A stretch of DNA of 45,170 bases, taken from assembly GCA_947253135.1 (NCBI GenBank), contig CAMXYS010000001.1, forward strand, positions 1 to 45,170, in the 5' to 3' direction. The notes beneath the pieces were generated by a model. That model searched no databases. It saw only the letters and a list, made by a program, of their open reading frames with translations, and had not been told where the DNA came from. Position numbers and translations under genes: made by a program. This DNA comes from an uncultured Clostridia bacterium. Its GTDB lineage: Bacteria > Bacillota > Clostridia > Saccharofermentanales > Fastidiosipilaceae. How positions within the stretch are numbered: position 1 is the stretch's first letter; each line of letters starts with the position of its first letter. Positions 1 to 45,170 of this stretch are shown piece after piece.

Positions 1-45
1 ACCGGTGGCGAATCGTCGGCAGCGTCAGATGTGTATAAGAGACAG
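1..45. other. Illumina Nextera adapter, not genomic: P5 tail AC, 10-nt i5-like index CGGTGGCGAA, then TCGTCGGCAGCGTC + Tn5 mosaic end AGATGTGTATAAGAGACAG
   Basis: Exact match at 13..45 to the Nextera Read-1 transposase adapter TCGTCGGCAGCGTCAGATGTGTATAAGAGACAG. The preceding 12 nt fit ...CTACAC + a 10-nt index. Confidence 0.95.
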
Positions 46-414
46 ACGCAGGGGCCGCTAGCCGGCAAAAGGTCGACGGGCCGTAAAAGGAGGTTGTCAG
101 CCGTAAAAAATATTCCTGAAAAATGTTAAAAAAACGTTAAGAAACATTTGTGCCTTCGCAATCTTATCGCTGGCAGGAATGGCCGGTTGACGCAGATTCA
201 CGCAGCTTCCTTGTCCGGTTCAGCACGGGCACTTTTAACAATGCCTTAATTTTTTGTCAGGCTCACAGGTCCCGTTTCCGACTGAAAAAGGGGCTGTGGT
301 CAGGGCCTTGCCTACAGAATGGCAATAAAAGTTAAAACATGGAGACCTGACCTTGTGTATAATGATAGATATAGCATAAAGGACGATATCATGAATTCTT
401 TGGAGGGAAATAAC

Positions 415-1440
415 ATGATTAAAGTAGGCATATCAGGATATGGAACGATCGGCCAGCGGCTGGCTGACGGTGTAGCTCGCCAAGGTGATATGGAATTGGT
501 AGGGGTGGCTGATTTTGCGCCGACTCTGTCCATTCGGGCATTGAAAGAAAAGGGTATGCCTTATGACCTCTACCTGGTAGACGGTGCTGACAAGAGCAAG
601 TTCGATGAACTAGATATTCCGGTAGCCGGCAACTTTGATGAGCTGTGCCAAAAGGTTGACATTATGCTGGACTCTTCCCCGGCCGGCATCGGCATGAAAA
701 ATAAGGAAATTTATAAAAAATATGGCATTAAGGCTGTTTTCCAAGGCGGGGAGAGTAATGATGTTGCAGACGTCTTTTTCCATGGCCCGGCCAATTACGA
801 AAAGGGTATCAATCAAGACTACCTGAAGCTGACCAGCTGTAATACAACCGGTTTGATTCGGGCCGTCAGCGCTTTGGACCAGGCTTACGGGGTTGAGCGC
901 GTGGCTGTGACCATCGTTCGCCGGGTGGCCGACCCCGGTGACTACCACCGCGGTTTGACCAATGCCTTGCAAGTGGAGCAAGCCCCGACCCACCAGGCTG
1001 TCGACCTGATGACAGTTCTGCCTCACATCGAAGCAACCGGTATCCTGGTTCACACCCCGGTCACCCATGGTCACTTTATCTCTGTTACCGTACACGGCAA
1101 AGACAAAATTACCAAGGAACAAGTGCTGGAAGCCTTTAAGAAGAATGATCGTATTCGCATCGTCCGCTTGGAAGACGGCTTCCTGGGTAACGCTTCCCTC
1201 TTCAAATATGCTCGTGACCTGGGGCATACTCGTGGCGACCTTTACGAGATTGCTGTTTGGGAGAATACGGTAGTTGAGTTTGGCGACGAAGTTATGTTCG
1301 GTATCCACATTCCGCAAGAATCGGTCACTATCCCGGAGACTATGGATGCTGTCCGCGCCGCTTGCGGTATGCAAGACAACAAGGCCGAGGCTTTGGCTAA
1401 GACCAACGAGTATTTGGGTTTAGGCTCATGGAAAAAATAA
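415..1440 (+). CDS. gap: Glyceraldehyde-3-phosphate dehydrogenase, class II (archaeal type)
   Basis: ATG 415 follows GGAGGG at 402..407. N-terminus MIKVGISGYGTIGQR is a Rossmann GxGxxG. The catalytic-Cys motif is SCNTTGL (class I enzymes have SCTTNC). VRRVADP, DLYEIAVWE and QESVTIPETMDAVRA all resemble archaeal GAPDH. The ORF-track start at 319 adds 32 aa with no SD. Confidence 0.85.
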   Translation: MIKVGISGYGTIGQRLADGVARQGDMELVGVADFAPTLSIRALKEKGMPYDLYLVDGADKSKFDELDIPVAGNFDELCQKVDIMLDSSPAGIGMKNKEIYKKYGIKAVFQGGESNDVADVFFHGPANYEKGINQDYLKLTSCNTTGLIRAVSALDQAYGVERVAVTIVRRVADPGDYHRGLTNALQVEQAPTHQAVDLMTVLPHIEATGILVHTPVTHGHFISVTVHGKDKITKEQVLEAFKKNDRIRIVRLEDGFLGNASLFKYARDLGHTRGDLYEIAVWENTVVEFGDEVMFGIHIPQESVTIPETMDAVRAACGMQDNKAEALAKTNEYLGLGSWKK

Positions 1441-2690
1441 AAATGAAATCCATGCGAGACGTGGATTACCATAATAAAACAGTTCTGTTGCGGCTGGATA
1501 TCAATTCGCCGATCGACCCGCAGACAAAAAAGATTGTCAACGAAAACCGGCTGTCAAAAAGTGTGCCAACCTTGAACTATCTTTTGGAGCAGGGCGCCAA
1601 GGTGGCGGTCATCGCCCACCAAGGCGATACCCTGGACTACCAAAACCTGATTGCCCTGGAAGAACACGCTGCTATTTTAAGTCGCTTGACCGGGCGGACA
1701 ATCAACTATATTGATGATGTCTGTGGCCCCGCAGCCCTGGCAGCTGTCCGTGAATTGAAACCGGGGGAGGCAATCATCCTGGGCAACTTGCGCTATCTGA
1801 CGGAGGAGGTCTCCCACTTTGAAACCGTGGTTCACCTGACGCCGGAAGAGATGACCAAATGTCGCCTGGTTAGACGGCTGGCTCCCTTGTTTGACGCCTA
1901 TGTCAATGATGCCTTTGCCGCCGCCCACCGCGCTGCCCCTTCAATGGTGGCCTTTCAGCATGTCCTACCGACAGCTGCCGGTGATCTTTTGTTTAAGGAG
2001 TATAAGACCTTAACCGGCGTGTTAGAGAATCCGGCCAAGCCCTCTGTTTTTGTCTTGGGCGGTGCCAAGATTTCCGACGCCTTCGGCATGATGGAACAAG
2101 TGTTGGCCAACGGCACGGCTGACCGGATTTTAACGACAGGTGTGACCGGTGCCGTCTTCCTTTTGGCGGCAGGGAAGCGACTGGGCAAGCAGTATGAAGA
2201 ATGGTTGGCCAACAAGGATTTCTTACATTTTGTCGACGACGCTAAACGCTATATCGATGAGTATGGCGACCGGCTTGAATTTCCGGTCGATTTAGCCTAT
2301 GCTGAGAACGGTATGCGAAAAGAGATAGCTGTCGACAAACTGCCCAAAGATGACGCCTCATTTTTGGACATTGGCACAGAAACTCAAGCTAAATATCGTG
2401 AAATCATCCTCGATGCCAAAACGATATTTGCCAATGGGCCGGCCGGTGTTTATGAGGAAGACTTGTTTATCGACGGGACCAAGGCCTGCTGGCAGGCGAT
2501 TGCCGACTCTGCAGCCTTCTCCGTTATCGGCGGTGGCGATACCGTTTCATCGGCCGCTCAGTTTATTGATTTGAAGCATATCAGCTATGTCTGCACCGCA
2601 GGCGGAGCCATGGTGCGTTTTATGACAGGCAAGACCCTGCCTTTAATTGAGGCAATGGAATTTGCTTACTCTAAGGAGGAAAAGAGTTAA
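1428..2690 (+). CDS. pgk: Phosphoglycerate kinase, archaeal-like sequence type
   Basis: NKTVLLRLDINSPIDPQT...AKVAVIAHQGD...GEAIILGNLRY resembles archaeal PGK N-termini rather than the bacterial RVDFNVP / SHLGRP form. It overlaps the gap stop. Start is uncertain (ATG at 1428, 1443 or 1452). The stop overlaps the next start as TAATG at 2688..2692. Confidence 0.8.
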   Translation: MEKIKMKSMRDVDYHNKTVLLRLDINSPIDPQTKKIVNENRLSKSVPTLNYLLEQGAKVAVIAHQGDTLDYQNLIALEEHAAILSRLTGRTINYIDDVCGPAALAAVRELKPGEAIILGNLRYLTEEVSHFETVVHLTPEEMTKCRLVRRLAPLFDAYVNDAFAAAHRAAPSMVAFQHVLPTAAGDLLFKEYKTLTGVLENPAKPSVFVLGGAKISDAFGMMEQVLANGTADRILTTGVTGAVFLLAAGKRLGKQYEEWLANKDFLHFVDDAKRYIDEYGDRLEFPVDLAYAENGMRKEIAVDKLPKDDASFLDIGTETQAKYREIILDAKTIFANGPAGVYEEDLFIDGTKACWQAIADSAAFSVIGGGDTVSSAAQFIDLKHISYVCTAGGAMVRFMTGKTLPLIEAMEFAYSKEEKS

Positions 2691-3541
2691 TGGACCGCAA
2701 AGAAAAATTGGAGTTGCAAAAGTTTGCGACGCAAATTCGTATCGAGACGACAAAGGAAGTCGGCATCCGTGGCTTTGGCCACTTGGGCGGTGCTCTTTCG
2801 ATTGTTGACGCACTGGCCGTTTTGTACGGCAAGCAAATGAAGTATAAGCCGGAAGACCCCAAGTGGGCTGACCGCGACATTATGGTTTGCTCCAAGGGAC
2901 ACGCCGGCCCGGCAATTTACGCCACCTTGGCATTAAAGGGCTTCTTCCCTATGGATATGTTGAAGACATTAAATCAGCCCGGCACCAAACTGCCCTCCCA
3001 CTGTGACCGCAAGTTGACACCCGGTGTCGACATGACCACCGGCTCTTTGGGGCAAGGTGTTTCAGCTGCTATGGGTATGGCCCTGGCACAAAAAATGGAT
3101 AAAAAAGACAGCCGCACCTACCTCTTTATCGGCGACGGTGAGGCCAATGAGGGTCAGGTTTGGGAAGGCGCCCTGTTCGCCCACCAACACAAGCTGGACA
3201 ATCTGATTGCCTTTATCGATGACAATGGCAAACAGCTGGACGGTTACACCAAGGATGTTATGGATATGGGTGATATCGCCGCCAAGTACAAGGCCTTTGG
3301 TTGGAATGCCGTCACCATCGACGGTCATGACGTCGAGGCTATTGACCGGGCTATTGAAGATGCCAAGAAGGTTAAGGGCGTGCCGACAGCTATCGTTATG
3401 AAGACAGTCAAAGGCAAAGGCATCAAGGATCTGGAAGATATGCTTTTGAACCACCACATCAGGATTGATGATACCTTTACCAACAAGGCGGTGGGCGAGC
3501 TGGAAGCTAAGCTGGCTGAAATTGAGAAGGAGCTGAACTGA
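2690..3541 (+). CDS. Transketolase, N-terminal (thiamine diphosphate-binding) subunit
   Basis: GHAGPAIYATLALKGFF, GSLGQG and GDGEANEGQVWEGALFA motifs. AAGGAGGA SD at 2673..2680. Coupled to the next gene by a TGATG overlap at 3539..3543. Confidence 0.9.
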   Translation: MDRKEKLELQKFATQIRIETTKEVGIRGFGHLGGALSIVDALAVLYGKQMKYKPEDPKWADRDIMVCSKGHAGPAIYATLALKGFFPMDMLKTLNQPGTKLPSHCDRKLTPGVDMTTGSLGQGVSAAMGMALAQKMDKKDSRTYLFIGDGEANEGQVWEGALFAHQHKLDNLIAFIDDNGKQLDGYTKDVMDMGDIAAKYKAFGWNAVTIDGHDVEAIDRAIEDAKKVKGVPTAIVMKTVKGKGIKDLEDMLLNHHIRIDDTFTNKAVGELEAKLAEIEKELN

Positions 3542-4503
3542 TGTTTAAAGTAATCTACGATGGTGAACTCGAAGCTAAGGCTCACAAGGATGTTTTCGGT
3601 GATACATTGGCAGAGTTGGCCGCTGCCGATCAGGATGTTGTATATCTCGACGCCGACTTGATGAACTCTTCCGGCACCTACAAGTTTTGGCAGGCCAATC
3701 CCGGCCGCGCCATCAACTGCGGTATTTCTGAAGCTAACATGATGGGTGTGGCAGCCGGTCTGTCCGCTATGGGTAAAAAGCCTTTCGCCCATACCTTTGG
3801 TCCCTTTGCTTCAAGGCGTTGCTATGATCAGGTCTTCCTGTCCATCGGCTACGCGGGTAATCACGCTGTCGTCTACGGTTCTGACGCCGGTGTGACCGCC
3901 GGCTTTAACGGTGGTACCCATATGCCTTTTGAGGATATGGCCCTCTATCGGGCGATCCCCCATGCGACGGTTTTAGAACCTGCGGACGGTGTGGCTCTGA
4001 AGAAGTTGCTGAAACTCGCTAACAATGCCAAGGGTCTAGTTTATATCCGCAGTACCCGTAAAAATTACAAGAAGATCTATGACGAGACTTCTGAATTTGA
4101 AATCGGCAAGGGTCATGTCATCCGTGACGGCAAGGATGCGACGATTATTGCTTCCGGCCTGATGGTGGGCGAGGCCATGACAGCTGCTGAGACTTTGGCC
4201 GGCAAGGGCATCGAGGTCCGCGTGATCGACATGTACTCAATTAAGCCCCTCGATTCGGACCTGGTCCTGAAAGCTGCTGACGAGACCGGCGCTGTCATCA
4301 CAGCCGAAAACCACAACATTATCGGTGGTTTGGGTGATGCTGTAGCTGCTGTTCTGGCAGAAAATAAGGCTGTCTCTTTCAAGAAGGTCGGCGTTGAAGA
4401 TGAATTCGGCCAGGTTGGTCCGCAAGATTATCTGCAAGAGGTCTACGGCTTGACCGCTGACCACTTGGTTAAGGCAGTTGAAGAGACCATTGCCAAGAAG
4501 TAA
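3541..4503 (+). CDS. Transketolase, C-terminal (pyrimidine-binding + C-terminal domain) subunit
   Basis: ISEANMMGVAAGLS, HTFGPFASRRCYDQ, GGTHMPFEDMALYRAIP. Typical split-transketolase second subunit. Confidence 0.9.
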   Translation: MFKVIYDGELEAKAHKDVFGDTLAELAAADQDVVYLDADLMNSSGTYKFWQANPGRAINCGISEANMMGVAAGLSAMGKKPFAHTFGPFASRRCYDQVFLSIGYAGNHAVVYGSDAGVTAGFNGGTHMPFEDMALYRAIPHATVLEPADGVALKKLLKLANNAKGLVYIRSTRKNYKKIYDETSEFEIGKGHVIRDGKDATIIASGLMVGEAMTAAETLAGKGIEVRVIDMYSIKPLDSDLVLKAADETGAVITAENHNIIGGLGDAVAAVLAENKAVSFKKVGVEDEFGQVGPQDYLQEVYGLTADHLVKAVEETIAKK

Positions 4504-4581
4504 GCTTGCTCTTTCAGTTCCCGGTCTTCAAGCTTGCTTTAAGACTAAAAATGGGCTGTATGCGAGGCTAACAGACTCATT

Positions 4582-4621
4582 AAAAAACCGTCGGTGGAGT
4601 GATCTGCCGGCGGCTTTTTTG
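4582..4621. terminator. Bidirectional rho-independent terminator between the tkt operon and the convergent island genes
   Basis: AAAAAA-CCGTCGG-(15-nt loop)-CCGGCGG-CTTTTTT. A 7-bp stem with one G-U pair, A-run before and T-run after. Confidence 0.7.
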
Positions 4622-4640
4622 TAGCGTTTTTAATAGTAAC

Positions 4641-4952
4641 TTAAGAATATAAAACGCTGATTGAATCAAAGATCTCGCCCATGCTTTTTCCATCAATAAC
4701 TTTGGCGGCTAAAAAGTTATCAATATTTTCATTTGCATCTTTATTGCTTGCTTCATAAAGCAACTCACACTTTACGGCCGGCTGACCATCAGCTTGATAG
4801 GCTCCCCAATCATAAAGTGACAAAGAATGCGTATTCATGGGCTCTTGTATCCATCCGGAATTTAAGGATAAAAAATTCCCCTGATACAAGATCTCCATGT
4901 CGACACCGTAGTAGAGTTTGTCGTAAAACTCCTTAAAAGAAATATTTGCCAT
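4641..4952 (-). CDS. Small hypothetical protein (103 aa), third gene of cassette 1; immunity/antitoxin-like by position
   Basis: AGGGGG SD upstream, and its start lies 2 nt after the upstream stop. Shares EFYDKLYYGVD...GW and GKS...E..I with the 91-aa protein at 6133..6408. I recognise no known domain. Confidence 0.6.
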   Translation of the reverse strand: MANISFKEFYDKLYYGVDMEILYQGNFLSLNSGWIQEPMNTHSLSLYDWGAYQADGQPAVKCELLYEASNKDANENIDNFLAAKVIDGKSMGEIFDSISVLYS

Positions 4953-4954
4953 CT

Positions 4955-5326
4955 TTAGAGCCCCCTAAAATACTTTTTGTACTTTTTGAATTCTTCTTCG
5001 GTCAGAAGTCTTCCTGAACGGTCACGACTTAAATTTGAATAAAAATGGATATGAAGGACAGGTCCGTGATGCCCTGCCAATTTAGGTTCTTTGTGGTAGT
5101 CAATATCAAACTTTGCTGTTTTATCAGCATTATATTCACGATAACGCTTAAATTTCCCCTCGTGATCCAGCAAAATATAAGCTCTGCTGGAATGCGCTTC
5201 TTCCGGTAGATTGATGGAGTCCTTTTTATTTAACTTTTCTAGAACTTTTACACCCTCGATTATATCAACTGTTTCGTAGGTAAAGGGAGCATAATTATCA
5301 GCGGCATAGGTTCCCCGTCCACCCAT
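4955..5326 (-). CDS. Small hypothetical protein (123 aa) with conserved N-terminus MGGRGTYAADNY, EEAHSSRAYI and an LHxH motif; toxin-like by context
   Basis: Its start overlaps the DUF4417-like stop (TAATG at 5324..5328). It is a paralogue of 6401..6781, with 29 of the first 31 residues identical and a divergent middle. YKKYFRG is conserved at the C-terminus. Confidence 0.6.
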   Translation of the reverse strand: MGGRGTYAADNYAPFTYETVDIIEGVKVLEKLNKKDSINLPEEAHSSRAYILLDHEGKFKRYREYNADKTAKFDIDYHKEPKLAGHHGPVLHIHFYSNLSRDRSGRLLTEEEFKKYKKYFRGL

Positions 5327-5952
5327 TATCTCACCACCTTTCGGCTGGACATATAATCCACTGTAACTAAGTTACCCTCCATTTCTTTGAAGGGCTTGCC
5401 AAAACAAATAATGGCAGCTGGATTGATTTTTTCTAACATGACTTGATAGCCACGTAAAAAGGGAAGTCGATTGGCTTTTTTTGCACCAATCATGCCCACT
5501 GCTACGATGGAGCCTTCCTCTACGCCATCAAAACAAAAATCAAAGCTTCGAGTGTCACCCCAACTAATAGAGGGGATGACTGTAGCACCTTGTGCTTGCC
5601 ACCAAGCCCCACACCAGCGATTTTTGGCAACATTTTCTAGCTGTCGCCACAAATCCATATCTGCATAAAGAGAAAAGTCAGGACTTAGAAGAAAGGTGTA
5701 TTGAGCATAGCGTGCCCAAGTTCTATTTGGATTATCATAGATCCCCTTAAAACGGTAGTCGTCAACAAAAAAGTGAACGCCTTTTTTTGTATGGATAGGA
5801 AGGTCATTCTTTTTTGTATCTGAACAAGCGATTAACTCGATCGGCTGCAATTCGATGGCTTGTTTATGAATGAGTGGCAGCTCATATTTGCCACTTTTAG
5901 TAAATTGATTTCTCATAAAAAGCGGATTTCTCCGCATGTCTGCACTTGTCAT
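5326..5952 (-). CDS. DUF4417-like protein (208 aa)
   Basis: HFFVDDYRF, LLSPDFSLYADMDLW, NRWCGAWWQAQGATVIPSISWGD..SFDFCFDG match my memory of the DUF4417 family consensus (DDY and PDFS motifs). AGGAGG SD at 5959..5964, 6 nt before ATG 5952. Confidence 0.65.
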   Translation of the reverse strand: MTSADMRRNPLFMRNQFTKSGKYELPLIHKQAIELQPIELIACSDTKKNDLPIHTKKGVHFFVDDYRFKGIYDNPNRTWARYAQYTFLLSPDFSLYADMDLWRQLENVAKNRWCGAWWQAQGATVIPSISWGDTRSFDFCFDGVEEGSIVAVGMIGAKKANRLPFLRGYQVMLEKINPAAIICFGKPFKEMEGNLVTVDYMSSRKVVR

Positions 5953-6089
5953 ATAGCGCCTCCTAAAAGCTTAAAGTTTTTTGTCGGATGTGCTACCATG
6001 ACCTTGCAGACGTGCGATAGCACATATGTGATAGCCTCTAATTTGTTGCCGCAAATTTGAGGCTTTAATTTTTTACTAAAAATATTGAA
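5943..6089. repeat. Direct repeat copy A (147 bp, identical to 6867..7013): 5' end of the DUF4417 gene plus leader/promoter-proximal region
   Basis: Base-by-base comparison shows 147/147 identity at an offset of 924 bp. Similarity continues with mismatches to about 5923 and 6098. Confidence 0.95.
6016..6063 (-). promoter_or_regulatory. Operator-like palindrome CACATATGTG (6021..6030, flanked by GATAGC direct repeats) and a hairpin with 12-nt arms (6034..6045 / 6052..6063, 11 of 12 paired) in the cassette leader; duplicated at 6940..6987
   Basis: Read directly from the sequence. It sits between the putative -10 (6079..6084) and the SD (5959..5964) on the minus strand. Confidence 0.4.
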
Positions 6090-6107
6090 CCGCCTATTTT
6101 AAGTCAA
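6079..6107 (-). promoter_or_regulatory. Putative sigma70-type promoter of cassette 1 (-35 TTGACT, 17-nt spacer, -10 TATTTT)
   Basis: On the minus strand TTGACT is 6107..6102 and TATTTT is 6084..6079. The -35 lies just outside the 147-bp repeat, so cassette 2 shares only the -10. Confidence 0.35.
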
Positions 6108-6132
6108 ATCAGAATTCATTGAGAATCCGACC

Positions 6133-6408
6133 TCAAGAATCGACCCATTCAATTTGGCCTTCTACCTGATAAAAGGATTTACCGGCAAAAAATTGCCCTT
6201 GTATAAAGGCGTCTACGCATTCAAGTCTATCTAAACTTGAATAATGCCAAACCGGAATGGATAAATTGCTTATATTAGTGAGCTCAATCGTGTATAGATC
6301 ATTCTTACACCAACCTTGAAGCAGATATTTATCGCCATTAAAGTAAAACCATAGATCTGTTCCGTAGTATAAGCTGTCAATAAAGTCGCCCGTATTTCCA
6401 TTAATCAT
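6133..6408 (-). CDS. Small hypothetical protein (91 aa), third gene of cassette 2; divergent paralogue of 4641..4952
   Basis: GAGGAGGG SD upstream, and an 8-nt overlap with the upstream gene. Shared DFIDSLYYGTD...GW motif. Confidence 0.55.
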   Translation of the reverse strand: MINGNTGDFIDSLYYGTDLWFYFNGDKYLLQGWCKNDLYTIELTNISNLSIPVWHYSSLDRLECVDAFIQGQFFAGKSFYQVEGQIEWVDS

Positions 6409-6781
6409 GGCACCCTCCTCTAAAATATTTTTGATATCTTTGATATAATCTCGATTTTTTCTTTATGGCAATAGCCGGTGATCGATTAAAAAACTCATCG
6501 TAAATGTGGTAATGAAGTATATTTTTTCGGCTTAAATCTAAGTTTGGTTCGGGGTGGTAAGCAATTTCAAGTCTTAAATATTTATTTGAATCATAAATTC
6601 TAATCTGGTGAAAGCTGCCATCCCGCTTTAATTTAATGTAGGCTCTGCTAGAATGTGCTTCTTCCGGTAGAGAATGCTTCCCGTCCAGGCCTTCCAGCAC
6701 TTTTACACCCTCGATTATATCAACTGTTTCATAGGTAAAGGGGACATAGTTGTCAGCAGCATAAGTTCCTCGTCCGCCCAT
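6401..6781 (-). CDS. Small hypothetical protein (126 aa), paralogue of 4955..5326 (MGGRGTYAADNY..., EEAHSSRAYI, LHYH, YQKYFRG)
   Basis: The same N-terminal 31 aa (29 identical) and the same TAATG coupling to the upstream reading frame. Confidence 0.6.
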   Translation of the reverse strand: MGGRGTYAADNYVPFTYETVDIIEGVKVLEGLDGKHSLPEEAHSSRAYIKLKRDGSFHQIRIYDSNKYLRLEIAYHPEPNLDLSRKNILHYHIYDEFFNRSPAIAIKKKSRLYQRYQKYFRGGCHD

Positions 6782-6876
6782 TATCTCACCACCTTTCGGC
6801 TGGCCATATATCGACCGGTAGTAAAGCAGTTTTTCTTTTTGGGGAACGGATTTCTCCGCAAGTTTTCACTTGTCAT
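6781..6876 (-). pseudogene. DUF4417 remnant: 31-codon in-frame deletion derivative (MTSENLRRNPFPKKKNCFTTGRYMASRKVVR*)
   Basis: Hand translation of the reverse complement. It keeps the N-terminus (MTS..RRNP) and C-terminus (YM.SRKVVR*) of the 208-aa protein. The homology offsets on either side (924 vs 1455) differ by 531 nt, which is 177 codons. The SD and the TAATG coupling are retained. Confidence 0.8.
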
Positions 6877-7013
6877 ATAGCGCCTCCTAAAAGCTTAAAG
6901 TTTTTTGTCGGATGTGCTACCATGACCTTGCAGACGTGCGATAGCACATATGTGATAGCCTCTAATTTGTTGCCGCAAATTTGAGGCTTTAATTTTTTAC
7001 TAAAAATATTGAA
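6867..7013. repeat. Direct repeat copy B (147 bp, identical to 5943..6089)
   Basis: See copy A. Confidence 0.95.
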
Positions 7014-7253
7014 TCACCTACTTTCTATTTCGATTTAATAACATGTGACAACACAATATAAGCATGAGAACAACATGTAGTCAAGTTAAAAGCACAATAT
7101 ATTGTGATCTGACGAGCTAGAAAGAACAACTTATTATGCTTCCTTCTAAAAGCCAAACAAGAATTCATCAAGAATTGATCTACTCATTTTGATCTTTCAT
7201 TCGCCAAGTATGGATATAATAAGTAAAAAGACGGCCTATAGGGGGGAATTAAG

Positions 7254-8060
7254 TTGGCTGACCGGATGACAGAAACAATCATCAAGAGTAAGCGACGCGT
7301 GCAAAAGCATGGCGAAGTTTTTACGCCTAAATGGATGGTAAACCGTATGCTTAATGAGCCCGGTATTAAGGAGGCCTGCCAAGACCCGGGAGCCCGCTTT
7401 TTGGAACCGGCAGCCGGCGAAGGGGCCTTTCTGAGGCAAATTTTGAAGCGTAAGCTCAAAGCGGTGACGGACCGGATCCAGGTCGGTCAGATAGACCAAG
7501 CCCCGCCTTCTTTTGAACAAATAGAAGGGCACCTGCTGCTAGCACTTTCGTCGCTTTATGGAATTGAATTGTTAGAAGACAATGCCCGCCAATGTGCCAT
7601 CAATCTTTTTTATAGCTTTACCAGAGCCTACGAAGCATATGCCAAGGCACAAGGTAGAAAAACGAGACCCGGCGTGCTTAAAAGTGCCCAATTTATCATC
7701 TCTAAAAATATAATGGAAGGTGATTTTTTAAAGAGGTCAAAGACAGATGGTCAAGCCATTATCTTTAGTGAATGGGAACCTTTACCGTCAGACCCAAAGC
7801 GCCGTCACCTTTATGTACAAAGGACGGAGTACAGCCTACAAGAGATTTATGACGGGCTTAAGTTGTCTCCCGGCCGCATCTACTGTGGCGAAACACCGGA
7901 GTCACCTAAGCAAATTTCCATCTTCGATTTATTAGCTCCATCAGCAGGGACTGAACAGGAGGTAATACCCGCGGAGCCGCTTGTAAGATACCAAGTTTGC
8001 CGAATTGACCGCGTCTATTTAGAGAAAGTTGAGGAAGTCCATGGACAAGACCTTAATTAG
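7254..8060 (+). CDS. Methyltransferase-fold protein (268 aa) with motif X and SAM motif I but no (D/N)PP(Y/F/W) catalytic motif
   Basis: GEVFTPKWMVNRML (motif X-like), FLEPAAGEGAFL (motif I), LYGIELLEDNARQCAINL (motif II-like), NIMEGDFL (motif III-like). Where FDxxxGNPPY is expected the sequence reads AIIFSEWEPL. TTG start at 7254, 7 nt after GGGGGG (an alternative ATG is at 7266). The 3' end overlaps the next gene by 20 nt. Confidence 0.7.
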   Translation: MADRMTETIIKSKRRVQKHGEVFTPKWMVNRMLNEPGIKEACQDPGARFLEPAAGEGAFLRQILKRKLKAVTDRIQVGQIDQAPPSFEQIEGHLLLALSSLYGIELLEDNARQCAINLFYSFTRAYEAYAKAQGRKTRPGVLKSAQFIISKNIMEGDFLKRSKTDGQAIIFSEWEPLPSDPKRRHLYVQRTEYSLQEIYDGLKLSPGRIYCGETPESPKQISIFDLLAPSAGTEQEVIPAEPLVRYQVCRIDRVYLEKVEEVHGQDLN

Positions 8061-11000
8061 GCCCTTCGAGCAAAGAGATTTAAAAATTTATGGCTACACC
8101 CTGCCGGAAGTGCCTAGCCATGACGGTTACATCAAGATTGGGGAGACCGGCCGTGATGTTAGGCAAAGAATTTTGGAACAGGTAGGGACTGCCGGTTTGA
8201 CGCCTGACATCCGCTTTCAAAGACGGGCACAAAAGGCCAATGGGGAATGGTTTCATGACAAGGATTTGCACCGCTACCTGATCGCCAGAGGCAAGCGCCG
8301 GGCAAATTTTGGCACGAGGGCGGACGAGTGGTTCTATTTTAACGGTGAGATCGACCAGGCTGAAGTTTATACGGATGACTTTATCGCTACAGGTGCAGCC
8401 ACACAGCAGCAAATCAGCCAAGATGAACGACTGGATTATACCCTGCGCCAAGAGCAGGCGATTGCGGTAGAGCAAACTTTTGCCTATTGGCAAACTCATA
8501 CGGCTGACCGGGAATTCTTGTGGAATGCTAAGCCCCGCTTTGGCAAAACATTAACGACTTATGATTTTATGCTTAAGATCGGGGCAAGAACGACCTTGAT
8601 CGTGACCAACCGGCCGGCTATTGCCAATTCCTGGTATGACGACTTCAGAAAATTTATCGGCTGGAAACAAGAAAAACGTCAATATTATTTTGTTTCCGGC
8701 ATGGAGGAGCTAATCCGAGCTGGGGCCCTCACTTATGAACAGTATATAGAAGTTATTCCCCAGATTGGCGAGGCTGATATCGGGTTGGTGGTTTTCCTTT
8801 CTTTACAGGATTTGAAGGGGGCTAAATTTGCCGGCGGCCCTTATGAAAAATTGGGCTGGGTGGCTGATTTTAAATGGGATCTCCTAGTGATTGACGAGGC
8901 CCATGAAGGGGTGGACACAGCCAAGACGGACCAAGCTTTCGACCGTATTGTAAGGGACTTTACTCTCCACTTGTCCGGCACGCCCTTCAAGGCCTTAGCG
9001 AATGAAAAATTTCAGGCGGACCAGATTTATAATTGGTCCTACTTGGACGAACAAAAGGCCAAGCAAGACTGGGATCCGACCCTTGATACCAACCCCTATG
9101 CACCCTTGCCTGCTTTAAGTCTTTTTACCTACCAGATGGGCAATTTGATTACAGACCGGATGCAGTCGGCCGCCCATACAGAAGAGGGGAATATCGATTT
9201 TACCTTTGACTTAAATGAATTTTTCAGGACAGATGAGCAGGGAAGCTTTGCCCATGAGGAGGCGGTCAAGTGTTTTTTAGACCGACTGACGAGTGGCCGG
9301 ATGCCTTTTTCGCCGACTGAATATTTACATGAATTAAACCATACTTTTTGGCTTTTGCCCCGGGTTGCAGCCTGCAAGGCAATGGAAAAGCTTTTACATA
9401 GGCACCCCGTCTTTAAGGACTATCAGACTGTCTTGGCAGCCGGAGATGGTGAAAGTTTGGCAGGGCCCTTGATAGAAGGTGAGGTCCTGCCCAGTGAGGT
9501 TGAGCAGGCCAAGCGAACCAGCAGCAGCTATGCCAAGGTAAAAGAAGCCATTAAAAACTGTGAAAAGACCATCACCTTGTCAGTTTCTCAGTTGACAACC
9601 GGGGTCACAGTGCCGGAGTGGACAGCAGTTTTGATGCTCAGCAATATTCAGTCACCGGCCCTTTATTTCCAGGCGGCCTTCCGCGCCCAAAATCCCTATG
9701 AATATGAGAAAAATGGGAAGCTTTTCCGGAAGGAAAATGCCTATGTTTTTGACTTCGCACCGGAGCGGACGCTGCTATTGTTTGATGAATTTGCCAACAA
9801 TTTGACTCCGGTTTCTAGGCTTAATAATGGCAGTCGGCAGGACAATATTCGGGAGCTTTTAAACTTCTTCCCGGTGATCGCAGCAGATGAGGCCGGTTAC
9901 ATGGAGGAGTTGGATGCTGCGGCAGTGCTGACTATCCCTCGGCGTTTAAAGGCCCAAGAGGTGGTACGGCAGGGCTTTATGTCCAACCTCTTGTTCCAAA
10001 ATATTGCCGGTATTTTTGCGGCACCTGCTTTTATAAAGGAAATTTTAGACAAGGTTAAGCCGGAAGAAAACAAGAAGCAGGCTAAGGAAAAAAGACCTAC
10101 GCGGATTGCAGACCTGGAGTTAGACCGGCAGGGGCAGGTGGTGGTCGATCAAGGCATTGTCATCAATAAGAAGAAAGACTTTTTTGGTGATAAGCTATAT
10201 GAGGCAGTTGAGCTTTCGGCCACAGCTACAGAGCGAAAAATTGTGAGCCAATTGATGGAACAGACCAGGCTCGGCTTAGAGAAGATGGGCCAGGCGGAGG
10301 GTTGGAAAGGCCGGGAATTACAACAACGGGAGAAGTGGTTTAGGGACAAGGCTGCGGCGGTGGTGGCGGAGGCTGTGGACTCCTATCAGGCAGACTTGAC
10401 AGCGGTTCATGAGGACTACCGGCAGGCTCTGGCTGACGTCCACGAGACAAGGACGGAAGAGGAAATCCGAGCGGCCAGAAATGAAGGGGAGGAGCGTGCT
10501 CGGCTAATACGGGATGAGGTTATTTTGGCCAGGGTGGAAGCTCTGCCTGAGGAATTGATTAAACGCGAAGAAGTCCGCAAGGAAGAAAAGAAGAAAAGGG
10601 ACAGTGAGGCGGATGTCAGAGACCACCTGCGTGGCTTTACCCGGTCTATACCGGCCTTTTTGATGGCCTATGGAAGTCCAGAAACCCGGTTAGCGACTTT
10701 CGAGCAAGGAATTGATCCGGCTACTTTTGAAGAAACGACCGGTATCAGCCTGGAAGAGTTTGAGCTTTTGCGAGATGGCTGCAATTTTGAAGATGAAGAA
10801 GGTAACCTCCAAGTCTTCAAGGGCTTTTTTGATGAATTAATCTTTGACCGCAGCATAGAGGAGTTTTTTCGTAAAAAGGAAGAACTGGCCGACTATTTTG
10901 ATGAGAATTTGATGGAGGATATCTTTGACTATATTCCGGAGCAAAAGACAAATCAGATTTATACACCTCGGGCAGTTGTTCGCCTGATGGCAGATGCTTT

Positions 11001-12369
11001 GGAAGAAGAAAATCCCGGTATCTTTTCAGATCCAAACCGAACCTTTGTCGACCTTTATACAAAGAGTGGACTTTATTTAACAGAGCTGGTAAAGCGGTTA
11101 AATGAGGGGCTGAAGAAAAAAATCCCGAACCGGTTTGACCGGATCCGTCATATTTTAGAAAAGCAGGTCTATGGATTGGCACCCAGCAATATTATCTACA
11201 ATATTGCAAGAAATTATGTCTATGGGATCCATGACAGTGTGGATATCAGTAACTTAGTCGAGTGGGACATGGCTCGGTCGGCCAAGGAAGAAAGTATGAT
11301 AGAAGACTTGCCCCAGGCCTTTGGAGGAAAAGAGATGAAGTTTGATGTGGTGATTGGCAATCCACCCTACCAGGAGGAGATGAAAGGAACGAGTGATCGC
11401 CCAATATATCCGGAGTTTATGGAGGGAGCTTATAGCTTAGCAGATAAGGTCATCCTTATAACGCCGGGACGATTCTTATTTAATGCTGGTAAAACAAGTA
11501 AGCAATGGAATCAAAAAATGCTCCACGATGAGCATTTAAAAGTGATTTTTTATGAACAAAAAAGTGGCAAAGTCTTTCCTAATACAGATATCAAGGGCGG
11601 GGTGACAGTTACCTATCGAGATGCAAACCAAAAATTTGGGGCAATTGAGGTTTTTTCAGCGCATCAAGAGTTGAACAATATTTTACACAAGGTACTTGAG
11701 TTAGGTGAGGAAAGTTTTAGCAGTTTAGTTTATTCACCTGAAAGTTATAAACTTACTAATCAACTCCATAAGGATTTTCCGGAAGTTGAGGGAAGACTTA
11801 GCAAAGGTCATAAGTATGATGTTACAACCAATATCTTCGAGAAATTGCCGGAGTTTTTTTTAGATGAGGTAGAAGATGAGAACGGTTATGTACGGATTTA
11901 CGGCCGTGAAAACAATTTAAGGCTTAGCAAATATATAAAGGAAGAATATATTAGCGGCCCAGAAAATTTTAAACACTACAAGATTTTTGTTCCTAAGTCT
12001 AATGGGTCAGGGGCAATTGGTGAAAGACTTAGTACGCCGCTTCTCGGCCCGCCGCTTCTCGGCCCGCCGCTTCTCGGCCATACCCAGACCTTCTTGAGCA
12101 TTGGCAATTTTGAAAATGAGAATGAAGCTGTGGCGTGTTTGAAGTACGTAAAAACGTGTTTTTGCCGCGTTATGTTGGGAGTCCTGAAGGTAACCCAAGA
12201 CAATAAAAAATCAACTTGGAAGTATGTCCCCTTGCAAGATTTTACTTCTAACTCTGATATCGACTGGTCTAAATCCGTTGCTGAGATCGACCGGCAACTG
12301 TACGCTAAATATAAGCTATCAGCTGATGAGATAGACTTTATCGAGACCAACGTCCAGCCAATGGAATAA
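8041..12369 (+). CDS. Multidomain protein (1442 aa from ATG 8041): GIY-YIG/T5orf172-like module, SF2 (ResIII/DEAH) ATPase, charged coiled-coil linker, Eco57I-like N6-adenine DNA methyltransferase and a C-terminal specificity-like region
   Basis: Residues are numbered from the ORF-track start 8029. KIYGY...GYIKIGETGRDVRQRILEQ...EWFYF at about aa 18-105. Helicase motif I PRFGKT (GKT codons from 8542), motif II DEAH (from 8893), SGTPF, and QAAFRAQNP (motif VI-like). A KE-rich segment at about aa 680-870. IYTPRAVVRLM (motif X), FVDLYTKSGLYL (motif I-like), GNPPYQ (NPPY = 11359..11370). GAGGA SD at 8031..8035 favours ATG 8041 over the track's TTG 8029. Confidence 0.85.
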   Translation: MDKTLIRPFEQRDLKIYGYTLPEVPSHDGYIKIGETGRDVRQRILEQVGTAGLTPDIRFQRRAQKANGEWFHDKDLHRYLIARGKRRANFGTRADEWFYFNGEIDQAEVYTDDFIATGAATQQQISQDERLDYTLRQEQAIAVEQTFAYWQTHTADREFLWNAKPRFGKTLTTYDFMLKIGARTTLIVTNRPAIANSWYDDFRKFIGWKQEKRQYYFVSGMEELIRAGALTYEQYIEVIPQIGEADIGLVVFLSLQDLKGAKFAGGPYEKLGWVADFKWDLLVIDEAHEGVDTAKTDQAFDRIVRDFTLHLSGTPFKALANEKFQADQIYNWSYLDEQKAKQDWDPTLDTNPYAPLPALSLFTYQMGNLITDRMQSAAHTEEGNIDFTFDLNEFFRTDEQGSFAHEEAVKCFLDRLTSGRMPFSPTEYLHELNHTFWLLPRVAACKAMEKLLHRHPVFKDYQTVLAAGDGESLAGPLIEGEVLPSEVEQAKRTSSSYAKVKEAIKNCEKTITLSVSQLTTGVTVPEWTAVLMLSNIQSPALYFQAAFRAQNPYEYEKNGKLFRKENAYVFDFAPERTLLLFDEFANNLTPVSRLNNGSRQDNIRELLNFFPVIAADEAGYMEELDAAAVLTIPRRLKAQEVVRQGFMSNLLFQNIAGIFAAPAFIKEILDKVKPEENKKQAKEKRPTRIADLELDRQGQVVVDQGIVINKKKDFFGDKLYEAVELSATATERKIVSQLMEQTRLGLEKMGQAEGWKGRELQQREKWFRDKAAAVVAEAVDSYQADLTAVHEDYRQALADVHETRTEEEIRAARNEGEERARLIRDEVILARVEALPEELIKREEVRKEEKKKRDSEADVRDHLRGFTRSIPAFLMAYGSPETRLATFEQGIDPATFEETTGISLEEFELLRDGCNFEDEEGNLQVFKGFFDELIFDRSIEEFFRKKEELADYFDENLMEDIFDYIPEQKTNQIYTPRAVVRLMADALEEENPGIFSDPNRTFVDLYTKSGLYLTELVKRLNEGLKKKIPNRFDRIRHILEKQVYGLAPSNIIYNIARNYVYGIHDSVDISNLVEWDMARSAKEESMIEDLPQAFGGKEMKFDVVIGNPPYQEEMKGTSDRPIYPEFMEGAYSLADKVILITPGRFLFNAGKTSKQWNQKMLHDEHLKVIFYEQKSGKVFPNTDIKGGVTVTYRDANQKFGAIEVFSAHQELNNILHKVLELGEESFSSLVYSPESYKLTNQLHKDFPEVEGRLSKGHKYDVTTNIFEKLPEFFLDEVEDENGYVRIYGRENNLRLSKYIKEEYISGPENFKHYKIFVPKSNGSGAIGERLSTPLLGPPLLGPPLLGHTQTFLSIGNFENENEAVACLKYVKTCFCRVMLGVLKVTQDNKKSTWKYVPLQDFTSNSDIDWSKSVAEIDRQLYAKYKLSADEIDFIETNVQPME
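12035..12079 (+). repeat. Perfect 3 x 15-bp in-frame tandem repeat (CGCCGCTTCTCGGCC) encoding (P)LLGPPLLGPPLLG inside the C-terminal region of the fusion protein
   Basis: Counted base by base: the units are 12035..12049, 12050..12064 and 12065..12079, all identical. Confidence 0.95.
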
Positions 12370-12497
12370 GTTTTATGGGCCGGGTGGGCGCGGTCGGCTT
12401 TAGCCGGCCAAGGCCGCCCGGTCATAATGGACTTAGGGAGTTCTGCGAATCGGACTGCCAATGCAACTTTGCTCGACAAGCAACAAGGAGAGATTAA

Positions 12498-13955
12498 ATG
12501 GAGACAAAGGACCTGATTGATAGTTTCGATCCCTATGAACTTGCTAGCCGCAAAGAAGGGCAAACCTTTGAGCGGAAGAGCGCTCGGAAAAAACCAAAGG
12601 ATATTGCGCCTACTATTATCGCCTTTGCCAATACTGACGGTGGTGTTCTGGCCATTGGTATTGAAGATGACAGCACTTTGTCGGGCACCTCTTTTCAAGG
12701 TGCTTATACTTTAGATGACTATAAGGCCGCCATTAATAGTAATATTAAGGACCTACCGAATCTAGGATTCCATACGATCCCTTTTAAAGGAAAAGGATTG
12801 GAAGATAAAACTGATTATATTTATGTTATTACGGTCGAACTGTCGCGAAAACGAGTGGTGGCAGATGTGAGTGGGAAGGTATTTCTTCGCATTGGGGATA
12901 AAAGTCTGGTTCAGTCGCCGGCCCAAGTACAGCGTCTACAGTATGCTAAAGGTGAGCGCTTATATGAAGATAAAATAATAGACGAAGCATCTATTAAAGA
13001 TCTCGACACAGAATTACTTAATCGATACAAAAAACATAACAAGGCGGAGCAGTTGAGTGATGAACAAGTTCTTTCAGCTCGCGGGTTCATTCGTGACGGA
13101 CACTTGACTGCTTCAGCAATATTGATGTTCGGGAATAATCCTTTCATTTATCTGCCCCAATGCCGGCTACGCTTCCTGCGTTACGAAGGCGGAACTAAAG
13201 AAACCGGTGCTCGGATGAACTTGGTAAAAGATATAAATATTGAAGGAGCTTTGCCGCATATGATACGTGAGGCAGAGCAGGTCATTAAAAGCCAGTTGAG
13301 AGAATTCCAATTTTTGGGAGAAGATGGCCGTTTTAAAATTGTTCCGGAATATCCTGAGTTCGCCTGGCTCGAAGGAGTGGTTAATGCTCTTGTTCATCGC
13401 GATTATTCAATAACGGGTGACTACATAAGAGTCAGCATGTACGATGACCGGTTGGAAATCTTCAGTCCGGGAGCTTTGCCGGATATTGTAACGATAAAAA
13501 ATATGCGTTATACCCGTTTTGCTAGAAATCCTAGAATTGCCCGAGCTTTATCAGAATTTGGCTGGGTGAGGGAACTCAATGAAGGTGTTAACCGCATTTA
13601 TGATGAAATGAATCAATTTTTCCTTAAAGACCCTATTTATAGTGAGCCTAACCGCCATTCGGTACAGTTGAAATTAGAGAACAACTATGTATTGCGCCAC
13701 CAGAGAATCAATGAGAAAATCGATGAATTGCAAGGGCAGTTGTCATCGGACGCATTTAGCCCTAATGAGCGAAAGATTTTAGCTTATCTCTATAGCAATG
13801 AAAGTATCAATGTGCAAAAGGCATCAGAATTAATTGCGATGAGTGCTCCCAGTGCCCGCAAAATATTACGAGAACTTCTCAAAAAAGAGGCCGTGCAGTG
13901 GTTTGGTAATTCCGCCCGCGATCCCAAGCAATTCTATACTTGGCCGAGCCGGTAG
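12498..13955 (+). CDS. AlbA_2 (Schlafen-like) + HATPase_c_4 (RecG-C-terminal-like) + C-terminal wHTH-like protein, 485 aa
   Basis: The N-terminus ESFDPYELASRKEGQTFERKSA...IIAFANTDGGVLAIGIEDD is typical of AlbA_2 domains. EGVVNALVHRDYSITGDYIRVSMYDDRLEIFSPGALP is typical of the family usually annotated 'ATP-dependent DNA helicase RecG-like / putative transcriptional regulator'. AAGGAGAG SD before ATG 12498. Confidence 0.8.
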   Translation: METKDLIDSFDPYELASRKEGQTFERKSARKKPKDIAPTIIAFANTDGGVLAIGIEDDSTLSGTSFQGAYTLDDYKAAINSNIKDLPNLGFHTIPFKGKGLEDKTDYIYVITVELSRKRVVADVSGKVFLRIGDKSLVQSPAQVQRLQYAKGERLYEDKIIDEASIKDLDTELLNRYKKHNKAEQLSDEQVLSARGFIRDGHLTASAILMFGNNPFIYLPQCRLRFLRYEGGTKETGARMNLVKDINIEGALPHMIREAEQVIKSQLREFQFLGEDGRFKIVPEYPEFAWLEGVVNALVHRDYSITGDYIRVSMYDDRLEIFSPGALPDIVTIKNMRYTRFARNPRIARALSEFGWVRELNEGVNRIYDEMNQFFLKDPIYSEPNRHSVQLKLENNYVLRHQRINEKIDELQGQLSSDAFSPNERKILAYLYSNESINVQKASELIAMSAPSARKILRELLKKEAVQWFGNSARDPKQFYTWPSR

Positions 13956-14213
13956 ATTTTCGAGTAGATTTCATGATTTTCGAGTAGATTGAAATAAAAT
14001 GGTGTGGAACATCCAAGATAAAGCGTGAAACGGCTATAGGATTGAGCCTTTGTCTTCTTTTTTATGATTTTCGAGTAGATTTCATGATTTTCGAGTAGAT
14101 TTCGAGAAAACAGCGTGGAACATTCAAAATTAAGCGTGAAACGTCTGTAATATAAGACTGTTCACCACTGCCTCCGCCATTTTCGAGTAGATTTCATGAT
14201 TTTCGAGTAAAAT
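13955..14213. repeat. Iteron-like array: six copies of GATTTTCGAGTAGATT in three pairs, interleaved with paired AGCGTG(G/A)AAC motifs; unit of about 111 bp
   Basis: The 16-mer copies start at 13955, 13975, 14066, 14086, 14178 and 14198 (the last is degenerate). Spacing is 20 bp within pairs and 111-112 bp between pairs. The second motif occurs at 14001, 14022, 14112 and 14133 (21 bp apart, 111-bp register), with a degenerate copy at 14274. The first copy abuts the stop codon of the upstream gene. Confidence 0.9.
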
Positions 14214-14442
14214 CAGATGTATTTATTCGCTCGCTCTTGCGGGCTTGGCGGCAAGCTTTGCCATCTTGAAAAAAGCGTGACGGTAAGGTCTAAAGGCCTC
14301 TATATGAAGGTCAAAGTGAGAGAAAAGCCCAACTAGACAAAGTCCCGGTTTAAAAAGTTGATTGTTAGAAAAAGCGCTGGCCTAAGTGGGCTGCCGCTTT
14401 TCACTATAATAAAAAGAAAAGAAGAAATAGAGTGACCAGACC

Positions 14443-15396
14443 ATGACCTTGCGTAGCTTATACGACCCGATCGAACCCAATCAAACTGCCTTTTTAAATA
14501 GAGGCATCCACGAAATTTATTATGAAGAGTCCGGCAATCCAAAAGGGCATCCGGTTGTCTTTCTGCATGGGGGGCCGGGCTGTGGCACCGGCCCAACTGC
14601 CCGCCGCTTCTTCGACCCAAATTTTTATCGGATCATCCTATTTGACCAAAGAGGGTCAGGTCAGTCCAAGCCGCAGGCTTGCTTAGAGGACAACAACACA
14701 GAGGCTCTCATCTCAGATATGGATGCCATCCGTGAACTGTTGAATATAGACCGCTGGCTTGTTTTTGGCGGATCTTGGGGTTCGACCTTGGCCCTCTCTT
14801 ATGCCATTAAGCACCCGGACCGGGTGGTGGGCCTTATTCTAAGAGGGATTTTTTTAGGACGCCAAGAAGATATTGATTGGATTTACCAGGCCGGTGGGGC
14901 CGGCAATATTTTCCCGGAAGCCTTTGCCGCATATGCCTCCCAAATTCCGCCGGAGGAAAGAGGGGACTTAATCAAAGCCTATTACAAGCGGCTGACTTCA
15001 GCTGATCCGGACACGAAACTTACGGCTGCTAAGGCCTGGTCCGCCTGGGAAGGAGCCATCACCACCCTAAGGCCAAACCAAGACCAGACTGACGCTTTTA
15101 CACAGCCGGACTACGCCCTTAACATGGCCAGCATCGAATGCCACTTTTGGGTCAACCATATGTTTACTGATAATATGAACTATATCCTGGATCAAACCCA
15201 TATCATAGAAGCCATTCCAACCCATATTGTCCACGGGCGATATGATATGGATTGCCGGGTCATTGGGGCCTACCTTTTGGCGGCCAAACTCAGGCAGGTC
15301 ACTTTAGAGGTGCCGATCTGTGGACATTCTTCAACTGAACCGGAAATCATTGATTCGCTAGTCAGAGCGACAGACAAGTTCAAATCTCTGTTTTAG
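14443..15396 (+). CDS. pip: Proline iminopeptidase (alpha/beta hydrolase)
   Basis: VVFLHGGPGCG, the GGSWGSTLAL nucleophile elbow, and a length and C-terminal His region typical of prolyl aminopeptidase. Confidence 0.85.
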   Translation: MTLRSLYDPIEPNQTAFLNRGIHEIYYEESGNPKGHPVVFLHGGPGCGTGPTARRFFDPNFYRIILFDQRGSGQSKPQACLEDNNTEALISDMDAIRELLNIDRWLVFGGSWGSTLALSYAIKHPDRVVGLILRGIFLGRQEDIDWIYQAGGAGNIFPEAFAAYASQIPPEERGDLIKAYYKRLTSADPDTKLTAAKAWSAWEGAITTLRPNQDQTDAFTQPDYALNMASIECHFWVNHMFTDNMNYILDQTHIIEAIPTHIVHGRYDMDCRVIGAYLLAAKLRQVTLEVPICGHSSTEPEIIDSLVRATDKFKSLF

Positions 15397-15449
15397 CAGC
15401 CTCTTGCGGGCCGGATTCTGACCAGACTTAAAATTTAGAAAGGGAGTCC

Positions 15450-16286
15450 ATGAACCTTACATTTTTAGCCCACAGCGGCTTTGTCATCGAAACTCAAAAA
15501 GCGATCTTGGTCTTTGACTATTATCAAGATCCAGCTCACATACTTGACCGCCAACTAGAGGGCGAAAAACCCTGCCTCTTTCTGGTGAGCCATAATCATG
15601 AAGATCACTGGAATCAGGCTATCCTGGACTACGGCAAGCAAAACTCCGGCCACTGCCGCTATGTCTTAGAGCGAGCGGTTGCCAAGACGGAGGCCGTTCA
15701 GATCGGCTTAGCGCCGGACAACTACTTAACAGTAGAGGCAGGTGACCGCATAACTGCCGACCAACTCAAAATCCCCGGTCTTTTGACTCTTAATTGTTAC
15801 CGGTCTAATGATGAGGGTGTCGCCTTTTTGCTGGAGACAGATGAAGGCTTCATTTACCATGCCGGTGACCTCAACGATTGGAATTGGGGTGATCAGGATG
15901 CCCCCTACTATGAGCGCACCTACCGGGAAGAACTGGCTAAGTTGCAGGCTGACTTGAGCGGTCGCAGACTGGCAATGGCGATGGTGCCGGTTGACCATCG
16001 TTTGGGCGACAAGGCTTTATCCGGTGCGATTATTTTTGCTGCCATGATTCAAACTGACCTCTTGGTTCCGATGCACCTAAATGGGGACCCGGACCTGCCT
16101 CGCAAACTGGCAGAAAATATGGACACCAGTTGTTACTTTGTCCGCGAAGGGGTCGATAAAGAGGGCCGACCTGTAGTGGTGACAGATGTCTTGTATGAGG
16201 GTGACCTCAGCCGGAACAGACCGGGCAAGCCCGGGGCCATAATGAGCCTGACCCAGCCGGGCGACCGCACTAGTTGGCCCTTTTAA
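15450..16286 (+). CDS. MBL-fold metallo-hydrolase
   Basis: LTFLAHSGFVIE...VSHNHEDH (HxHxDH motif). GGGAG SD upstream. Confidence 0.7.
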   Translation: MNLTFLAHSGFVIETQKAILVFDYYQDPAHILDRQLEGEKPCLFLVSHNHEDHWNQAILDYGKQNSGHCRYVLERAVAKTEAVQIGLAPDNYLTVEAGDRITADQLKIPGLLTLNCYRSNDEGVAFLLETDEGFIYHAGDLNDWNWGDQDAPYYERTYREELAKLQADLSGRRLAMAMVPVDHRLGDKALSGAIIFAAMIQTDLLVPMHLNGDPDLPRKLAENMDTSCYFVREGVDKEGRPVVVTDVLYEGDLSRNRPGKPGAIMSLTQPGDRTSWPF

Positions 16287-16352
16287 CTGCTCCGCCAGAC
16301 CGGGCTGATAAAAGCAATTTTGAAAGTTTTAATTTAAATCTGGCATTTTCAC

Positions 16353-17769
<1,417 letters not shown>

Positions 17770-17804
17770 CAGCGGCCGCTCCGGACCGATCAAGTGAATC
17801 TTTT

Positions 17805-17838
17805 AAAGCCGACCTCAAAAAACGGGTCGGCTTTTTTA
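17805..17838 (+). terminator. Rho-independent terminator of gdhA
   Basis: AAAGCCGACC-(loop)-GGTCGGCTTTTTTAT. An 8-9-bp GC-rich stem followed by a T-run. Confidence 0.8.
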
Positions 17839-17935
17839 TCTGCTGCCGAGCTGTCTCCTTCTTTAAAAAAGGGTTAAGAAGATTGCCAGATAGAGTGGGA
17901 ATGTTTAAATTTATCTCAAGAGGAGGAAGCAGCAC

Positions 17936-18879
17936 TTGAGAGGGCAAAACCGCAAGCGATTTTCAGACCCTGATGTTTTAAATCGGCTTCGAGCTCTTGA
18001 ATCGGATCCGCACAATCAGGCTGTCTTATCCGGCATCAGGCAGCAAATGGGGCAGCGGTTGCTCTGGAGCCAGCGGATGGTCGTTTTGCTTATTGTCGGT
18101 GCTGTAATTTTAGCTCCTTTTACTCGCATGCTGTCAATTATTTTACTGGTCCCTGGCTTGCTTTTCCTGAGCAACCGCCAGAAGGCGGAAAAGGCGCAAA
18201 GTGACAGGGCCTACACAGACCTCTTTTTACGGCCGGTCTTGCTCGCTGTCCTGCCTGATACCGAGATCGATTATCATGGCGGTATAGATGTTCGGGTCCT
18301 AACGGCCGTCACCCCTGCCGCCAAGCAGCACGAGAGCAACTGCCATATTCGTTTTGGCGATGAGGCTCGGACGGAGTTCTGCAATCTTTATTCCTACCAT
18401 AAGCAATCGGACGAAGATAACGCCAACACAGTAACCGATTTTATGGGTCAGGTTTTTTCGCTTGGCAGTCAAGGCAAGTCAACGGCTGGGTTCGTATCAT
18501 CCCCACTAAGCAGAATCTGTTTGGTCGCGAGTACCACACCGGTTATAAAAAGACCCAAGAAGAACGGCAGATCGAGACAGAAGATATTGTCTTCAATAAG
18601 GCCTATAATGTCTATTGCACGGATGAATTGGCCGCCAGAAGGATCCTCAATCCCTACACCCTGACTCTGCTAGACCGGTGGGCCCGGACTGTACCCGTTT
18701 CAGTTTTTATTAATGCTCAGTTTACTGCCGTTTCTTTCTATTCAGATGAACACAGTTTACAAGCCCCAAAGACGAAAGATGAAGTAGATAAACTATCCCT
18801 GGCCGGAGAGTACCAAAAGATTCAGGTTCAATTGAGTCATTTTTACAGTTTTATGGATATCTTGAATGAGCAACTATAG
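17936..18879 (+). pseudogene. DUF3137-like membrane protein, interrupted by a frameshift
   Basis: ORFs 17936..18664 and 18628..18879 are in different frames. Hand translation of the second frame upstream of 18628 gives a continuous VRIIPTKQNLFGREYHTGYKKTQEERQIETEDIVFNKAYNVYCTDELAARRILNPYTL. The switch lies between about 18450 and 18495, most simply 1 nt missing in GGG 18488..18490. TTG start with AGGAGG SD. Confidence 0.65.
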
Positions 18880-18971
18880 GGTTTAGCGGCCGTCGCCGGG
18901 GAGGTGGTCGCAGCAGCAGCAGAGCAGTTTTTGGTGATCGGGGAGAACGCTCAAACAAAGGAGGAGGCAAA

Positions 18972-19241
18972 GTGCCTATATTAATTATTTTAGTTATCTT
19001 ACTGGTTGTTGTGGTTGGCTGGTTTATCGGTCTAGCTAACCGCTTGGCTCGCTACCGGGTGGTGATCGACGAGTCGAAACGCAACGTCGATATAGCCTTG
19101 GCGAAGCGCTATGATACTATCTCGGAAATGCTCAAGGTGGCCAAGTCTTATGCCAAACACGAGCAGACGCAAATGCCTTTCCTGGAAGAGACGGGCTTGG
19201 ACCGGAAACGGTCTTTGTCTGACCTCGATTATACGGTTTAA
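18972..19241 (+). pseudogene. lemA: LemA-family protein, 3'-truncated (89 aa; full-length family members are roughly twice as long)
   Basis: TM helix plus YRVVIDESKRNVDIALAKRYDTISEMLKVAKSYAKHEQ matches the LemA N-terminal half. The sequence then diverges and stops 7 nt before the next gene. Confidence 0.55.
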
Positions 19242-19247
19242 ACAACT

Positions 19248-19958
19248 GTGCTGGTTCCGATGGGCTATACGCCGGCAGAGCTAATCCGGTTAGAGCTTAA
19301 AAATCTGGCTGACCCGGCCTACCGGGAATTTCAAAGCAAACTGGTTCCCAATGTAGAGCCGGCTACCATTCTGGGTGTCCGGGTGCCCGCCTTGCGCCGC
19401 TATGCCCGTGGGCTTAGTCGCAAACCGGATCTGAAGGTAAAATTTTTATCGGACCTGCCTCATACTTACTATGATGAAAACCTGTTACATGCGATCTTGT
19501 TGTCAAGCCACAAGGACTATGGAGGCTGCCTGAAGGCGGTCAATCAATTTTTACCCTATGTAGACAATTGGGCAGTCTGCGACAGTCTGTCGCCCGGGTT
19601 GTTTAAGGCCCACCGCGACGACTTGCCGGTGCAAATCGAACAGTGGATCGCTGCTCCCGACCGGGTTTATACTTGTCGGTTCGGCTTAAAAATGTTAATG
19701 ACCCACTTTTTAGATGAAGATTTTAAGCCGGCCTATTTAGAACTGGCTGCAGCTGTCCGGGCAGAGGACTACTATTTAAAGATGATGCAGGCCTGGTTTT
19801 TTGCTACGGCCCTGGCCAAGCAATGGAAGGAGACGCTCCCCTATATAGAAAAGAAGAAGACAAGCAGCTGGGTTTACCGTAAAATAATTCAAAAGGCTTG
19901 TGAAAGCCGGCGGTTGACGGATGAACAAAAGGCTTATTTGCGCCGGTTGCGGATATAG
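19248..19958 (+). CDS. DNA alkylation repair protein (HEAT-like repeat, AlkD/AlkC-type family)
   Basis: LKNLADPAYREFQSKLVPN...ILGVRVPALRRYA...NWAVCDSL. Start is uncertain (GTG 19248 or ATG 19260). Confidence 0.7.
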   Translation: MLVPMGYTPAELIRLELKNLADPAYREFQSKLVPNVEPATILGVRVPALRRYARGLSRKPDLKVKFLSDLPHTYYDENLLHAILLSSHKDYGGCLKAVNQFLPYVDNWAVCDSLSPGLFKAHRDDLPVQIEQWIAAPDRVYTCRFGLKMLMTHFLDEDFKPAYLELAAAVRAEDYYLKMMQAWFFATALAKQWKETLPYIEKKKTSSWVYRKIIQKACESRRLTDEQKAYLRRLRI

Positions 19959-20086
19959 TCAGACGGAAGCTTGGTCGTCTTGCCTTGGGGGCATCCATTG
20001 TACCCGCCTTGATCAGTCACCTACTCATGGTAATTATTGTTCGTTAGAAAAATTTTTACCGGCGGGATTAGAAAAGGAAAAGGCAG

Positions 20087-20716
20087 ATGAAAAAAGTGTC
20101 TTGCGGCAGTATCTTGTGTGGCCTTCTGGCGGTGGCCTTAGCCGGCACGGCTTGTGGCCGGCCGGGTGAGGATAAGGCGGAGTCTAAGCTGACAGCTGTG
20201 GCCTTGGTCGGAGAGAGTTATTGCGAGGTTAAAGAAGCTGCCGGCAAAAGAATAGAAGCGTTAGATCTTTGGACGATTCGGGAGGGAGACCCGGAAGTTA
20301 AGCCCGGAGCATTTTATGAATTTGAGGTCGGTATGATTGCAGAGTCTTATCCGCCGCAGACACGGGCGGAAAAATGGACTAAGTTGGCTGACCAACCGGG
20401 ACCGTTTGAGGCGAATTTTGATTTGGGCCAATCCATCCGCTTTCATTTAGGTGATAAACGGGTAAAGTTATTAGATGTCAGGACGCCGGAGGAGTACGGG
20501 GAAGGCCACCTGGCCGGGAGTATTAATCTGCCCTTGGCTGAATTGGCCGGCCGGATGGGTGAAGTCTTGCCGGACAAAGAACAGGTGGTCTTAGTCTATT
20601 GCCGGTCCGGCAACCGGTCGGCTGAGGCGGCCAAGCAGCTGGTCGAGGCAGGCTATCCATTGGTCTTTGATCTGGGTGGAATTTTAGACTACGAGGGCGA
20701 GCTGGAGACCGCTTAA
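20087..20716 (+). CDS. Lipoprotein with C-terminal rhodanese domain
   Basis: Signal peptide with a lipobox LAGTAC. Rhodanese active-site loop CRSGNRS and LLDVRTPEEYGEGHLAGSINLP. Confidence 0.8.
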   Translation: MKKVSCGSILCGLLAVALAGTACGRPGEDKAESKLTAVALVGESYCEVKEAAGKRIEALDLWTIREGDPEVKPGAFYEFEVGMIAESYPPQTRAEKWTKLADQPGPFEANFDLGQSIRFHLGDKRVKLLDVRTPEEYGEGHLAGSINLPLAELAGRMGEVLPDKEQVVLVYCRSGNRSAEAAKQLVEAGYPLVFDLGGILDYEGELETA

Positions 20717-20736
20717 GCGTTTGTTTAACACCGAAT

Positions 20737-20782
20737 CAAAAAAGGAGGACCTCTCCGGCTTGTGGATGAGGTCCTCCTCATA
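20737..20782. terminator. Bidirectional terminator between the rhodanese gene and the convergent tenA
   Basis: AAAAAAGGAGGACCTC-(loop)-GAGGTCCTCCT. An 11-bp perfect stem. Confidence 0.75.
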
Positions 20783-20809
20783 GTTTGCCTTATTGTTATT
20801 TTGAGGTGA

Positions 20810-21469
20810 TCACATGGTCATTTGCCAGCCCATTTCCCAAAAATCCAACTCGTAGCGTGAGCAGGCCACAAAGACATCTTTAAGGTGGACCAGTTGAGTC
20901 TCGGTATAATCTTCGGTTGTGCGGTTCAAAGTTTCTACCAGGGTGACATTGGGGTCACAGTATTCACTGCCGGCATAATTTTTGATCCAGGGGCCATAAA
21001 AAGGGTCGTCCTGTGAGTCGGGGCGGTTGGCCACAATGCGCTTGGCAATCGCCTCGTAGCTGAGGGCGCAAGACAAGATGGCTGCCAAAATTTCCGCTTC
21101 GCCTTCTTCATAGGCGATCCGCAGCATGTAAGAAGTATAAGAGAGATTGGCCAGTGACCGGTCTGACTTAAGGGCATCTTCCGGTGTGACGCCAAAGTTA
21201 GTCATAAAACCACTGTGGACGGTCAGTTCCGCATTAATGGCCGGGATATAGCCGGCGAAGAGGTCAGCCAGTTCAACCGTCTTGGCCTTGGCGACACCGA
21301 GCGCAAAGACTTTGGCATATTCTTGCAGGTAGAGATAGTCCTGGAGGATATAAAAGCGAAACTTTTCTTTGTCCAAGTCTCCGTTTTCAATCCCCTTAAT
21401 AAAGGGGTGGTCATAGTAGGCCTGCCAGATATCAGCGGCTGCTTCCAATAAGTAGTCAGTCGTGGTCAT
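20810..21469 (-). CDS. tenA: Thiaminase II / aminopyrimidine aminohydrolase
   Basis: HPFIKGIENGDLDKEKFRFYILQDYLYL and FWEM at the C-terminus. Last gene of the thi operon. Confidence 0.85.
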   Translation of the reverse strand: MTTTDYLLEAAADIWQAYYDHPFIKGIENGDLDKEKFRFYILQDYLYLQEYAKVFALGVAKAKTVELADLFAGYIPAINAELTVHSGFMTNFGVTPEDALKSDRSLANLSYTSYMLRIAYEEGEAEILAAILSCALSYEAIAKRIVANRPDSQDDPFYGPWIKNYAGSEYCDPNVTLVETLNRTTEDYTETQLVHLKDVFVACSRYELDFWEMGWQMTM

Positions 21470-21490
21470 TTTAAGCTCCTTTTCTTGTTT

Positions 21491-22285
21491 TTATTTATAA
21501 ACACTTTGAATATCAAAGGCGTGGTCGAGCGGCCCTGACCCTTGTCCCAAGTTCAACATGGCCGCCAAGGCTCCTGAGATATAGTCTTTAGCCCGCTCAA
21601 CACTTTCTGTTAGGCTGTAACCTTTGGCCAGATTGGCAGCAATAGCGGATGAAAGGGTGCAGCCGGTGCCGTGGGTATTCGGATTGTCTATGCGGCGGCC
21701 GGCAAAGCGGTGGAGGGCCTGGCCGTCAAAGAGCAGGTCGGTGGCATCATTAACCTGGTGGCCGCCCTTAACCAGAACAGCACAGCCATAGTCATGATTT
21801 AACCGCTCAGCGGCCTTGGCCATATCAGCTTCATTCTTAATGGTCAGCCCGGACAAGGCTTCGGCCTCGGGGATATTGGGCGTGACGACTGTGGCCAGGG
21901 GAAAGAGGAGGGCGGTCATGGTTTGAACGGCGTCTGTCTTAATGAGAGCCGAGCCACTGGTGGCGATCATGACCGGGTCGACCACTATATTTTTGGCCTC
22001 ATAATGGCGGAGGCGGTCGGCGATCACTTTGATCAGGGCGGCCGAGGACACCATGCCGATTTTAACGGCATCAGGTTCAATGTCGGTAAAAATAGCATCT
22101 AATTGAGCTGCTAAGAAATCCGCTGTCGACTCTTGGATAGCGGTGACGCCGGTTGTATTTTGGGCGGTCAGGGCAGTGATGGCACTCATGGCGTAGACCC
22201 CGTTGACGGTCATGGTTTTCAGGTCGGCTTGGATGCCGGCACCGCCACTGCAGTCACTGCCGGCGATGGAGAGACAGGTTTTCAT
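21491..22285 (-). CDS. thiD: Hydroxymethylpyrimidine/phosphomethylpyrimidine kinase
   Basis: MKTCLSIAGSDCSGGAGIQADLKT... and GTGCTLSSAIAA. ATG 22285 follows GAAAGGA. The longer track ORF (to 22384) adds a non-homologous Ala/Pro-rich extension. Confidence 0.85.
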   Translation of the reverse strand: MKTCLSIAGSDCSGGAGIQADLKTMTVNGVYAMSAITALTAQNTTGVTAIQESTADFLAAQLDAIFTDIEPDAVKIGMVSSAALIKVIADRLRHYEAKNIVVDPVMIATSGSALIKTDAVQTMTALLFPLATVVTPNIPEAEALSGLTIKNEADMAKAAERLNHDYGCAVLVKGGHQVNDATDLLFDGQALHRFAGRRIDNPNTHGTGCTLSSAIAANLAKGYSLTESVERAKDYISGALAAMLNLGQGSGPLDHAFDIQSVYK

Positions 22286-22404
22286 GGTCAAGATCCTTTC
22301 TTTTAGAACGGGCAGCAGCACCTTTGCGGGGGCTGTCGCCCGCCCCGGACGGGTGGTTTTGAGTCCGCTGGCAGCGGGTTTCAACCGGCCGTCTTTTTTT
22401 AAGC

Positions 22405-23049
22405 TTAGCGGCCTTCAATAATGGCTGTGGCCCGGCAGTAGAGGTCACGGCACTCGGCTTCTATATCAGTTGCTCCAAATACGGCACTGACCAGGGCAAA
22501 ACCGGCGATGCCCGTGCCTTTTAGCTCGGCCATATTCTGCTTGCTGATGCCGCCAATTGCGACGACCGGGATCGAGACGGCTTCACAAATAGCTGCCAGA
22601 CGGTCTTTGCTCATGGGCTGAGCATCGGTCTTAGTGGTTGTGGCGAACATAGCGCCCGCCCCAAGACAATTGGCCCCGCCTGCCTCCGCCTCTTCGGCTT
22701 CAGCCGGCGTGTGGACGGTCACACCGATCAACAGATCAGGACCAACGAGACGGCGGACCTCAGCGATGGGCAGGTCATCTTGCCCGACGTGTACGCCGTC
22801 TGCTCCGCTGGCCAGGGCTACTTCCACATTGTCGTTGACAAAGAAGGGAACGCGGTAGGTGCGACACAAGTCAGCAATGATTTTGGCTTCGGCCAAAAAA
22901 TGAGCCCGGTCCAGGTCTTTTTCCCGCAGCTGTAAGCAGGTGATACCACCCTTTAAAGCCGCTTCAACTTGCTGATAGAGTAGCTCCGAGCTGTTATTTT
23001 TGCGGTCGGTAATGGCATAGAGTAAAAGATCTTTTGGAGTAAAAGCCAT
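22405..23049 (-). CDS. thiE: Thiamine-phosphate synthase
   Basis: LYAITDR..., LQLREKD, GADGVHVGQDD, VAIGGI. Confidence 0.9.
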   Translation of the reverse strand: MAFTPKDLLLYAITDRKNNSSELLYQQVEAALKGGITCLQLREKDLDRAHFLAEAKIIADLCRTYRVPFFVNDNVEVALASGADGVHVGQDDLPIAEVRRLVGPDLLIGVTVHTPAEAEEAEAGGANCLGAGAMFATTTKTDAQPMSKDRLAAICEAVSIPVVAIGGISKQNMAELKGTGIAGFALVSAVFGATDIEAECRDLYCRATAIIEGR

Positions 23050-23100
23050 ATTTGTTCTCCCTTGTTCGCTTGCTTGATCTGCTTGTCGGCCATGGCGTTT

Positions 23101-23922
23101 TTAACGCAGCTCGCAGCGGGCCTTTTGCTCGAGTTCTTGAGCAGTCAGCCGGTAGATGGCATCAATTAAATAGATGCGGTAGGAGGCATTGCCGTCCTCC
23201 GGTGTCAAGCGCCGGTAGGCCTGTTCACCGGCCAAGCCCATGGCGGCAATGGCAGCGCTCGTAGCTGCCGCCGCCCGGCCGGGATTGGCGGCCACAAAAG
23301 CGGCCGTCAGGGCCGAGAGTTGGCAGCCCGTTCCGGTGACGCTTGCCATCATCGGGTGGCCGTTGTAAATACAATAGGCTTCAGCAGCGCTGACAACGAG
23401 GTCAATCGCTCCGGTTATAGCGATCACGGCGCCTGTTTTAATTGAAAAGGCCCGGGCTAGGTCGATCAGGTCGTCCACCCGTTCCGGTGTGATGCGGTCC
23501 CCCCAGTCAGCATCGACACCGCGAGCCCCGCCTTCCCCCGCAGCCAAGCACTTTATCTCGGATAAGTTGCCCCGGATGACGGTAAACCTAACTTCTTCCA
23601 GCAGGCGGTGAGCTGTTTCCGTCCTCAATTTAGAGGCGCCGGCACCGACAGGGTCGAGCACCACCGGTTTGCCTAATTCGCAGGCCTTTTGCCCGGCCAG
23701 GCGCATAGAGCTGATCGTCCGGCTGTTCAGAGTGCCCAGGTTGATGTTAAGCCCGTCGCTGATGGAGGTGATGTCGGCAGCTTCCTCCGGGTCATCGGCC
23801 ATAATGGGGGAACCGCCGCAGGCCAGTAGGATATTGGCACAATCGTTTACCGTCACATAGTTTGTGATGTTATGAATGAGAGGATGGACCTTTTTGACGT
23901 TGTTTAAATAGTCGCCAAACAT
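23101..23922 (-). CDS. thiM: Hydroxyethylthiazole kinase
   Basis: HPLIHNITNYVTVNDCANILLACGGSPIMADD. Coupled by TAATG to the thiW stop. Confidence 0.9.
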   Translation of the reverse strand: MFGDYLNNVKKVHPLIHNITNYVTVNDCANILLACGGSPIMADDPEEAADITSISDGLNINLGTLNSRTISSMRLAGQKACELGKPVVLDPVGAGASKLRTETAHRLLEEVRFTVIRGNLSEIKCLAAGEGGARGVDADWGDRITPERVDDLIDLARAFSIKTGAVIAITGAIDLVVSAAEAYCIYNGHPMMASVTGTGCQLSALTAAFVAANPGRAAAATSAAIAAMGLAGEQAYRRLTPEDGNASYRIYLIDAIYRLTAQELEQKARCELR

Positions 23923-24458
23923 TATTTAGCATCCTTTCGCAGGGGATTGAGGGAAGCTTGAATGCCGGGTAACAAGTGCGACTTGCTTAAGGCTCCCAAG
24001 AGCAAACCGGCCAGGATAACCCCGCCGATGGTGGAGATCAGGAAGGGGATAATATATGCGTAGAAGGCCAGGCCGGCCGCGTCCTTGCCCATCAAGAAAA
24101 CGGCTACCGGATAGGCGCAAAGACCGCCGATCACAGCTGTGCCGAAAGCTTCGCCAACCAAGGCGGCCGGAATTTTTTTGCTGTAGTGGTAGAGCAGGCC
24201 GGCCAGCAAGGCGCCAAAGATACTGCCGGGATAAGCCATCAAAGTTCCCAAGCCGGTGATATTGCGGATCAAGGCAGCGGCAAAGGCAGTGCCGAAACTC
24301 CAGCCCGGTCCCAGCAAAACGGCGCAGAGAACATTGACCAGGTGTTGGGCCGGCGAGCAGCGGCTGCCCAGTACAGGGAAGGAAAAAAGGCTGCCGACAA
24401 CAGCCACGGCACAGAGCAAACCGGCAATTGCTAATTTACGGATATTATTTTTGGGCAT
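23922..24458 (-). CDS. thiW: ECF-transporter S component for the thiazole moiety
   Basis: Polytopic membrane protein, first gene after a TPP riboswitch and before thiM. ATG 24458 follows AAAGGAG; the track start at 24494 lies inside the riboswitch expression platform. Confidence 0.7.
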   Translation of the reverse strand: MPKNNIRKLAIAGLLCAVAVVGSLFSFPVLGSRCSPAQHLVNVLCAVLLGPGWSFGTAFAAALIRNITGLGTLMAYPGSIFGALLAGLLYHYSKKIPAALVGEAFGTAVIGGLCAYPVAVFLMGKDAAGLAFYAYIIPFLISTIGGVILAGLLLGALSKSHLLPGIQASLNPLRKDAK

Positions 24459-24524
24459 TTGTGACGCTCCTTTTTTGATAAAAATAGGGGTCACCCGGTC
24501 GCGGCGTCCCCCTGTAAAAAGAGC

Positions 24525-24618
24525 TGTGACAACTCCCTACGGCGGCATTATCCGCATCAGGTGAAGGGTCGAAGCGACTGGCTTCCTCTCAGCCTGCTGG
24601 TGCAAGCTCCCCCGGTTA
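24525..24618 (-). promoter_or_regulatory. TPP (THI-box) riboswitch
   Basis: The minus strand reads GGGGAGCTTGCACCAGCAGGCTGAGAGGAAGCCAGTCGCTTCGACCCTTCACCTGATGCGGATAATGCCGCCGTAGGGAG. This contains the conserved CUGAGA and ACCUGAU..GGAUAAUGCC..GUAGGGA elements. A G/C-rich segment and a U-run (about 24478..24520) follow, then the thiW SD. Confidence 0.9.
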
Positions 24619-24629
24619 ATTTTAATGGC

Positions 24630-24658
24630 AGTATAACATGGAAATTGTGAAGTTGCGA
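24630..24658 (-). promoter_or_regulatory. Putative thi operon promoter (-35 TCGCAA, 17-nt spacer, extended -10 TGTTATACT)
   Basis: On the minus strand TATACT is 24635..24630, TG is 24638..24637 and TCGCAA is 24658..24653. It sits immediately upstream of the riboswitch. Confidence 0.5.
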
Positions 24659-24844
24659 ATGACAGGACTCCCGTTGGATGAATTGCAAAGATTTCACCGG
24701 GCAGTTTTCGGCCGGTTAAGGTGCTCCTGCAAGGTTTTTTGCGTGCCAAATTCCCCCCTGTCAAGGACAGTTGTTCTCGATTATAATAATAAGGATTACA
24801 ATTAATAACCAAAAGATGAGAATCACATTAAAGAGAGGTGACCA

Positions 24845-25729
24845 ATGCATTTTCGAGGACCCATTATCCGACCGCCAACCGATGCCAACAGCTTGTTTAT
24901 TGAGGTGACAGCCGGTTGTTCTCACAATGCCTGTACCTTTTGCAATTTTTATGACGAAACACCGTTTTGGGTGGCTCCGCTGGAGCAAATTGAGGCGGAC
25001 TTAAAAGAAGCTAAACAGTATTGGCCCGATGCAACCGATATTTGGGCTTCCGGTGGCAACCCCTTTGTTTTGAGTACGGAAAGGCAAATCCAAGTGTGGG
25101 ACTTGATGCGCCGCTATTATCCGGAGGCCAGAATTTCCACCTATGCAACTGTTTCGGATTTTCGCGATAAGACAGTTGAAGATATTCGCTGTATTAAAGA
25201 ACACGGTTTAGACGAGATCATGATCGGTATCGAATCCGGTGATGATGAGGTCTTAAGGGCGGTTAACAAGGGCTATACCAGTGCTGATATTTTAGCAGCT
25301 TGCGGCAAGGCGGACCAAGCCGGGATCACCTACCGGATGATTTACTTGGGTGGGCTGGCCGGCCGGGGGAAACTGGTCGCCAGCGCCCGCAAGAGTGCGG
25401 CCATTATTAATCAAATCAACCCCTATTATATGATTTTGACGAACGTAGCTATTTTGCCGGGCACGCCACTCTATGAAGAAAGAGAACAGGGACTGTTTCA
25501 GGAGGCGACGGAAAAAGAGCGATTGGAAGAGATCAGAGCCTTGATTGAAGACTTGACGATCCCCATTACGGTCAACACCGGGACATCGGCCAGCAGTGTG
25601 TTTTTTGTAGCTGACTTGCCGGAAGACAAGGAAGCTACTTTACAGCGGCTGGACCGGGTGATCGAAAGTTTTAGTGCTACTGACGAAGAAGTTTTGGGGG
25701 CCCGTCGCCGACGGATGGATCATGTTTAA
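24845..25729 (+). CDS. Radical SAM-like protein (294 aa) with an atypical CX4CX2C cluster motif
   Basis: AGCSHNACTFCNFY verified at DNA level (tgt tct cac aat gcc tgt acc ttt tgc). GGNPF and IGIESGDDEVL are typical of the radical SAM TIM barrel. GAGAGGTG SD. Confidence 0.7.
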   Translation: MHFRGPIIRPPTDANSLFIEVTAGCSHNACTFCNFYDETPFWVAPLEQIEADLKEAKQYWPDATDIWASGGNPFVLSTERQIQVWDLMRRYYPEARISTYATVSDFRDKTVEDIRCIKEHGLDEIMIGIESGDDEVLRAVNKGYTSADILAACGKADQAGITYRMIYLGGLAGRGKLVASARKSAAIINQINPYYMILTNVAILPGTPLYEEREQGLFQEATEKERLEEIRALIEDLTIPITVNTGTSASSVFFVADLPEDKEATLQRLDRVIESFSATDEEVLGARRRRMDHV

Positions 25730-26089
25730 GTTCAAATTTACCTTCTTTGTGATGAAACCGGTTATCTGACCTGATGCCGGCCGGTAGCAGAGCTCGGGTG
25801 TCACTGACAAAATAGAGACAATAAAAGTGGTGGACAGGCTGTGTCAAGCGGGTCAAAAAGCCTACAATACGGGGAAGAGCTATGGCTAACCGGCACGAGG
25901 GGGTTCACCATGAACCGGACCTATTTTTTGATGAGCGGTGCTTGTTTGGCTCTTAATCAGACGGGTGGCTATATTACAGATTCAGGCACAAGGCTTGGAT
26001 GAGCAAAAAATCGTTAATAGATTGGCAACCCTCTAACCGCTATAATGGTTATATCGTATTTAGCATATCCATATGCGAAGAAGGATACA

Positions 26090-27040
26090 ATGAAAAGAGA
26101 AATAGAACAAAAAGAAAAATGTATCTATTTAGCAGGCGGTTGCTTTTGGGGTGTCGAGGCTTATTTTAAAAAAATTGAAGGGGTGCTGCAAACTACAGTC
26201 GGTTATGCCAACGGGCAGACGGAGGAGACCGACTACACCCGTTTGGCCGCAACTGACCACGCCGAGACAGTGGCTCTCTTTTATGATGCCAACCGAATTT
26301 CTTTGGCCGCCATTTTGCGCCATTTTTTCCGTTTGATCGACCCCTTGAGCCCGGACCGGCAAGGCAATGATATCGGCCGACAATACCGGCCGGCTATTTT
26401 TTATGAAGACCCGGGCGATAGCAAACCGATACAGACCGCCTTGACAGCTTTGGAACGCCGGCTTGGCTGCCGGTCTGCCGTCACAGCAGAGCCTTTGCGC
26501 CACTTTATTCCGGCGGAGGACTATCACCAAGATTATTTGACGGTTAACCCCCGGGGCTATTGCCATATCGACCTAAGCCTGGCCGCAAGACCGCTTTATC
26601 AGCCCGACTTCCTGCCGGACCAAAACCGTTTGCGGTCTGAATTGTCGGCAGAAGCCTATGCCGTAACTCAGGAAGAGGCGACAGAGGCGCCTTTTTCCAG
26701 CCCCTTTAACGACAATGGCCGGAGAGGTATCTATGTTGACATTGTGAGTAAAGAGCCGCTCTTTTCGTCGCGTGACCAATATAATGCCGGTTGTGGCTGG
26801 CCCAGTTTTACCAAATCCATTAACCCGGACAGCGTGACTTACCGGGAGGACCGCCGTCTGACTGAACCGCGGACAGAGGTCAGAAGTCGAGGCGCTGATT
26901 CCCATTTGGGCCATGTTTTCAGTGATGGTCCTGTAGAACAAGGTGGTTGGCGCTATTGCATCAACGGGGCAGCTTTAGAATTTATTAAAGAAGAAGACAT
27001 GGAAGAAAGGGGATACGGAGCATATTTGGCAGACTTATAA
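26090..27040 (+). CDS. msrAB: Bifunctional peptide-methionine (S)/(R)-S-oxide reductase MsrA-MsrB
   Basis: GGCFWGVEAYF (MsrA), then CGWPSF and RTEVRS..ADSHLGHVFSDGP...RYCINGAAL (MsrB). ATG 26090 follows GAAGAAGGA. Confidence 0.9.
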   Translation: MKREIEQKEKCIYLAGGCFWGVEAYFKKIEGVLQTTVGYANGQTEETDYTRLAATDHAETVALFYDANRISLAAILRHFFRLIDPLSPDRQGNDIGRQYRPAIFYEDPGDSKPIQTALTALERRLGCRSAVTAEPLRHFIPAEDYHQDYLTVNPRGYCHIDLSLAARPLYQPDFLPDQNRLRSELSAEAYAVTQEEATEAPFSSPFNDNGRRGIYVDIVSKEPLFSSRDQYNAGCGWPSFTKSINPDSVTYREDRRLTEPRTEVRSRGADSHLGHVFSDGPVEQGGWRYCINGAALEFIKEEDMEERGYGAYLADL

Positions 27041-27058
27041 GCAAAAAGGAGAGGTTTC

Positions 27059-27901
27059 ATGTATAAAATTTTAGAAAAAAGAGTATTGAACGCCAATACG
27101 AAAATGATGCTAATTGATGCCCCGCATGTGGCCAAGCGGGCCAAACCGGGTCAATTTATTATGCTGCGGGTGGATGAAGATGGGGAAAGAATTCCCCTCA
27201 CCATCGCCTCGGCCGATGTTGATAAGGGCACCATTATGATTATCTTTCAGGAAGTCGGTGCTACGACTAAAAAGCTGGGCGAGCTGGAGGAGGGGGAATG
27301 CCTCCATGACTTCGCCGGTCCTTTGGGCAAAGCATCGGAACTGGAAGGCTTAAAAAAGGTGGCGGTGGTCGGCGGCGGCCTGGGTTGCGCCATCGCTTAT
27401 CCGCAAGCCAAGGCCCTGCACGAGATAGGAGCCAAAGTTGATTTGATCGCCGGTTTTCGGTCTAAGGATCTCATCATTTTGGCAGATGAAATGAAGGCCG
27501 CTTCGACTAACCTTTATATTGTGACAGATGACGGCTCCAATGGGCATAAAGCCTTGGTTACAGATGTCCTCAAAGAGCGCATCGAGGCGGGTGAGCAGTA
27601 CGACGCCGTGATTGCCATCGGCCCCATGATTATGATGAAGTTTGTGGCTGAGACCACCAGGCCTTACGGGATTAAGACAATCGTGTCCATGAATTCGACT
27701 ATGGTTGACGGCACGGGCATGTGTGGCGGCTGCCGCCTGACCGTGGGCGGGGAGACTAAGTTTGCCTGTGTCGACGGCCCTGATTTCGATGCCCACTTGG
27801 TCGATTTTGATGAAGCCATCCGGCGCAGTGGGATGTACAAGCAGCAAGAGTCAGAGGCGGTGGCTCACCATTGCCGGCTCCAGGACCAGGAGGTGGGTTG
27901 A
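27059..27901 (+). CDS. PyrK-like FAD/NAD(P)-binding [2Fe-2S] subunit (NfnA / SudB-type ferredoxin-NADP+ oxidoreductase small subunit)
   Basis: PGQFIMLRV..GERIPLTIA, VGGGLGCA, GMCGGCRLTVGGETKFACVDGPDF. Confidence 0.8.
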   Translation: MYKILEKRVLNANTKMMLIDAPHVAKRAKPGQFIMLRVDEDGERIPLTIASADVDKGTIMIIFQEVGATTKKLGELEEGECLHDFAGPLGKASELEGLKKVAVVGGGLGCAIAYPQAKALHEIGAKVDLIAGFRSKDLIILADEMKAASTNLYIVTDDGSNGHKALVTDVLKERIEAGEQYDAVIAIGPMIMMKFVAETTRPYGIKTIVSMNSTMVDGTGMCGGCRLTVGGETKFACVDGPDFDAHLVDFDEAIRRSGMYKQQESEAVAHHCRLQDQEVG

Positions 27902-27902
27902 T

Positions 27903-29324
27903 ATGGCAGTTAAGCGCAATATGTCCCTTGAGAAGGTTCCCATGCCGGCTCAGGACCCAAATGTACGCAATCAAAATTTTGAGGAAGTAGCCACGGGCTA
28001 TACTGCCGAAATGGCTCAAGAGGAGGCAGCCCGTTGCCTGCATTGCCGCCATAAACCTTGTGTGACCGCCTGTCCGGTCGCTGTCCAGATTCCGGATTTT
28101 ATCGCCCTGATTGGCGAGGGTAAATTCCAGGAGGCGGCTGATGTGATCAAACAAACATCTGCCTTGCCGGCAGTTTGTGGCCGTGTTTGCCCGCAGGAAA
28201 GCCAGTGTGAATCTAAGTGCGTCCGAGCCATTAAGGGTGAGGCCGTAGCCATTGGCCGGCTGGAGCGTTTTGCGGCCGATTATGCCTTAGCCAATGACAA
28301 AAGGAAACCCGAGGCAGTTGCGCCTAATGGTCACAAGGTAGCGATCGTCGGTGCCGGTCCGGCCGGCTTGACGTGTGCGGGGGACCTGGCCCGTTTGGGC
28401 TACCGGGTGACAGTCTTTGAGGCCCTCCATACAGCCGGCGGTGTTTTAGTGTACGGGATTCCCGAATTCCGTCTGCCCAAGTCAGTCGTTCAAAAGGAGG
28501 TTGAGAGCCTCAAACAGTTGGGTGTTGAATTTGTCTTTAACTTTGTGGTCGGGCAGACGGAGACCATTGATGAGCTGCTGGCAGACGGTTATGAAGCCGT
28601 CTTTGTGGGCTCCGGCGCGGGCCTGCCGACCTTTATGCGGGTGCCGGGCGAAAACTACAATGGTGTCTATTCAGCCAATGAATACCTGACTAGGATCAAT
28701 TTAATGAAGGCTTACAAGGAAGATGCCGACACGCCTATTTTAAGAGCCCACAAAGTGGCGGTGGTCGGCGGAGGCAATGTGGCCATGGATGCGGCCCGGT
28801 CAGCCAAGCGGATGGGAGCCGAAGAGGTCTATATTGTTTACCGCCGAGGCGAGGAGGAATTGCCGGCCCGGTTGGAGGAGATTCACCACGCCAAGGAAGA
28901 AGGCATTATCTTCAAGTTTTTGACTGCCCCCCTGGAAGTTTTGGGGGATCCGGAGACCTTCCGGGTGACAGGCATGCGCTGCCAGGAGATGAAGTTAGGG
29001 GAACCGGATGATTCCGGTCGCAGACGCCCGGTCCCGGTTGAAGGCAGTGAGTTTGAACTGGAGCTGGATGCGGTGATTGTAGCGATCGGCACCAGTCCCA
29101 ACCCCCTGATCAGAGCGACAACCCCGGGTCTTGACACCAATAAATGGGGGTGTATTGTAGCCGATGAGGCCGACGGTATTACCTCTAAAGAGGGTGTTTT
29201 CGCCGGCGGTGATGCCGTGACGGGAGCAGCCACTGTTATCCTGGCCATGGGGGCCGGGAAAAATGCGGCGGCAGCTATGCACAAATACATTCAAAACAAA
29301 AAAGCGGAGGCCGGAGTTGAGTGA
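27903..29324 (+). CDS. GltD-like NADPH-dependent oxidoreductase large subunit (NfnB / SudA / homotetrameric GltA type)
   Basis: EAARCLHCRHKPCVTACPV, CGRVCPQESQCESKC, VAIVGAGPAGLTCAGDLA, VVGGGNVAMDAAR. ATG 27903 is 1 nt after the upstream stop, with a GGAGGTGG SD. Confidence 0.85.
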   Translation: MAVKRNMSLEKVPMPAQDPNVRNQNFEEVATGYTAEMAQEEAARCLHCRHKPCVTACPVAVQIPDFIALIGEGKFQEAADVIKQTSALPAVCGRVCPQESQCESKCVRAIKGEAVAIGRLERFAADYALANDKRKPEAVAPNGHKVAIVGAGPAGLTCAGDLARLGYRVTVFEALHTAGGVLVYGIPEFRLPKSVVQKEVESLKQLGVEFVFNFVVGQTETIDELLADGYEAVFVGSGAGLPTFMRVPGENYNGVYSANEYLTRINLMKAYKEDADTPILRAHKVAVVGGGNVAMDAARSAKRMGAEEVYIVYRRGEEELPARLEEIHHAKEEGIIFKFLTAPLEVLGDPETFRVTGMRCQEMKLGEPDDSGRRRPVPVEGSEFELELDAVIVAIGTSPNPLIRATTPGLDTNKWGCIVADEADGITSKEGVFAGGDAVTGAATVILAMGAGKNAAAAMHKYIQNKKAEAGVE

Positions 29325-29363
29325 GCCGGCACAGAAAATTTTGATCTGAGGTGAAGCAGATTC

Positions 29364-29816
29364 GTGCAAAAAACCAATGTCATGCGGCTGTTGGACCGCC
29401 ATAAGGTGACCTATGAGATGGCGGATTGGGGCCAAGGGGTGCCGGAGCGAATTGCCGGTACCCGTGTCTATAAAACGCTTGTGACTGTGGGCAAATCGGG
29501 CGAACACTATGTCTTTGTCATTCCGACCGACCGGGAGCTGGACCTCAAAAAGGCCGCAGCGGCGGTTGGCGAGAAAAATATTCATATGATTAAAGAAAAG
29601 GAACTTCTGCCCTTGACTGGCTATGTCCACGGTGGCTGCTCCCCTATAGGCATGAAAAAGCAGTTCAAAACCTGTTTTGACCGGTCGGCTCAAACTGAGG
29701 AGCGGATTTTTTTCAGCGCCGGCAGGGTGGGGCAATCAGTGGCGGTCCAGCCGGCGGATTTAAGCGAGGTGCTGTCGGTGGCATATTTTGACTTAACCGC
29801 TGCGGGTGAGGGTTAG
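29364..29816 (+). CDS. ybaK: Cys-tRNA(Pro)/Cys-tRNA(Cys) deacylase
   Basis: KTNVMRLLDRHKVTYE...TLV...HYVFVIPTDRELDLKKAA...TGYVHGGCSPIGMKK. GTG start with GAGGTGA SD. Confidence 0.8.
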   Translation: MQKTNVMRLLDRHKVTYEMADWGQGVPERIAGTRVYKTLVTVGKSGEHYVFVIPTDRELDLKKAAAAVGEKNIHMIKEKELLPLTGYVHGGCSPIGMKKQFKTCFDRSAQTEERIFFSAGRVGQSVAVQPADLSEVLSVAYFDLTAAGEG

Positions 29817-29882
29817 AGTGAACTTAGAGAGGCTACTAAGGCTAAGTGAGGATTTTAGTTTAACCTTGGTAGGAGGTAAGGA

Positions 29883-30446
29883 ATGATCTCAGCGACATCT
29901 TTTGCAAAAAACGGTTCGGCTACTCTCAGCATCAGGCGAGCTAAGATCTCCGATTTAGAAGTTCTTTGCGGCTTGGGCAAGCAGACCTTTGCAGAGACCT
30001 TTGCTGACACCAATACCCCTGAAAATTTGACGGCTTACTTAGATGAGGCCTTTCACCCTGACCGGCTGGCGGCTGAACTGGCAGAGCCGAATAGTTATTT
30101 TTTTCTGGCCATGGTCAATCAATGTCCGGTGGGCTATTGCAAAGTAAACCTGGGACCGGCTCAAACCGAGCCAATGGGGTCAGACTGGGCGGAGTTGCAG
30201 CGCCTTTATATACTTGGCAGTGCGAAAGGACAAGGCATCGGCAGCCGTTTTTTACGAGTGGCAGAAGATTTGGTTAGTGCGCAAAATATTTCAAAAATTT
30301 GGCTGGGTGTCTGGGAACACAACTATAAGGCGCAGCAGTTTTATGGTCGCCACGGCTACCACCGGCGGTCGGCTCACACTTTTATGGTGGGGGACGATCC
30401 GCAAACAGACTTAATTCTGGAGAAGCATATATCAATTGAAAGTTGA
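29883..30446 (+). CDS. GNAT-family N-acetyltransferase
   Basis: LQRLYILGSAKGQGIGSRFL (acetyl-CoA motif A), WLGVWEHNYKAQQFYGRHGY. Confidence 0.8.
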   Translation: MISATSFAKNGSATLSIRRAKISDLEVLCGLGKQTFAETFADTNTPENLTAYLDEAFHPDRLAAELAEPNSYFFLAMVNQCPVGYCKVNLGPAQTEPMGSDWAELQRLYILGSAKGQGIGSRFLRVAEDLVSAQNISKIWLGVWEHNYKAQQFYGRHGYHRRSAHTFMVGDDPQTDLILEKHISIES

Positions 30447-30543
30447 CATCCTCCCCTCCCTAAAGTGAAGGGGATTCCTACCACTCGAAGCTTTGCTTCG
30501 TAGTCTCGGTGGGTTCCTGTTGCTGGCCTCCAGCGAGGCTCAC

Positions 30544-31712
30544 TTAGCAGGCGCAATGGGCATGTCCTGCCCTGATTACTTTTCCTCGAAGAAGAATATT
30601 CTTCGCTGCGTTTAGATCAGCATTGGCTTCGTGCCCACAATTCACACAACAGAAGTGCTCTTGTGTGGTTCTGTTTTCTTTTGAAACATGACCACACACA
30701 GGGCAAGTCTGGCTCGTGTGTTTAGGGTCGACCAAGATTAACTGACCACCCTTAGCTTCTAGCTTATAGGCAAGTTGAGTCCTGAATAGCCCCCAACCCT
30801 GTCTTAGGATAGATCGGTTTAACCCGGCTTTCTGTCTCACATGAACACCAGGCTTTTCCTTAGTACCTCTTGCTGATTTAGACATTTGTTTCACCCTTAA
30901 ATCTTCCATATAGATTGTGCCGTGGCTCTTGGCTAATCCGGAAGATAGCTTATGAGTAAAGTCTAGCCTTGTGTTTCTTAGCTTACGGTGAAGCTTACTT
31001 AACTTGAGTTTTGTTTTCTCACGATTCTTTGATCCTTTCTTTTGACGGCATAGCTTTTGCTGTGTCCGCTTTATTTTCCTTTCGTTTCGTTCATATTGAT
31101 CTACCGGCGCATGATATACGTTACCGTCCGAACAGGCGGCAAAGATTTTAACACCAAGATCAATTCCAACTGCTGACTCGGTTTCTAAAACTGGATCAGG
31201 TGTTTCCTCAAAGGTGGTGAACACGATGTAGTAAGCATTTGCTTCCTTCGTTATTGTGACGTGGCGAACGACACCCTTTATGGCTCTGGATCGCTTAAAG
31301 CGTATCCAGCCGAGTTTAGGCAGTTTGACTCGCTTATTTCTCTCCTCAATGGAGAATCCTTGTGGAAAACGAATCGAGTCATTGATCCCTTTTATCTTCC
31401 AGTTTGGATAACCGGAAGCAGAAGGGTTAGCAAAGAAACGCTGAAAGGCAAAGTCTAAGTCTTTTATACCTTGTTGCAAAGTTTGAGAAGGTGACTGATT
31501 TAAAAACCAAAAGTTTGGATCATTCTTCCACTGAACAAGCCGTTTTATGTATCCATAGCATTCCATTTTTGTTCCGGAAACTCTTTATAGTCTTTGGACA
31601 TAGCAAGAGCCATATTTTGGACACAACGAACATTGCCCATATATTGATTGAGCAACTTCTTTTGCTTGCCTGTCGGCAACAATTTATACTTGTAACCTTT
31701 TGCCTTAATCAT
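30544..31712 (-). pseudogene. tnpB: TnpB (OrfB/IS1341-type RNA-guided nuclease), disrupted by a single frameshift
   Basis: MIKAKGYKYKLLPTGKQKKLLNQYMG... (31712..31545) continues in another frame as ...YGYIKRLVQWKN...LQQGIKDLDFAFQRFF (31566..30544). RuvC-like motifs GIDLGVK, IYMEDL, ANADLNAAKNI and the zinc finger CPVCGH..CVNCGH are intact. The frame change is at the A5 run (T5 on the plus strand, 31565..31569). Confidence 0.8.
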
Positions 31713-31734
31713 AGCTCTATTATACCATTGGTCT

Positions 31735-32127
31735 ATGGATAACAGAAATGACTTAAGGCAAGGAAGAAGTGTTGTTTCAAAGCTCAATGTTCATTTGGTC
31801 TTTGTGACAAAATATAGACAGACTCGCTTCACAGAAGCCATGCTCAATGACTTAAAAACTTGGGCAAAAGTCATCTGTGAAAAGATGGAGGCTCAGCTAA
31901 TTGAGCTAAATGGTGAAAAAGACCATATCCATTTACTAGTCGAATATCCACCCAAGCTAAGCGTGTCTCAATTAGTCAACAGCCTAAAGGGTGTAACCGC
32001 TAGACGGTTTAATCAAAAGTACCAAGCCCACCTTGACGGCAAGAAGCTTTGGTCACCTTCATACTTTGCTATATCGTGCGGCGGTGCGCCTCTTGCTGTC
32101 ATTCAAAAATACATAGAAAACCAATAG
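31735..32127 (+). CDS. tnpA: IS200/IS605 TnpA (Y1/HUH transposase)
   Basis: VHLVFVTKYR (HUH region), HIHLLVEYPP, SVSQLVNSLKGVTAR, LWSPSYFAISCGG. Its start is 22 bp from the divergent tnpB start. Confidence 0.9.
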   Translation: MDNRNDLRQGRSVVSKLNVHLVFVTKYRQTRFTEAMLNDLKTWAKVICEKMEAQLIELNGEKDHIHLLVEYPPKLSVSQLVNSLKGVTARRFNQKYQAHLDGKKLWSPSYFAISCGGAPLAVIQKYIENQ

Positions 32128-32210
32128 AGTGGCTTATATCCCCCACCTCAAGGAAGGGGTTTTACGCCACGTGTGATAAAAATCTCGGTAGAGACCTGTT
32201 TCTTTAAGTG

Positions 32211-32258
32211 AAAAACACCCCTACACATAAATCAAGTTTTTGTGTGGGGTGTTTTTAT
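32211..32258. terminator. Bidirectional rho-independent terminator downstream of the wrbA-like gene
   Basis: AAAAACACCCCTACACA-(loop)-TGTGTGGGGTGTTTTTA. A 12-bp stem with one bulge. Confidence 0.75.
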
Positions 32259-32338
32259 AGGTCTGCCGGAGCGACGCGTAGATTTTCCTCAAGCGGCTGA
32301 GCGCCCCGTTTGCTTTTAAACCGGTCCTACCACCGTAC

Positions 32339-32929
32339 TTAAGCCTTGAGTTTTTCTGCCACCCGAACCAGGCGCTTGGCCTGGTATTTGACTGCGTCTT
32401 CCAGGTCATTGGCAAAGCCCTCTCTGGTTGTCGTTCCGGAAGTGCCGTAAGGGTTGCCGCCGGCCTTGTAAATAACGTCATCGGTGTAGCCGGGAGGAAC
32501 AATAATAGCTCCCCAGTGCATAAAGGAAGTGTACAGGGCCTTGACGGTGGCCTCTTGTCCGCCATTATTATTTTGCGCAGAAGACATGGCCGAGACGACT
32601 TTATTGGCCAGTTTGCCCTGTGCCCAAGCACCACCCTGTTGGTCGATAAAAAATTTCAGCTGGGCGGCGATGTTGCCGAAGCGAGTGGGGCTGGAAAACA
32701 GGAGGGCGTCAGCCCAAATTAAGTCATCTGTGGTGGCTTCCGGAATGTCCTTGGAGTCTTCTAGGTACTCGGCCCAGCCCGGGTTGGGATCAGAGGTGTC
32801 CATGAGTTCAGCTACCTTCAGCAAGCGCACTTCAGCGCCGGCCTCTTTGGCAGCAGCTTCAGCCCAACGGGCCATTTGCAGGTTGTGTCCGGTTTGTGAG
32901 TAATAAATAATTGCCAGTTTTATCATCAT
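32339..32929 (-). CDS. Flavodoxin-fold NAD(P)H:quinone oxidoreductase (WrbA-like)
   Basis: IKLAIIYYSQTGHN..., LLFSSPTRFGNIAAQLKFFIDQ. Confidence 0.75.
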   Translation of the reverse strand: MMIKLAIIYYSQTGHNLQMARWAEAAAKEAGAEVRLLKVAELMDTSDPNPGWAEYLEDSKDIPEATTDDLIWADALLFSSPTRFGNIAAQLKFFIDQQGGAWAQGKLANKVVSAMSSAQNNNGGQEATVKALYTSFMHWGAIIVPPGYTDDVIYKAGGNPYGTSGTTTREGFANDLEDAVKYQAKRLVRVAEKLKA

Positions 32930-33000
32930 TGATCTCCTTCAGAAATTTTTTACTGATGTTGTTTTTCGTGTTTGTCTTAGTGTTCTTTTAAGATTAGATT

Positions 33001-33843
33001 TTAGTCGTCGGTACGGGCAGCAGCTTTGACAAAGGTGCCTTGTCGAATATCTTGGGCGGCCTGTTGTAATTCCGCTTGGGTGTTCATCACTACCGGTCCG
33101 GCCCAGGCTATGGGTTCATTCAATTTAGGCCCTTGAAAATAGAAGAAACGAGCCGGTCCATCAGTTGCCGTAACGGTGATCCGGTCGCCCGGGGATAAAA
33201 GTAGAGCCGTTTTTTCCGCATAGGTTTCTCCGCCCACAGTCACCTGGCCGAGGATGGAAAAGATAAAGGCATTTTCTCCTTGTTTGCGGTCAATTGTAAA
33301 AGAGGCTCCTGCTTTTAAATCAATGTCATAAAAGGAGATGGGCAGGTGGTGGCCTTTAGCTCCTTCCACTCCCTCGTAGGAGCCCGCTAGAACTCTGAGT
33401 ACACCGCCTTCTATTTCCTTTTGCCCGATCGCTTTTTCGCTGACGTCAAAATATTTAGGCGTGGTCATTTTATCCTTGCGGGGCAGGTTGATCCATAGCT
33501 GTACGCCCAAAATGCGGTTGACCGGCTGCGGCATTTCCTCGTGTTCGATGCCCGACCCGGCCGTCATCCATTGGGCTTGCCCGTCCCGGATACTGCCTTT
33601 GTTGCCAAGGCTGTCCCTGTGGTCAATCTGACCGTGGATCAGGTAGGTAAGCGTCTCGATGCCCCGATGAGGGTGGCGGGGAAAACCGGCGGTATAGTCG
33701 TCGGGATTGGTTGAATCAAAAGAGTCCAGCATCAAAAAGGGGTCAAAATCGATGACATTGCTGTGACCTAAGACGCGCACCAGGTGAACGCCTGCTCCAT
33801 CGACGGCAGGTGTCCCTCTGACGGCTTGTAAAACTTTAGACAT
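33001..33843 (-). CDS. Pirin-family protein
   Basis: FPRHPHRGIETLTYLIHG, WMTAGSGIEHEE, QLWINLP. Confidence 0.85.
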   Translation of the reverse strand: MSKVLQAVRGTPAVDGAGVHLVRVLGHSNVIDFDPFLMLDSFDSTNPDDYTAGFPRHPHRGIETLTYLIHGQIDHRDSLGNKGSIRDGQAQWMTAGSGIEHEEMPQPVNRILGVQLWINLPRKDKMTTPKYFDVSEKAIGQKEIEGGVLRVLAGSYEGVEGAKGHHLPISFYDIDLKAGASFTIDRKQGENAFIFSILGQVTVGGETYAEKTALLLSPGDRITVTATDGPARFFYFQGPKLNEPIAWAGPVVMNTQAELQQAAQDIRQGTFVKAAARTDD

Positions 33844-33865
33844 TAAGTAAATCCTCCTTGTGAAT

Positions 33866-34366
33866 TTATGCTTGTCGCTTGTGGCTGTTACGCTGATCAG
33901 GCCTTGTCGCTGGTGGGGTGCTGTCCTCTCCGGGGAGGATAGGCTGCCCCAAGAGGCGGGCCATAGCTAGCTTCTCTTGTTCATTGTAGGACGCTAAAAT
34001 TTGGTTTAGCTCCGTAAGGTGCTCTTGAAAAACACGTTTAATCAGGATTTTTCCTGGATTTGTGAGGCGGTTGATCTTGCGCCTTTTATCCGTTGGGTCC
34101 GGAGCCAGTTGAATCAAGCCCTTTTTTTCAAGATTGCTGATGACAACGGTGAGATTACCGCCGGTCATCAGTCCGGCTTCCTTAATGTCTCCGATTGATA
34201 GGGGGCCTTTGTGGTAGAGGGCCTCCAGCACGGAAAATTGCGACAAGGTCAACCCATCTCGAGCCATAATTAAGGAGAGGTGGCGCATCAGCTTGGTCTG
34301 AAAACGGTTGAGCCGTGTCCAGAAGATTAAGTTCAGCTTGCTTTTGCGGTCATACTGATTCCACAT
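33866..34366 (-). CDS. MarR-family transcriptional regulator
   Basis: LTLSQFSVLEALYHKGPLSIGDI...GGNLTVVISNLEKKGLI...DPTDKRRK (winged HTH). Confidence 0.8.
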   Translation of the reverse strand: MWNQYDRKSKLNLIFWTRLNRFQTKLMRHLSLIMARDGLTLSQFSVLEALYHKGPLSIGDIKEAGLMTGGNLTVVISNLEKKGLIQLAPDPTDKRRKINRLTNPGKILIKRVFQEHLTELNQILASYNEQEKLAMARLLGQPILPGEDSTPPATRPDQRNSHKRQA

Positions 34367-34399
34367 AATGGGTCTGCCTTTCTCAAATTATTACTAACT

Positions 34400-35165
34400 A
34401 GTATAAATTTGCAAAATGGCGATAAGGGGGCCGATTTTTAAAGGAATTGTAAAGAAGGAGTTGCTGCAGCAGTTCTTGTGGAGCCGGTTCGCTGTCGGCT
34501 TGCCAGGCCGACTTTGTGGCCGAGGACAGCCTGCAATATATTGCTCCCAGCAATGGCAACTGGGGCTTGGTCAGGGTTTTGTGTCCGGTGCCGGAGTCTC
34601 ATCTTTTAAAAGGTCGGTATTAGGGACAAAACCGATGCACAAAACCGCTAACTGGCAAGGAGTACTGCCCTTGTCAGTCCGGACCGCGCAAATTTGCCAT
34701 CTTTTGTTCCCAGCGCTGCTACGGCTTCACCAAAGTGGCAGTTAAGCCCGGGGTCTTTTAAATTTCGGTCCATTAAGTCGGTAAATTCCGGATCATATTA
34801 GCTAGACAGACAGGTGTTTGTAATATCGATCAGGGCCACTTTTTTGTGGTGGTGCTCAAAGACCTCGGCTAATTCCACAGCAATATAGCCGGCCCCTACA
34901 ACGGCCACGGGCTCAATCGATTGATCTTATTTAAGCTTGTCAATCACAGCTGGGGCGTCTGGAAAGATTTTGCCAGGGAAGACATTTCCGCCATTCAGTC
35001 AGCTGGTATTCGGCGGGTCGAAGGGCGAGATCCGCTGGCTAAAAGCAATTTATCGCAGTGGTCTTCTATGGTGCTACCATCTTTTGAGGTGAGCGGGGAG
35101 GTCTTAGACAAATAAGCAGTCACTGTTTTAGCCTGAAGTAAGGTTACAGCATCAGCTAAAGAACA
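34400..35165 (-). pseudogene. Relic of an NADH oxidase / CoA-disulfide reductase-type pyridine-nucleotide-disulfide oxidoreductase; N-terminally truncated with several stops and frameshifts
   Basis: Hand translation of the minus strand gives DKLLLASGSRPSTRRIPAD* / NVFPGKIFPDAPAVIDKLK* / EPVAVVGAGYIAVELAEVFEHHHKKVALIDITNTCLSS*YDPEFTDLMDRNLKDPGLNCHFGEAV / RTDKGSTPCQLAVLCIGFVPNTDLLK in shifting frames. Confidence 0.7.
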
Positions 35166-35268
35166 AGAGAGCCGCACCTCATTGTGCGGCTCTCTTGTGG
35201 GAAGGCAAGTGTGCCGTTTACATCGGTACACCGGTTGAGGAAAGGCAGTAGCCCTCCCTCAACGGCAC

Positions 35269-36501
35269 TTATTTTTTGCTCTTTTTCATCGACTCAATGA
35301 TGGCATCAGCCAAGGCATCCATATCGCCGGTGTTAGCCTCATTTAAGGCTGAGTTGATGGTCACCCGTTCATTCAGCACATCCATCAGCTTCATGTTCTC
35401 GTCAAAGTAGGCTTCCATCAGGTCGCCCGAGGTACAAGCCCAAGTGCCGTTTTCAATAATCCCGACTGTGCGGTTTTGTACATTTAAGGCCGCCATGTCA
35501 TAGAGGAAATTTTGCATCTTGGGGTAGACCTTAAGGTTATAAGTCGGTGAAGCGACCACTAAGTGAGAATACTTAAAGACATCAGCAATCAGATAAGAAA
35601 TGTCCGTGCTGGAGACATCGTGGATCACAATGTCGGTCATGCCGCGCTCGCACAGCTTGATGGCCAAGGTTTGGGCTGTATACTCAGTGTTGCCGTACAT
35701 GGAGGCAAAGGCGATCGTGACACCCGTTTTTTCCGGTGTATAGGAGGACCACTTATCGTACTTATCCAAGATATAGCCAAAGTCACTGCGCCAGACTAAA
35801 CCGTGCAGCGGGCAGATAAATTTAACCTGTGGCAGGAGTGGGGCGGCCTTGGCTAAAACAGCTTGCACAAAGGGTCCGTACTTACCGACGATGTTGGTGT
35901 AGTAGCGGCGGGCCTGGTCCAACCAATCCCGGTCGAAGTCAACCTCATCGTTAAAGAGGCGACCATCCAGGGTGCCGAAAGAGCCGAAACCGTCAGCTGA
36001 AAAGAGGACACCATTGGTGACATCCAGGCTCATCAATACTTCCGGCCAGTGGACCATGGGCGCTTCGATAAAGGCCAGGGTGTGCTTCCCGAAGGTTATG
36101 GTGTCGCCTTCTTTTACCGTGATGAGATTGTCCTCGTGCAGGCGATGACCAAACTGGTGCATCATCTCAAAGCCCTGGCGGCTGCTGATGACCTTGACGT
36201 CCGGGTGACGCAGCACCATCTCTTCAATGGCGGCGCAGTGGTCCGGTTCCATGTGGTGGATCACCATATAGTCCAGAGGGCGGCCATTTAAGAGGGCGTC
36301 GACGTGGTCTATGTATTGACGGGCGACGGACCAGTCAATGGAATCAAAGAGGACGGTCTTTTCATCTAAGAGGAGGTAAGAGTTGTAAGAGACACCTTCG
36401 GGAATAGGGAAAATGTTCTCAAAGAGAGCCAGGCGGTAGTCGTTGGCACCGACCCAATATAAGTCGTCGGTTACTTTTCTGGTGGCAAAATGAAAATTCA
36501 T
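35269..36501 (-). CDS. Flavodiiron protein (type A flavoprotein, FprA-like: MBL-like diiron domain + flavodoxin domain)
   Basis: VIHHMEPDH (HxExDH diiron ligands), FGSFG, and the flavodoxin-like FASMYGNTE. GGAG SD. Confidence 0.85.
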   Translation of the reverse strand: MNFHFATRKVTDDLYWVGANDYRLALFENIFPIPEGVSYNSYLLLDEKTVLFDSIDWSVARQYIDHVDALLNGRPLDYMVIHHMEPDHCAAIEEMVLRHPDVKVISSRQGFEMMHQFGHRLHEDNLITVKEGDTITFGKHTLAFIEAPMVHWPEVLMSLDVTNGVLFSADGFGSFGTLDGRLFNDEVDFDRDWLDQARRYYTNIVGKYGPFVQAVLAKAAPLLPQVKFICPLHGLVWRSDFGYILDKYDKWSSYTPEKTGVTIAFASMYGNTEYTAQTLAIKLCERGMTDIVIHDVSSTDISYLIADVFKYSHLVVASPTYNLKVYPKMQNFLYDMAALNVQNRTVGIIENGTWACTSGDLMEAYFDENMKLMDVLNERVTINSALNEANTGDMDALADAIIESMKKSKK

Positions 36502-36612
36502 AATGATCTCCTTTGTATGTGTGCAGGTAGGAAGTGGAGGTGAGGCAGTGGCTCAGATCAGATTCACTGCCCCGCCCGTTTTGCAAAAATCCTAACCCTT
36601 TCGACGAACCGG

Positions 36613-38550
36613 TCAGCGGCGGTCTTCGGGGAAAACTTCCTCGATAAATGCACTCTTTTCTGAACCGCATTCCGGGCAGGTCCAGCCATCTTGAATTTGT
36701 TCAAACAGGGTGCCGGGCAGGACTTCGCCCTCGGGATCGCCTTCGTCCGGTTCGTACTCATAGCCGCAACCGGTGCAAACATAGACGCCGTAGTTAGGGG
36801 CCAATTTGCGCGGTTTGGAGCGGCGGACACGCTTCATCGGGGGAGCCGGCTTTTTCTCCGCACCGGTATCCAGAGCCGCGGCCAGGAGGGGTAAAACTTC
36901 CATTAAGTCCCCGACGATGCCATAGTCAGCGTTGCGGAAAATGGGTGCGTTGGCATTTTTGTTAATGGCCACAATAGTGCCCGCATTTTTAATCCCTTTC
37001 AGGTGCTGGGTCTGGCCGGAAATACCGCAGGCGATGTAAAGATTGCCATTAAATTTTTGTCCGGACATGCCGACGTAGCGGTTAAGCGGGAGATATTGCC
37101 AGGTTTCAGCCACCGGACGAGAAGAGCCCAGGGCGGCGCCGGCAGCCTTGGCCAAATCCTCGGCCAGCTTCATATTGTCCTTGTCACCGATGCCTTTGCC
37201 GACGCTGACAACCCGCTCGGCCTCGCTGATCGGGGTGTCAATGGGGATGCCGACGCTAAAGTCGTAACCGTCTTTCTTTAAGGATTCAACTAATTGATCG
37301 ACGGCCTCTTGCGGTGTGTCGGCCAGAATCATGTGCCGTTTGCGCTCGCCGGTTATGGCCTGCTTTTTCTCCGGAGCGGCTGCGGTTTTGCCCTTTTTGC
37401 CCCGTGACATCCGGCCGATGATGTGCGAGGCGATGACCACCCGTTGAATCTCGTTGGTACCTTCGTAGATGGTGGTAATTTTGACATCGCGGTAGTGGCG
37501 CTCAACTTCCATGCCTTTCAGGAAGCCGCTGCCACCGTGGATTTGTAGGGCGTCGTTGCAGATTTCCAGCGCCATGTCGGAGGCGTACTGTTTAGCCATG
37601 GCGGCTTCCATACTGTAGCGCTCGTGGTTTTGTTTCAATTCAGCTGCGCTGTAGATCATTAAACGGGCAGCCCGCAGCTTGGTGGCCATATCTGCCAGCT
37701 TAAAGGAGATACCTTGCTGTTGGGCGATGGGACGGCCAAATTGCACTCTTTCTTTAGCATATTGAAGGGCGCATTCATAAGCGCCTTGAGCGATACCCAG
37801 AGCCTGGGCAGCGATGCCGATACGGCCACCGTCCAAAGTTGCCATGGCAATGCGGAAGCCCTGTCCTTCTTGCCCCAGTAGGTTTTCGGCCGGAACTTTG
37901 ACATTGTTGAAGATCAGTTCAGCGGTGCTGGATGAGCGGATGCCTAATTTGTCATAGGGGTCACCAAAGCTAAAGCCGTCCCAGCCTTTTTCGACGATGA
38001 AGGCGCTGATGCCCTTGGTGCCAATGCCGGGTGTGGTGACGGCAAAGACAACGTAGATGTCGGCTTTAGGTGCATTGGTAATAAAGATTTTATTGCCGTT
38101 TAGAATATAGTGATCGCCCTCAAGTACAGCGGTAGTCTCTGTCTCACCGGCATCAGAGCCGGCATTTTCTTCAGTCAAGCCGAAGGCGCCGATCTTTTCG
38201 CCGGTCGCCAGGGGGCGGAGGTATTTTTCCTTTTGCTCATCTGTGCCGTAGGCGGCGATGGGATAAGAACCAAGTGAAGTGTGGGCGGACAAGATGACGC
38301 CGCAACCGCCGTCCACCCGGGAGAGTTCTTCGACTGCGATGGCGTAACTGATCACATCTTCGCCGGCGCCACCGTACTCTTTGTCGTAGGGCAGACCCAT
38401 GATGCCCAAGTCTCTCATCTTGTGGACAATCTCAGTGGGAAACTCACTCTTTTGGTCTAATTGGAAGGCAATCGGTTTAATTTCCGTCTCGGCGAAATTT
38501 CTCACCTTAGCCCTTAATTCTTCGTGTTTCTCTGTTGTTTGATACAACAT
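36613..38550 (-). CDS. Fusion protein: acyl-CoA dehydrogenase + electron-transfer-flavoprotein alpha C-terminal (FAD) domain + rubredoxin
   Basis: The ACAD region (about aa 1-380) has [20 protein letters not shown] and YEGTNEIQR. The EtfA-like region has [44 protein letters not shown]. The rubredoxin has C592xxC595...C625xxC628 ([10 protein letters not shown]...WTCPECG). Confidence 0.85.
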
Positions 38551-38729
38551 AGCCGCCTCTCTTTCTGTCGTCTAGGCTTTGACTTCATTTGGATAAAGTG
38601 CACAAGACAACTCAGATTAAATGAGCTGTTGTCGACATAGTAGCAAATTGAACTAAATAAATGAAGGGGGTTTTGATTTTAATTATTAATTTTATTTTAA
38701 CTACTGAGAGAGGGGTCAAAGGGGGAGTG

Positions 38730-39581
38730 TTAAAGAGCAGATTTACGGAAGACGGAAGGTGAAAGTCCGGTCTTTGCCTTGAAAGCTTTGCTGAATCCTG
38801 CCACATGGCGATAGCCGATTTCATTGGAAATAGCTTCAATTTGTAGGGAGGTCTCTTTGAGTAGCGATTTGGCTTTCGTGAAACGTAAATTCATCAGATA
38901 CTCGTGTACAGTTTGTCCGATGGATTGACGGAATAATCGGTTTAGTTGAGAAGCACTCAGGTGACAGTGTCGGGCGATTTCTATAACAGAAAGGTCTGTT
39001 TGCAAATTGTTTGCCATAAAATCTTGAGCTTTCAAGATGACACCAGGTAATTGGTCTCGGCTGTTGACGGGGTAGAACATGTGGCACAAGAGGCGGTGAA
39101 GAATACAAGAAATATTATTTTCCTCAATACGTCCATTGTCTCTCAATTCTTGCAAAATATTTTTTAATATTAATATTCGCGGATCCGGTTCAAGTTCATG
39201 TGTAAAAACAGGTGGGATTAAGCTTCCGCATGAGATCATTTCCGAGTAAAAAGCGGCCGTATTGGCGCCGTCAAAATGTAGCCAAATATATTCCAGCTCC
39301 CCAACAGCGAAGTAGCGGTGCGGCAGATGGCAATTAAGAAAAGCCATTCCACCTTTGCCAACGCGAGCTTGCAGGTTTCCATTTTCTACAAATAGTTCAC
39401 CATTAAGTACATAGGCTAATAAGTATCCCGGATAGAATTGGCGTTTGACCTGGTAGTCGGGTGAACAATAAAAATGCCCCATGCGCTGCAGATAATAAAG
39501 TATGGCGATCGCTCGACTTGAGGGGGTCAGTTCAAAAAAAAGAGATTGCTCAGCAACACCTTTTTCGTACGGTAGTTTCAT
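38730..39581 (-). CDS. AraC-family transcriptional regulator (cupin sensor + HTH)
   Basis: The C-terminal IARHCHLSASQLNRLFRQSIGQTVHEYLMNLRFTKAKSLL...IGYRHVAGFSKAFKAKTGLSP. Confidence 0.85.
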   Translation of the reverse strand: MKLPYEKGVAEQSLFFELTPSSRAIAILYYLQRMGHFYCSPDYQVKRQFYPGYLLAYVLNGELFVENGNLQARVGKGGMAFLNCHLPHRYFAVGELEYIWLHFDGANTAAFYSEMISCGSLIPPVFTHELEPDPRILILKNILQELRDNGRIEENNISCILHRLLCHMFYPVNSRDQLPGVILKAQDFMANNLQTDLSVIEIARHCHLSASQLNRLFRQSIGQTVHEYLMNLRFTKAKSLLKETSLQIEAISNEIGYRHVAGFSKAFKAKTGLSPSVFRKSAL

Positions 39582-39773
39582 TTTCCACCTCTTCTAGTAT
39601 TGGATTGGGTTCGAGATTAGTTTCCCGTTGCCTAATTTGAACATATTTATGCTTGGAAAGGCAAAAAAAAGATAAATTTAGTGCCTATGATGATAACTAA
39701 GTTGCTTTAGACACCCAATGATAGCAACGGAAATACAATCTGTGATTAAAACTGTGAACGAGGAGGGTCGAAG

Positions 39774-40784
39774 ATGAAAAAAGATAAAATTAGAGTCGGC
39801 ATAATTGGTGCGGGCGGTACGATTGGGCGCTTCCATACCCACTTATTAGCTGAAGTTGTTCCGGGAGCAGAGGTTGTGCTATTACAGGATATTAGACCGG
39901 AAGTTTGCGGCGATCAAAGTAAACGCTGGAATTTATCAACTTGCCGAGATGGAAATGAGTTAATCCATTCTCCGGAAGTAGAAGCTGTAGTTATCGCCTC
40001 CTGGGATGAAACACATGCTGATTATGTTAGAGAGTGCCTGGCTGCTGGGAAACCGGTCTTTTGTGAAAAACCATTAGCAACAAATGTTGAGGATGCAATT
40101 GATGTCTTAGAAGCTGCTAAGAGAAGCCCCAAAGCATCTGTACAAGTCGGTTTTATGAGACGTTTTGACCCTTACTATGTCGAGCTGAAGGCGGCCTTGG
40201 ATTCTGGTGATTATGGTGCGCCCTTGATGATGCATTGTGTTAGCAGGACACCGGCGGTTGACAACAGACATACTAGTGAGATGCATGTCACTAACATCGT
40301 AATCCATGAGATCGATTGTTGTCGCTGGCTTTTGGGTGAAGATTTATTAAAAGGTCAGATGGTCTGGGGGCGGTCAACCGGTTTTGCTAAGCCGGGTTTA
40401 GCTGATCCGCAATTAGCGCTGATGTGGTCTCAGAGCGGTGTTCTAATAGATGTTGAAGCGGCGGCCAATGCTCATTATGGCTACGAGATCGGTTGTGAAG
40501 TTGTTTGCGAAAAAGGTACGCTCACTTTAGGTCAGCCACCGAGTTTAGTGACCCGTTTCAAGGGGGGCTACCAAAGTAGTATTACTGCTTCTTGGCAAGA
40601 CCGTTTTGCTGTAGCTTATGAGGAAGAACTATCACATTGGATAGAAGGACTTCACAAAGAGGAAGGTACGTCAAACAATGCTCCCGGTGTTGAAGATGGC
40701 TTTCAAGCTTGCTTGACAGCAGATGCTTTGCTTCGCTCGATAAAGTCTAAGCAAATAGAGCAAATACAACAGCCGTTGAAATAA
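39774..40784 (+). CDS. Gfo/Idh/MocA-family oxidoreductase (inositol 2-dehydrogenase-like)
   Basis: IRVGIIGAGGTIGRFH, GKPVFCEKPLA, GFMRRFDP. Confidence 0.8.
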   Translation: MKKDKIRVGIIGAGGTIGRFHTHLLAEVVPGAEVVLLQDIRPEVCGDQSKRWNLSTCRDGNELIHSPEVEAVVIASWDETHADYVRECLAAGKPVFCEKPLATNVEDAIDVLEAAKRSPKASVQVGFMRRFDPYYVELKAALDSGDYGAPLMMHCVSRTPAVDNRHTSEMHVTNIVIHEIDCCRWLLGEDLLKGQMVWGRSTGFAKPGLADPQLALMWSQSGVLIDVEAAANAHYGYEIGCEVVCEKGTLTLGQPPSLVTRFKGGYQSSITASWQDRFAVAYEEELSHWIEGLHKEEGTSNNAPGVEDGFQACLTADALLRSIKSKQIEQIQQPLK

Positions 40785-40802
40785 GAGAGGCGAGAATAAG
40801 AG

Positions 40803-41948
40803 ATGAGACCTTTAAGATTTGGAATGGTAGGTGGTGGTAAGGATTCTTTCATAGGTCCGGCCCATGTGATGGGAGCACAGATGGACGGATTGGCCAGACT
40901 TGTAGCGGGATGTTTTTCTAGAACCGCGGAGCGCAATCTTGAAAGTGGTTCTTTTTATTGTATCCCGCAAGATCGACTTTATCCTGACTATGTGACCATG
41001 TTGCAAGCTGAATCTGCTCGAGAAGATGGCATCGATTTTGTTATTATCGCCACGCCAAATTACTTACACGCCCCGGTGGCACAGGCTTTTATAGACGCAA
41101 GGATTCATGTTTCTTGTGATAAACCGGTGGCACTTAGCCTGGCCGAGGCCAAATCTTTGCACAAGTCGGCTGTGGAAAAAGATTGTCTTTTCGGTGTCAG
41201 TTATACATATGCCAATTACCCGATGGTTCGACAAATGCAAGGTATGGTAGAAAAGGGGTTTATCGGCAACTTGGTAAATGTGGTTGCCCTCTACCCGCAG
41301 GACTGGGTGTTGGCTGATGTGGCTGCTGATAAGCATCCGGAAAAAGCTTGGCGGTTTAACACAAATTTTGCCGGTCATTCAGCGGCTACGGCTGATATTG
41401 GGACCCATCTCAGTTGTATGGTAGAAAGAGTGACGGGGAAACGCATTACTCGAGTGATGTCAGAGATAAATCATATTCCAGAATATATGCCCCTAGAAAC
41501 AGATGTTAAGGTGATGTTTCGTTTAGAAGGCGGCAGCAACGGGTTGCTCTGGGCTTCTCAAGCAGCAATAGGGCATGCTTGCGATGTGAGTTTGATGGTA
41601 TATGGGGATCAGGGATCACTGCAGTGGAGTCACAAGGATCCAGGAAAGCTTATCTGTACCAAAGTTAACCAAGCACCTTTTACTTTAATGGCAGGTTCAA
41701 TGGAACTTTTTCCGGAAGTCAGGGGTATGTGTCGACTCCCGGCCGGTCATCCAGAAGGTTTTTTTGAAGCTTTTGGATGTTACTATCAAGCTTTTTGTAA
41801 GCATATAGTTGCTAAAAAAGAAGGGGAGCCTTTTGTTGATCGAAGTCAACTTTCCTCTTACACTGATATTGAGGATGGTTTAAGGAGTCTTTCCTTTGTG
41901 GAAGCATGTTTGGAGAGCGCCCAAAAAGAGCACCCTGTTAGTTTGTAA
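40803..41948 (+). CDS. Gfo/Idh/MocA-family oxidoreductase
   Basis: LRFGMVGGGKDSFIGPAH, IIATPNYLHAPVA, HVSCDKPVA. Confidence 0.75.
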   Translation: MRPLRFGMVGGGKDSFIGPAHVMGAQMDGLARLVAGCFSRTAERNLESGSFYCIPQDRLYPDYVTMLQAESAREDGIDFVIIATPNYLHAPVAQAFIDARIHVSCDKPVALSLAEAKSLHKSAVEKDCLFGVSYTYANYPMVRQMQGMVEKGFIGNLVNVVALYPQDWVLADVAADKHPEKAWRFNTNFAGHSAATADIGTHLSCMVERVTGKRITRVMSEINHIPEYMPLETDVKVMFRLEGGSNGLLWASQAAIGHACDVSLMVYGDQGSLQWSHKDPGKLICTKVNQAPFTLMAGSMELFPEVRGMCRLPAGHPEGFFEAFGCYYQAFCKHIVAKKEGEPFVDRSQLSSYTDIEDGLRSLSFVEACLESAQKEHPVSL

Positions 41949-41997
41949 TATCGGATTAAAAGTTCGGTTTAAACCTACAATTCAATAGAAATGAATG

Positions 41998-42030
41998 AAG
42001 GAGAGTGAGCTAATTCACTCTCCTTTAATT
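41998..42030 (+). terminator. Rho-independent terminator after the oxidoreductase pair
   Basis: AAGGAGAGTGA-GCTAAT-TCACTCTCCTT followed by TAATTT. Confidence 0.65.
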
Positions 42031-42253
42031 TAGAAATTCATGTCATCAAGATCGAATAAAAAAGGAAAATGACTGCAATTTATGTATAGATGGCACAATT
42101 TTGTGCATTAACAAGGCCATGGACTGATGCTAATATGCACATAGGAAATCAGAAAAAAAAGCTGATTTTTCGCAAAGTGCACGATTGCGAGTGGTACGAG
42201 GAATGCTTTTCAGAAACACATCAATAGAGTGTTGCTTAAAACGGAGGAGAAAA

Positions 42254-43282
42254 ATGAAAATGAAGAGAATACTGGCCGGCATGGCCTCTCTTTTGTCAAT
42301 TGCTATGCTGGCTTCTTGTGGAGGTTCAGGCGAAAAAGGTGGCACTGAGCAGTCGACAGACGGGGCAAAATCCTCTGCTGAGACAAGTCAAGAGTCTGGT
42401 GCTAAAACCGGTGACGCTAGTGACAAGACCATTGCAGTTGTCTTTAAAACATTGTCAGCAGAATATTGGAAAACGATGGAAGCCGGTGCTCAGAAGGCGG
42501 CAGATGAGTTGGGTGTCAATGTTACAATCTTAGGCCCGAATGCCGAAAGTGAAATCGCTCAACAAGTCACTCAAATTGAAGAGCAAATTTCTGCCGGTGT
42601 AGATGCAATTTGTGTAGCTCCTTGCGAAGAAAGTGCTGTAATCGGTGCTTTGCAGCCGGCTGTTGGTAAAATCCCGGTTTTGATGGTTGACACTGATGCA
42701 GCCTTAGAGGGGAAAACGGCCTTTATTGGAACCGGTAATACAAAAGCGGCCAAGCTTGGTGGTGATTACATTGCCAAAGAACTGGGTGGTAAAGGTAATG
42801 CGATTCTGATTGGTGGGCAACAAGGTGAAGTAACGAGTGCCCAGCGTCTGGATGGCTTTCGTCAAGGTCTGGAAGAGGGTGGCATCAAAGTGCTGGAAGA
42901 GCAGTTTGGTAACAATACCGCTGACCAAGCCATGGCTGTTATGGAAGACTTATTGACCAAGTATCCGGGCGAAATTGATGCTGTTTTGGCTATGAATGAT
43001 GATATGGCTATTGGTATTCAACAAGCATGCGAAAATGCCGGTGTGGAAGGTATTCGGATTGTTGGTTTCAACGCTGATGAGGGCGCCATTCAACTGGTTG
43101 AAGCTGGCAAGTTAGATGCAACAATTGCGCAACAACCTTATCAAATGGGATATCAGTGTGTTCAAGAAGCTTTCAAGGCCATTCAAGGTGAAGACATTGA
43201 AGCACATCAAGATGTTCCGGCGGAATTGATAACGAAAGATAACGTAGCTGAATTTAAAGCTAAGCAGGCTGAATTAAAGTAA
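42254..43282 (+). CDS. Sugar ABC transporter substrate-binding lipoprotein (RbsB/periplasmic-binding type I)
   Basis: MKMKRILAGMASLLSIAMLASCGG (lipobox). GGAGGAG SD at 42243..42249. AVVFKTLSAEYW, NDDMAIG. Confidence 0.85.
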   Translation: MKMKRILAGMASLLSIAMLASCGGSGEKGGTEQSTDGAKSSAETSQESGAKTGDASDKTIAVVFKTLSAEYWKTMEAGAQKAADELGVNVTILGPNAESEIAQQVTQIEEQISAGVDAICVAPCEESAVIGALQPAVGKIPVLMVDTDAALEGKTAFIGTGNTKAAKLGGDYIAKELGGKGNAILIGGQQGEVTSAQRLDGFRQGLEEGGIKVLEEQFGNNTADQAMAVMEDLLTKYPGEIDAVLAMNDDMAIGIQQACENAGVEGIRIVGFNADEGAIQLVEAGKLDATIAQQPYQMGYQCVQEAFKAIQGEDIEAHQDVPAELITKDNVAEFKAKQAELK

Positions 43283-43288
43283 GTTGTG

Positions 43289-43363
43289 AGGAGCACCCCT
43301 ACGACCGGAACTGTGTAGGATTGGACGACAATCCAAACAGAAGGCGGGGGGTGCTTTTTTTTT
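43289..43363 (+). terminator. Compound hairpin + T9 run between the binding-protein and ATPase genes (terminator/attenuator)
   Basis: The outer stem is GCACCCC (43293..43299) / GGGGTGC (43348..43354). It encloses an inner hairpin GGATTG-GACGA-CAATCC, and TTTTTTTTT follows. Confidence 0.55.
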
Positions 43364-43384
43364 GAAGGAAAGGGGGACTTGTGC

Positions 43385-44890
43385 ATGAGTGAATTTGTAG
43401 CAGAAATTCGTGGAGCAACCAAACGTTTTCCAGGCGTTATTGCCCTGAAGGATATGCAAATTCAGATCCGCCCCGGCGAAGTACATGGTTTAATCGGAGA
43501 AAATGGAGCCGGAAAATCTACTCTAATCAAGTATCTGACTGGTGTTCATAAGGTTGATGAAGGGAAGATGTGGGTAGATGGTCAAGAGGTTGTATTTAAT
43601 AACCCAAACGATGCTAGGGCGGCCGGCATATCTTGTGTTTATCAAGAATTAAACATCGTTAAATTACTTTCAATTACAGATAATATTTTTATGGGGCAGT
43701 GTCTAAAAAAGAAAAATGGCTTTTTAGACTATGATGAGATGCACCGGCAGGCCAAGGCGGCCATGCAAACCCTAGGTCAAGATGTCGACGTTCGTAAGGA
43801 ATGCGGTAAGTTTGGCATGGGCATCCAGCAGATGGTAGAAATTGGCAAAGCCGTTCAGCAGCACGCTAAGCTAATTATCATGGATGAGCCTACTTCCAGT
43901 TTGGGTGAAAAAGAAGTTGAACAGCTGATGCAAACAATTCGCACACTTAAAGCAAATGGCGTAGCTATCTTGTTTGTTTCACATAAGCTGGAAGAACTGT
44001 TTGAAATTTGTGACCGCGTTACGGTAATGCGTGACGGTGAATACATTATGACAGAGGACATAGACACCCTAACAAATGATAAATTAATTTCTGCCATGGT
44101 CGGCCGAAGCCTAGACAACTTATTTCCGAAGGAGTTTGCCGAACAGGGTGATGTTGCACTTGAAGTCAAGAATTTAAATTCTGCCGGTGTCGTGAACGAT
44201 GTTTCTTTTAAAGCCTATAGAGGAGAGATTTTAGGCTTTGCAGGCTTGGTAGGAGCAGGCCGAACAGAGACTTTCCGGCTTATTTTCGGTGCAGATGCAA
44301 AAGATAGCGGTGAAATTTACATCGATGGAGATAAAGTAAAAATAACATCTCCTAAGGAAGCAATTGAGCATAAACTCGGACTGCTGACAGAAGATCGAAA
44401 AGGCCAAGGTCTCATCTTGTCTCAAACTGTCAAAAACAATTTGATGTTAGCCAGTCTGAAAAATTACAAGAAGGGCCTTTTTTTAGATGATGAGGCTATG
44501 GAGAACCGCTCTCAAGAAAATATAGATGAACTTAGGATAAAAACACCCGATACAAAAACGCCGGTTGGTCAACTTTCCGGTGGTAATCAGCAAAAAGTCG
44601 TTATCGGTAAATGGCTAAATTCAGATATCGATATTTTTGTTTTTGATGAACCTACTCGAGGAATTGACGTTGGAGCTAAAATTGAAGTTTATAACGTTAT
44701 GAACGATCTGGTTAAACAAAATAAGTGTGTCATCATGATTTCCTCTGAATTACCGGAGATTTTAGGCATGAGTGATCGAGTTATCGTTATGCGCAGTGGC
44801 CGGATAATGGCGGAAATAGGACGTGATGAACTCCACTTTAATCAGGAATCTATTATGAAAGCGGCATGGGGAGGCAAACTCAATGAGTGA
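43385..44890 (+). CDS. Sugar ABC transporter ATP-binding protein (two ABC domains, RbsA/MglA type)
   Basis: GENGAGKST (Walker A), LIIMDEPTSSL, a second-domain signature LSGGNQQK and VFDEPTRGID. ATG 43385 follows GGGGGA. Confidence 0.9.
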   Translation: MSEFVAEIRGATKRFPGVIALKDMQIQIRPGEVHGLIGENGAGKSTLIKYLTGVHKVDEGKMWVDGQEVVFNNPNDARAAGISCVYQELNIVKLLSITDNIFMGQCLKKKNGFLDYDEMHRQAKAAMQTLGQDVDVRKECGKFGMGIQQMVEIGKAVQQHAKLIIMDEPTSSLGEKEVEQLMQTIRTLKANGVAILFVSHKLEELFEICDRVTVMRDGEYIMTEDIDTLTNDKLISAMVGRSLDNLFPKEFAEQGDVALEVKNLNSAGVVNDVSFKAYRGEILGFAGLVGAGRTETFRLIFGADAKDSGEIYIDGDKVKITSPKEAIEHKLGLLTEDRKGQGLILSQTVKNNLMLASLKNYKKGLFLDDEAMENRSQENIDELRIKTPDTKTPVGQLSGGNQQKVVIGKWLNSDIDIFVFDEPTRGIDVGAKIEVYNVMNDLVKQNKCVIMISSELPEILGMSDRVIVMRSGRIMAEIGRDELHFNQESIMKAAWGGKLNE

Positions 44891-45121
44891 AGTAAAGAAA
44901 AAAACAACAGTTAAGGATCTGTTGATGAAGTTGGGCCCTTTGATGGCGTTAATATTAATGTGCTTGGTATTGACGATTGCAACAGATAAGTTTTTCCATT
45001 ACAACAACTTTATGAATATTCTGAAACAGGCCTCAATCAACTGTTTGATATCAGCAGGTATGTTGATTGTTTTAATTACGGCGGGTATTGATTTATCAGT
45101 TGGTAGTAACTGTGTGCTCGC
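44883..45121 (+). CDS. Sugar ABC transporter permease (RbsC type), 5' part only; truncated by the contig/adapter end
   Basis: Hand translation gives MSEVKKKTTVKDLLMKLGPLMALILMCLVLTIATDKFFHYNNFMNILKQASINCLISAGMLIVLITAGIDLSVGSN. The start overlaps the ATPase stop. Confidence 0.8.
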
Positions 45122-45170
45122 CTGTCTCTTATACACATCTCCGAGCCCACGAGACGTCCTGGATAATCTC
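45122..45170. other. Illumina Nextera adapter, not genomic: mosaic end + Read-2 adapter CTGTCTCTTATACACATCTCCGAGCCCACGAGAC, 10-nt i7-like index GTCCTGGATA, and the start of the P7 tail ATCTC
   Basis: Exact 34-nt match at 45122..45155. The remaining 15 nt fit index + ATCTCGTATGCC... Confidence 0.95.

Follow-up and report, generated by a model that had tools for sequence, protein, structure and literature searches.

We propose that the minus-strand genes at positions 4641-7013 of the window (the whole 45,170-nucleotide stretch of DNA that was analyzed) are probably an array of intracellular toxins (M) and antidotes (T) with a common partner of the DUF4417 family (D), and that they represent a reduced copy of a module of Clostridia. 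On the best reading, the locus is not a secreted polymorphic toxin. Patterns of conservation and gene order strongly support M as the toxin and T as its antidote, and weakly suggest the role of a common partner for D.

Architecture of the locus

The locus extends to 7013 and is composed of one full cassette, D–M1–T1, plus an upstream M2–T2 pair behind a relic of D. The earlier note had described a duplicated three-gene cassette, which holds for D–M1–T1, whereas the upstream copy is an M–T pair whose D has shrunk to 31 codons. All genes lie on the minus strand, at the positions originally assigned to them. In the full cassette, D (5326-5952) is an intact DUF4417 protein of 208 aa (Pfam PF14386, E 9.6e-50) and is coupled through TAATG to M1 (4955-5326), a basic protein of 123 aa (pI 9.0) and the proposed toxin. 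It is followed by T1 (4641-4952; 103 aa, acidic, pI 4.2; T-family HMM E 4.7e-23), the proposed cognate antidote (immunity protein or antitoxin) of M1. In the upstream pair, M2 (6401-6781; 126 aa, basic, pI 9.1) is a second toxin candidate differing in type from M1, and T2 (6133-6408; 91 aa, acidic, pI 4.1; T-family HMM E 3.7e-27) is its proposed cognate antidote. The tight coupling noticed previously was found again, with junctions formed by TAATG (a 1-nt overlap), a 2-nt gap and an 8-nt overlap. The transketolase gene and T1 are separated by a bidirectional intrinsic terminator hairpin (4588-4613), which was matched by a plus-strand scan; on the minus strand TTTTTT follows the same stem. The hairpin likely marks the 3' end of the operon. 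The window copy sits within a 10-kb island adjoining a restriction-modification-like helicase/methylase.

Alignment confirmed that the two leader blocks, both on the minus strand (copy 1, 5943-6089; copy 2, 6867-7013), are 100% identical over 147 nt. Each consists of 137 nt of leader and the first 10 nt of the D reading frame, intact in copy 1 and belonging to the relic in copy 2, and the block is contained in a larger repeat of 178 nt with 97% identity. Fold and dyad analysis placed dyad A at 6033-6064, dyad B at 5988-6025 and a Shine-Dalgarno sequence AGGAGG in copy 1, with the corresponding dyads of copy 2 at 6957-6988 and 6912-6949. Operator-like dyads are enriched among related loci, being present in 24 of 64 leaders versus 8.4±2.4 in shuffled sequences. 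No Rfam family corresponded to the leader, and the leader of the window had no DNA-level match in other genomes.

The D relic (6781-6876, minus strand) was recognized from its sequence, alignment and repeats as a 31-codon in-frame DUF4417 reading frame, MTSENLRRNPFPKKKNCFTTGRYMASRKVVR*. It arose through an internal deletion of about 530 nt and retains about 10 N-terminal and 11 C-terminal codons, together with the start codon, the Shine-Dalgarno sequence of M2 and the TAATG coupling into M2. The neighboring start of the M gene is also unusually similar between the two copies: over their first 90 nt, M1 and M2 reach 87.8% identity, compared with a between-locus median of 67.8% and a 99th percentile of 82.2%. 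Homogenization is confined to the 5' part, i.e. the leader, the ends of D and M codons 1-30.

Beyond this segment the two pairs differ considerably. As reported before, 29 of the 31 N-terminal residues of M1 and M2 are alike and both proteins contain EEAHSSRAYI, LHxHxY and YxKYFRG, while overall identity is 54%; T1 and T2 have LYYGxD and GW in common at an identity of 24% (E 6e-6). The closest relatives of M1 (67% identity) and M2 (66%, locus L087) are found in other genomes, and the closest relatives of T1 and T2 are 36-40% and 44% identical (the latter at loci L083 and L032), respectively. By these comparisons M1/T1 and M2/T2 are different types, each nearer to relatives elsewhere than to each other, and the idea that they are recent duplicates that diverged in place had to be abandoned.

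Protein families and distribution of the module

The M family includes more than 440 proteins, and a search of 1.84 billion representative proteins returned about 410 M clusters of stand-alone proteins. Among the 150 clusters listed, lengths range from 52 to 228 aa, the domain begins at residue 1 in most, and a trafficking domain was recognizable in none. A single fold and a single motif set run through the whole family. The AlphaFold2 model of M1 (pLDDT 82.7) shows six β-strands together with two short helices and a helix at the C-terminus; Y50 and the HxH histidines H92 and H94 are invariant in 47 diverse members. The N-terminal tail MGGRGT is likewise invariant and disordered, and the first 30 residues show 73% identity versus 46% for the body, so that a constant start is joined to a variable body.

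Neither M nor T, whose families went unrecognized in the earlier note, has a Pfam family. NCBIfam, PHROGs and PADLOC scans with M and T gave nothing significant, and profile searches of PDB sequences with M gave nothing. Neither M1 nor M2 matched the Pfam model of Ntox24 (PF15529; gathering score 24 bits). Weak Ntox24 matches were obtained with three M relatives (E 0.077, 4.4e-4 and 0.12, the last at 13.1 bits), all below the Pfam threshold; the match at E 0.12 aligns residues 54-118 of member P0194 with profile positions 18-85 of 91, and when 20 other members were scanned singly against Ntox24, P0194 alone matched and 19 did not. Foldseek comparison of the M model with the PDB produced no match at E ≤ 0.001, and comparison with viral models retrieved three phage proteins, one of them a "minor capsid protein" (E 2e-4 to 1.5e-3 for the three); tblastn with distant M members toward MuF-type phage proteins yielded nothing new. 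In PADLOC v2, D, M1, T1 and T2 had no match, M2 had one weak match (PDC-M24A, E 0.033), and no relevant match occurred among 47 M relatives. The PDC-M24A match and a weak match to DUF6978 were dropped because relatives did not reproduce them.

The identification of the leading gene as DUF4417 was confirmed with a score of 169 bits against a cut-off of 28.9, over profile positions 3-179 of 183; D also matches PHROG 940 and 8680. Its AlphaFold2 model (pLDDT 86) consists of alternating β/α elements. A profile search of PDB sequences with D gave nothing, and no PDB structure matched the model at E ≤ 0.001; the best hits, all non-significant, were largely TIM-barrel enzymes, among them nucleic-acid-acting ones such as tRNA-guanine transglycosylase and endonuclease IV. 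With a median identity of 61%, D is better conserved than M and T. It is also subject to decay, and relics of 31-165 aa occur at loci where the M–T pair stays whole. Hydropathy analysis of D, M and T indicated neither signal peptides nor membrane segments.

T1 had no Pfam or PDB sequence match and, in a word-indexed search, no close homolog among 5.8 billion proteins; the T family was therefore gathered from gene neighborhoods. A profile search of PDB sequences with this family found nothing, a comparison of 53 T proteins with Pfam revealed no Imm family, including Imm50 and Imm53, and neither a DNA-binding nor any other Pfam domain was recognizable in T. The genomic association with M is strict in one direction: among 81 non-redundant related loci, T follows every full-length M that has room downstream (90/90), while 26 T genes have outlasted their M (21 full-length ones standing alone and five after a truncated M). 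The partners are of opposite charge, with a median pI of 9.2 for M and 4.4 for T. Furthermore, T identity follows that of M residues 31-end (rho 0.53) and not that of residues 1-30 (0.13), which agrees with the earlier proposal of a conserved 5' module carrying co-diverging pairs, whereas D is uncoupled from both M (0.13) and T (0.04). A natural M–T fusion protein exists (P0149), and arrays reach the composition M T M T T M T T M T T T T, i.e. up to four M and nine T genes.

The order D–M–T was found at 95 loci retrieved via M and at 56 loci of a distant M subfamily, about 150 related loci in all, and it is kept also in loci retrieved via D. At 36 of the 73 loci with enough upstream sequence, an HTH_31 gene and an HExxH-peptidase gene precede the cassette; the peptidase contains the HExxH motifs, and its match to Pfam M78 is weak. 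These regulators also decay while M–T remains whole, and examination of the window showed that its copy has no such gene pair. The module is present in at least 238 species-representative genomes, mostly of gut and rumen Clostridia; two genome records carry no MAG label (Anaeromassilibacillus senegalensis strain An867 and an Olsenella uli isolate). The modules form stand-alone chromosomal islands among housekeeping genes. In the contexts inspected no secretion genes were near the module, and no T7SS, T6SS, ABC-exporter or phage-head genes adjoined it. A link to phages, suggested by the leading gene, was upheld for DUF4417 itself, which in phages is commonly fused to ParB-type domains and lies beside terminase genes. 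It did not extend to the D–M–T module: the main M family was found in one of 2.9 million viral contigs and the distant subfamily in none, and there were no plasmid matches. A phage-borne module was consequently rejected, and the sole GenBank "phage" hit, MT835546.1, carries housekeeping genes and is therefore a bacterial chromosome.

Comparison with known systems and alternative readings

Ntox24, as described by Zhang et al. (2012), is an all-β domain with conserved Y, H and H that is predicted to be a metal-independent RNase; it is reported in T7SS and MuF toxin fusions and also occurs in novel type II toxin–antitoxin (TA) systems with an uncharacterized antitoxin family (PMC3482391). M is likewise a small, essentially all-β domain with a conserved tyrosine and two conserved histidines, a likeness that does not establish homology. 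For Ntox24, that paper describes neither a DUF4417 partner nor upstream HTH and peptidase regulators (PMC3482391). Ntox24 is followed by a small cognate protective protein and M by the proposed antidote T, but T does not match Imm50 or Imm53, the known Ntox24 immunity families. Colicin E-type nucleases combine one catalytic fold with many specificity types and are followed directly by the gene of a small, acidic, co-evolving immunity protein (Im). They possess receptor-binding and translocation domains, are released from the cell and are encoded on colicin plasmids. M and T resemble them in the conserved fold with many types and in the acidic downstream partner, whereas M is a bare protein of about 125 aa, without export features, in chromosomal islands.

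Type II TA loci consist of small, adjoining, co-transcribed genes that always occur together and decay one-sidedly, and M–T pairs resemble them in their overlapping or 2-nt-spaced junctions and in the one-sided loss of M. In the classical ones the antitoxin is usually encoded first and binds DNA; the last position of T and its lack of a recognizable DNA-binding domain count against the preferred toxin–antidote reading. Regulation seems to fall to the separate HTH and peptidase genes instead. Tripartite TA systems (toxin–antitoxin–chaperone) add a third conserved gene to the toxin–antidote pair. D–M–T resembles these in the translational linkage of such a gene, but D is a DUF4417 protein with alternating β/α elements, is encoded first, is evolutionarily uncoupled from the pair and is often lost. 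Finally, in ImmR/ImmA of ICEBs1 and CapH/CapP of CBASS, a peptidase cleaves an HTH repressor after DNA damage (bioRxiv 10.1101/2022.04.27.489752; PMC13228613). The full modules similarly have a small HTH repressor and an HExxH metallopeptidase upstream, as these mobile or immune operons do. However, CapH/CapP diverges from its operon while the pair of the module lies on the operon's strand, and the module peptidase (about 175 aa) is ImmA-like, without the extra domain of CapP.

One rival reading is that of an interbacterial polymorphic toxin–immunity locus, in which M would be exported by secretion or contact to kill competitors, T and the orphan T proteins would protect against self and foreign M, and D would act as an export or maturation factor on the M tail. 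We consider it unlikely. As in CDI, Rhs, LXG and MuF systems, the immunity-like gene lies directly downstream, extra modules and orphan immunity genes occur, and recombination affects the region upstream of the variable part. This reading fits arrays that combine different types of M with numerous orphan T genes, as well as M–T co-variation, the weak likeness of M to Ntox24 (known from T7SS and MuF toxins) and the structural likeness to phage minor-capsid proteins. Arrays of orphan antidotes, which are seen more typically in interbacterial immunity than at TA loci, count against the preferred reading. The invariant MGGRG tail could serve as an export or processing signal, and at locus L006 an LHH toxin with a SUKH immunity gene is located directly upstream. 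Against this stand the stand-alone nature of the M clusters, the hydropathy of the three proteins, the absence of adjoining export or phage-head genes in the inspected contexts and the one fold with one motif set: only the M type varies, and unrelated toxin domains are not exchanged. Every M is equipped with a start codon and a Shine-Dalgarno sequence of its own and is thus a complete gene, in contrast to the silent C-terminal fragments of polymorphic toxin arrays, and orphan T genes would also be expected if an intracellular toxin–antidote pair decayed on one side only. Of the original likeness, orphan T genes, pairing and co-variation survive, whereas trafficking and swapped toxin domains are missing.

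It is also improbable that the module has no role in conflict, with D as an enzyme, perhaps acting on nucleic acids, M and T as its structural or regulatory subunits, and variability reflecting either relaxed constraint or adjustment to a substrate that varies. The high conservation of D, its ParB-type fusions and terminase neighbors in phages and the non-significant TIM-barrel hits would suit such a role. However, D is the very member that decays, M–T pairs multiply without it, and T occurs without M but M never without T. Charge complementarity and M–T co-variation are hard to fit to this reading, and the patchy, island-like spread adjoining defense genes speaks against a housekeeping function. 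Even less credible, and in our view very improbable, is that the tandem is an assembly artifact in which two alleles or strains were joined via the common leader. The source is indeed a metagenome-type contig, and D–M1–T1 also occurs on a 6-kb contig of a different sample, which breaks off within the leader repeat; but the proteins of both cassettes are recorded together on one contig of 45,473 nt (three contigs in all), multi-pair arrays occur in many independent assemblies, and the junction at the relic of D, unlike a chimeric join, is a clean deletion that keeps the frame and has unique flanks of its own.

Proposed mode of action and significance

Under the preferred reading of an intracellular toxin–antidote array, the full module would encode D, M and T behind an HTH repressor like ImmR and an HExxH peptidase like ImmA; both regulators are missing from the copy in the window. 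M would be a small, basic, all-β intracellular toxin with an invariant Tyr and HxH, most likely attacking RNA independently of metal, as proposed for Ntox24, and T an acidic, fast-evolving antidote that would bind one-to-one to the variable M body (residues ~31-end). Co-variation, charge and the natural M–T fusion lend indirect support to M as a growth-arresting toxin neutralized by T binding. D probably engages the disordered M tail, MGGRGT[FY]A, as a platform, activator or modifier; the conservation pattern, the disorder of the tail and a correlation of 0.22 faintly hint at such a contact. If D engages the invariant tail, one D could serve several M–T pairs, which would account for the decay of D in the upstream cassette. 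Recombination in the segment formed by the leader, the end of D and the M N-terminus would stack M–T pairs of differing specificity, here giving relic-D–M2–T2 and then D–M1–T1, each after the same leader and with one shared terminator. In full modules the HTH protein would repress the operon via the leader dyads, and the peptidase would cleave it upon DNA damage or infection. The purpose would likely be abortive-infection defense and/or addiction.

A further-reaching version, which we regard as possible but rather doubtful, is that D–M–T, together with an ImmR/ImmA-like switch, makes up an undescribed damage-inducible immune system of gut Clostridia, in which a DUF4417 enzyme docks onto the invariant tail of M, a new family of HxH RNase-like toxins, and hypervariable antidotes, stacked by recombination, set the specificity. 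If true, polymorphic-toxin-style diversification would operate wholly inside the cell, and DUF4417 would gain its first function. Pfam contains no family for M or T, no relative of M has a solved structure and DUF4417 lacks an assigned function; the association found here places DUF4417 in a module that bears the genomic hallmarks of a toxin and its antidote, and thereby provides a testable functional context. Array-style toxin–antidote diversification, normally tied to secreted toxins, is seen here in a module without export features. Its occurrence in hundreds of gut and rumen Clostridia makes the module a promising candidate for an as yet undescribed conflict or defense system of bacteria, and it may be among the commoner uncharacterized conflict systems of gut and rumen microbiomes.

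Two M–T pairs and their genomic island

The cassette opens with D (5326-5952, minus strand; 208 aa), a clear DUF4417 protein (PF14386, E 9.6e-50), as had been supposed from the sequence alone, and continues on the same strand with the ORFs of a proposed toxin, M1 (4955-5326; 123 aa), and a proposed antidote, T1 (4641-4952; 103 aa). A second pair, M2 (6401-6781; 126 aa) and T2 (6133-6408; 91 aa), lies upstream, also on the minus strand. The duplicated three-gene cassette described in the earlier note holds for D–M1–T1, which is complete, but the upstream unit lacks a DUF4417 gene. Instead, it carries a 31-codon in-frame relic (6781-6876, minus strand), which by sequence and alignment retains the start, about 10 N-terminal and 11 C-terminal codons, and a TAATG overlap with M2. 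The ORF calls and the sequence agreed with the gene junctions reported earlier (TAATG, a 2-nt gap, and an 8-nt overlap), and an alignment of one upstream region against the other recovered the identical 147-bp leader as 147 consecutive bases (5943-6089 versus 6867-7013) belonging to a 178-nt repeat of 97% identity. A second repeat (119 nt, 90%) consists of 30 nt from the 3' end of D and 89 nt from the start of M. M1 and M2 also had the near-identical N-termini noted before (29 of the first 31 residues), while T1 and T2 shared 24% identity. A hairpin at 4588-4613, with a T-run after the stem on either strand, closes the operon.

Comparison with other genomes showed that the pairs are not recent duplicates. 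The M1/T1 and M2/T2 pairs differ in type, and M1 and M2 were more similar to their nearest relatives elsewhere (67% and 66% identity, respectively) than to each other (54%); for T1 and T2, the nearest relatives were 36-40% and 44% identical. In the first 90 nt, M1 and M2 were 87.8% identical, as compared with a median of 67.8% and a 99th percentile of 82.2% among 4172 between-locus pairs, and this unusual similarity was confined to the 5' part. Since closer relatives exist elsewhere and only the 5' part is unusually alike, the sequences indicate that M–T pairs of two types came to lie side by side, and that recombination homogenised a stretch running from the leader, across the D ends, as far as M codon 30.

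The cluster lies within an island of about 10 kb (4.6 to 14.4 kb) between a transketolase and an α/β-hydrolase gene, flanked by glycolysis and amino-acid genes. The island also contains a methylase-like ORF, a helicase with an Eco57I-type methylase, and a Schlafen/AlbA_2 ATPase-like protein. The first of these (7254-8060, plus strand; 268 aa) shows similarity to type II/IIG methylases that is limited to their N-terminal part, and it overlaps the start of the 1446-aa ORF (8029-12369, plus strand), which encodes a ResIII helicase domain and an Eco57I-type methylase domain; together they may represent a split or frameshifted restriction-modification-like gene. The 485-aa Schlafen-like protein (12498-13955, plus strand), with AlbA_2, HATPase_c_4, and winged-HTH domains, partially matched a PADLOC pAgo model (E 2e-40), and no Argonaute gene was found nearby. 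A 6-kb contig from another sample (L097) is an independent D–M1–T1 assembly adjoining transketolase. It stops 131 nt upstream of D, within the repeated leader, as expected from an assembler break at a repeat, and it neither supports nor contradicts the tandem arrangement.

The module and its putative regulators in other genomes

The M family had over 440 members, each about 125 aa long, from gut and rumen Clostridia, none bearing a function name beyond hypothetical or uncharacterised. A scan of species-representative genomes confirmed the module at 238 loci. ORFs were called in 95 loci and classified with HMMs made from the neighbouring genes, and nearly all loci showed the order D (about 207 aa), M (about 125 aa), T (about 92-100 aa). 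Exactly D-M-T was present in 37 of 81 non-redundant loci, and others had a truncated D, additional M–T pairs, or additional T genes, the longest array being M T M T T M T T M T T T T. The same module was recovered by searches begun from D homologues, and a distant subfamily of M proteins, with MSSRG at the N-terminus and about 30-35% identity, had the same arrangement in 56 metagenome loci. The modules formed stand-alone islands amid unrelated housekeeping genes, some of them within conjugative-element-like regions, and no secretion or phage structural genes stood beside the module in the inspected contexts. At one locus (L006, 2224-5732 of a 1.6-Mb contig), HTH–peptidase–D–M–T was directly preceded by a SUKH immunity gene and by a gene whose 404-aa product has an LHH (HNH/EndoVII) toxin domain, which suggests a mixed toxin island.

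The earlier note had associated DUF4417 with phages. Phage DUF4417 proteins were fused to ParB-type domains or encoded near terminase genes. The D–M–T module, however, was found in only one of 2.9 million viral contigs, and its apparent occurrence in a single GenBank phage record was rejected. This record (MT835546.1, 7862-26185, deposited as 'UNVERIFIED: Bacteriophage sp.') carries the five-gene module together with PSP1, FtsA-like, and GH26 genes as well as phosphoglucomutase, DNA polymerase III δ', and others, and looks like a bacterial chromosome mislabelled as phage.

Of the 73 loci whose upstream sequence was long enough, 36 had two genes directly upstream on the same strand, separated from D by about 200 nt. 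One encodes an HTH_31 protein (about 120 aa), and the product of the other (about 175 aa) contains an HExxH motif and weakly matched Peptidase_M78. The window copy has neither gene. An example of regulator decay was seen at one chromosomal site present in different samples (L098 versus L099 and L100), where the HTH gene was absent and the peptidase shortened in one variant, with D–M–T unchanged. The window leader had no DNA-level match in other genomes and no Rfam family. Leaders of many loci had two elements in common: a long inverted repeat, variable in sequence and centred on a TTGC…GCAA core, and a short palindrome accompanied by a third, inverted copy, the latter pattern occurring in 24 of 64 leaders versus 8.4±2.4 in shuffles. 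The dyad sequence differed between loci (leaders L015-L095), whereas its symmetry was kept. Counterparts of both elements lie at 6033-6064 and 5988-6025 in the window and are repeated 924 nt upstream (6912-6988). The window leader folded only modestly better than shuffles (z -1.96). The dyads may serve as operators to which the HTH protein binds, or as 5'-UTR hairpins.

M and T as a proposed toxin–antidote pair

A T gene followed full-length M in all 90 cases with downstream room, and M never occurred without T, whereas 21 full-length T genes occurred without M and a further five followed a truncated M. This asymmetry is the pattern expected if loss of T were lethal while M is present. Regulators and D decayed in loci where M–T remained intact. 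Among 56 unique D-M-T triples (median identities: D 61%, M 53%, T 31%), T co-varied with whole M and with M residues 31-end (Spearman rho 0.53 for both) and much less with residues 1-30 (0.13). The values for D were low throughout (0.13 with whole M, 0.22 with residues 1-30, 0.08 with residues 31-end, and 0.04 with T). The median pI was 9.2 for M and 4.4 for T. One protein (P0149, 223 aa) is a natural fusion of full M and full T. Three others (P0197, P0173, and P0271) are chimeras joining the N-terminus of T, or an unrelated one, to the C-terminus of M, and such proteins are a sign of frequent recombination at these loci, or of frameshifts.

The confident model of M (pLDDT 82.7) contained six β-strands and three helices, two of them short and the third C-terminal, with residues 1-11 disordered. 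Across 47 diverse members, P41, Y50, H92, and H94 were invariant and M1, G5, L40, and R63 nearly so. No PDB structure matched this model (best E 0.07). Among predicted viral structures, it matched proteins of 148 aa, 406 aa (a 'minor capsid protein'), and 367 aa (a phage protein) at E 2e-4 to 1.5e-3. Three family members weakly matched Ntox24, an all-β predicted metal-independent RNase with conserved Y, H, and H, found in T7SS and MuF toxins and also, paired with an uncharacterised antitoxin, in novel type II TA systems (Zhang et al., PMC3482391). This description fits M, but the sequence similarity is below threshold; the relationship is taken as a lead rather than family membership. T had no Pfam family and no sequence relative in the PDB. 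The D model, also confident (pLDDT 86), showed alternating β/α elements, and its best PDB matches, several TIM-barrel enzymes among them (including dehydroquinase, tRNA-guanine transglycosylase, and endonuclease IV), were non-significant (E 0.1-1).

Relation to known systems and proposed mechanism

In a library of 1.84 billion proteins, M formed about 410 clusters, and those listed were stand-alone, most starting at residue 1, with no recognisable delivery domain. No hydrophobic segment was found in D, M, or T, in keeping with the earlier statement that secretion and delivery domains are missing. This bears on the polymorphic toxin-immunity reading, which agrees with the arrays and the M–T co-variation but fails on the trafficking domain that defines such toxins. 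Three features set the module apart from classical type II TA systems: the gene order, the absence of a DNA-binding antitoxin, and the presence of a conserved third gene. The module is absent from PADLOC and is not described in four papers mentioning DUF4417. We took gene order, coupling, asymmetry, co-variation, charge pattern, and mosaic recombination as established by sequence and comparison. We regard the locus as a toxin–antidote-like system with polymorphic-toxin-style arrays.

M would be an intracellular toxin, probably an RNase acting via its HxH/Tyr site, and T its cognate inhibitor, binding the variable body of M. More tentatively, D might be a shared partner recognising the invariant N-terminal tail of M. 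A single D could in that case be shared by several M–T pairs, and this would account for the second D having been free to decay here. For ImmR/ImmA and CapH/CapP, HTH/peptidase control of an operon after DNA damage has been shown (bioRxiv 10.1101/2022.04.27.489752; PMC13228613). The pair described here is co-oriented with its operon and its peptidase is ImmA-sized, CapH/CapP differing in both respects. By analogy, the operon of a full module would be kept silent by its HTH/peptidase pair until DNA is damaged or the cell is infected, and the candidate outputs are abortive infection, island addiction, or both.

Follow-up and report, generated by a model that had tools for sequence, protein, structure and literature searches.

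Three genes encoded on the same strand of a 45,170-nucleotide window from an uncultured Clostridia bacterium raise the question of which of them belong together and of what they do to DNA. An earlier note had taken them for one restriction-modification (RM)-like defence locus of three genes that cannot be mapped onto any known defence system. The question is sharpened by the product of gene 1, which looks like a methylase that has lost its catalytic motif. It is unusual for a restriction enzyme to come with an obligate methylase-like subunit that is catalytically dead, and it has to be asked what the role of a protein with nothing but a SAM pocket may be in a nuclease-motor complex.

Layout of the locus and the conserved gene pair

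The locus is located in a low-GC stretch between the gene for a transketolase, which ends at 4503, and that for an alpha/beta hydrolase, which starts at 14443. The three open reading frames (ORFs), the 20-nt overlap of genes 1 and 2 (8041-8060), the 128-nt spacer with its hairpin between genes 2 and 3 (12370-12497) and the domain contents had all been described in the earlier note and were confirmed from sequence, Pfam and folding (Table 1). In the public annotation gene 1 is 253 aa long rather than the 268 aa given here, and it is labelled there as 'N-6 DNA methylase'. The spacer has a folding energy of -55.7 kcal/mol (z = -4.0), which was equalled by none of 200 shuffles, and it is probably at this hairpin that the operon of genes 1 and 2 ends. 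The spacer hairpin has no U tract and the terminator scan made no call; the scan passes over this hairpin because a T run is missing, and the term terminator is thus our own interpretation.

Table 1. Features of the locus, given as positions in the window and, for parts of gene 2, as residues of its product
Feature	Residues of gene 2	Position	Strand	Basis or remark
Gene 1		7254..8060	+	268-aa ORF, TTG start; small methyltransferase-like partner subunit
Gene 2		8041..12369	+	1442-aa ORF, ATG start preceded by GAGGAAG; nuclease-translocase-methylase-TRD polypeptide
T5orf172 (GIY-YIG superfamily) nuclease-like domain	1-120	8041..8400	+	Pfam and conserved residues
SNF2-like SF2 ATPase, two RecA lobes	~133-660	8437..10020	+	ResIII, SNF2-rel_dom, Foldseek
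E/K-rich helical linker, long, poorly conserved, in coupler position	~720-870	10198..10650	+	
Gamma-class N6-adenine methyltransferase domain	~960-1200	10918..11640	+	Pfam, BsaXI alignment, Foldseek
Target-recognition region	~1200-1442	11638..12369	+	Conservation profile, PADLOC PDLC03626 and PDLC03375
Perfect 15-nt tandem repeat, 3 copies, encoding PLLGP three times		12035..12079	+	Inside gene 2
G+C-rich hairpin, ~20 bp		12378-12423	+	Inside the 128-nt spacer, directly 3' of the gene 2 stop
Gene 3		12498..13955	+	485-aa ORF; AlbA_2/Schlafen-like, HATPase_c_4 and winged-helix domains

A Pfam scan of 30 neighbouring and larger window ORFs, which turned out to be housekeeping genes and one TnpB gene, found no restriction or modification domain among them, and the claim that the locus comes without a separate endonuclease or an HsdS subunit therefore holds for the ORFs scanned. 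As to the toxin-like cassettes of the earlier note, the five minus-strand ORFs at 4641-6781 matched only DUF4417 or a phage 'nuclease' and had no PADLOC match. A tRNA scan of the window found no tRNA and with it no attachment-site clue for the island.

Genes 1 and 2 are found together far beyond this window. In 70 of 80 genome loci, which are from many phyla, gene 1 adjoins gene 2 or is fused to it: it lies upstream in 43 loci (mostly overlapping or only a few nucleotides away), downstream in 10 and forms an in-frame fusion in 17, and the 10 loci without gene 1 are all without flanking sequence. In a second set gene 1 was adjacent in 41 of 44 further loci, including those of relatives at 30% identity. 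Where the two are fused, gene 1 is joined to the N-terminal third of gene 2 (T5orf172 domain plus first RecA lobe), and the gene 2 polypeptide is split between the RecA lobes. Because no informative locus is without gene 1 and 17 of them have it fused, its linkage to gene 2 is not coincidental, and what had been claimed from the one window is borne out across genomes. When all ORFs within 4 kb of gene 2 were clustered in the 80 loci, there was no third conserved gene, only clade-specific synteny (e.g., core genes of Streptococcus) and, in 5 loci, an inserted DUF1016-like gene. The conserved unit is therefore one of two genes, not three, and the three-gene model was dropped.

Gene 3 has an AlbA_2/Schlafen-like + HATPase_c_4 + winged-helix architecture: Pfam matches SLFN_AlbA_2 (E = 1e-17), HATPase_c_4 (E = 2e-19) and then a C-terminal winged helix, HTH_24 (E = 1e-4), and there are further matches to PDB 3lmm (E = 2e-11) and to PHROG 12156 (E = 1e-94). 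Only 2 of the 80 gene 2 loci have a homologue: in the first it is located upstream and on the other strand, in the second it is a partial match ~4 kb downstream. The three closest relatives, at 61-63% identity, have none. Relatives of gene 3 elsewhere stand alone in unrelated contexts. The idea of a three-gene unit thus had to be given up: gene 3 is cargo of its own within the same island and outside the conserved module, and annotation should leave it out of the system.

Domains of the gene 2 protein and of its partner

The gene 2 protein consists, in this order, of a T5orf172/GIY-YIG-like nuclease domain, an SNF2-like SF2 ATPase, a helical linker or coiled coil, an NPPY N6A methylase and a variable target-recognition region. 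That nuclease, SF2 ATPase and NPPY methylase are combined in one polypeptide, as had been proposed, is supported by Pfam, by the structure model and by the conservation of motifs. In 32 gene 2 sequences from several phyla, R43, H77 and E96 of the nuclease-like domain, the Walker A, DEAH, SGTP and QxxxR motifs and the GNPPY motif are all invariant. The AlphaFold model is of moderate confidence (pLDDT 71), with residues 358-441 and 468-527 being of low confidence. A sequence search of the PDB with the gene 2 profile gave no match, so that only the comparison of folds is informative.

In the nuclease-like domain K32, G34 and W97 are likewise invariant, and Y17 and Y19 are at least 85% conserved. 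It should be noted that Pfam T5orf172 matches gene 2 of the window with 19.9 bits (E = 1e-3), which is just below the cut-off of 20, and that the model is matched at E <= 0.01 by 5 of 27 gene 2 relatives. T5orf172 domains are reported as nuclease domains in parts of the work on phage ICP1 and the PLE satellite (PMC8263062, PMC8096241). The motor that follows has a ResIII match at residues 133-316 (Pfam) and the conserved motifs AKPRFGKT, DEAH, SGTP, QLTTGVT and QAAFRxQNP; its Foldseek matches are Chd1, SNF2h and the motors of Type ISP enzymes. The linker is modelled as long helices (residues 731-867) and its conservation is only 0.26-0.32.

The methylase domain is matched by N6_Mtase and Eco57I at residues 968-1179 (Pfam; Eco57I, E = 3e-20), has QIYTP as motif X and carries the GNPPY at residues 1106-1110; in Foldseek this part matches CamA and DrdV. 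An alignment to BsaXI shows that its motif I is atypical (D-L-Y-x-K-S-G, with K-S-G in place of G-x-G), and for this reason the binding of SAM by the gene 2 methylase is not assured. In the conservation profile, residues 1200-1320 form a variable core and the C-terminal end is conserved; such a variable stretch would fit a specificity domain, as expected. Pfam Type_ISP_C does not match residues 1150-1442 even at E <= 10. The Type_ISP_C model is on record for other proteins in precomputed annotations. The repeat encoding PLLGP is present in 2 copies in a matching public contig, whose gene 2 product is otherwise identical.

For the product of gene 1, a methyltransferase fold minus its catalytic motif had been claimed, and the family alignment agrees with this: the SAM motifs X, I, II and III are present and NPPY is missing, being replaced by an invariant F-S-E-W. 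The SAM motifs and S-E-W do not vary across the family, which suggests that gene 1 is under selection. The C-terminus of the protein is acidic. Pfam gives gene 1 no match, PADLOC and PHROG methyltransferase models match its residues 4-76, and PF20473, which we take to be the MmeI methylase domain, is found in the precomputed annotation of only a few homologues. The best Foldseek matches of its AlphaFold model (pLDDT 84) are the methylase domains of LlaGI, LlaBIII, MmeI and CamA, all of them partial with a TM-score of ~0.3; a sequence search of the PDB gave no match. A local alignment of the profiles of gene 1 and of the gene 2 methylase domain with hhalign has a probability of 92% and is reliable only over motifs X and I, and it was not used for the placement of motif IV. 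In annotation, gene 1 should not be counted as an active methylase.

It was also considered that the methylase could be a split one, in which gene 1 would provide the half that binds SAM and so make up for the odd motif I of gene 2. We rejected this as the main model, since the methylase fold of gene 2 is complete in itself and since gene 1 is found at the other end of the polypeptide in the fusions.

Proposed function and its alternatives

Genes 1 and 2 probably encode a two-subunit, ATP-dependent RM system that works like a Type ISP enzyme; its methylation, translocation and cleavage activities and the role of gene 1 we infer. The C-terminal variable region and the NPPY domain would together recognise a short site, probably an asymmetric one, and transfer a methyl group to one of its adenines, by which the DNA of the host would be marked. 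At a site that is unmethylated the SNF2-like motor would be switched on and the DNA pulled through, and the N-terminal T5orf172/GIY-YIG-type domain would cut away from the site, probably upon collision of two enzymes or upon stalling. The gene 1 protein, in which the canonical SAM pocket is kept and the catalytic tetrapeptide is gone, would be an obligate partner. Its docking site is most likely the nuclease/motor end of the gene 2 protein, to which it is fused in other lineages, and its role at this end would be structural, or regulatory and dependent on SAM, and not that of a second methylase.

One may go further and think of a distinct, very widespread class of translocating RM systems in which a GIY-YIG-type cutter is combined with a SAM-pocket pseudo-methyltransferase that gates the nuclease/motor by sensing SAM or the methylation state. 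This we put forward tentatively, as more doubtful than probable. If it were true, gene 1 could couple restriction to the supply of SAM or detect SAM-degrading counter-defence of phages, and the pair would be the first RM enzyme built around an active and an inactive methylase fold with the dead partner being regulatory.

The family of gene 1 and gene 2 is widespread and apparently uncharacterised. In a collection with one bacterial or archaeal genome per species, at least 526 matched stretches encode a relative, and a protein search found the pair in 92 records of plasmids and in 40 contigs of viral or prophage origin. Half of these plasmid matches (46 of 92) are with non-mobilizable plasmids, the others including conjugative and mobilizable ones, and the family is also carried by resistance plasmids of Enterococcus, e.g., pDY28-optrA. 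A megablast of the locus against plasmids gave no match, and the protein search was needed to find the plasmid copies. Many copies are chromosomal and flanked by core genes, as in Streptococcus; in one locus ApeA adjoins the pair and in some loci DUF1016-like genes are inserted. Helicase-methylase proteins that are collinear are present in phages and giant viruses. In the literature, REBASE excepted, no paper describing the family was found; it was remarked already in 2012 that related enzymes with GIY-YIG nucleases exist (PMC3553950).

Could the pair only modify DNA, be it as a relic or for epigenetic or other ends, its nuclease-like and motor domains no longer restricting? For this speaks that the window ORFs scanned do not include a separate endonuclease of the classical kind, and that DnmA-YeeB-YeeC of Bacillus subtilis, the closest split analogue described, methylates DNA without restriction or protection from phages (PMC9973331). 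However, homologues of DnmA and YeeB in Vibrio crassostreae do influence phage sensitivity (PMC9973331), the pair is found across plasmids and prophage-like contigs, its specificity region is variable, and the motifs of its nuclease-like and ATPase domains are invariant across phyla, which argues for purifying selection on those activities. We therefore hold a modification-only system to be unlikely. Quite unlikely, too, is an exclusion of foreign DNA without classical cleavage, in which motor and methylase would tell self from non-self in the manner of BREX or DISARM and the T5orf172 domain would mainly bind or nick DNA. A GIY-YIG domain has a single active site and will often nick DNA, and the methylase is related in fold to BrxX-type enzymes. 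T5orf172 is a largely uncharacterised domain with predicted DNA-binding-related functions (PMC9973331). Against this stand the conserved catalytic residues of GIY-YIG type and the neighbourhood, in which neither PglZ, BrxC/L or Drm genes nor, in the 80 loci, a third conserved gene was found.

The occurrence of the pair on conjugative and mobilizable plasmids and on viral contigs, and of collinear helicase-methylase proteins in phages and giant viruses, would also be expected of an anti-restriction or self-protection device of mobile elements, in which a helicase-methylase guards incoming plasmid or phage DNA as does DarB of phage P1. But the non-mobilizable plasmids and the many chromosomal copies between core genes do not agree with this, and one would not expect a protective methylase to have a conserved nuclease-like domain and a specificity region that is hypervariable, which makes such a device very unlikely. 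Least probable of all appears a three-component defence system in which the Schlafen-like ATPase of gene 3 would be sensor or effector. Gene 3 is on the same strand only 128 nt away, one of its relatives adjoins an Eco57I/Type_ISP_C protein in Moraxella, and its domains occur fused to pAgo (PADLOC); yet its homologues are missing from nearly all of the 80 gene 2 loci and from the nearest relatives, others live alone in unrelated neighbourhoods, and a strong hairpin separates it from gene 2.

Should the pair restrict DNA, then enterococci, streptococci, listeriae, staphylococci and many more bacteria would have in it an unrecognised barrier to phage infection and gene transfer, and it would also be a new source of sequence-specific adenine methylases.

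Relation to known systems

Features of Type I and Type III systems (HsdS, a Mod/Res pair) were not found among the neighbouring and larger window ORFs scanned, nor were PglZ, BrxC, BrxL or DrmA/B/C of BREX and DISARM detected in the locus or its neighbours by PADLOC and Pfam. The locus does not, however, defy assignment, as the earlier note had supposed. The PADLOC model REase_MTase_IIG (PDLC03626) matches gene 2 with E = 1.3e-46, the best stretch being only the C-terminal residues 1077-1440, and the best Foldseek matches are Type ISP enzymes; the domain content and the match to a known model also support the RM-like character that had been claimed. Type IIG/IIL enzymes (Eco57I, MmeI, DrdV, BsaXI) are fused restriction-methylase polypeptides of the same methylase family as gene 2, DrdV and BsaXI are structural or sequence matches of its methylase, and the Type IIG model covers its C-terminal 365 residues. 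But these enzymes have no ATPase motor, contain a PD-(D/E)xK nuclease and cut at a fixed distance, whereas gene 2 has an SF2 ATPase of ~530 residues between nuclease and methylase.

Pairs of active and inactive methyltransferases are represented by METTL3-METTL14 and by the Mod dimer of Type III enzymes, in which one protomer reads and the other methylates. By analogy only, the NPPY-bearing methylase of gene 2 is accompanied by a protein of paralogous fold without the catalytic motif; the fusions of gene 1, however, are at the nuclease/motor end and not at the methylase domain.

DnmA (YeeA)-YeeB-YeeC of B. subtilis and V. crassostreae share with the pair an N6A methylase, an SF2 helicase and T5orf172, and are found in defence islands and mobile contexts (PMC9973331). 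They are encoded by separate genes in the order methylase, helicase, T5orf172, whereas in gene 2 all three are fused in the reverse order; and, compared by description and not by sequence, their methylase is MmeI-like, that of gene 2 being of Eco57I type and having an extra pseudo-methylase gene beside it.

The closest likeness is to the Type ISP enzymes LlaGI and LlaBIII, in which nuclease, SF2 ATPase, linker, gamma-class N6A methylase and specificity region follow each other in the same order in one polypeptide, and which are plasmid-borne in lactic acid bacteria, as are members of the gene 2 family (PMC3553950). LlaBIII (4xqk) and LlaGI (5ffj) are the top PDB matches of the model of residues 1-1200 of gene 2 (Foldseek, E = 1e-12 to 5e-12), with which they are collinear over ~1180-1255 alignment columns; the global TM-scores are low (~0.2) because the domains are arranged differently. 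Type ISP enzymes translocate DNA from an asymmetric site at the expense of ATP and cleave it upon collision at head-to-head sites; in gene 2 the ATPase motifs are intact. There are differences: the Type ISP nuclease is of the Mrr PD-(D/E)xK type and that of gene 2 is T5orf172/GIY-YIG-like, the motor of gene 2 is closest to SNF2, gene 2 has neither a Type_ISP_C match nor a PDB match at the sequence level, and the Type ISP enzymes are single polypeptides, whereas here every informative locus has gene 1 beside gene 2 or fused to it. The locus is thus a variant of a known, Type ISP-like kind and not a categorically new system.

Linkage of the three genes

Close relatives of gene 2, which encodes the 1442-aa nuclease-motor-methylase, number in the thousands, and a survey with one genome for each species yields at least 526 matched stretches encoding one. 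When 80 such loci were fetched and searched with a profile of gene 1, the small methyltransferase-fold protein, a homologue was found to adjoin gene 2 in 70: directly upstream in 43, mostly overlapping or a few nucleotides apart, downstream in 10 (Bacteroidota, Saccharibacteria, Bifidobacterium) and fused in frame in 17. The 10 loci without gene 1 are all without flanking sequence on the side concerned. A further 44 loci, some on plasmid or viral contigs and some from relatives at just 30% identity, show gene 1 next to gene 2 in 41 cases, and the three nearest relatives of gene 2 (61–63% identity) have it with the identical 20-nt overlap. What the locus holds is a genuine defence-type module in which two genes are tightly coupled.

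In the fused form one ORF comprises gene 1, T5orf172 and the first RecA lobe (~630 aa), and the next ORF the remainder, namely the second RecA lobe, the methylase and the target-recognition region (1084 aa). An example is the Streptococcus mitis locus L044 (6140–11274; ORFs 6140..8023 and 8020..11274); the architecture recurs in loci L035, L037, L039, L042–L047, L056, L058, L060, L064–L066, L070, L074 and L078, the hosts being streptococci, Enterococcus moraviensis, Macrococcus, Veillonella and others. In the structural model the split point is a low-confidence loop between the RecA lobes. Such a fusion argues for the gene 1 protein being a physical part of the enzyme, located at its nuclease/motor end.

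Two insertions should be mentioned. In L039 a 316-aa ORF (8158..9108) lies between the two halves of the split enzyme. An ORF of ~349 aa separates gene 2 from gene 1 in L068 (7653–8702) and in four other loci with gene 1 downstream; we take it to resemble DUF1016/YhcG-type nuclease genes, which commonly lie within Type I restriction operons.

Gene 3 encodes an AlbA_2 (Schlafen-like), HATPase_c_4 and winged-helix protein. By tblastn a homologue is present in just 2 of the 80 loci, one of them lying upstream in the reverse orientation and the second matching partially ~4 kb downstream, and none is present in the loci of the three nearest relatives; clustering of all neighbouring ORFs gave no third conserved gene. 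Relatives of gene 3 stand alone elsewhere, for example amid transporter genes in Aerococcus, or beside reverse transcriptase and integrase in an E. faecium integrative element (L088–L090). In Moraxella (L091–L093) they lie beside a ~1080-aa Eco57I + Type_ISP_C protein distinct from gene 2, in a satellite-like element also carrying DUF3987 and KilA-N genes. Because of this rarity, its absence from the nearest relatives and its occurrence alone in other settings, gene 3 is, judged by gene neighbourhoods, a separate cargo gene tending towards islands of this type. Its relatives in Moraxella and E. faecium occupy cargo regions of mobile elements, which suggests a defence-island gene in its own right, often beside Eco57I-type enzymes. 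The linkage proposed in the earlier note thus holds for genes 1 and 2 and fails for gene 3.

The locus occupies a stretch of low GC, with a gene for transketolase on one side and one for an alpha/beta hydrolase on the other. The layout of three same-strand genes reported in the earlier note agrees with our coordinates, and its structured 128-nt spacer is borne out by a folding energy of −55.7 kcal/mol versus −41.2 ± 3.6 in shuffles (z = −4.0); the hairpin lacks a U run. Its statement that the window has no separate restriction endonuclease holds in a Pfam scan of 30 neighbouring and larger ORFs, none of which has a restriction or modification domain; apart from the locus, the ORFs scanned are housekeeping genes and one TnpB.

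Features of the locus and its surroundings (window coordinates)
Feature	Position	Strand	Remarks
Five small ORFs	4641–6781	−	low-GC stretch immediately upstream of the locus; four of them have no family and no PADLOC match; no match bears out the toxin-like cassettes of the earlier note
DUF4417 ORF (the fifth)	5326..5952	−	208 aa; matches phage 'nuclease' family phrog_940, E 2e-48
Gene 1	7254..8060	+	268 aa from TTG; public gene call begins 15 codons further in
Gene 2	8041..12369	+	1442 aa; ATG preceded by ribosome-binding site GAGGAAG; overlaps gene 1 by 20 nt
Tandem repeat	12035–12079		perfect 15-nt repeat CGCCGCTTCTCGGCC x3 in gene 2; encodes PLLGP x3
G+C hairpin	12378–12423		~20 bp; at start of the 128-nt spacer from gene 2 to gene 3
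Gene 3	12498..13955	+	485 aa
TnpB-type gene	30544–31566	−	340 aa; OrfB_IS605 + Cas12f1-like TNB domain; in a local GC dip amid housekeeping genes

Properties of the two proteins

The composition of gene 2 read earlier from the sequence, a nuclease-like module, an SF2 ATPase and an NPPY methylase, is confirmed. Pfam detects ResIII (133–316) and N6_Mtase/Eco57I (968–1179), and T5orf172 on the N-terminal 120 residues scores 19.9 bits, just below the cut-off of 20; 5 of 27 relatives match this model at E ≤ 0.01. Invariant in 32 full-length relatives, drawn from groups including Bacillota, Bacteroidota, Saccharibacteria, Actinomycetota and Planctomycetota, are K32, G34, R43, H77, E96 and W97 of the T5orf172 region, the AKPRFGKT, DEAH, SGTP, QLTTGVT and QAAFRxQNP motifs of the motor, and the methylase GNPPY. 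Conservation is low in an E/K-rich helical linker (~720–840) and at 1200–1320, the expected position of the target-recognition domain. Methylase motif I is atypical (F-V-D-L-Y-T-K-S-G-L-Y versus I-I-D-P-S-A-G-S-G-T-F in BsaXI), with D1004, K1008, S1009 and G1010 conserved throughout the family.

Sequence searches of the PDB with gene 2 gave no match. The AlphaFold model of residues 1–1200 (mean pLDDT 71) matches best the Type ISP enzymes LlaBIII (4xqk) and LlaGI (5ffj), with E 1e-12 to 5e-12 and collinearly across ~1180–1255 alignment columns, followed by CamA and DrdV (methylase part) and Chd1 and SNF2h (motor). Collinear helicase-methylase proteins of similar size also exist among viral entries (BFVD): Hokovirus, a giant virus (A0A1V0SG34, 1324 aa, E 2e-23), an unnamed entry (A0A1X7C005, 1336 aa, E 4e-28) and an uncultured phage (A0A6J5KT33, 1138 aa).

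The public metagenome contig L081, otherwise identical to the window, carries two copies of the 15-nt repeat, the family norm (P-x-x-G-x-P-x-x-G), and its gene 2 product is otherwise the same. The difference is an in-frame copy-number polymorphism beside TQTF, a conserved motif of the C-terminal domain.

Gene 1 is labelled 'N-6 DNA methylase' in databases. It has no Pfam match, and methyltransferase models (PADLOC, PHROGs, NCBIfam) reach only residues ~4–120. Across 33 family members (44–49% identity to the window protein), motifs X (H-G-E-V-F-T-P), I (E-P-x-x-G-E-G-x-F-L), II (Y-G-x-E-L-x-x-D-N) and III (G-x-F-L) are invariant or nearly so. After the fourth strand, F-S-E-W stands in place of NPPY (F, E and W invariant, S ~90%), and no gene 1 part across the 70 loci has an NPPY-like motif. 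The confident AlphaFold model (pLDDT 84) partially matches the methylase domains of LlaGI, LlaBIII, MmeI and CamA (probability 0.93–1.0, TM ~0.3); its profile match to the methylase domain of gene 2 has 92% probability, reliable solely over motifs X and I. Gene 1 is therefore a conserved methylase-fold protein which, as the earlier note had it, lacks the catalytic tetrapeptide; it probably retains SAM binding.

Proposed function and its alternatives

We lean towards genes 1 and 2 being a restriction-modification system. The order of the domains, the intactness of their motifs and the collinear structural match are observed; each activity is inferred. Site recognition and adenine methylation would fall to the specificity region and methylase, translocation from unmodified sites to the SNF2-like motor, and cutting of the DNA to the GIY-YIG-type domain. 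Since its SAM motifs are invariant, NPPY is lost and it is fused to the nuclease end, we propose that gene 1 is an obligate subunit whose role would be either structural or regulatory and SAM-dependent.

There are four main rivals. A three-component system including gene 3 is rejected, a gene 3 homologue being present at just 2 of the 80 gene 2 loci. The pair could be a relic that only methylates, as has been described for the DnmA-YeeB-YeeC cluster of B. subtilis (PMC9973331); it could exclude foreign DNA without cleavage; or it could be a helicase-methylase protecting its own element.

Occurrence and comparison with known systems

The pair is also found on the E. faecium plasmid pDY28-optrA (NZ_MW207670.1, 5262–10371); such enterococcal plasmids also bear optrA and erm(A), and Enterococcus accounts for 39 of 92 plasmid records with a match. 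In the locus of one close relative, a HEPN_Apea (ApeA-type) gene (L082, 2492–3958) lies immediately upstream of the pair, which points to a defence-island context. We found no study of the family or its small partner in the literature, and REBASE may list the genes as putative Type IIG. The family is abundant, plasmid-borne in clinically relevant enterococci and apparently unstudied, and the role of its unusual dead-methylase partner is open to direct test.

A PADLOC Type IIG REase-MTase model (PDLC03626) matches gene 2 with E 1.3e-46, best over the last 365 residues; Type IIG membership fails, however, because these enzymes are without the ATPase motor that gene 2 has. DnmA-YeeB-YeeC shares three activities with gene 2, but each has its own gene there, the order differs and the methylase is MmeI-like. 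Among known kinds Type ISP comes closest; its enzymes are single polypeptides with an Mrr nuclease and a Type_ISP_C domain, whereas gene 2 has a T5orf172/GIY-YIG-type domain, no Type_ISP_C domain detected by Pfam, and gene 1 as partner. A 2012 Type ISP paper (PMC3553950) already noted that there are related enzymes which have GIY-YIG nucleases as well as helicase parts. Of the earlier proposal of a three-gene, RM-like defence locus mappable to no known system, the RM-like, defence-type module stands; the three-gene composition and the lack of a known counterpart do not. Given the collinearity with 4xqk and 5ffj and the PDLC03626 match, the locus maps as a variant of the Type ISP kind, anatomically a Type ISP enzyme that carries another nuclease.

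Follow-up and report, generated by a model that had tools for sequence, protein, structure and literature searches.

Type ISP restriction-modification enzymes such as LlaGI and LlaBIII unite all activities in one self-sufficient polypeptide with an N-terminal Mrr-family PD-(D/E)xK nuclease; they translocate unidirectionally along DNA at the expense of ATP and cleave upon head-to-head collision. To our knowledge, all ATP-dependent restriction enzymes examined to date (Types I, III and ISP) use PD-(D/E)xK nucleases, and we know of no half-methylase partner in Type III. Large endonuclease-helicase-methyltransferase polypeptides with a target-recognition domain (TRD) were noted by Morgan et al. 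2009, together with the YeeA/YeeB/YeeC cluster of methyltransferase, helicase and GIY-YIG protein (PMC2731913). This DnmA(YeeA)-YeeB-YeeC system comprises an MmeI-like methyltransferase without nuclease, an SF2 helicase and a T5orf172/GIY-YIG protein, and has been proposed to act as an ATP-dependent restriction-modification-like system using single-strand m6A (PMC2731913, PMC9973331). A three-gene system of this type is mentioned in PMC9973331 as altering phage sensitivity in Vibrio crassostreae; in B. subtilis, dnmA-yeeB-yeeC provided neither phage protection nor a transformation barrier (PMC9973331).

Here, we analyzed a pair of overlapping genes, a short one (S) and a long one (L), within a 45,170-nucleotide stretch of DNA from an uncultured Clostridia bacterium (the window). 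Judged by its sequence, the pair looks like a widespread restriction-modification defence system in which the part that recognizes DNA is exchanged as a cassette. With a probability of roughly 0.6, S and L would constitute a two-gene, ATP-dependent restriction-modification-type defence system employing a T5orf172 nuclease, a reading that combines sequence data, structural models and analogy.

L resembles the Type ISP enzymes in its order of nuclease, SF2 ATPase, connector, gamma N6A methyltransferase and C-terminal TRD, in a chain of about 1450-1570 residues, in the fold of methyltransferase and TRD, and in that near-identical enzymes vary chiefly in the TRD. It differs by its predicted T5orf172/GIY-YIG nuclease domain, its long and variable linker, its obligatory second gene and a methyltransferase that is split or permuted in about half of the loci. 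An earlier sequence-only reading had described L as a Type ISP-like single polypeptide with a swapped nuclease. Domain order and methyltransferase-TRD fold bear this out, but no sequence relation to LlaGI or LlaBIII is detectable: neither phmmer nor a 30-sequence family profile meaningfully matched these or any other chain among all PDB chains (4xqk and 5ffj included). L contains all four domains, yet the single-polypeptide part finds no support: of 85 loci, nearly all have S adjacent to or fused with the system, stop and start codons overlapping, and about half distribute the modules among 2-3 ORFs. Nor is rarity of the fusion supported, since T5orf172-ResIII helicase fusions stand on lists of restriction-modification-associated families as given in PMC7251935, which refers to Makarova 2011 and Doron 2018, and related designs are found in PMC2731913.

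The other systems share fewer features. DnmA-YeeB-YeeC has three domain families in common with S and L, a likeness drawn here by domain family only, but consists of three separate proteins with the nuclease apart from the helicase and no reported S-type half-methylase. Type IIG/IIL enzymes (Eco57I, MmeI, DrdV) also fuse an Eco57I-family gamma methyltransferase to a TRD, which in the single chain of Type IIG serves nuclease and methyltransferase alike; however, they have a PD-(D/E)xK nuclease and no ATPase motor, whereas the SF2 ATPase of L is invariant. Type III enzymes (EcoP15I Mod/Res) likewise combine a ResIII-type SF2 ATPase and nuclease with an m6A methylase bearing a TRD, yet their Res nuclease is a C-terminal PD-(D/E)xK domain and Mod a beta-class dimer, while in L the nuclease domain is N-terminal and the methyltransferase of the gamma class. 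The N-terminal Pfam domain of L, including its conserved Arg and Glu, also occurs in T5orf172 homing-type nucleases such as ICP1 Odn (Gp88), but Odn is small and site-directed, has a RepA-like DNA-binding domain and lacks both motor and methylase. Finally, CamA of C. difficile and PglX/BrxX of BREX consist of a methyltransferase and a C-terminal DNA-recognition domain, as do residues 860-1442 of L, but have no fused motor or nuclease and no split Rossmann fold; CamA is an orphan methylase, and PglX acts in a six-gene BREX system. REBASE 'Type IIG' single-polypeptide systems in the D. pigrum methylome paper (CCAGT, GACAG) are at most candidate relatives of L.

Layout of genes S and L

A single unbroken ORF spans positions 8029/8041-12369 of the window. 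Its homologues begin with MDKT.IKPF, and ATG 8041 was therefore taken as the start of L, giving 1442 residues (Table 1). This intact ORF had been recognized in the sequence-only reading, and every motif named there was found at its place: KIYGY (aa 15-19), YIKIGETGRDVRQRILEQ (30-47) and EWFYF (96-100) in the N-terminal part, PRFGKT (165-170), DEAH (285-288), SGTPF (312-316) and QAAFRAQNP (544-552) in the motor, and IYTPRAVV (973-980), DLYTKSGLYL (1004-1013) and GNPPYQ (1106-1111) in the methyltransferase. Only the spacer between KIYGY and YIKIG needed correction, from 12 to 10 residues. Pfam assigned ResIII to residues 133-316 (5e-11), N6_Mtase to 968-1115 and Eco57I to 1041-1179, with SNF2 matching weakly. 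Pfam, motifs and fold matches agree on the order of nuclease-like domain, SF2 ATPase, linker, gamma N6A methyltransferase and TRD, and the domain architecture, as predicted from sequence, is far beyond chance. Full-length homologues of L (40-63% identity) occur in over 546 genome loci of many phyla. The NCBI name for L is 'Eco57I restriction-modification methylase domain-containing protein'.

Table 1. Features of the S-L locus (coordinates refer to the window).
Feature	Position	Strand	Residues	Remarks
Gene S	7254..8060	+	268 aa from TTG 7254, or 264 aa from ATG 7266	
Gene L	8041..12369	+		T5orf172, SF2 ATPase, linker, helical domain, N' half, catalytic half, TRD, conserved tail
Predicted T5orf172/GIY-YIG-superfamily domain	8068..8400	+	~10-120	Pfam, AlphaFold, BFVD Foldseek
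SF2 ATPase/translocase	8428..10050	+	~130-670	Pfam ResIII, invariant motifs
Charged helical linker	10078..10614	+	~680-858	poorly conserved
Conserved helical domain before methyltransferase	10618..10920	+	~860-960	AlphaFold helices H2-H105
N' half, divergent SAM-binding half	10921..11325	+	~961-1095	
Catalytic half of methyltransferase	11326..11625	+	1096-1195	with KFDVVIGNPPYQ; Pfam Eco57I; first part of cassette C
Variable TRD	11626..12225	+	~1196-1395	
In-frame 15-bp tandem repeat x3 (PLLGP x3)	12035..12079	+		perfect; within TRD region
Conserved C-terminal tail	12226..12366	+	1396-1442	identity back to 90-97% in mosaic pairs

Within the SF2 ATPase, which has a mean pairwise identity of 71%, Walker A (PRFGKT), DEAH, SGTP and QAAFR all fall into invariant columns of the L alignment. 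The following linker is the least conserved segment of L (31% mean pairwise identity, few gaps). It is charged, helical and variable, obtained only weak coiled-coil-type matches in the PDB with the family profile, and is probably a coiled-coil spacer. Conservation returns to a mean of 71% in the helical domain preceding the methyltransferase.

The N-terminal domain in the nuclease position

By profile matches and modelling, the N-terminal module of L is a T5orf172/GIY-YIG domain, in line with the sequence-only reading. Searched alone, the N-terminal 129 residues matched T5orf172 (PF10544) with an E-value of 9e-4 and 20.2 bits at a cut-off of 20; of 32 diverse N-domains of the family, 28 matched T5orf172 (best E 3e-7) and 18 MUG113. 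The AlphaFold model (pLDDT 81), built like the second model described below on an alignment shallower than the diverse cross-phylum set, displays the order β-β-α-β-α-(β)-α, in agreement with the GIY-YIG topology ββ-α-β-α-α. Foldseek against BFVD (viral predicted structures) retrieved many T5orf172/GIY-YIG proteins with a probability of 1.0. Against the PDB, Foldseek of this model found nothing significant (best E 1.3; At-HIGLE with a probability of just 0.18), and the N-domain profile had no meaningful match among PDB sequences. A word-indexed homologue search with the 120-residue N-domain returned 12 fragments only, in which other architectures were not visible.

Five residues, Y17, K32, R43, H77 and E96, do not vary among 32 cross-phylum sequences ranging from Bacillota to Bacteroidota and Saccharibacteria, and we propose them as a putative catalytic set. 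A catalytic Tyr, Arg, Glu and Asn had been anticipated for this domain; the first three are present as Y17, R43 and E96, while the Asn position is variable (N/D/other) among the 32 sequences. The position of the YIG Tyr is taken by the invariant K32.

The main alternative to a cutting enzyme is that restriction proceeds without cleavage, with the system methylating its own DNA, the motor blocking replication or evicting proteins as in BREX, and T5orf172 being regulatory or DNA-binding, the latter a role the sequence-only reading had also considered. T5orf172 is indeed also annotated as a DNA-binding domain and, as discussed in PMC8096241, was first proposed as such. The missing significant match to solved GIY-YIG nucleases points the same way, as does the methyltransferase-TRD fold, which is as close to PglX/BrxX as to Type ISP. 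However, the GIY-YIG-defining Tyr, Arg and Glu, along with Lys and His, are invariant across phyla, which is hard to square with mere binding, and the T5orf172 domain of phage ICP1 Odn is a proven nuclease that no longer cleaves once the equivalent Glu is mutated (E180A; PMC8263062). We thus regard restriction without cleavage as unlikely.

A methyltransferase split or permuted in about half of 85 loci

The upstream overlapping gene S was absent from the sequence-only reading. Its TTG start is preceded at a distance of 7 nt by a ribosome-binding site (AGGGGGG), its reading frame ends 20 nt inside the start of L, and S and L are translationally coupled. S contains motif X (KHGEVFTP), motif I (LEPAAGEGAFL), motif II (YGIELLEDN) and GDFL, all invariant across 16 homologues, but no NPPY; by its motifs, S is a predicted stand-alone SAM-binding N-half of a gamma N6A methyltransferase without the catalytic half. 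Nonetheless, annotation pipelines label it as a whole 'N-6 DNA methylase', and some of its homologues carry the name 'type III restriction endonuclease subunit M'. At E<=1e-10, 756 representative proteins match S, nearly all of them 200-290 residues long. S is obligatorily linked to L and part of the system.

L contains a second, paralogous SAM-binding half (N'), which hhalign aligned with S at a probability of 96% (E 2e-9). The methyltransferase of L has NPPY and the gamma motif order X-I-...-IV. In N', motif X reads TNQIYTP, motif I DLYTKSGLYL with an invariant K-S-G, and motif II YGLAPS, having lost its acid; D1076 after strand 3 is invariant. Since the deviant features themselves, K-S-G and A-P, are invariant among homologues, they are selected rather than drifting. 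As the SAM-binding half within L is degenerate by sequence, L by itself may not be competent for methylation.

Each system carries one cassette (C) of catalytic half and TRD, which is joined either to S or to the degenerate N' inside L. Across 85 loci, these modules are arranged as S/L, S-C/R, S/R/C and S/C/R (slashes marking gene boundaries), C being fused to S' in 16 loci and forming its own ORF in about 15. The R protein of type B, C and D loci stops exactly at the end of N' (aa ~1095). ORFs of ~1085 residues in Streptococcus loci might be taken for frameshifted versions of L; this was rejected, as their end point is shared by many species and their missing C part lies upstream in a fusion with S' or in an ORF of its own with overlapping stop and start. 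The methyltransferase is split and permuted by modular fission and fusion, and two SAM-binding halves with one cassette fused to either or neither suggest a naturally split Rossmann-fold enzyme. We consider this the most novel aspect of S and L, and a possible path to engineered split or programmable methyltransferases.

The cassette also marks the border of exchange. L proteins that are 95-100% identical up to residue ~1095 show a TRD identity of just 15-33%, and among 40 pairs with >95% identity over residues 1-1090, 26 drop to <60% over residues 1100-1442, with the break at ~1096. By these alignments, cassette C (aa 1096-1442) is exchanged, as expected for restriction specificity. LlaGI and LlaBIII are likewise reported to differ mainly in the TRD (PMC3553950). 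An exchangeable cassette with a split methyltransferase would offer a ready system for studying swaps of specificity modules. The number of PLLGP repeats varies from 1 to 3 in close homologues, an otherwise 100% identical protein (P0001) having 2 copies.

The AlphaFold model of residues 860-1442 (pLDDT 89) matched methyltransferase-TRD enzymes over its full length in Foldseek, with CamA as best hit (1e-14), followed by PglX (2e-11) and the Type ISP structures 4xqk (2e-10) and 5ffj (4.5e-10); DrdV and MmeI were further matches. Structural resemblance to LlaBIII/LlaGI stands for the methyltransferase-TRD part, and that to GIY-YIG nucleases for the modelled topology but not for matches to PDB structures. 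Two REBASE-derived models of PADLOC, REase_MTase_IIG and MTase_II, recognize the C cassette and the S' half, REase_MTase_IIG covering only residues 1077-1440 of L (the C-terminal ~365 residues).

Proposed mechanism, genomic context and spread

For the S-L family, we infer methylation, ATPase activity, cleavage and defence. The TRD would read a short, probably asymmetric DNA site, and the NPPY-containing catalytic half would, together with a SAM-binding half, place N6-methyladenine on host DNA; of the two such halves, S contains all canonical SAM-contact motifs and N' lacks the acid of motif II. When foreign DNA is unmethylated, the SF2 motor would hydrolyse ATP and translocate or loop double-stranded DNA, and the N-terminal T5orf172 domain would then nick or cut, probably distant from the site. 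By analogy with Types ISP, I and III, cleavage would probably involve two enzymes or repeated nicking. With a single-metal nickase of GIY-YIG type mounted on a translocating motor, one could probe whether collision-coupled cleavage depends on nuclease chemistry. More speculatively, and with little likelihood, the cassette could pair alternatively with S (methylation-competent) or with N' (coupled to motor and nuclease), so that partner exchange or an S:N' pseudo-dimer would form a modification/restriction switch sensing SAM.

In the window, S and L lie in a low-GC chromosomal island flanked by housekeeping genes, because of which a phage origin of the locus was rejected. No att-like direct repeats, tRNA, integrase or transfer genes were found in this island, and promoter and terminator scans scored no better than shuffled sequence. 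The downstream AlbA_2/Schlafen gene and the upstream small minus-strand ORFs are not conserved with the system and were therefore excluded from it; no conserved neighbours beyond S were found. Relatives are almost absent from phage genomes, and no near-identical DNA was found in the phage and plasmid collections.

The mobility of relatives raises the possibility that the pair acts in mobile-element establishment or anti-restriction, being expressed early to shield the incoming element, like P1 DarB or leading-region methylases, without host defence. In Listeria and B. subtilis, the pair resides on a small rpsI-integrated element beside RadC, an FtsK-like translocase and an integrase, and 45 of 92 plasmids with relatives are conjugative or mobilizable. 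Yet 46 of the 92 are non-mobilizable, the window copy has no integrase or transfer genes around it, and neighbours are variable and often defence genes (ApeA-HEPN, an NB-ARC protein, and an Abi_2 gene inserted between both genes). Mobile elements often carry defence systems as cargo, and a conserved nuclease domain with fast TRD exchange suits restriction specificity better than protection, which makes an establishment role improbable, more so than restriction without cleavage. A decayed or orphan system, in which the methyltransferase alone works in epigenetic regulation like B. subtilis DnmA and motor and nuclease are relics, matches the conclusion drawn for dnmA-yeeB-yeeC (PMC9973331) and the degenerate motif II of N', but is very unlikely given the intact 1442-codon ORF, the selected K-S-G and A-P of N', and the invariant ATPase, nuclease-type and NPPY residues in horizontally spread homologues of many phyla.

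As a restriction-modification system, this large family, spread across phyla, could bear on gene flow and on resistance to phages in bacteria of medical and industrial relevance, since its carriers include Enterococcus plasmids with resistance genes such as optrA, dairy Lactococcus plasmids and Listeria integrative elements.

A two-gene system with a probable T5orf172 nuclease domain

We read the large gene L and its small upstream partner S as a two-gene, ATP-dependent defence system of the restriction-modification (RM) type with a T5orf172 nuclease, and we give this reading, which draws on sequence comparison, structure models and analogy, a probability of about 0.6. The sequence-only reading had described L as a chain of T5orf172/GIY-YIG module, SF2 ATPase, linker, gamma-class N6A methyltransferase and target-recognition domain (TRD). 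This description was confirmed, as the ORF is intact, all quoted motifs are present where they had been placed and Pfam finds T5orf172 together with the expected domains. Only the spacer between KIYGY and YIKIG had to be corrected, from 12 to 10 residues. We placed the start of L at the ATG because homologues begin MDKT.IKPF.

Features of the window, with one insertion from a related locus
Feature	Position	Size	Remark
Left part of low-GC island	4641-7024		two internal duplications
Small ORF, first paralogue	4955-5326 (-)		
Duplication	5237-5355 and 6692-6810	119 nt	90% identity
DUF4417 / phrog_940 'nuclease' ORF	5326-5952 (-)		follows one small paralogue
Duplication	5923-6100 and 6847-7024	178 nt	97% identity
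Small ORF, second paralogue	6401-6781 (-)		
S, small partner gene	7254-8060 (+)	268 aa	overlaps start of L by 20 nt
ORF containing L	8029-12369 (+)		single ORF
L, from ATG	8041-12369 (+)	1442 aa	
ResIII (Pfam)	L aa 133-316		
N', SAM-binding half inside L	L aa 961-1095		
N6_Mtase (Pfam)	L aa 968-1115		
Eco57I (Pfam)	L aa 1041-1179		
C, catalytic-half and TRD cassette	L aa 1096-1442		
Tandem repeat in TRD region	12035-12079	3 x 15 bp	CGCCGCTTCTCGGCC, PLLGP x3
AlbA_2/Schlafen, HATPase_c_4, wHTH gene	12498-13955	485 aa	
Direct-repeat array	13955-14220	~20-nt units	GATTTTCGAGTAGATTTCAT, plus longer 84-nt units
Abi_2 gene, abortive-infection-like	L043:11158-12108	316 aa	also in loci L047, L061, L065

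Pfam assigns the ATPase to ResIII, with an additional weak SNF2 match, and Walker A (PRFGKT), DEAH, SGTP and QAAFR are invariant in the homologue alignment. Within L, conservation is lowest in the linker (aa ~680-858; 31% mean identity), which gave only weak PDB matches, all of coiled-coil type. The predicted structure of aa 860-1442 (pLDDT 89) aligned over its full length to gamma-class adenine methyltransferases with a C-terminal recognition domain, among them CamA (1e-14), LlaBIII (2e-10), PglX/BrxX, M.BseCI, LlaGI, DrdV and MmeI. However, a sequence search of PDB chains with L or a 30-sequence profile returned zero matches, LlaBIII and LlaGI included. As fold and layout agree while the sequence searches miss both enzymes, the Type ISP likeness proposed earlier survives for the layout but not for membership, and L is best described as a Type ISP enzyme in layout that lies outside the family.

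Scanned alone, the first 129 residues of L matched T5orf172 at 20.2 bits (E 9e-4), just at the curated Pfam threshold of 20 bits. Among 32 family N-domains from across phyla, 28 matched T5orf172 (best 3e-7) and 18 matched MUG113, both members of the GIY-YIG clan, and their alignment showed Y17, K32, G34, R43, I44, F71, D73, H77, E96 and W97 to be invariant. Going by the known GIY-YIG mechanism, we take Y17 to be the GIY tyrosine, R43 the catalytic arginine and E96 the metal-binding glutamate. The catalytic set expected of a GIY-YIG enzyme (Tyr/Arg/Glu/Asn) is thereby preserved at these three residues, but an invariant lysine occupies the position of the YIG tyrosine and the asparagine is conserved in part only. 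The AlphaFold model of the domain (pLDDT 81) shows the expected order of strand-strand-helix-strand-helix-helix and has matches at probability 1.0 (E 5e-4 to 1e-2) to the predicted structures of dozens of viral T5orf172/GIY-YIG proteins, but a search of PDB structures gave nothing significant (best E 1.3), the sole GIY-YIG match being At-HIGLE at a probability of 0.18. A precedent is Odn of phage ICP1, an experimentally proven T5orf172 nuclease whose cutting is abolished by E180A, this glutamate being the same as E96 in L (PMC8263062). Judging from the Pfam matches, the invariant residues, the model matches and the Odn precedent, the domain is likely catalytic. A rival reading, in which the system works without cleavage in the manner of BREX and its T5orf172 domain is not catalytic, appears rather unlikely.

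The split methyltransferase and its exchangeable cassette

The more surprising side of the proposed RM-type system is that its SAM-binding half is duplicated and its methyltransferase split and permuted, the catalytic half and TRD forming an exchangeable cassette. S carries motifs X (KHGEVFTP), I (LEPAAGEGAFL) and II (YGIELLEDN) as well as GDFL, all invariant in homologues, and no NPPY was found in its sequence. By this combination, S is no more than the SAM-binding half of a gamma methyltransferase. An exhaustive search at E<=1e-10 retrieved 756 representatives of S-like proteins, nearly all of 200-290 aa. In pipeline annotations, also of plasmids (e.g. at locus L085), S is labelled 'N-6 DNA methylase' or 'type III restriction endonuclease subunit M' despite its missing catalytic NPPY half, and methyltransferase counts taken from such labels will be too high.

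By hhalign, N' and S are homologous (probability 96%, E 2e-9). In N', an invariant K-S-G stands where G-x-G is expected, an invariant Ala-Pro replaces the ribose-binding acid of motif II, and the conserved Asp after strand 3 is retained. Scoring 85 loci with module HMMs revealed S followed by L, as in the window, at 25 loci and L followed by S at nine. At 16 loci, a fusion of an S-like half to the cassette (S'-C) precedes R, which is L truncated exactly before KFDVVIGNPPYQ. The three modules form separate ORFs in the order S, R, C with overlapping stops and starts (9 loci) or in the order S, C, R (6 loci, plus 3 cut by the contig end). Together with the homology of S and N', these layouts, which further checks confirmed, show that the Rossmann fold is naturally split between motifs III and IV and that the C cassette is joinable covalently to either of two paralogous SAM-binding halves. 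The canonical SAM contacts, complete in S and incomplete in N', favour S as the half that would complete the active site with C. In the monomer model, N' is packed against C.

S is also kept in more distant relatives on Lactococcus and Mycobacteroides plasmids. Lactococcal dairy plasmids, such as p1196B of Lactococcus cremoris, encode S and an L of 1456 aa that is extended by a DUF4145 at the N terminus. Plasmid pMchErm55 of Mycobacteroides chelonae carries S, an N'-C methylase of 536 aa whose motif I likewise has K-S-G, and an 868-aa T5orf172-helicase annotated 'GIY-YIG nuclease family protein', next to TIR and HIT genes. Both represent more distant subfamilies of the system.

Comparison of the 120 closest homologues of L yielded many pairs that are 95-100% identical over nuclease, motor, linker and N', and only 36-78% identical in aa 1096-1195 and 15-33% in aa 1196-1325. 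The break lies at aa ~1096 in all pairs examined, and in some identity returns to 90-97% past aa ~1395. Downstream identity falls below 60% in 26 of 40 pairs with more than 95% upstream identity, and S tracks the backbone, not the cassette. When the recognition module is swapped and the motor and nuclease stay constant, this is the signature of restriction specificity diversification; LlaGI and LlaBIII follow the same pattern (PMC3553950). Of the comparative evidence, we regard this pattern as the best argument that S and L serve in defence.

The perfect, in-frame repeat in the TRD region of L is present in two copies in P0001, a homologue otherwise 100% identical to L, and in one to three copies in close homologues. 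The repeat may vary in length by strand slippage and so tune recognition or make it phase-variable.

Spread of the family and relation to known systems

The system is far from unique to the window. The database relatives of L number more than 8000. The best 120 are full-length (1420-1458 aa, 50-63% identity), come from Listeria, Enterococcus, Bacillus, Staphylococcus, Aerococcaceae and others, and include proteins named "restriction endonuclease". Scanning one genome per species recovered at least 546 loci at 39-55% identity over the whole length, in Bacillota, Actinomycetota, Bacteroidota, Planctomycetota, Saccharibacteria, Pasteurellaceae and Moraxella. This distribution over many phyla indicates extensive horizontal transfer. 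A full-length pair with 53% identity to the window protein lies on a contig of a MAG labelled Candidatus Methanofrustulum (archaeal), which represents either inter-domain transfer or a binning artefact.

The family is carried by 92 plasmids, including 39 of Enterococcus (some with optrA) and nine of Lactococcus, and is essentially absent from the phage genomes searched. At four loci in Listeria monocytogenes and Bacillus subtilis, S and L are carried as cargo by a small element inserted next to rpsI, together with a tyrosine integrase, an FtsK/DUF87-like protein, several small ORFs and RadC; one element backbone is common to the two genera. That the pair serves mobile elements, in establishment or against restriction, is improbable, more so than the non-cleaving mode. 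Clustering of neighbours at 85 loci revealed none conserved other than S. Individual relatives adjoin an ApeA-type HEPN protein or an NB-ARC protein, and in several Streptococcus genomes the S'-C methylase gene is separated from the R gene by an inserted Abi_2 gene, an arrangement that resembles the Abi genes embedded in Type I RM operons.

PADLOC models derived from REBASE match parts of the proposed RM-type system, with strong "Type II methyltransferases" matches to the S' and C modules and a "Type IIG" match to C. Because of these matches, its pieces count as already catalogued, but apparently not as a defined type. Our literature search found no paper on the S+L architecture or a permuted methyltransferase; REBASE lay outside this search. 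Morgan et al. 2009 described YeeA proteins, which are MmeI homologues without a nuclease and are flanked by YeeB, a DEAD helicase, and YeeC, a GIY-YIG protein; they also mentioned "large single polypeptides", uncharacterised, that combine endonuclease, helicase, methyltransferase and TRD (PMC2731913). The B. subtilis YeeA/B/C cluster methylates GACGAG with no defence seen, and the same study reports that Vibrio homologues affect phage sensitivity (PMC9973331). PMC7251935 places PF10544 with a Type III Res helicase on the RM-associated family lists of Makarova 2011 and Doron 2018. That S and L are a relic in which methylase function alone remains is very improbable.

The genomic island in the window

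S and L lie between housekeeping genes, which on the left are those for a GAPDH-like protein, phosphoglycerate kinase and transketolase and on the right those for a hydrolase, glutamate dehydrogenase and thiamine synthesis. G+C falls between about 4.6 and 14.3 kb, where small minus-strand ORFs, S, L and the AlbA_2/Schlafen gene follow one another. No tRNA, integrase or flanking direct repeats bounding the island were found, nor near-identical DNA in phage and plasmid collections. Across the 85 loci, neither the left-island ORFs nor the AlbA_2 gene is conserved with S and L.

The duplications in the left island give rise to two paralogous small ORFs with the same upstream region. The product of the AlbA_2 gene has matches to phrog_12156 and to a pAgo-associated PADLOC model (2e-40), the latter in the N-terminal part of the model, and the gene is possibly an independent defence or regulatory gene in the same island. 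Directly downstream of it, at the right edge of the low-GC region, the array of direct repeats might be iteron-like, regulatory or the end of an element.
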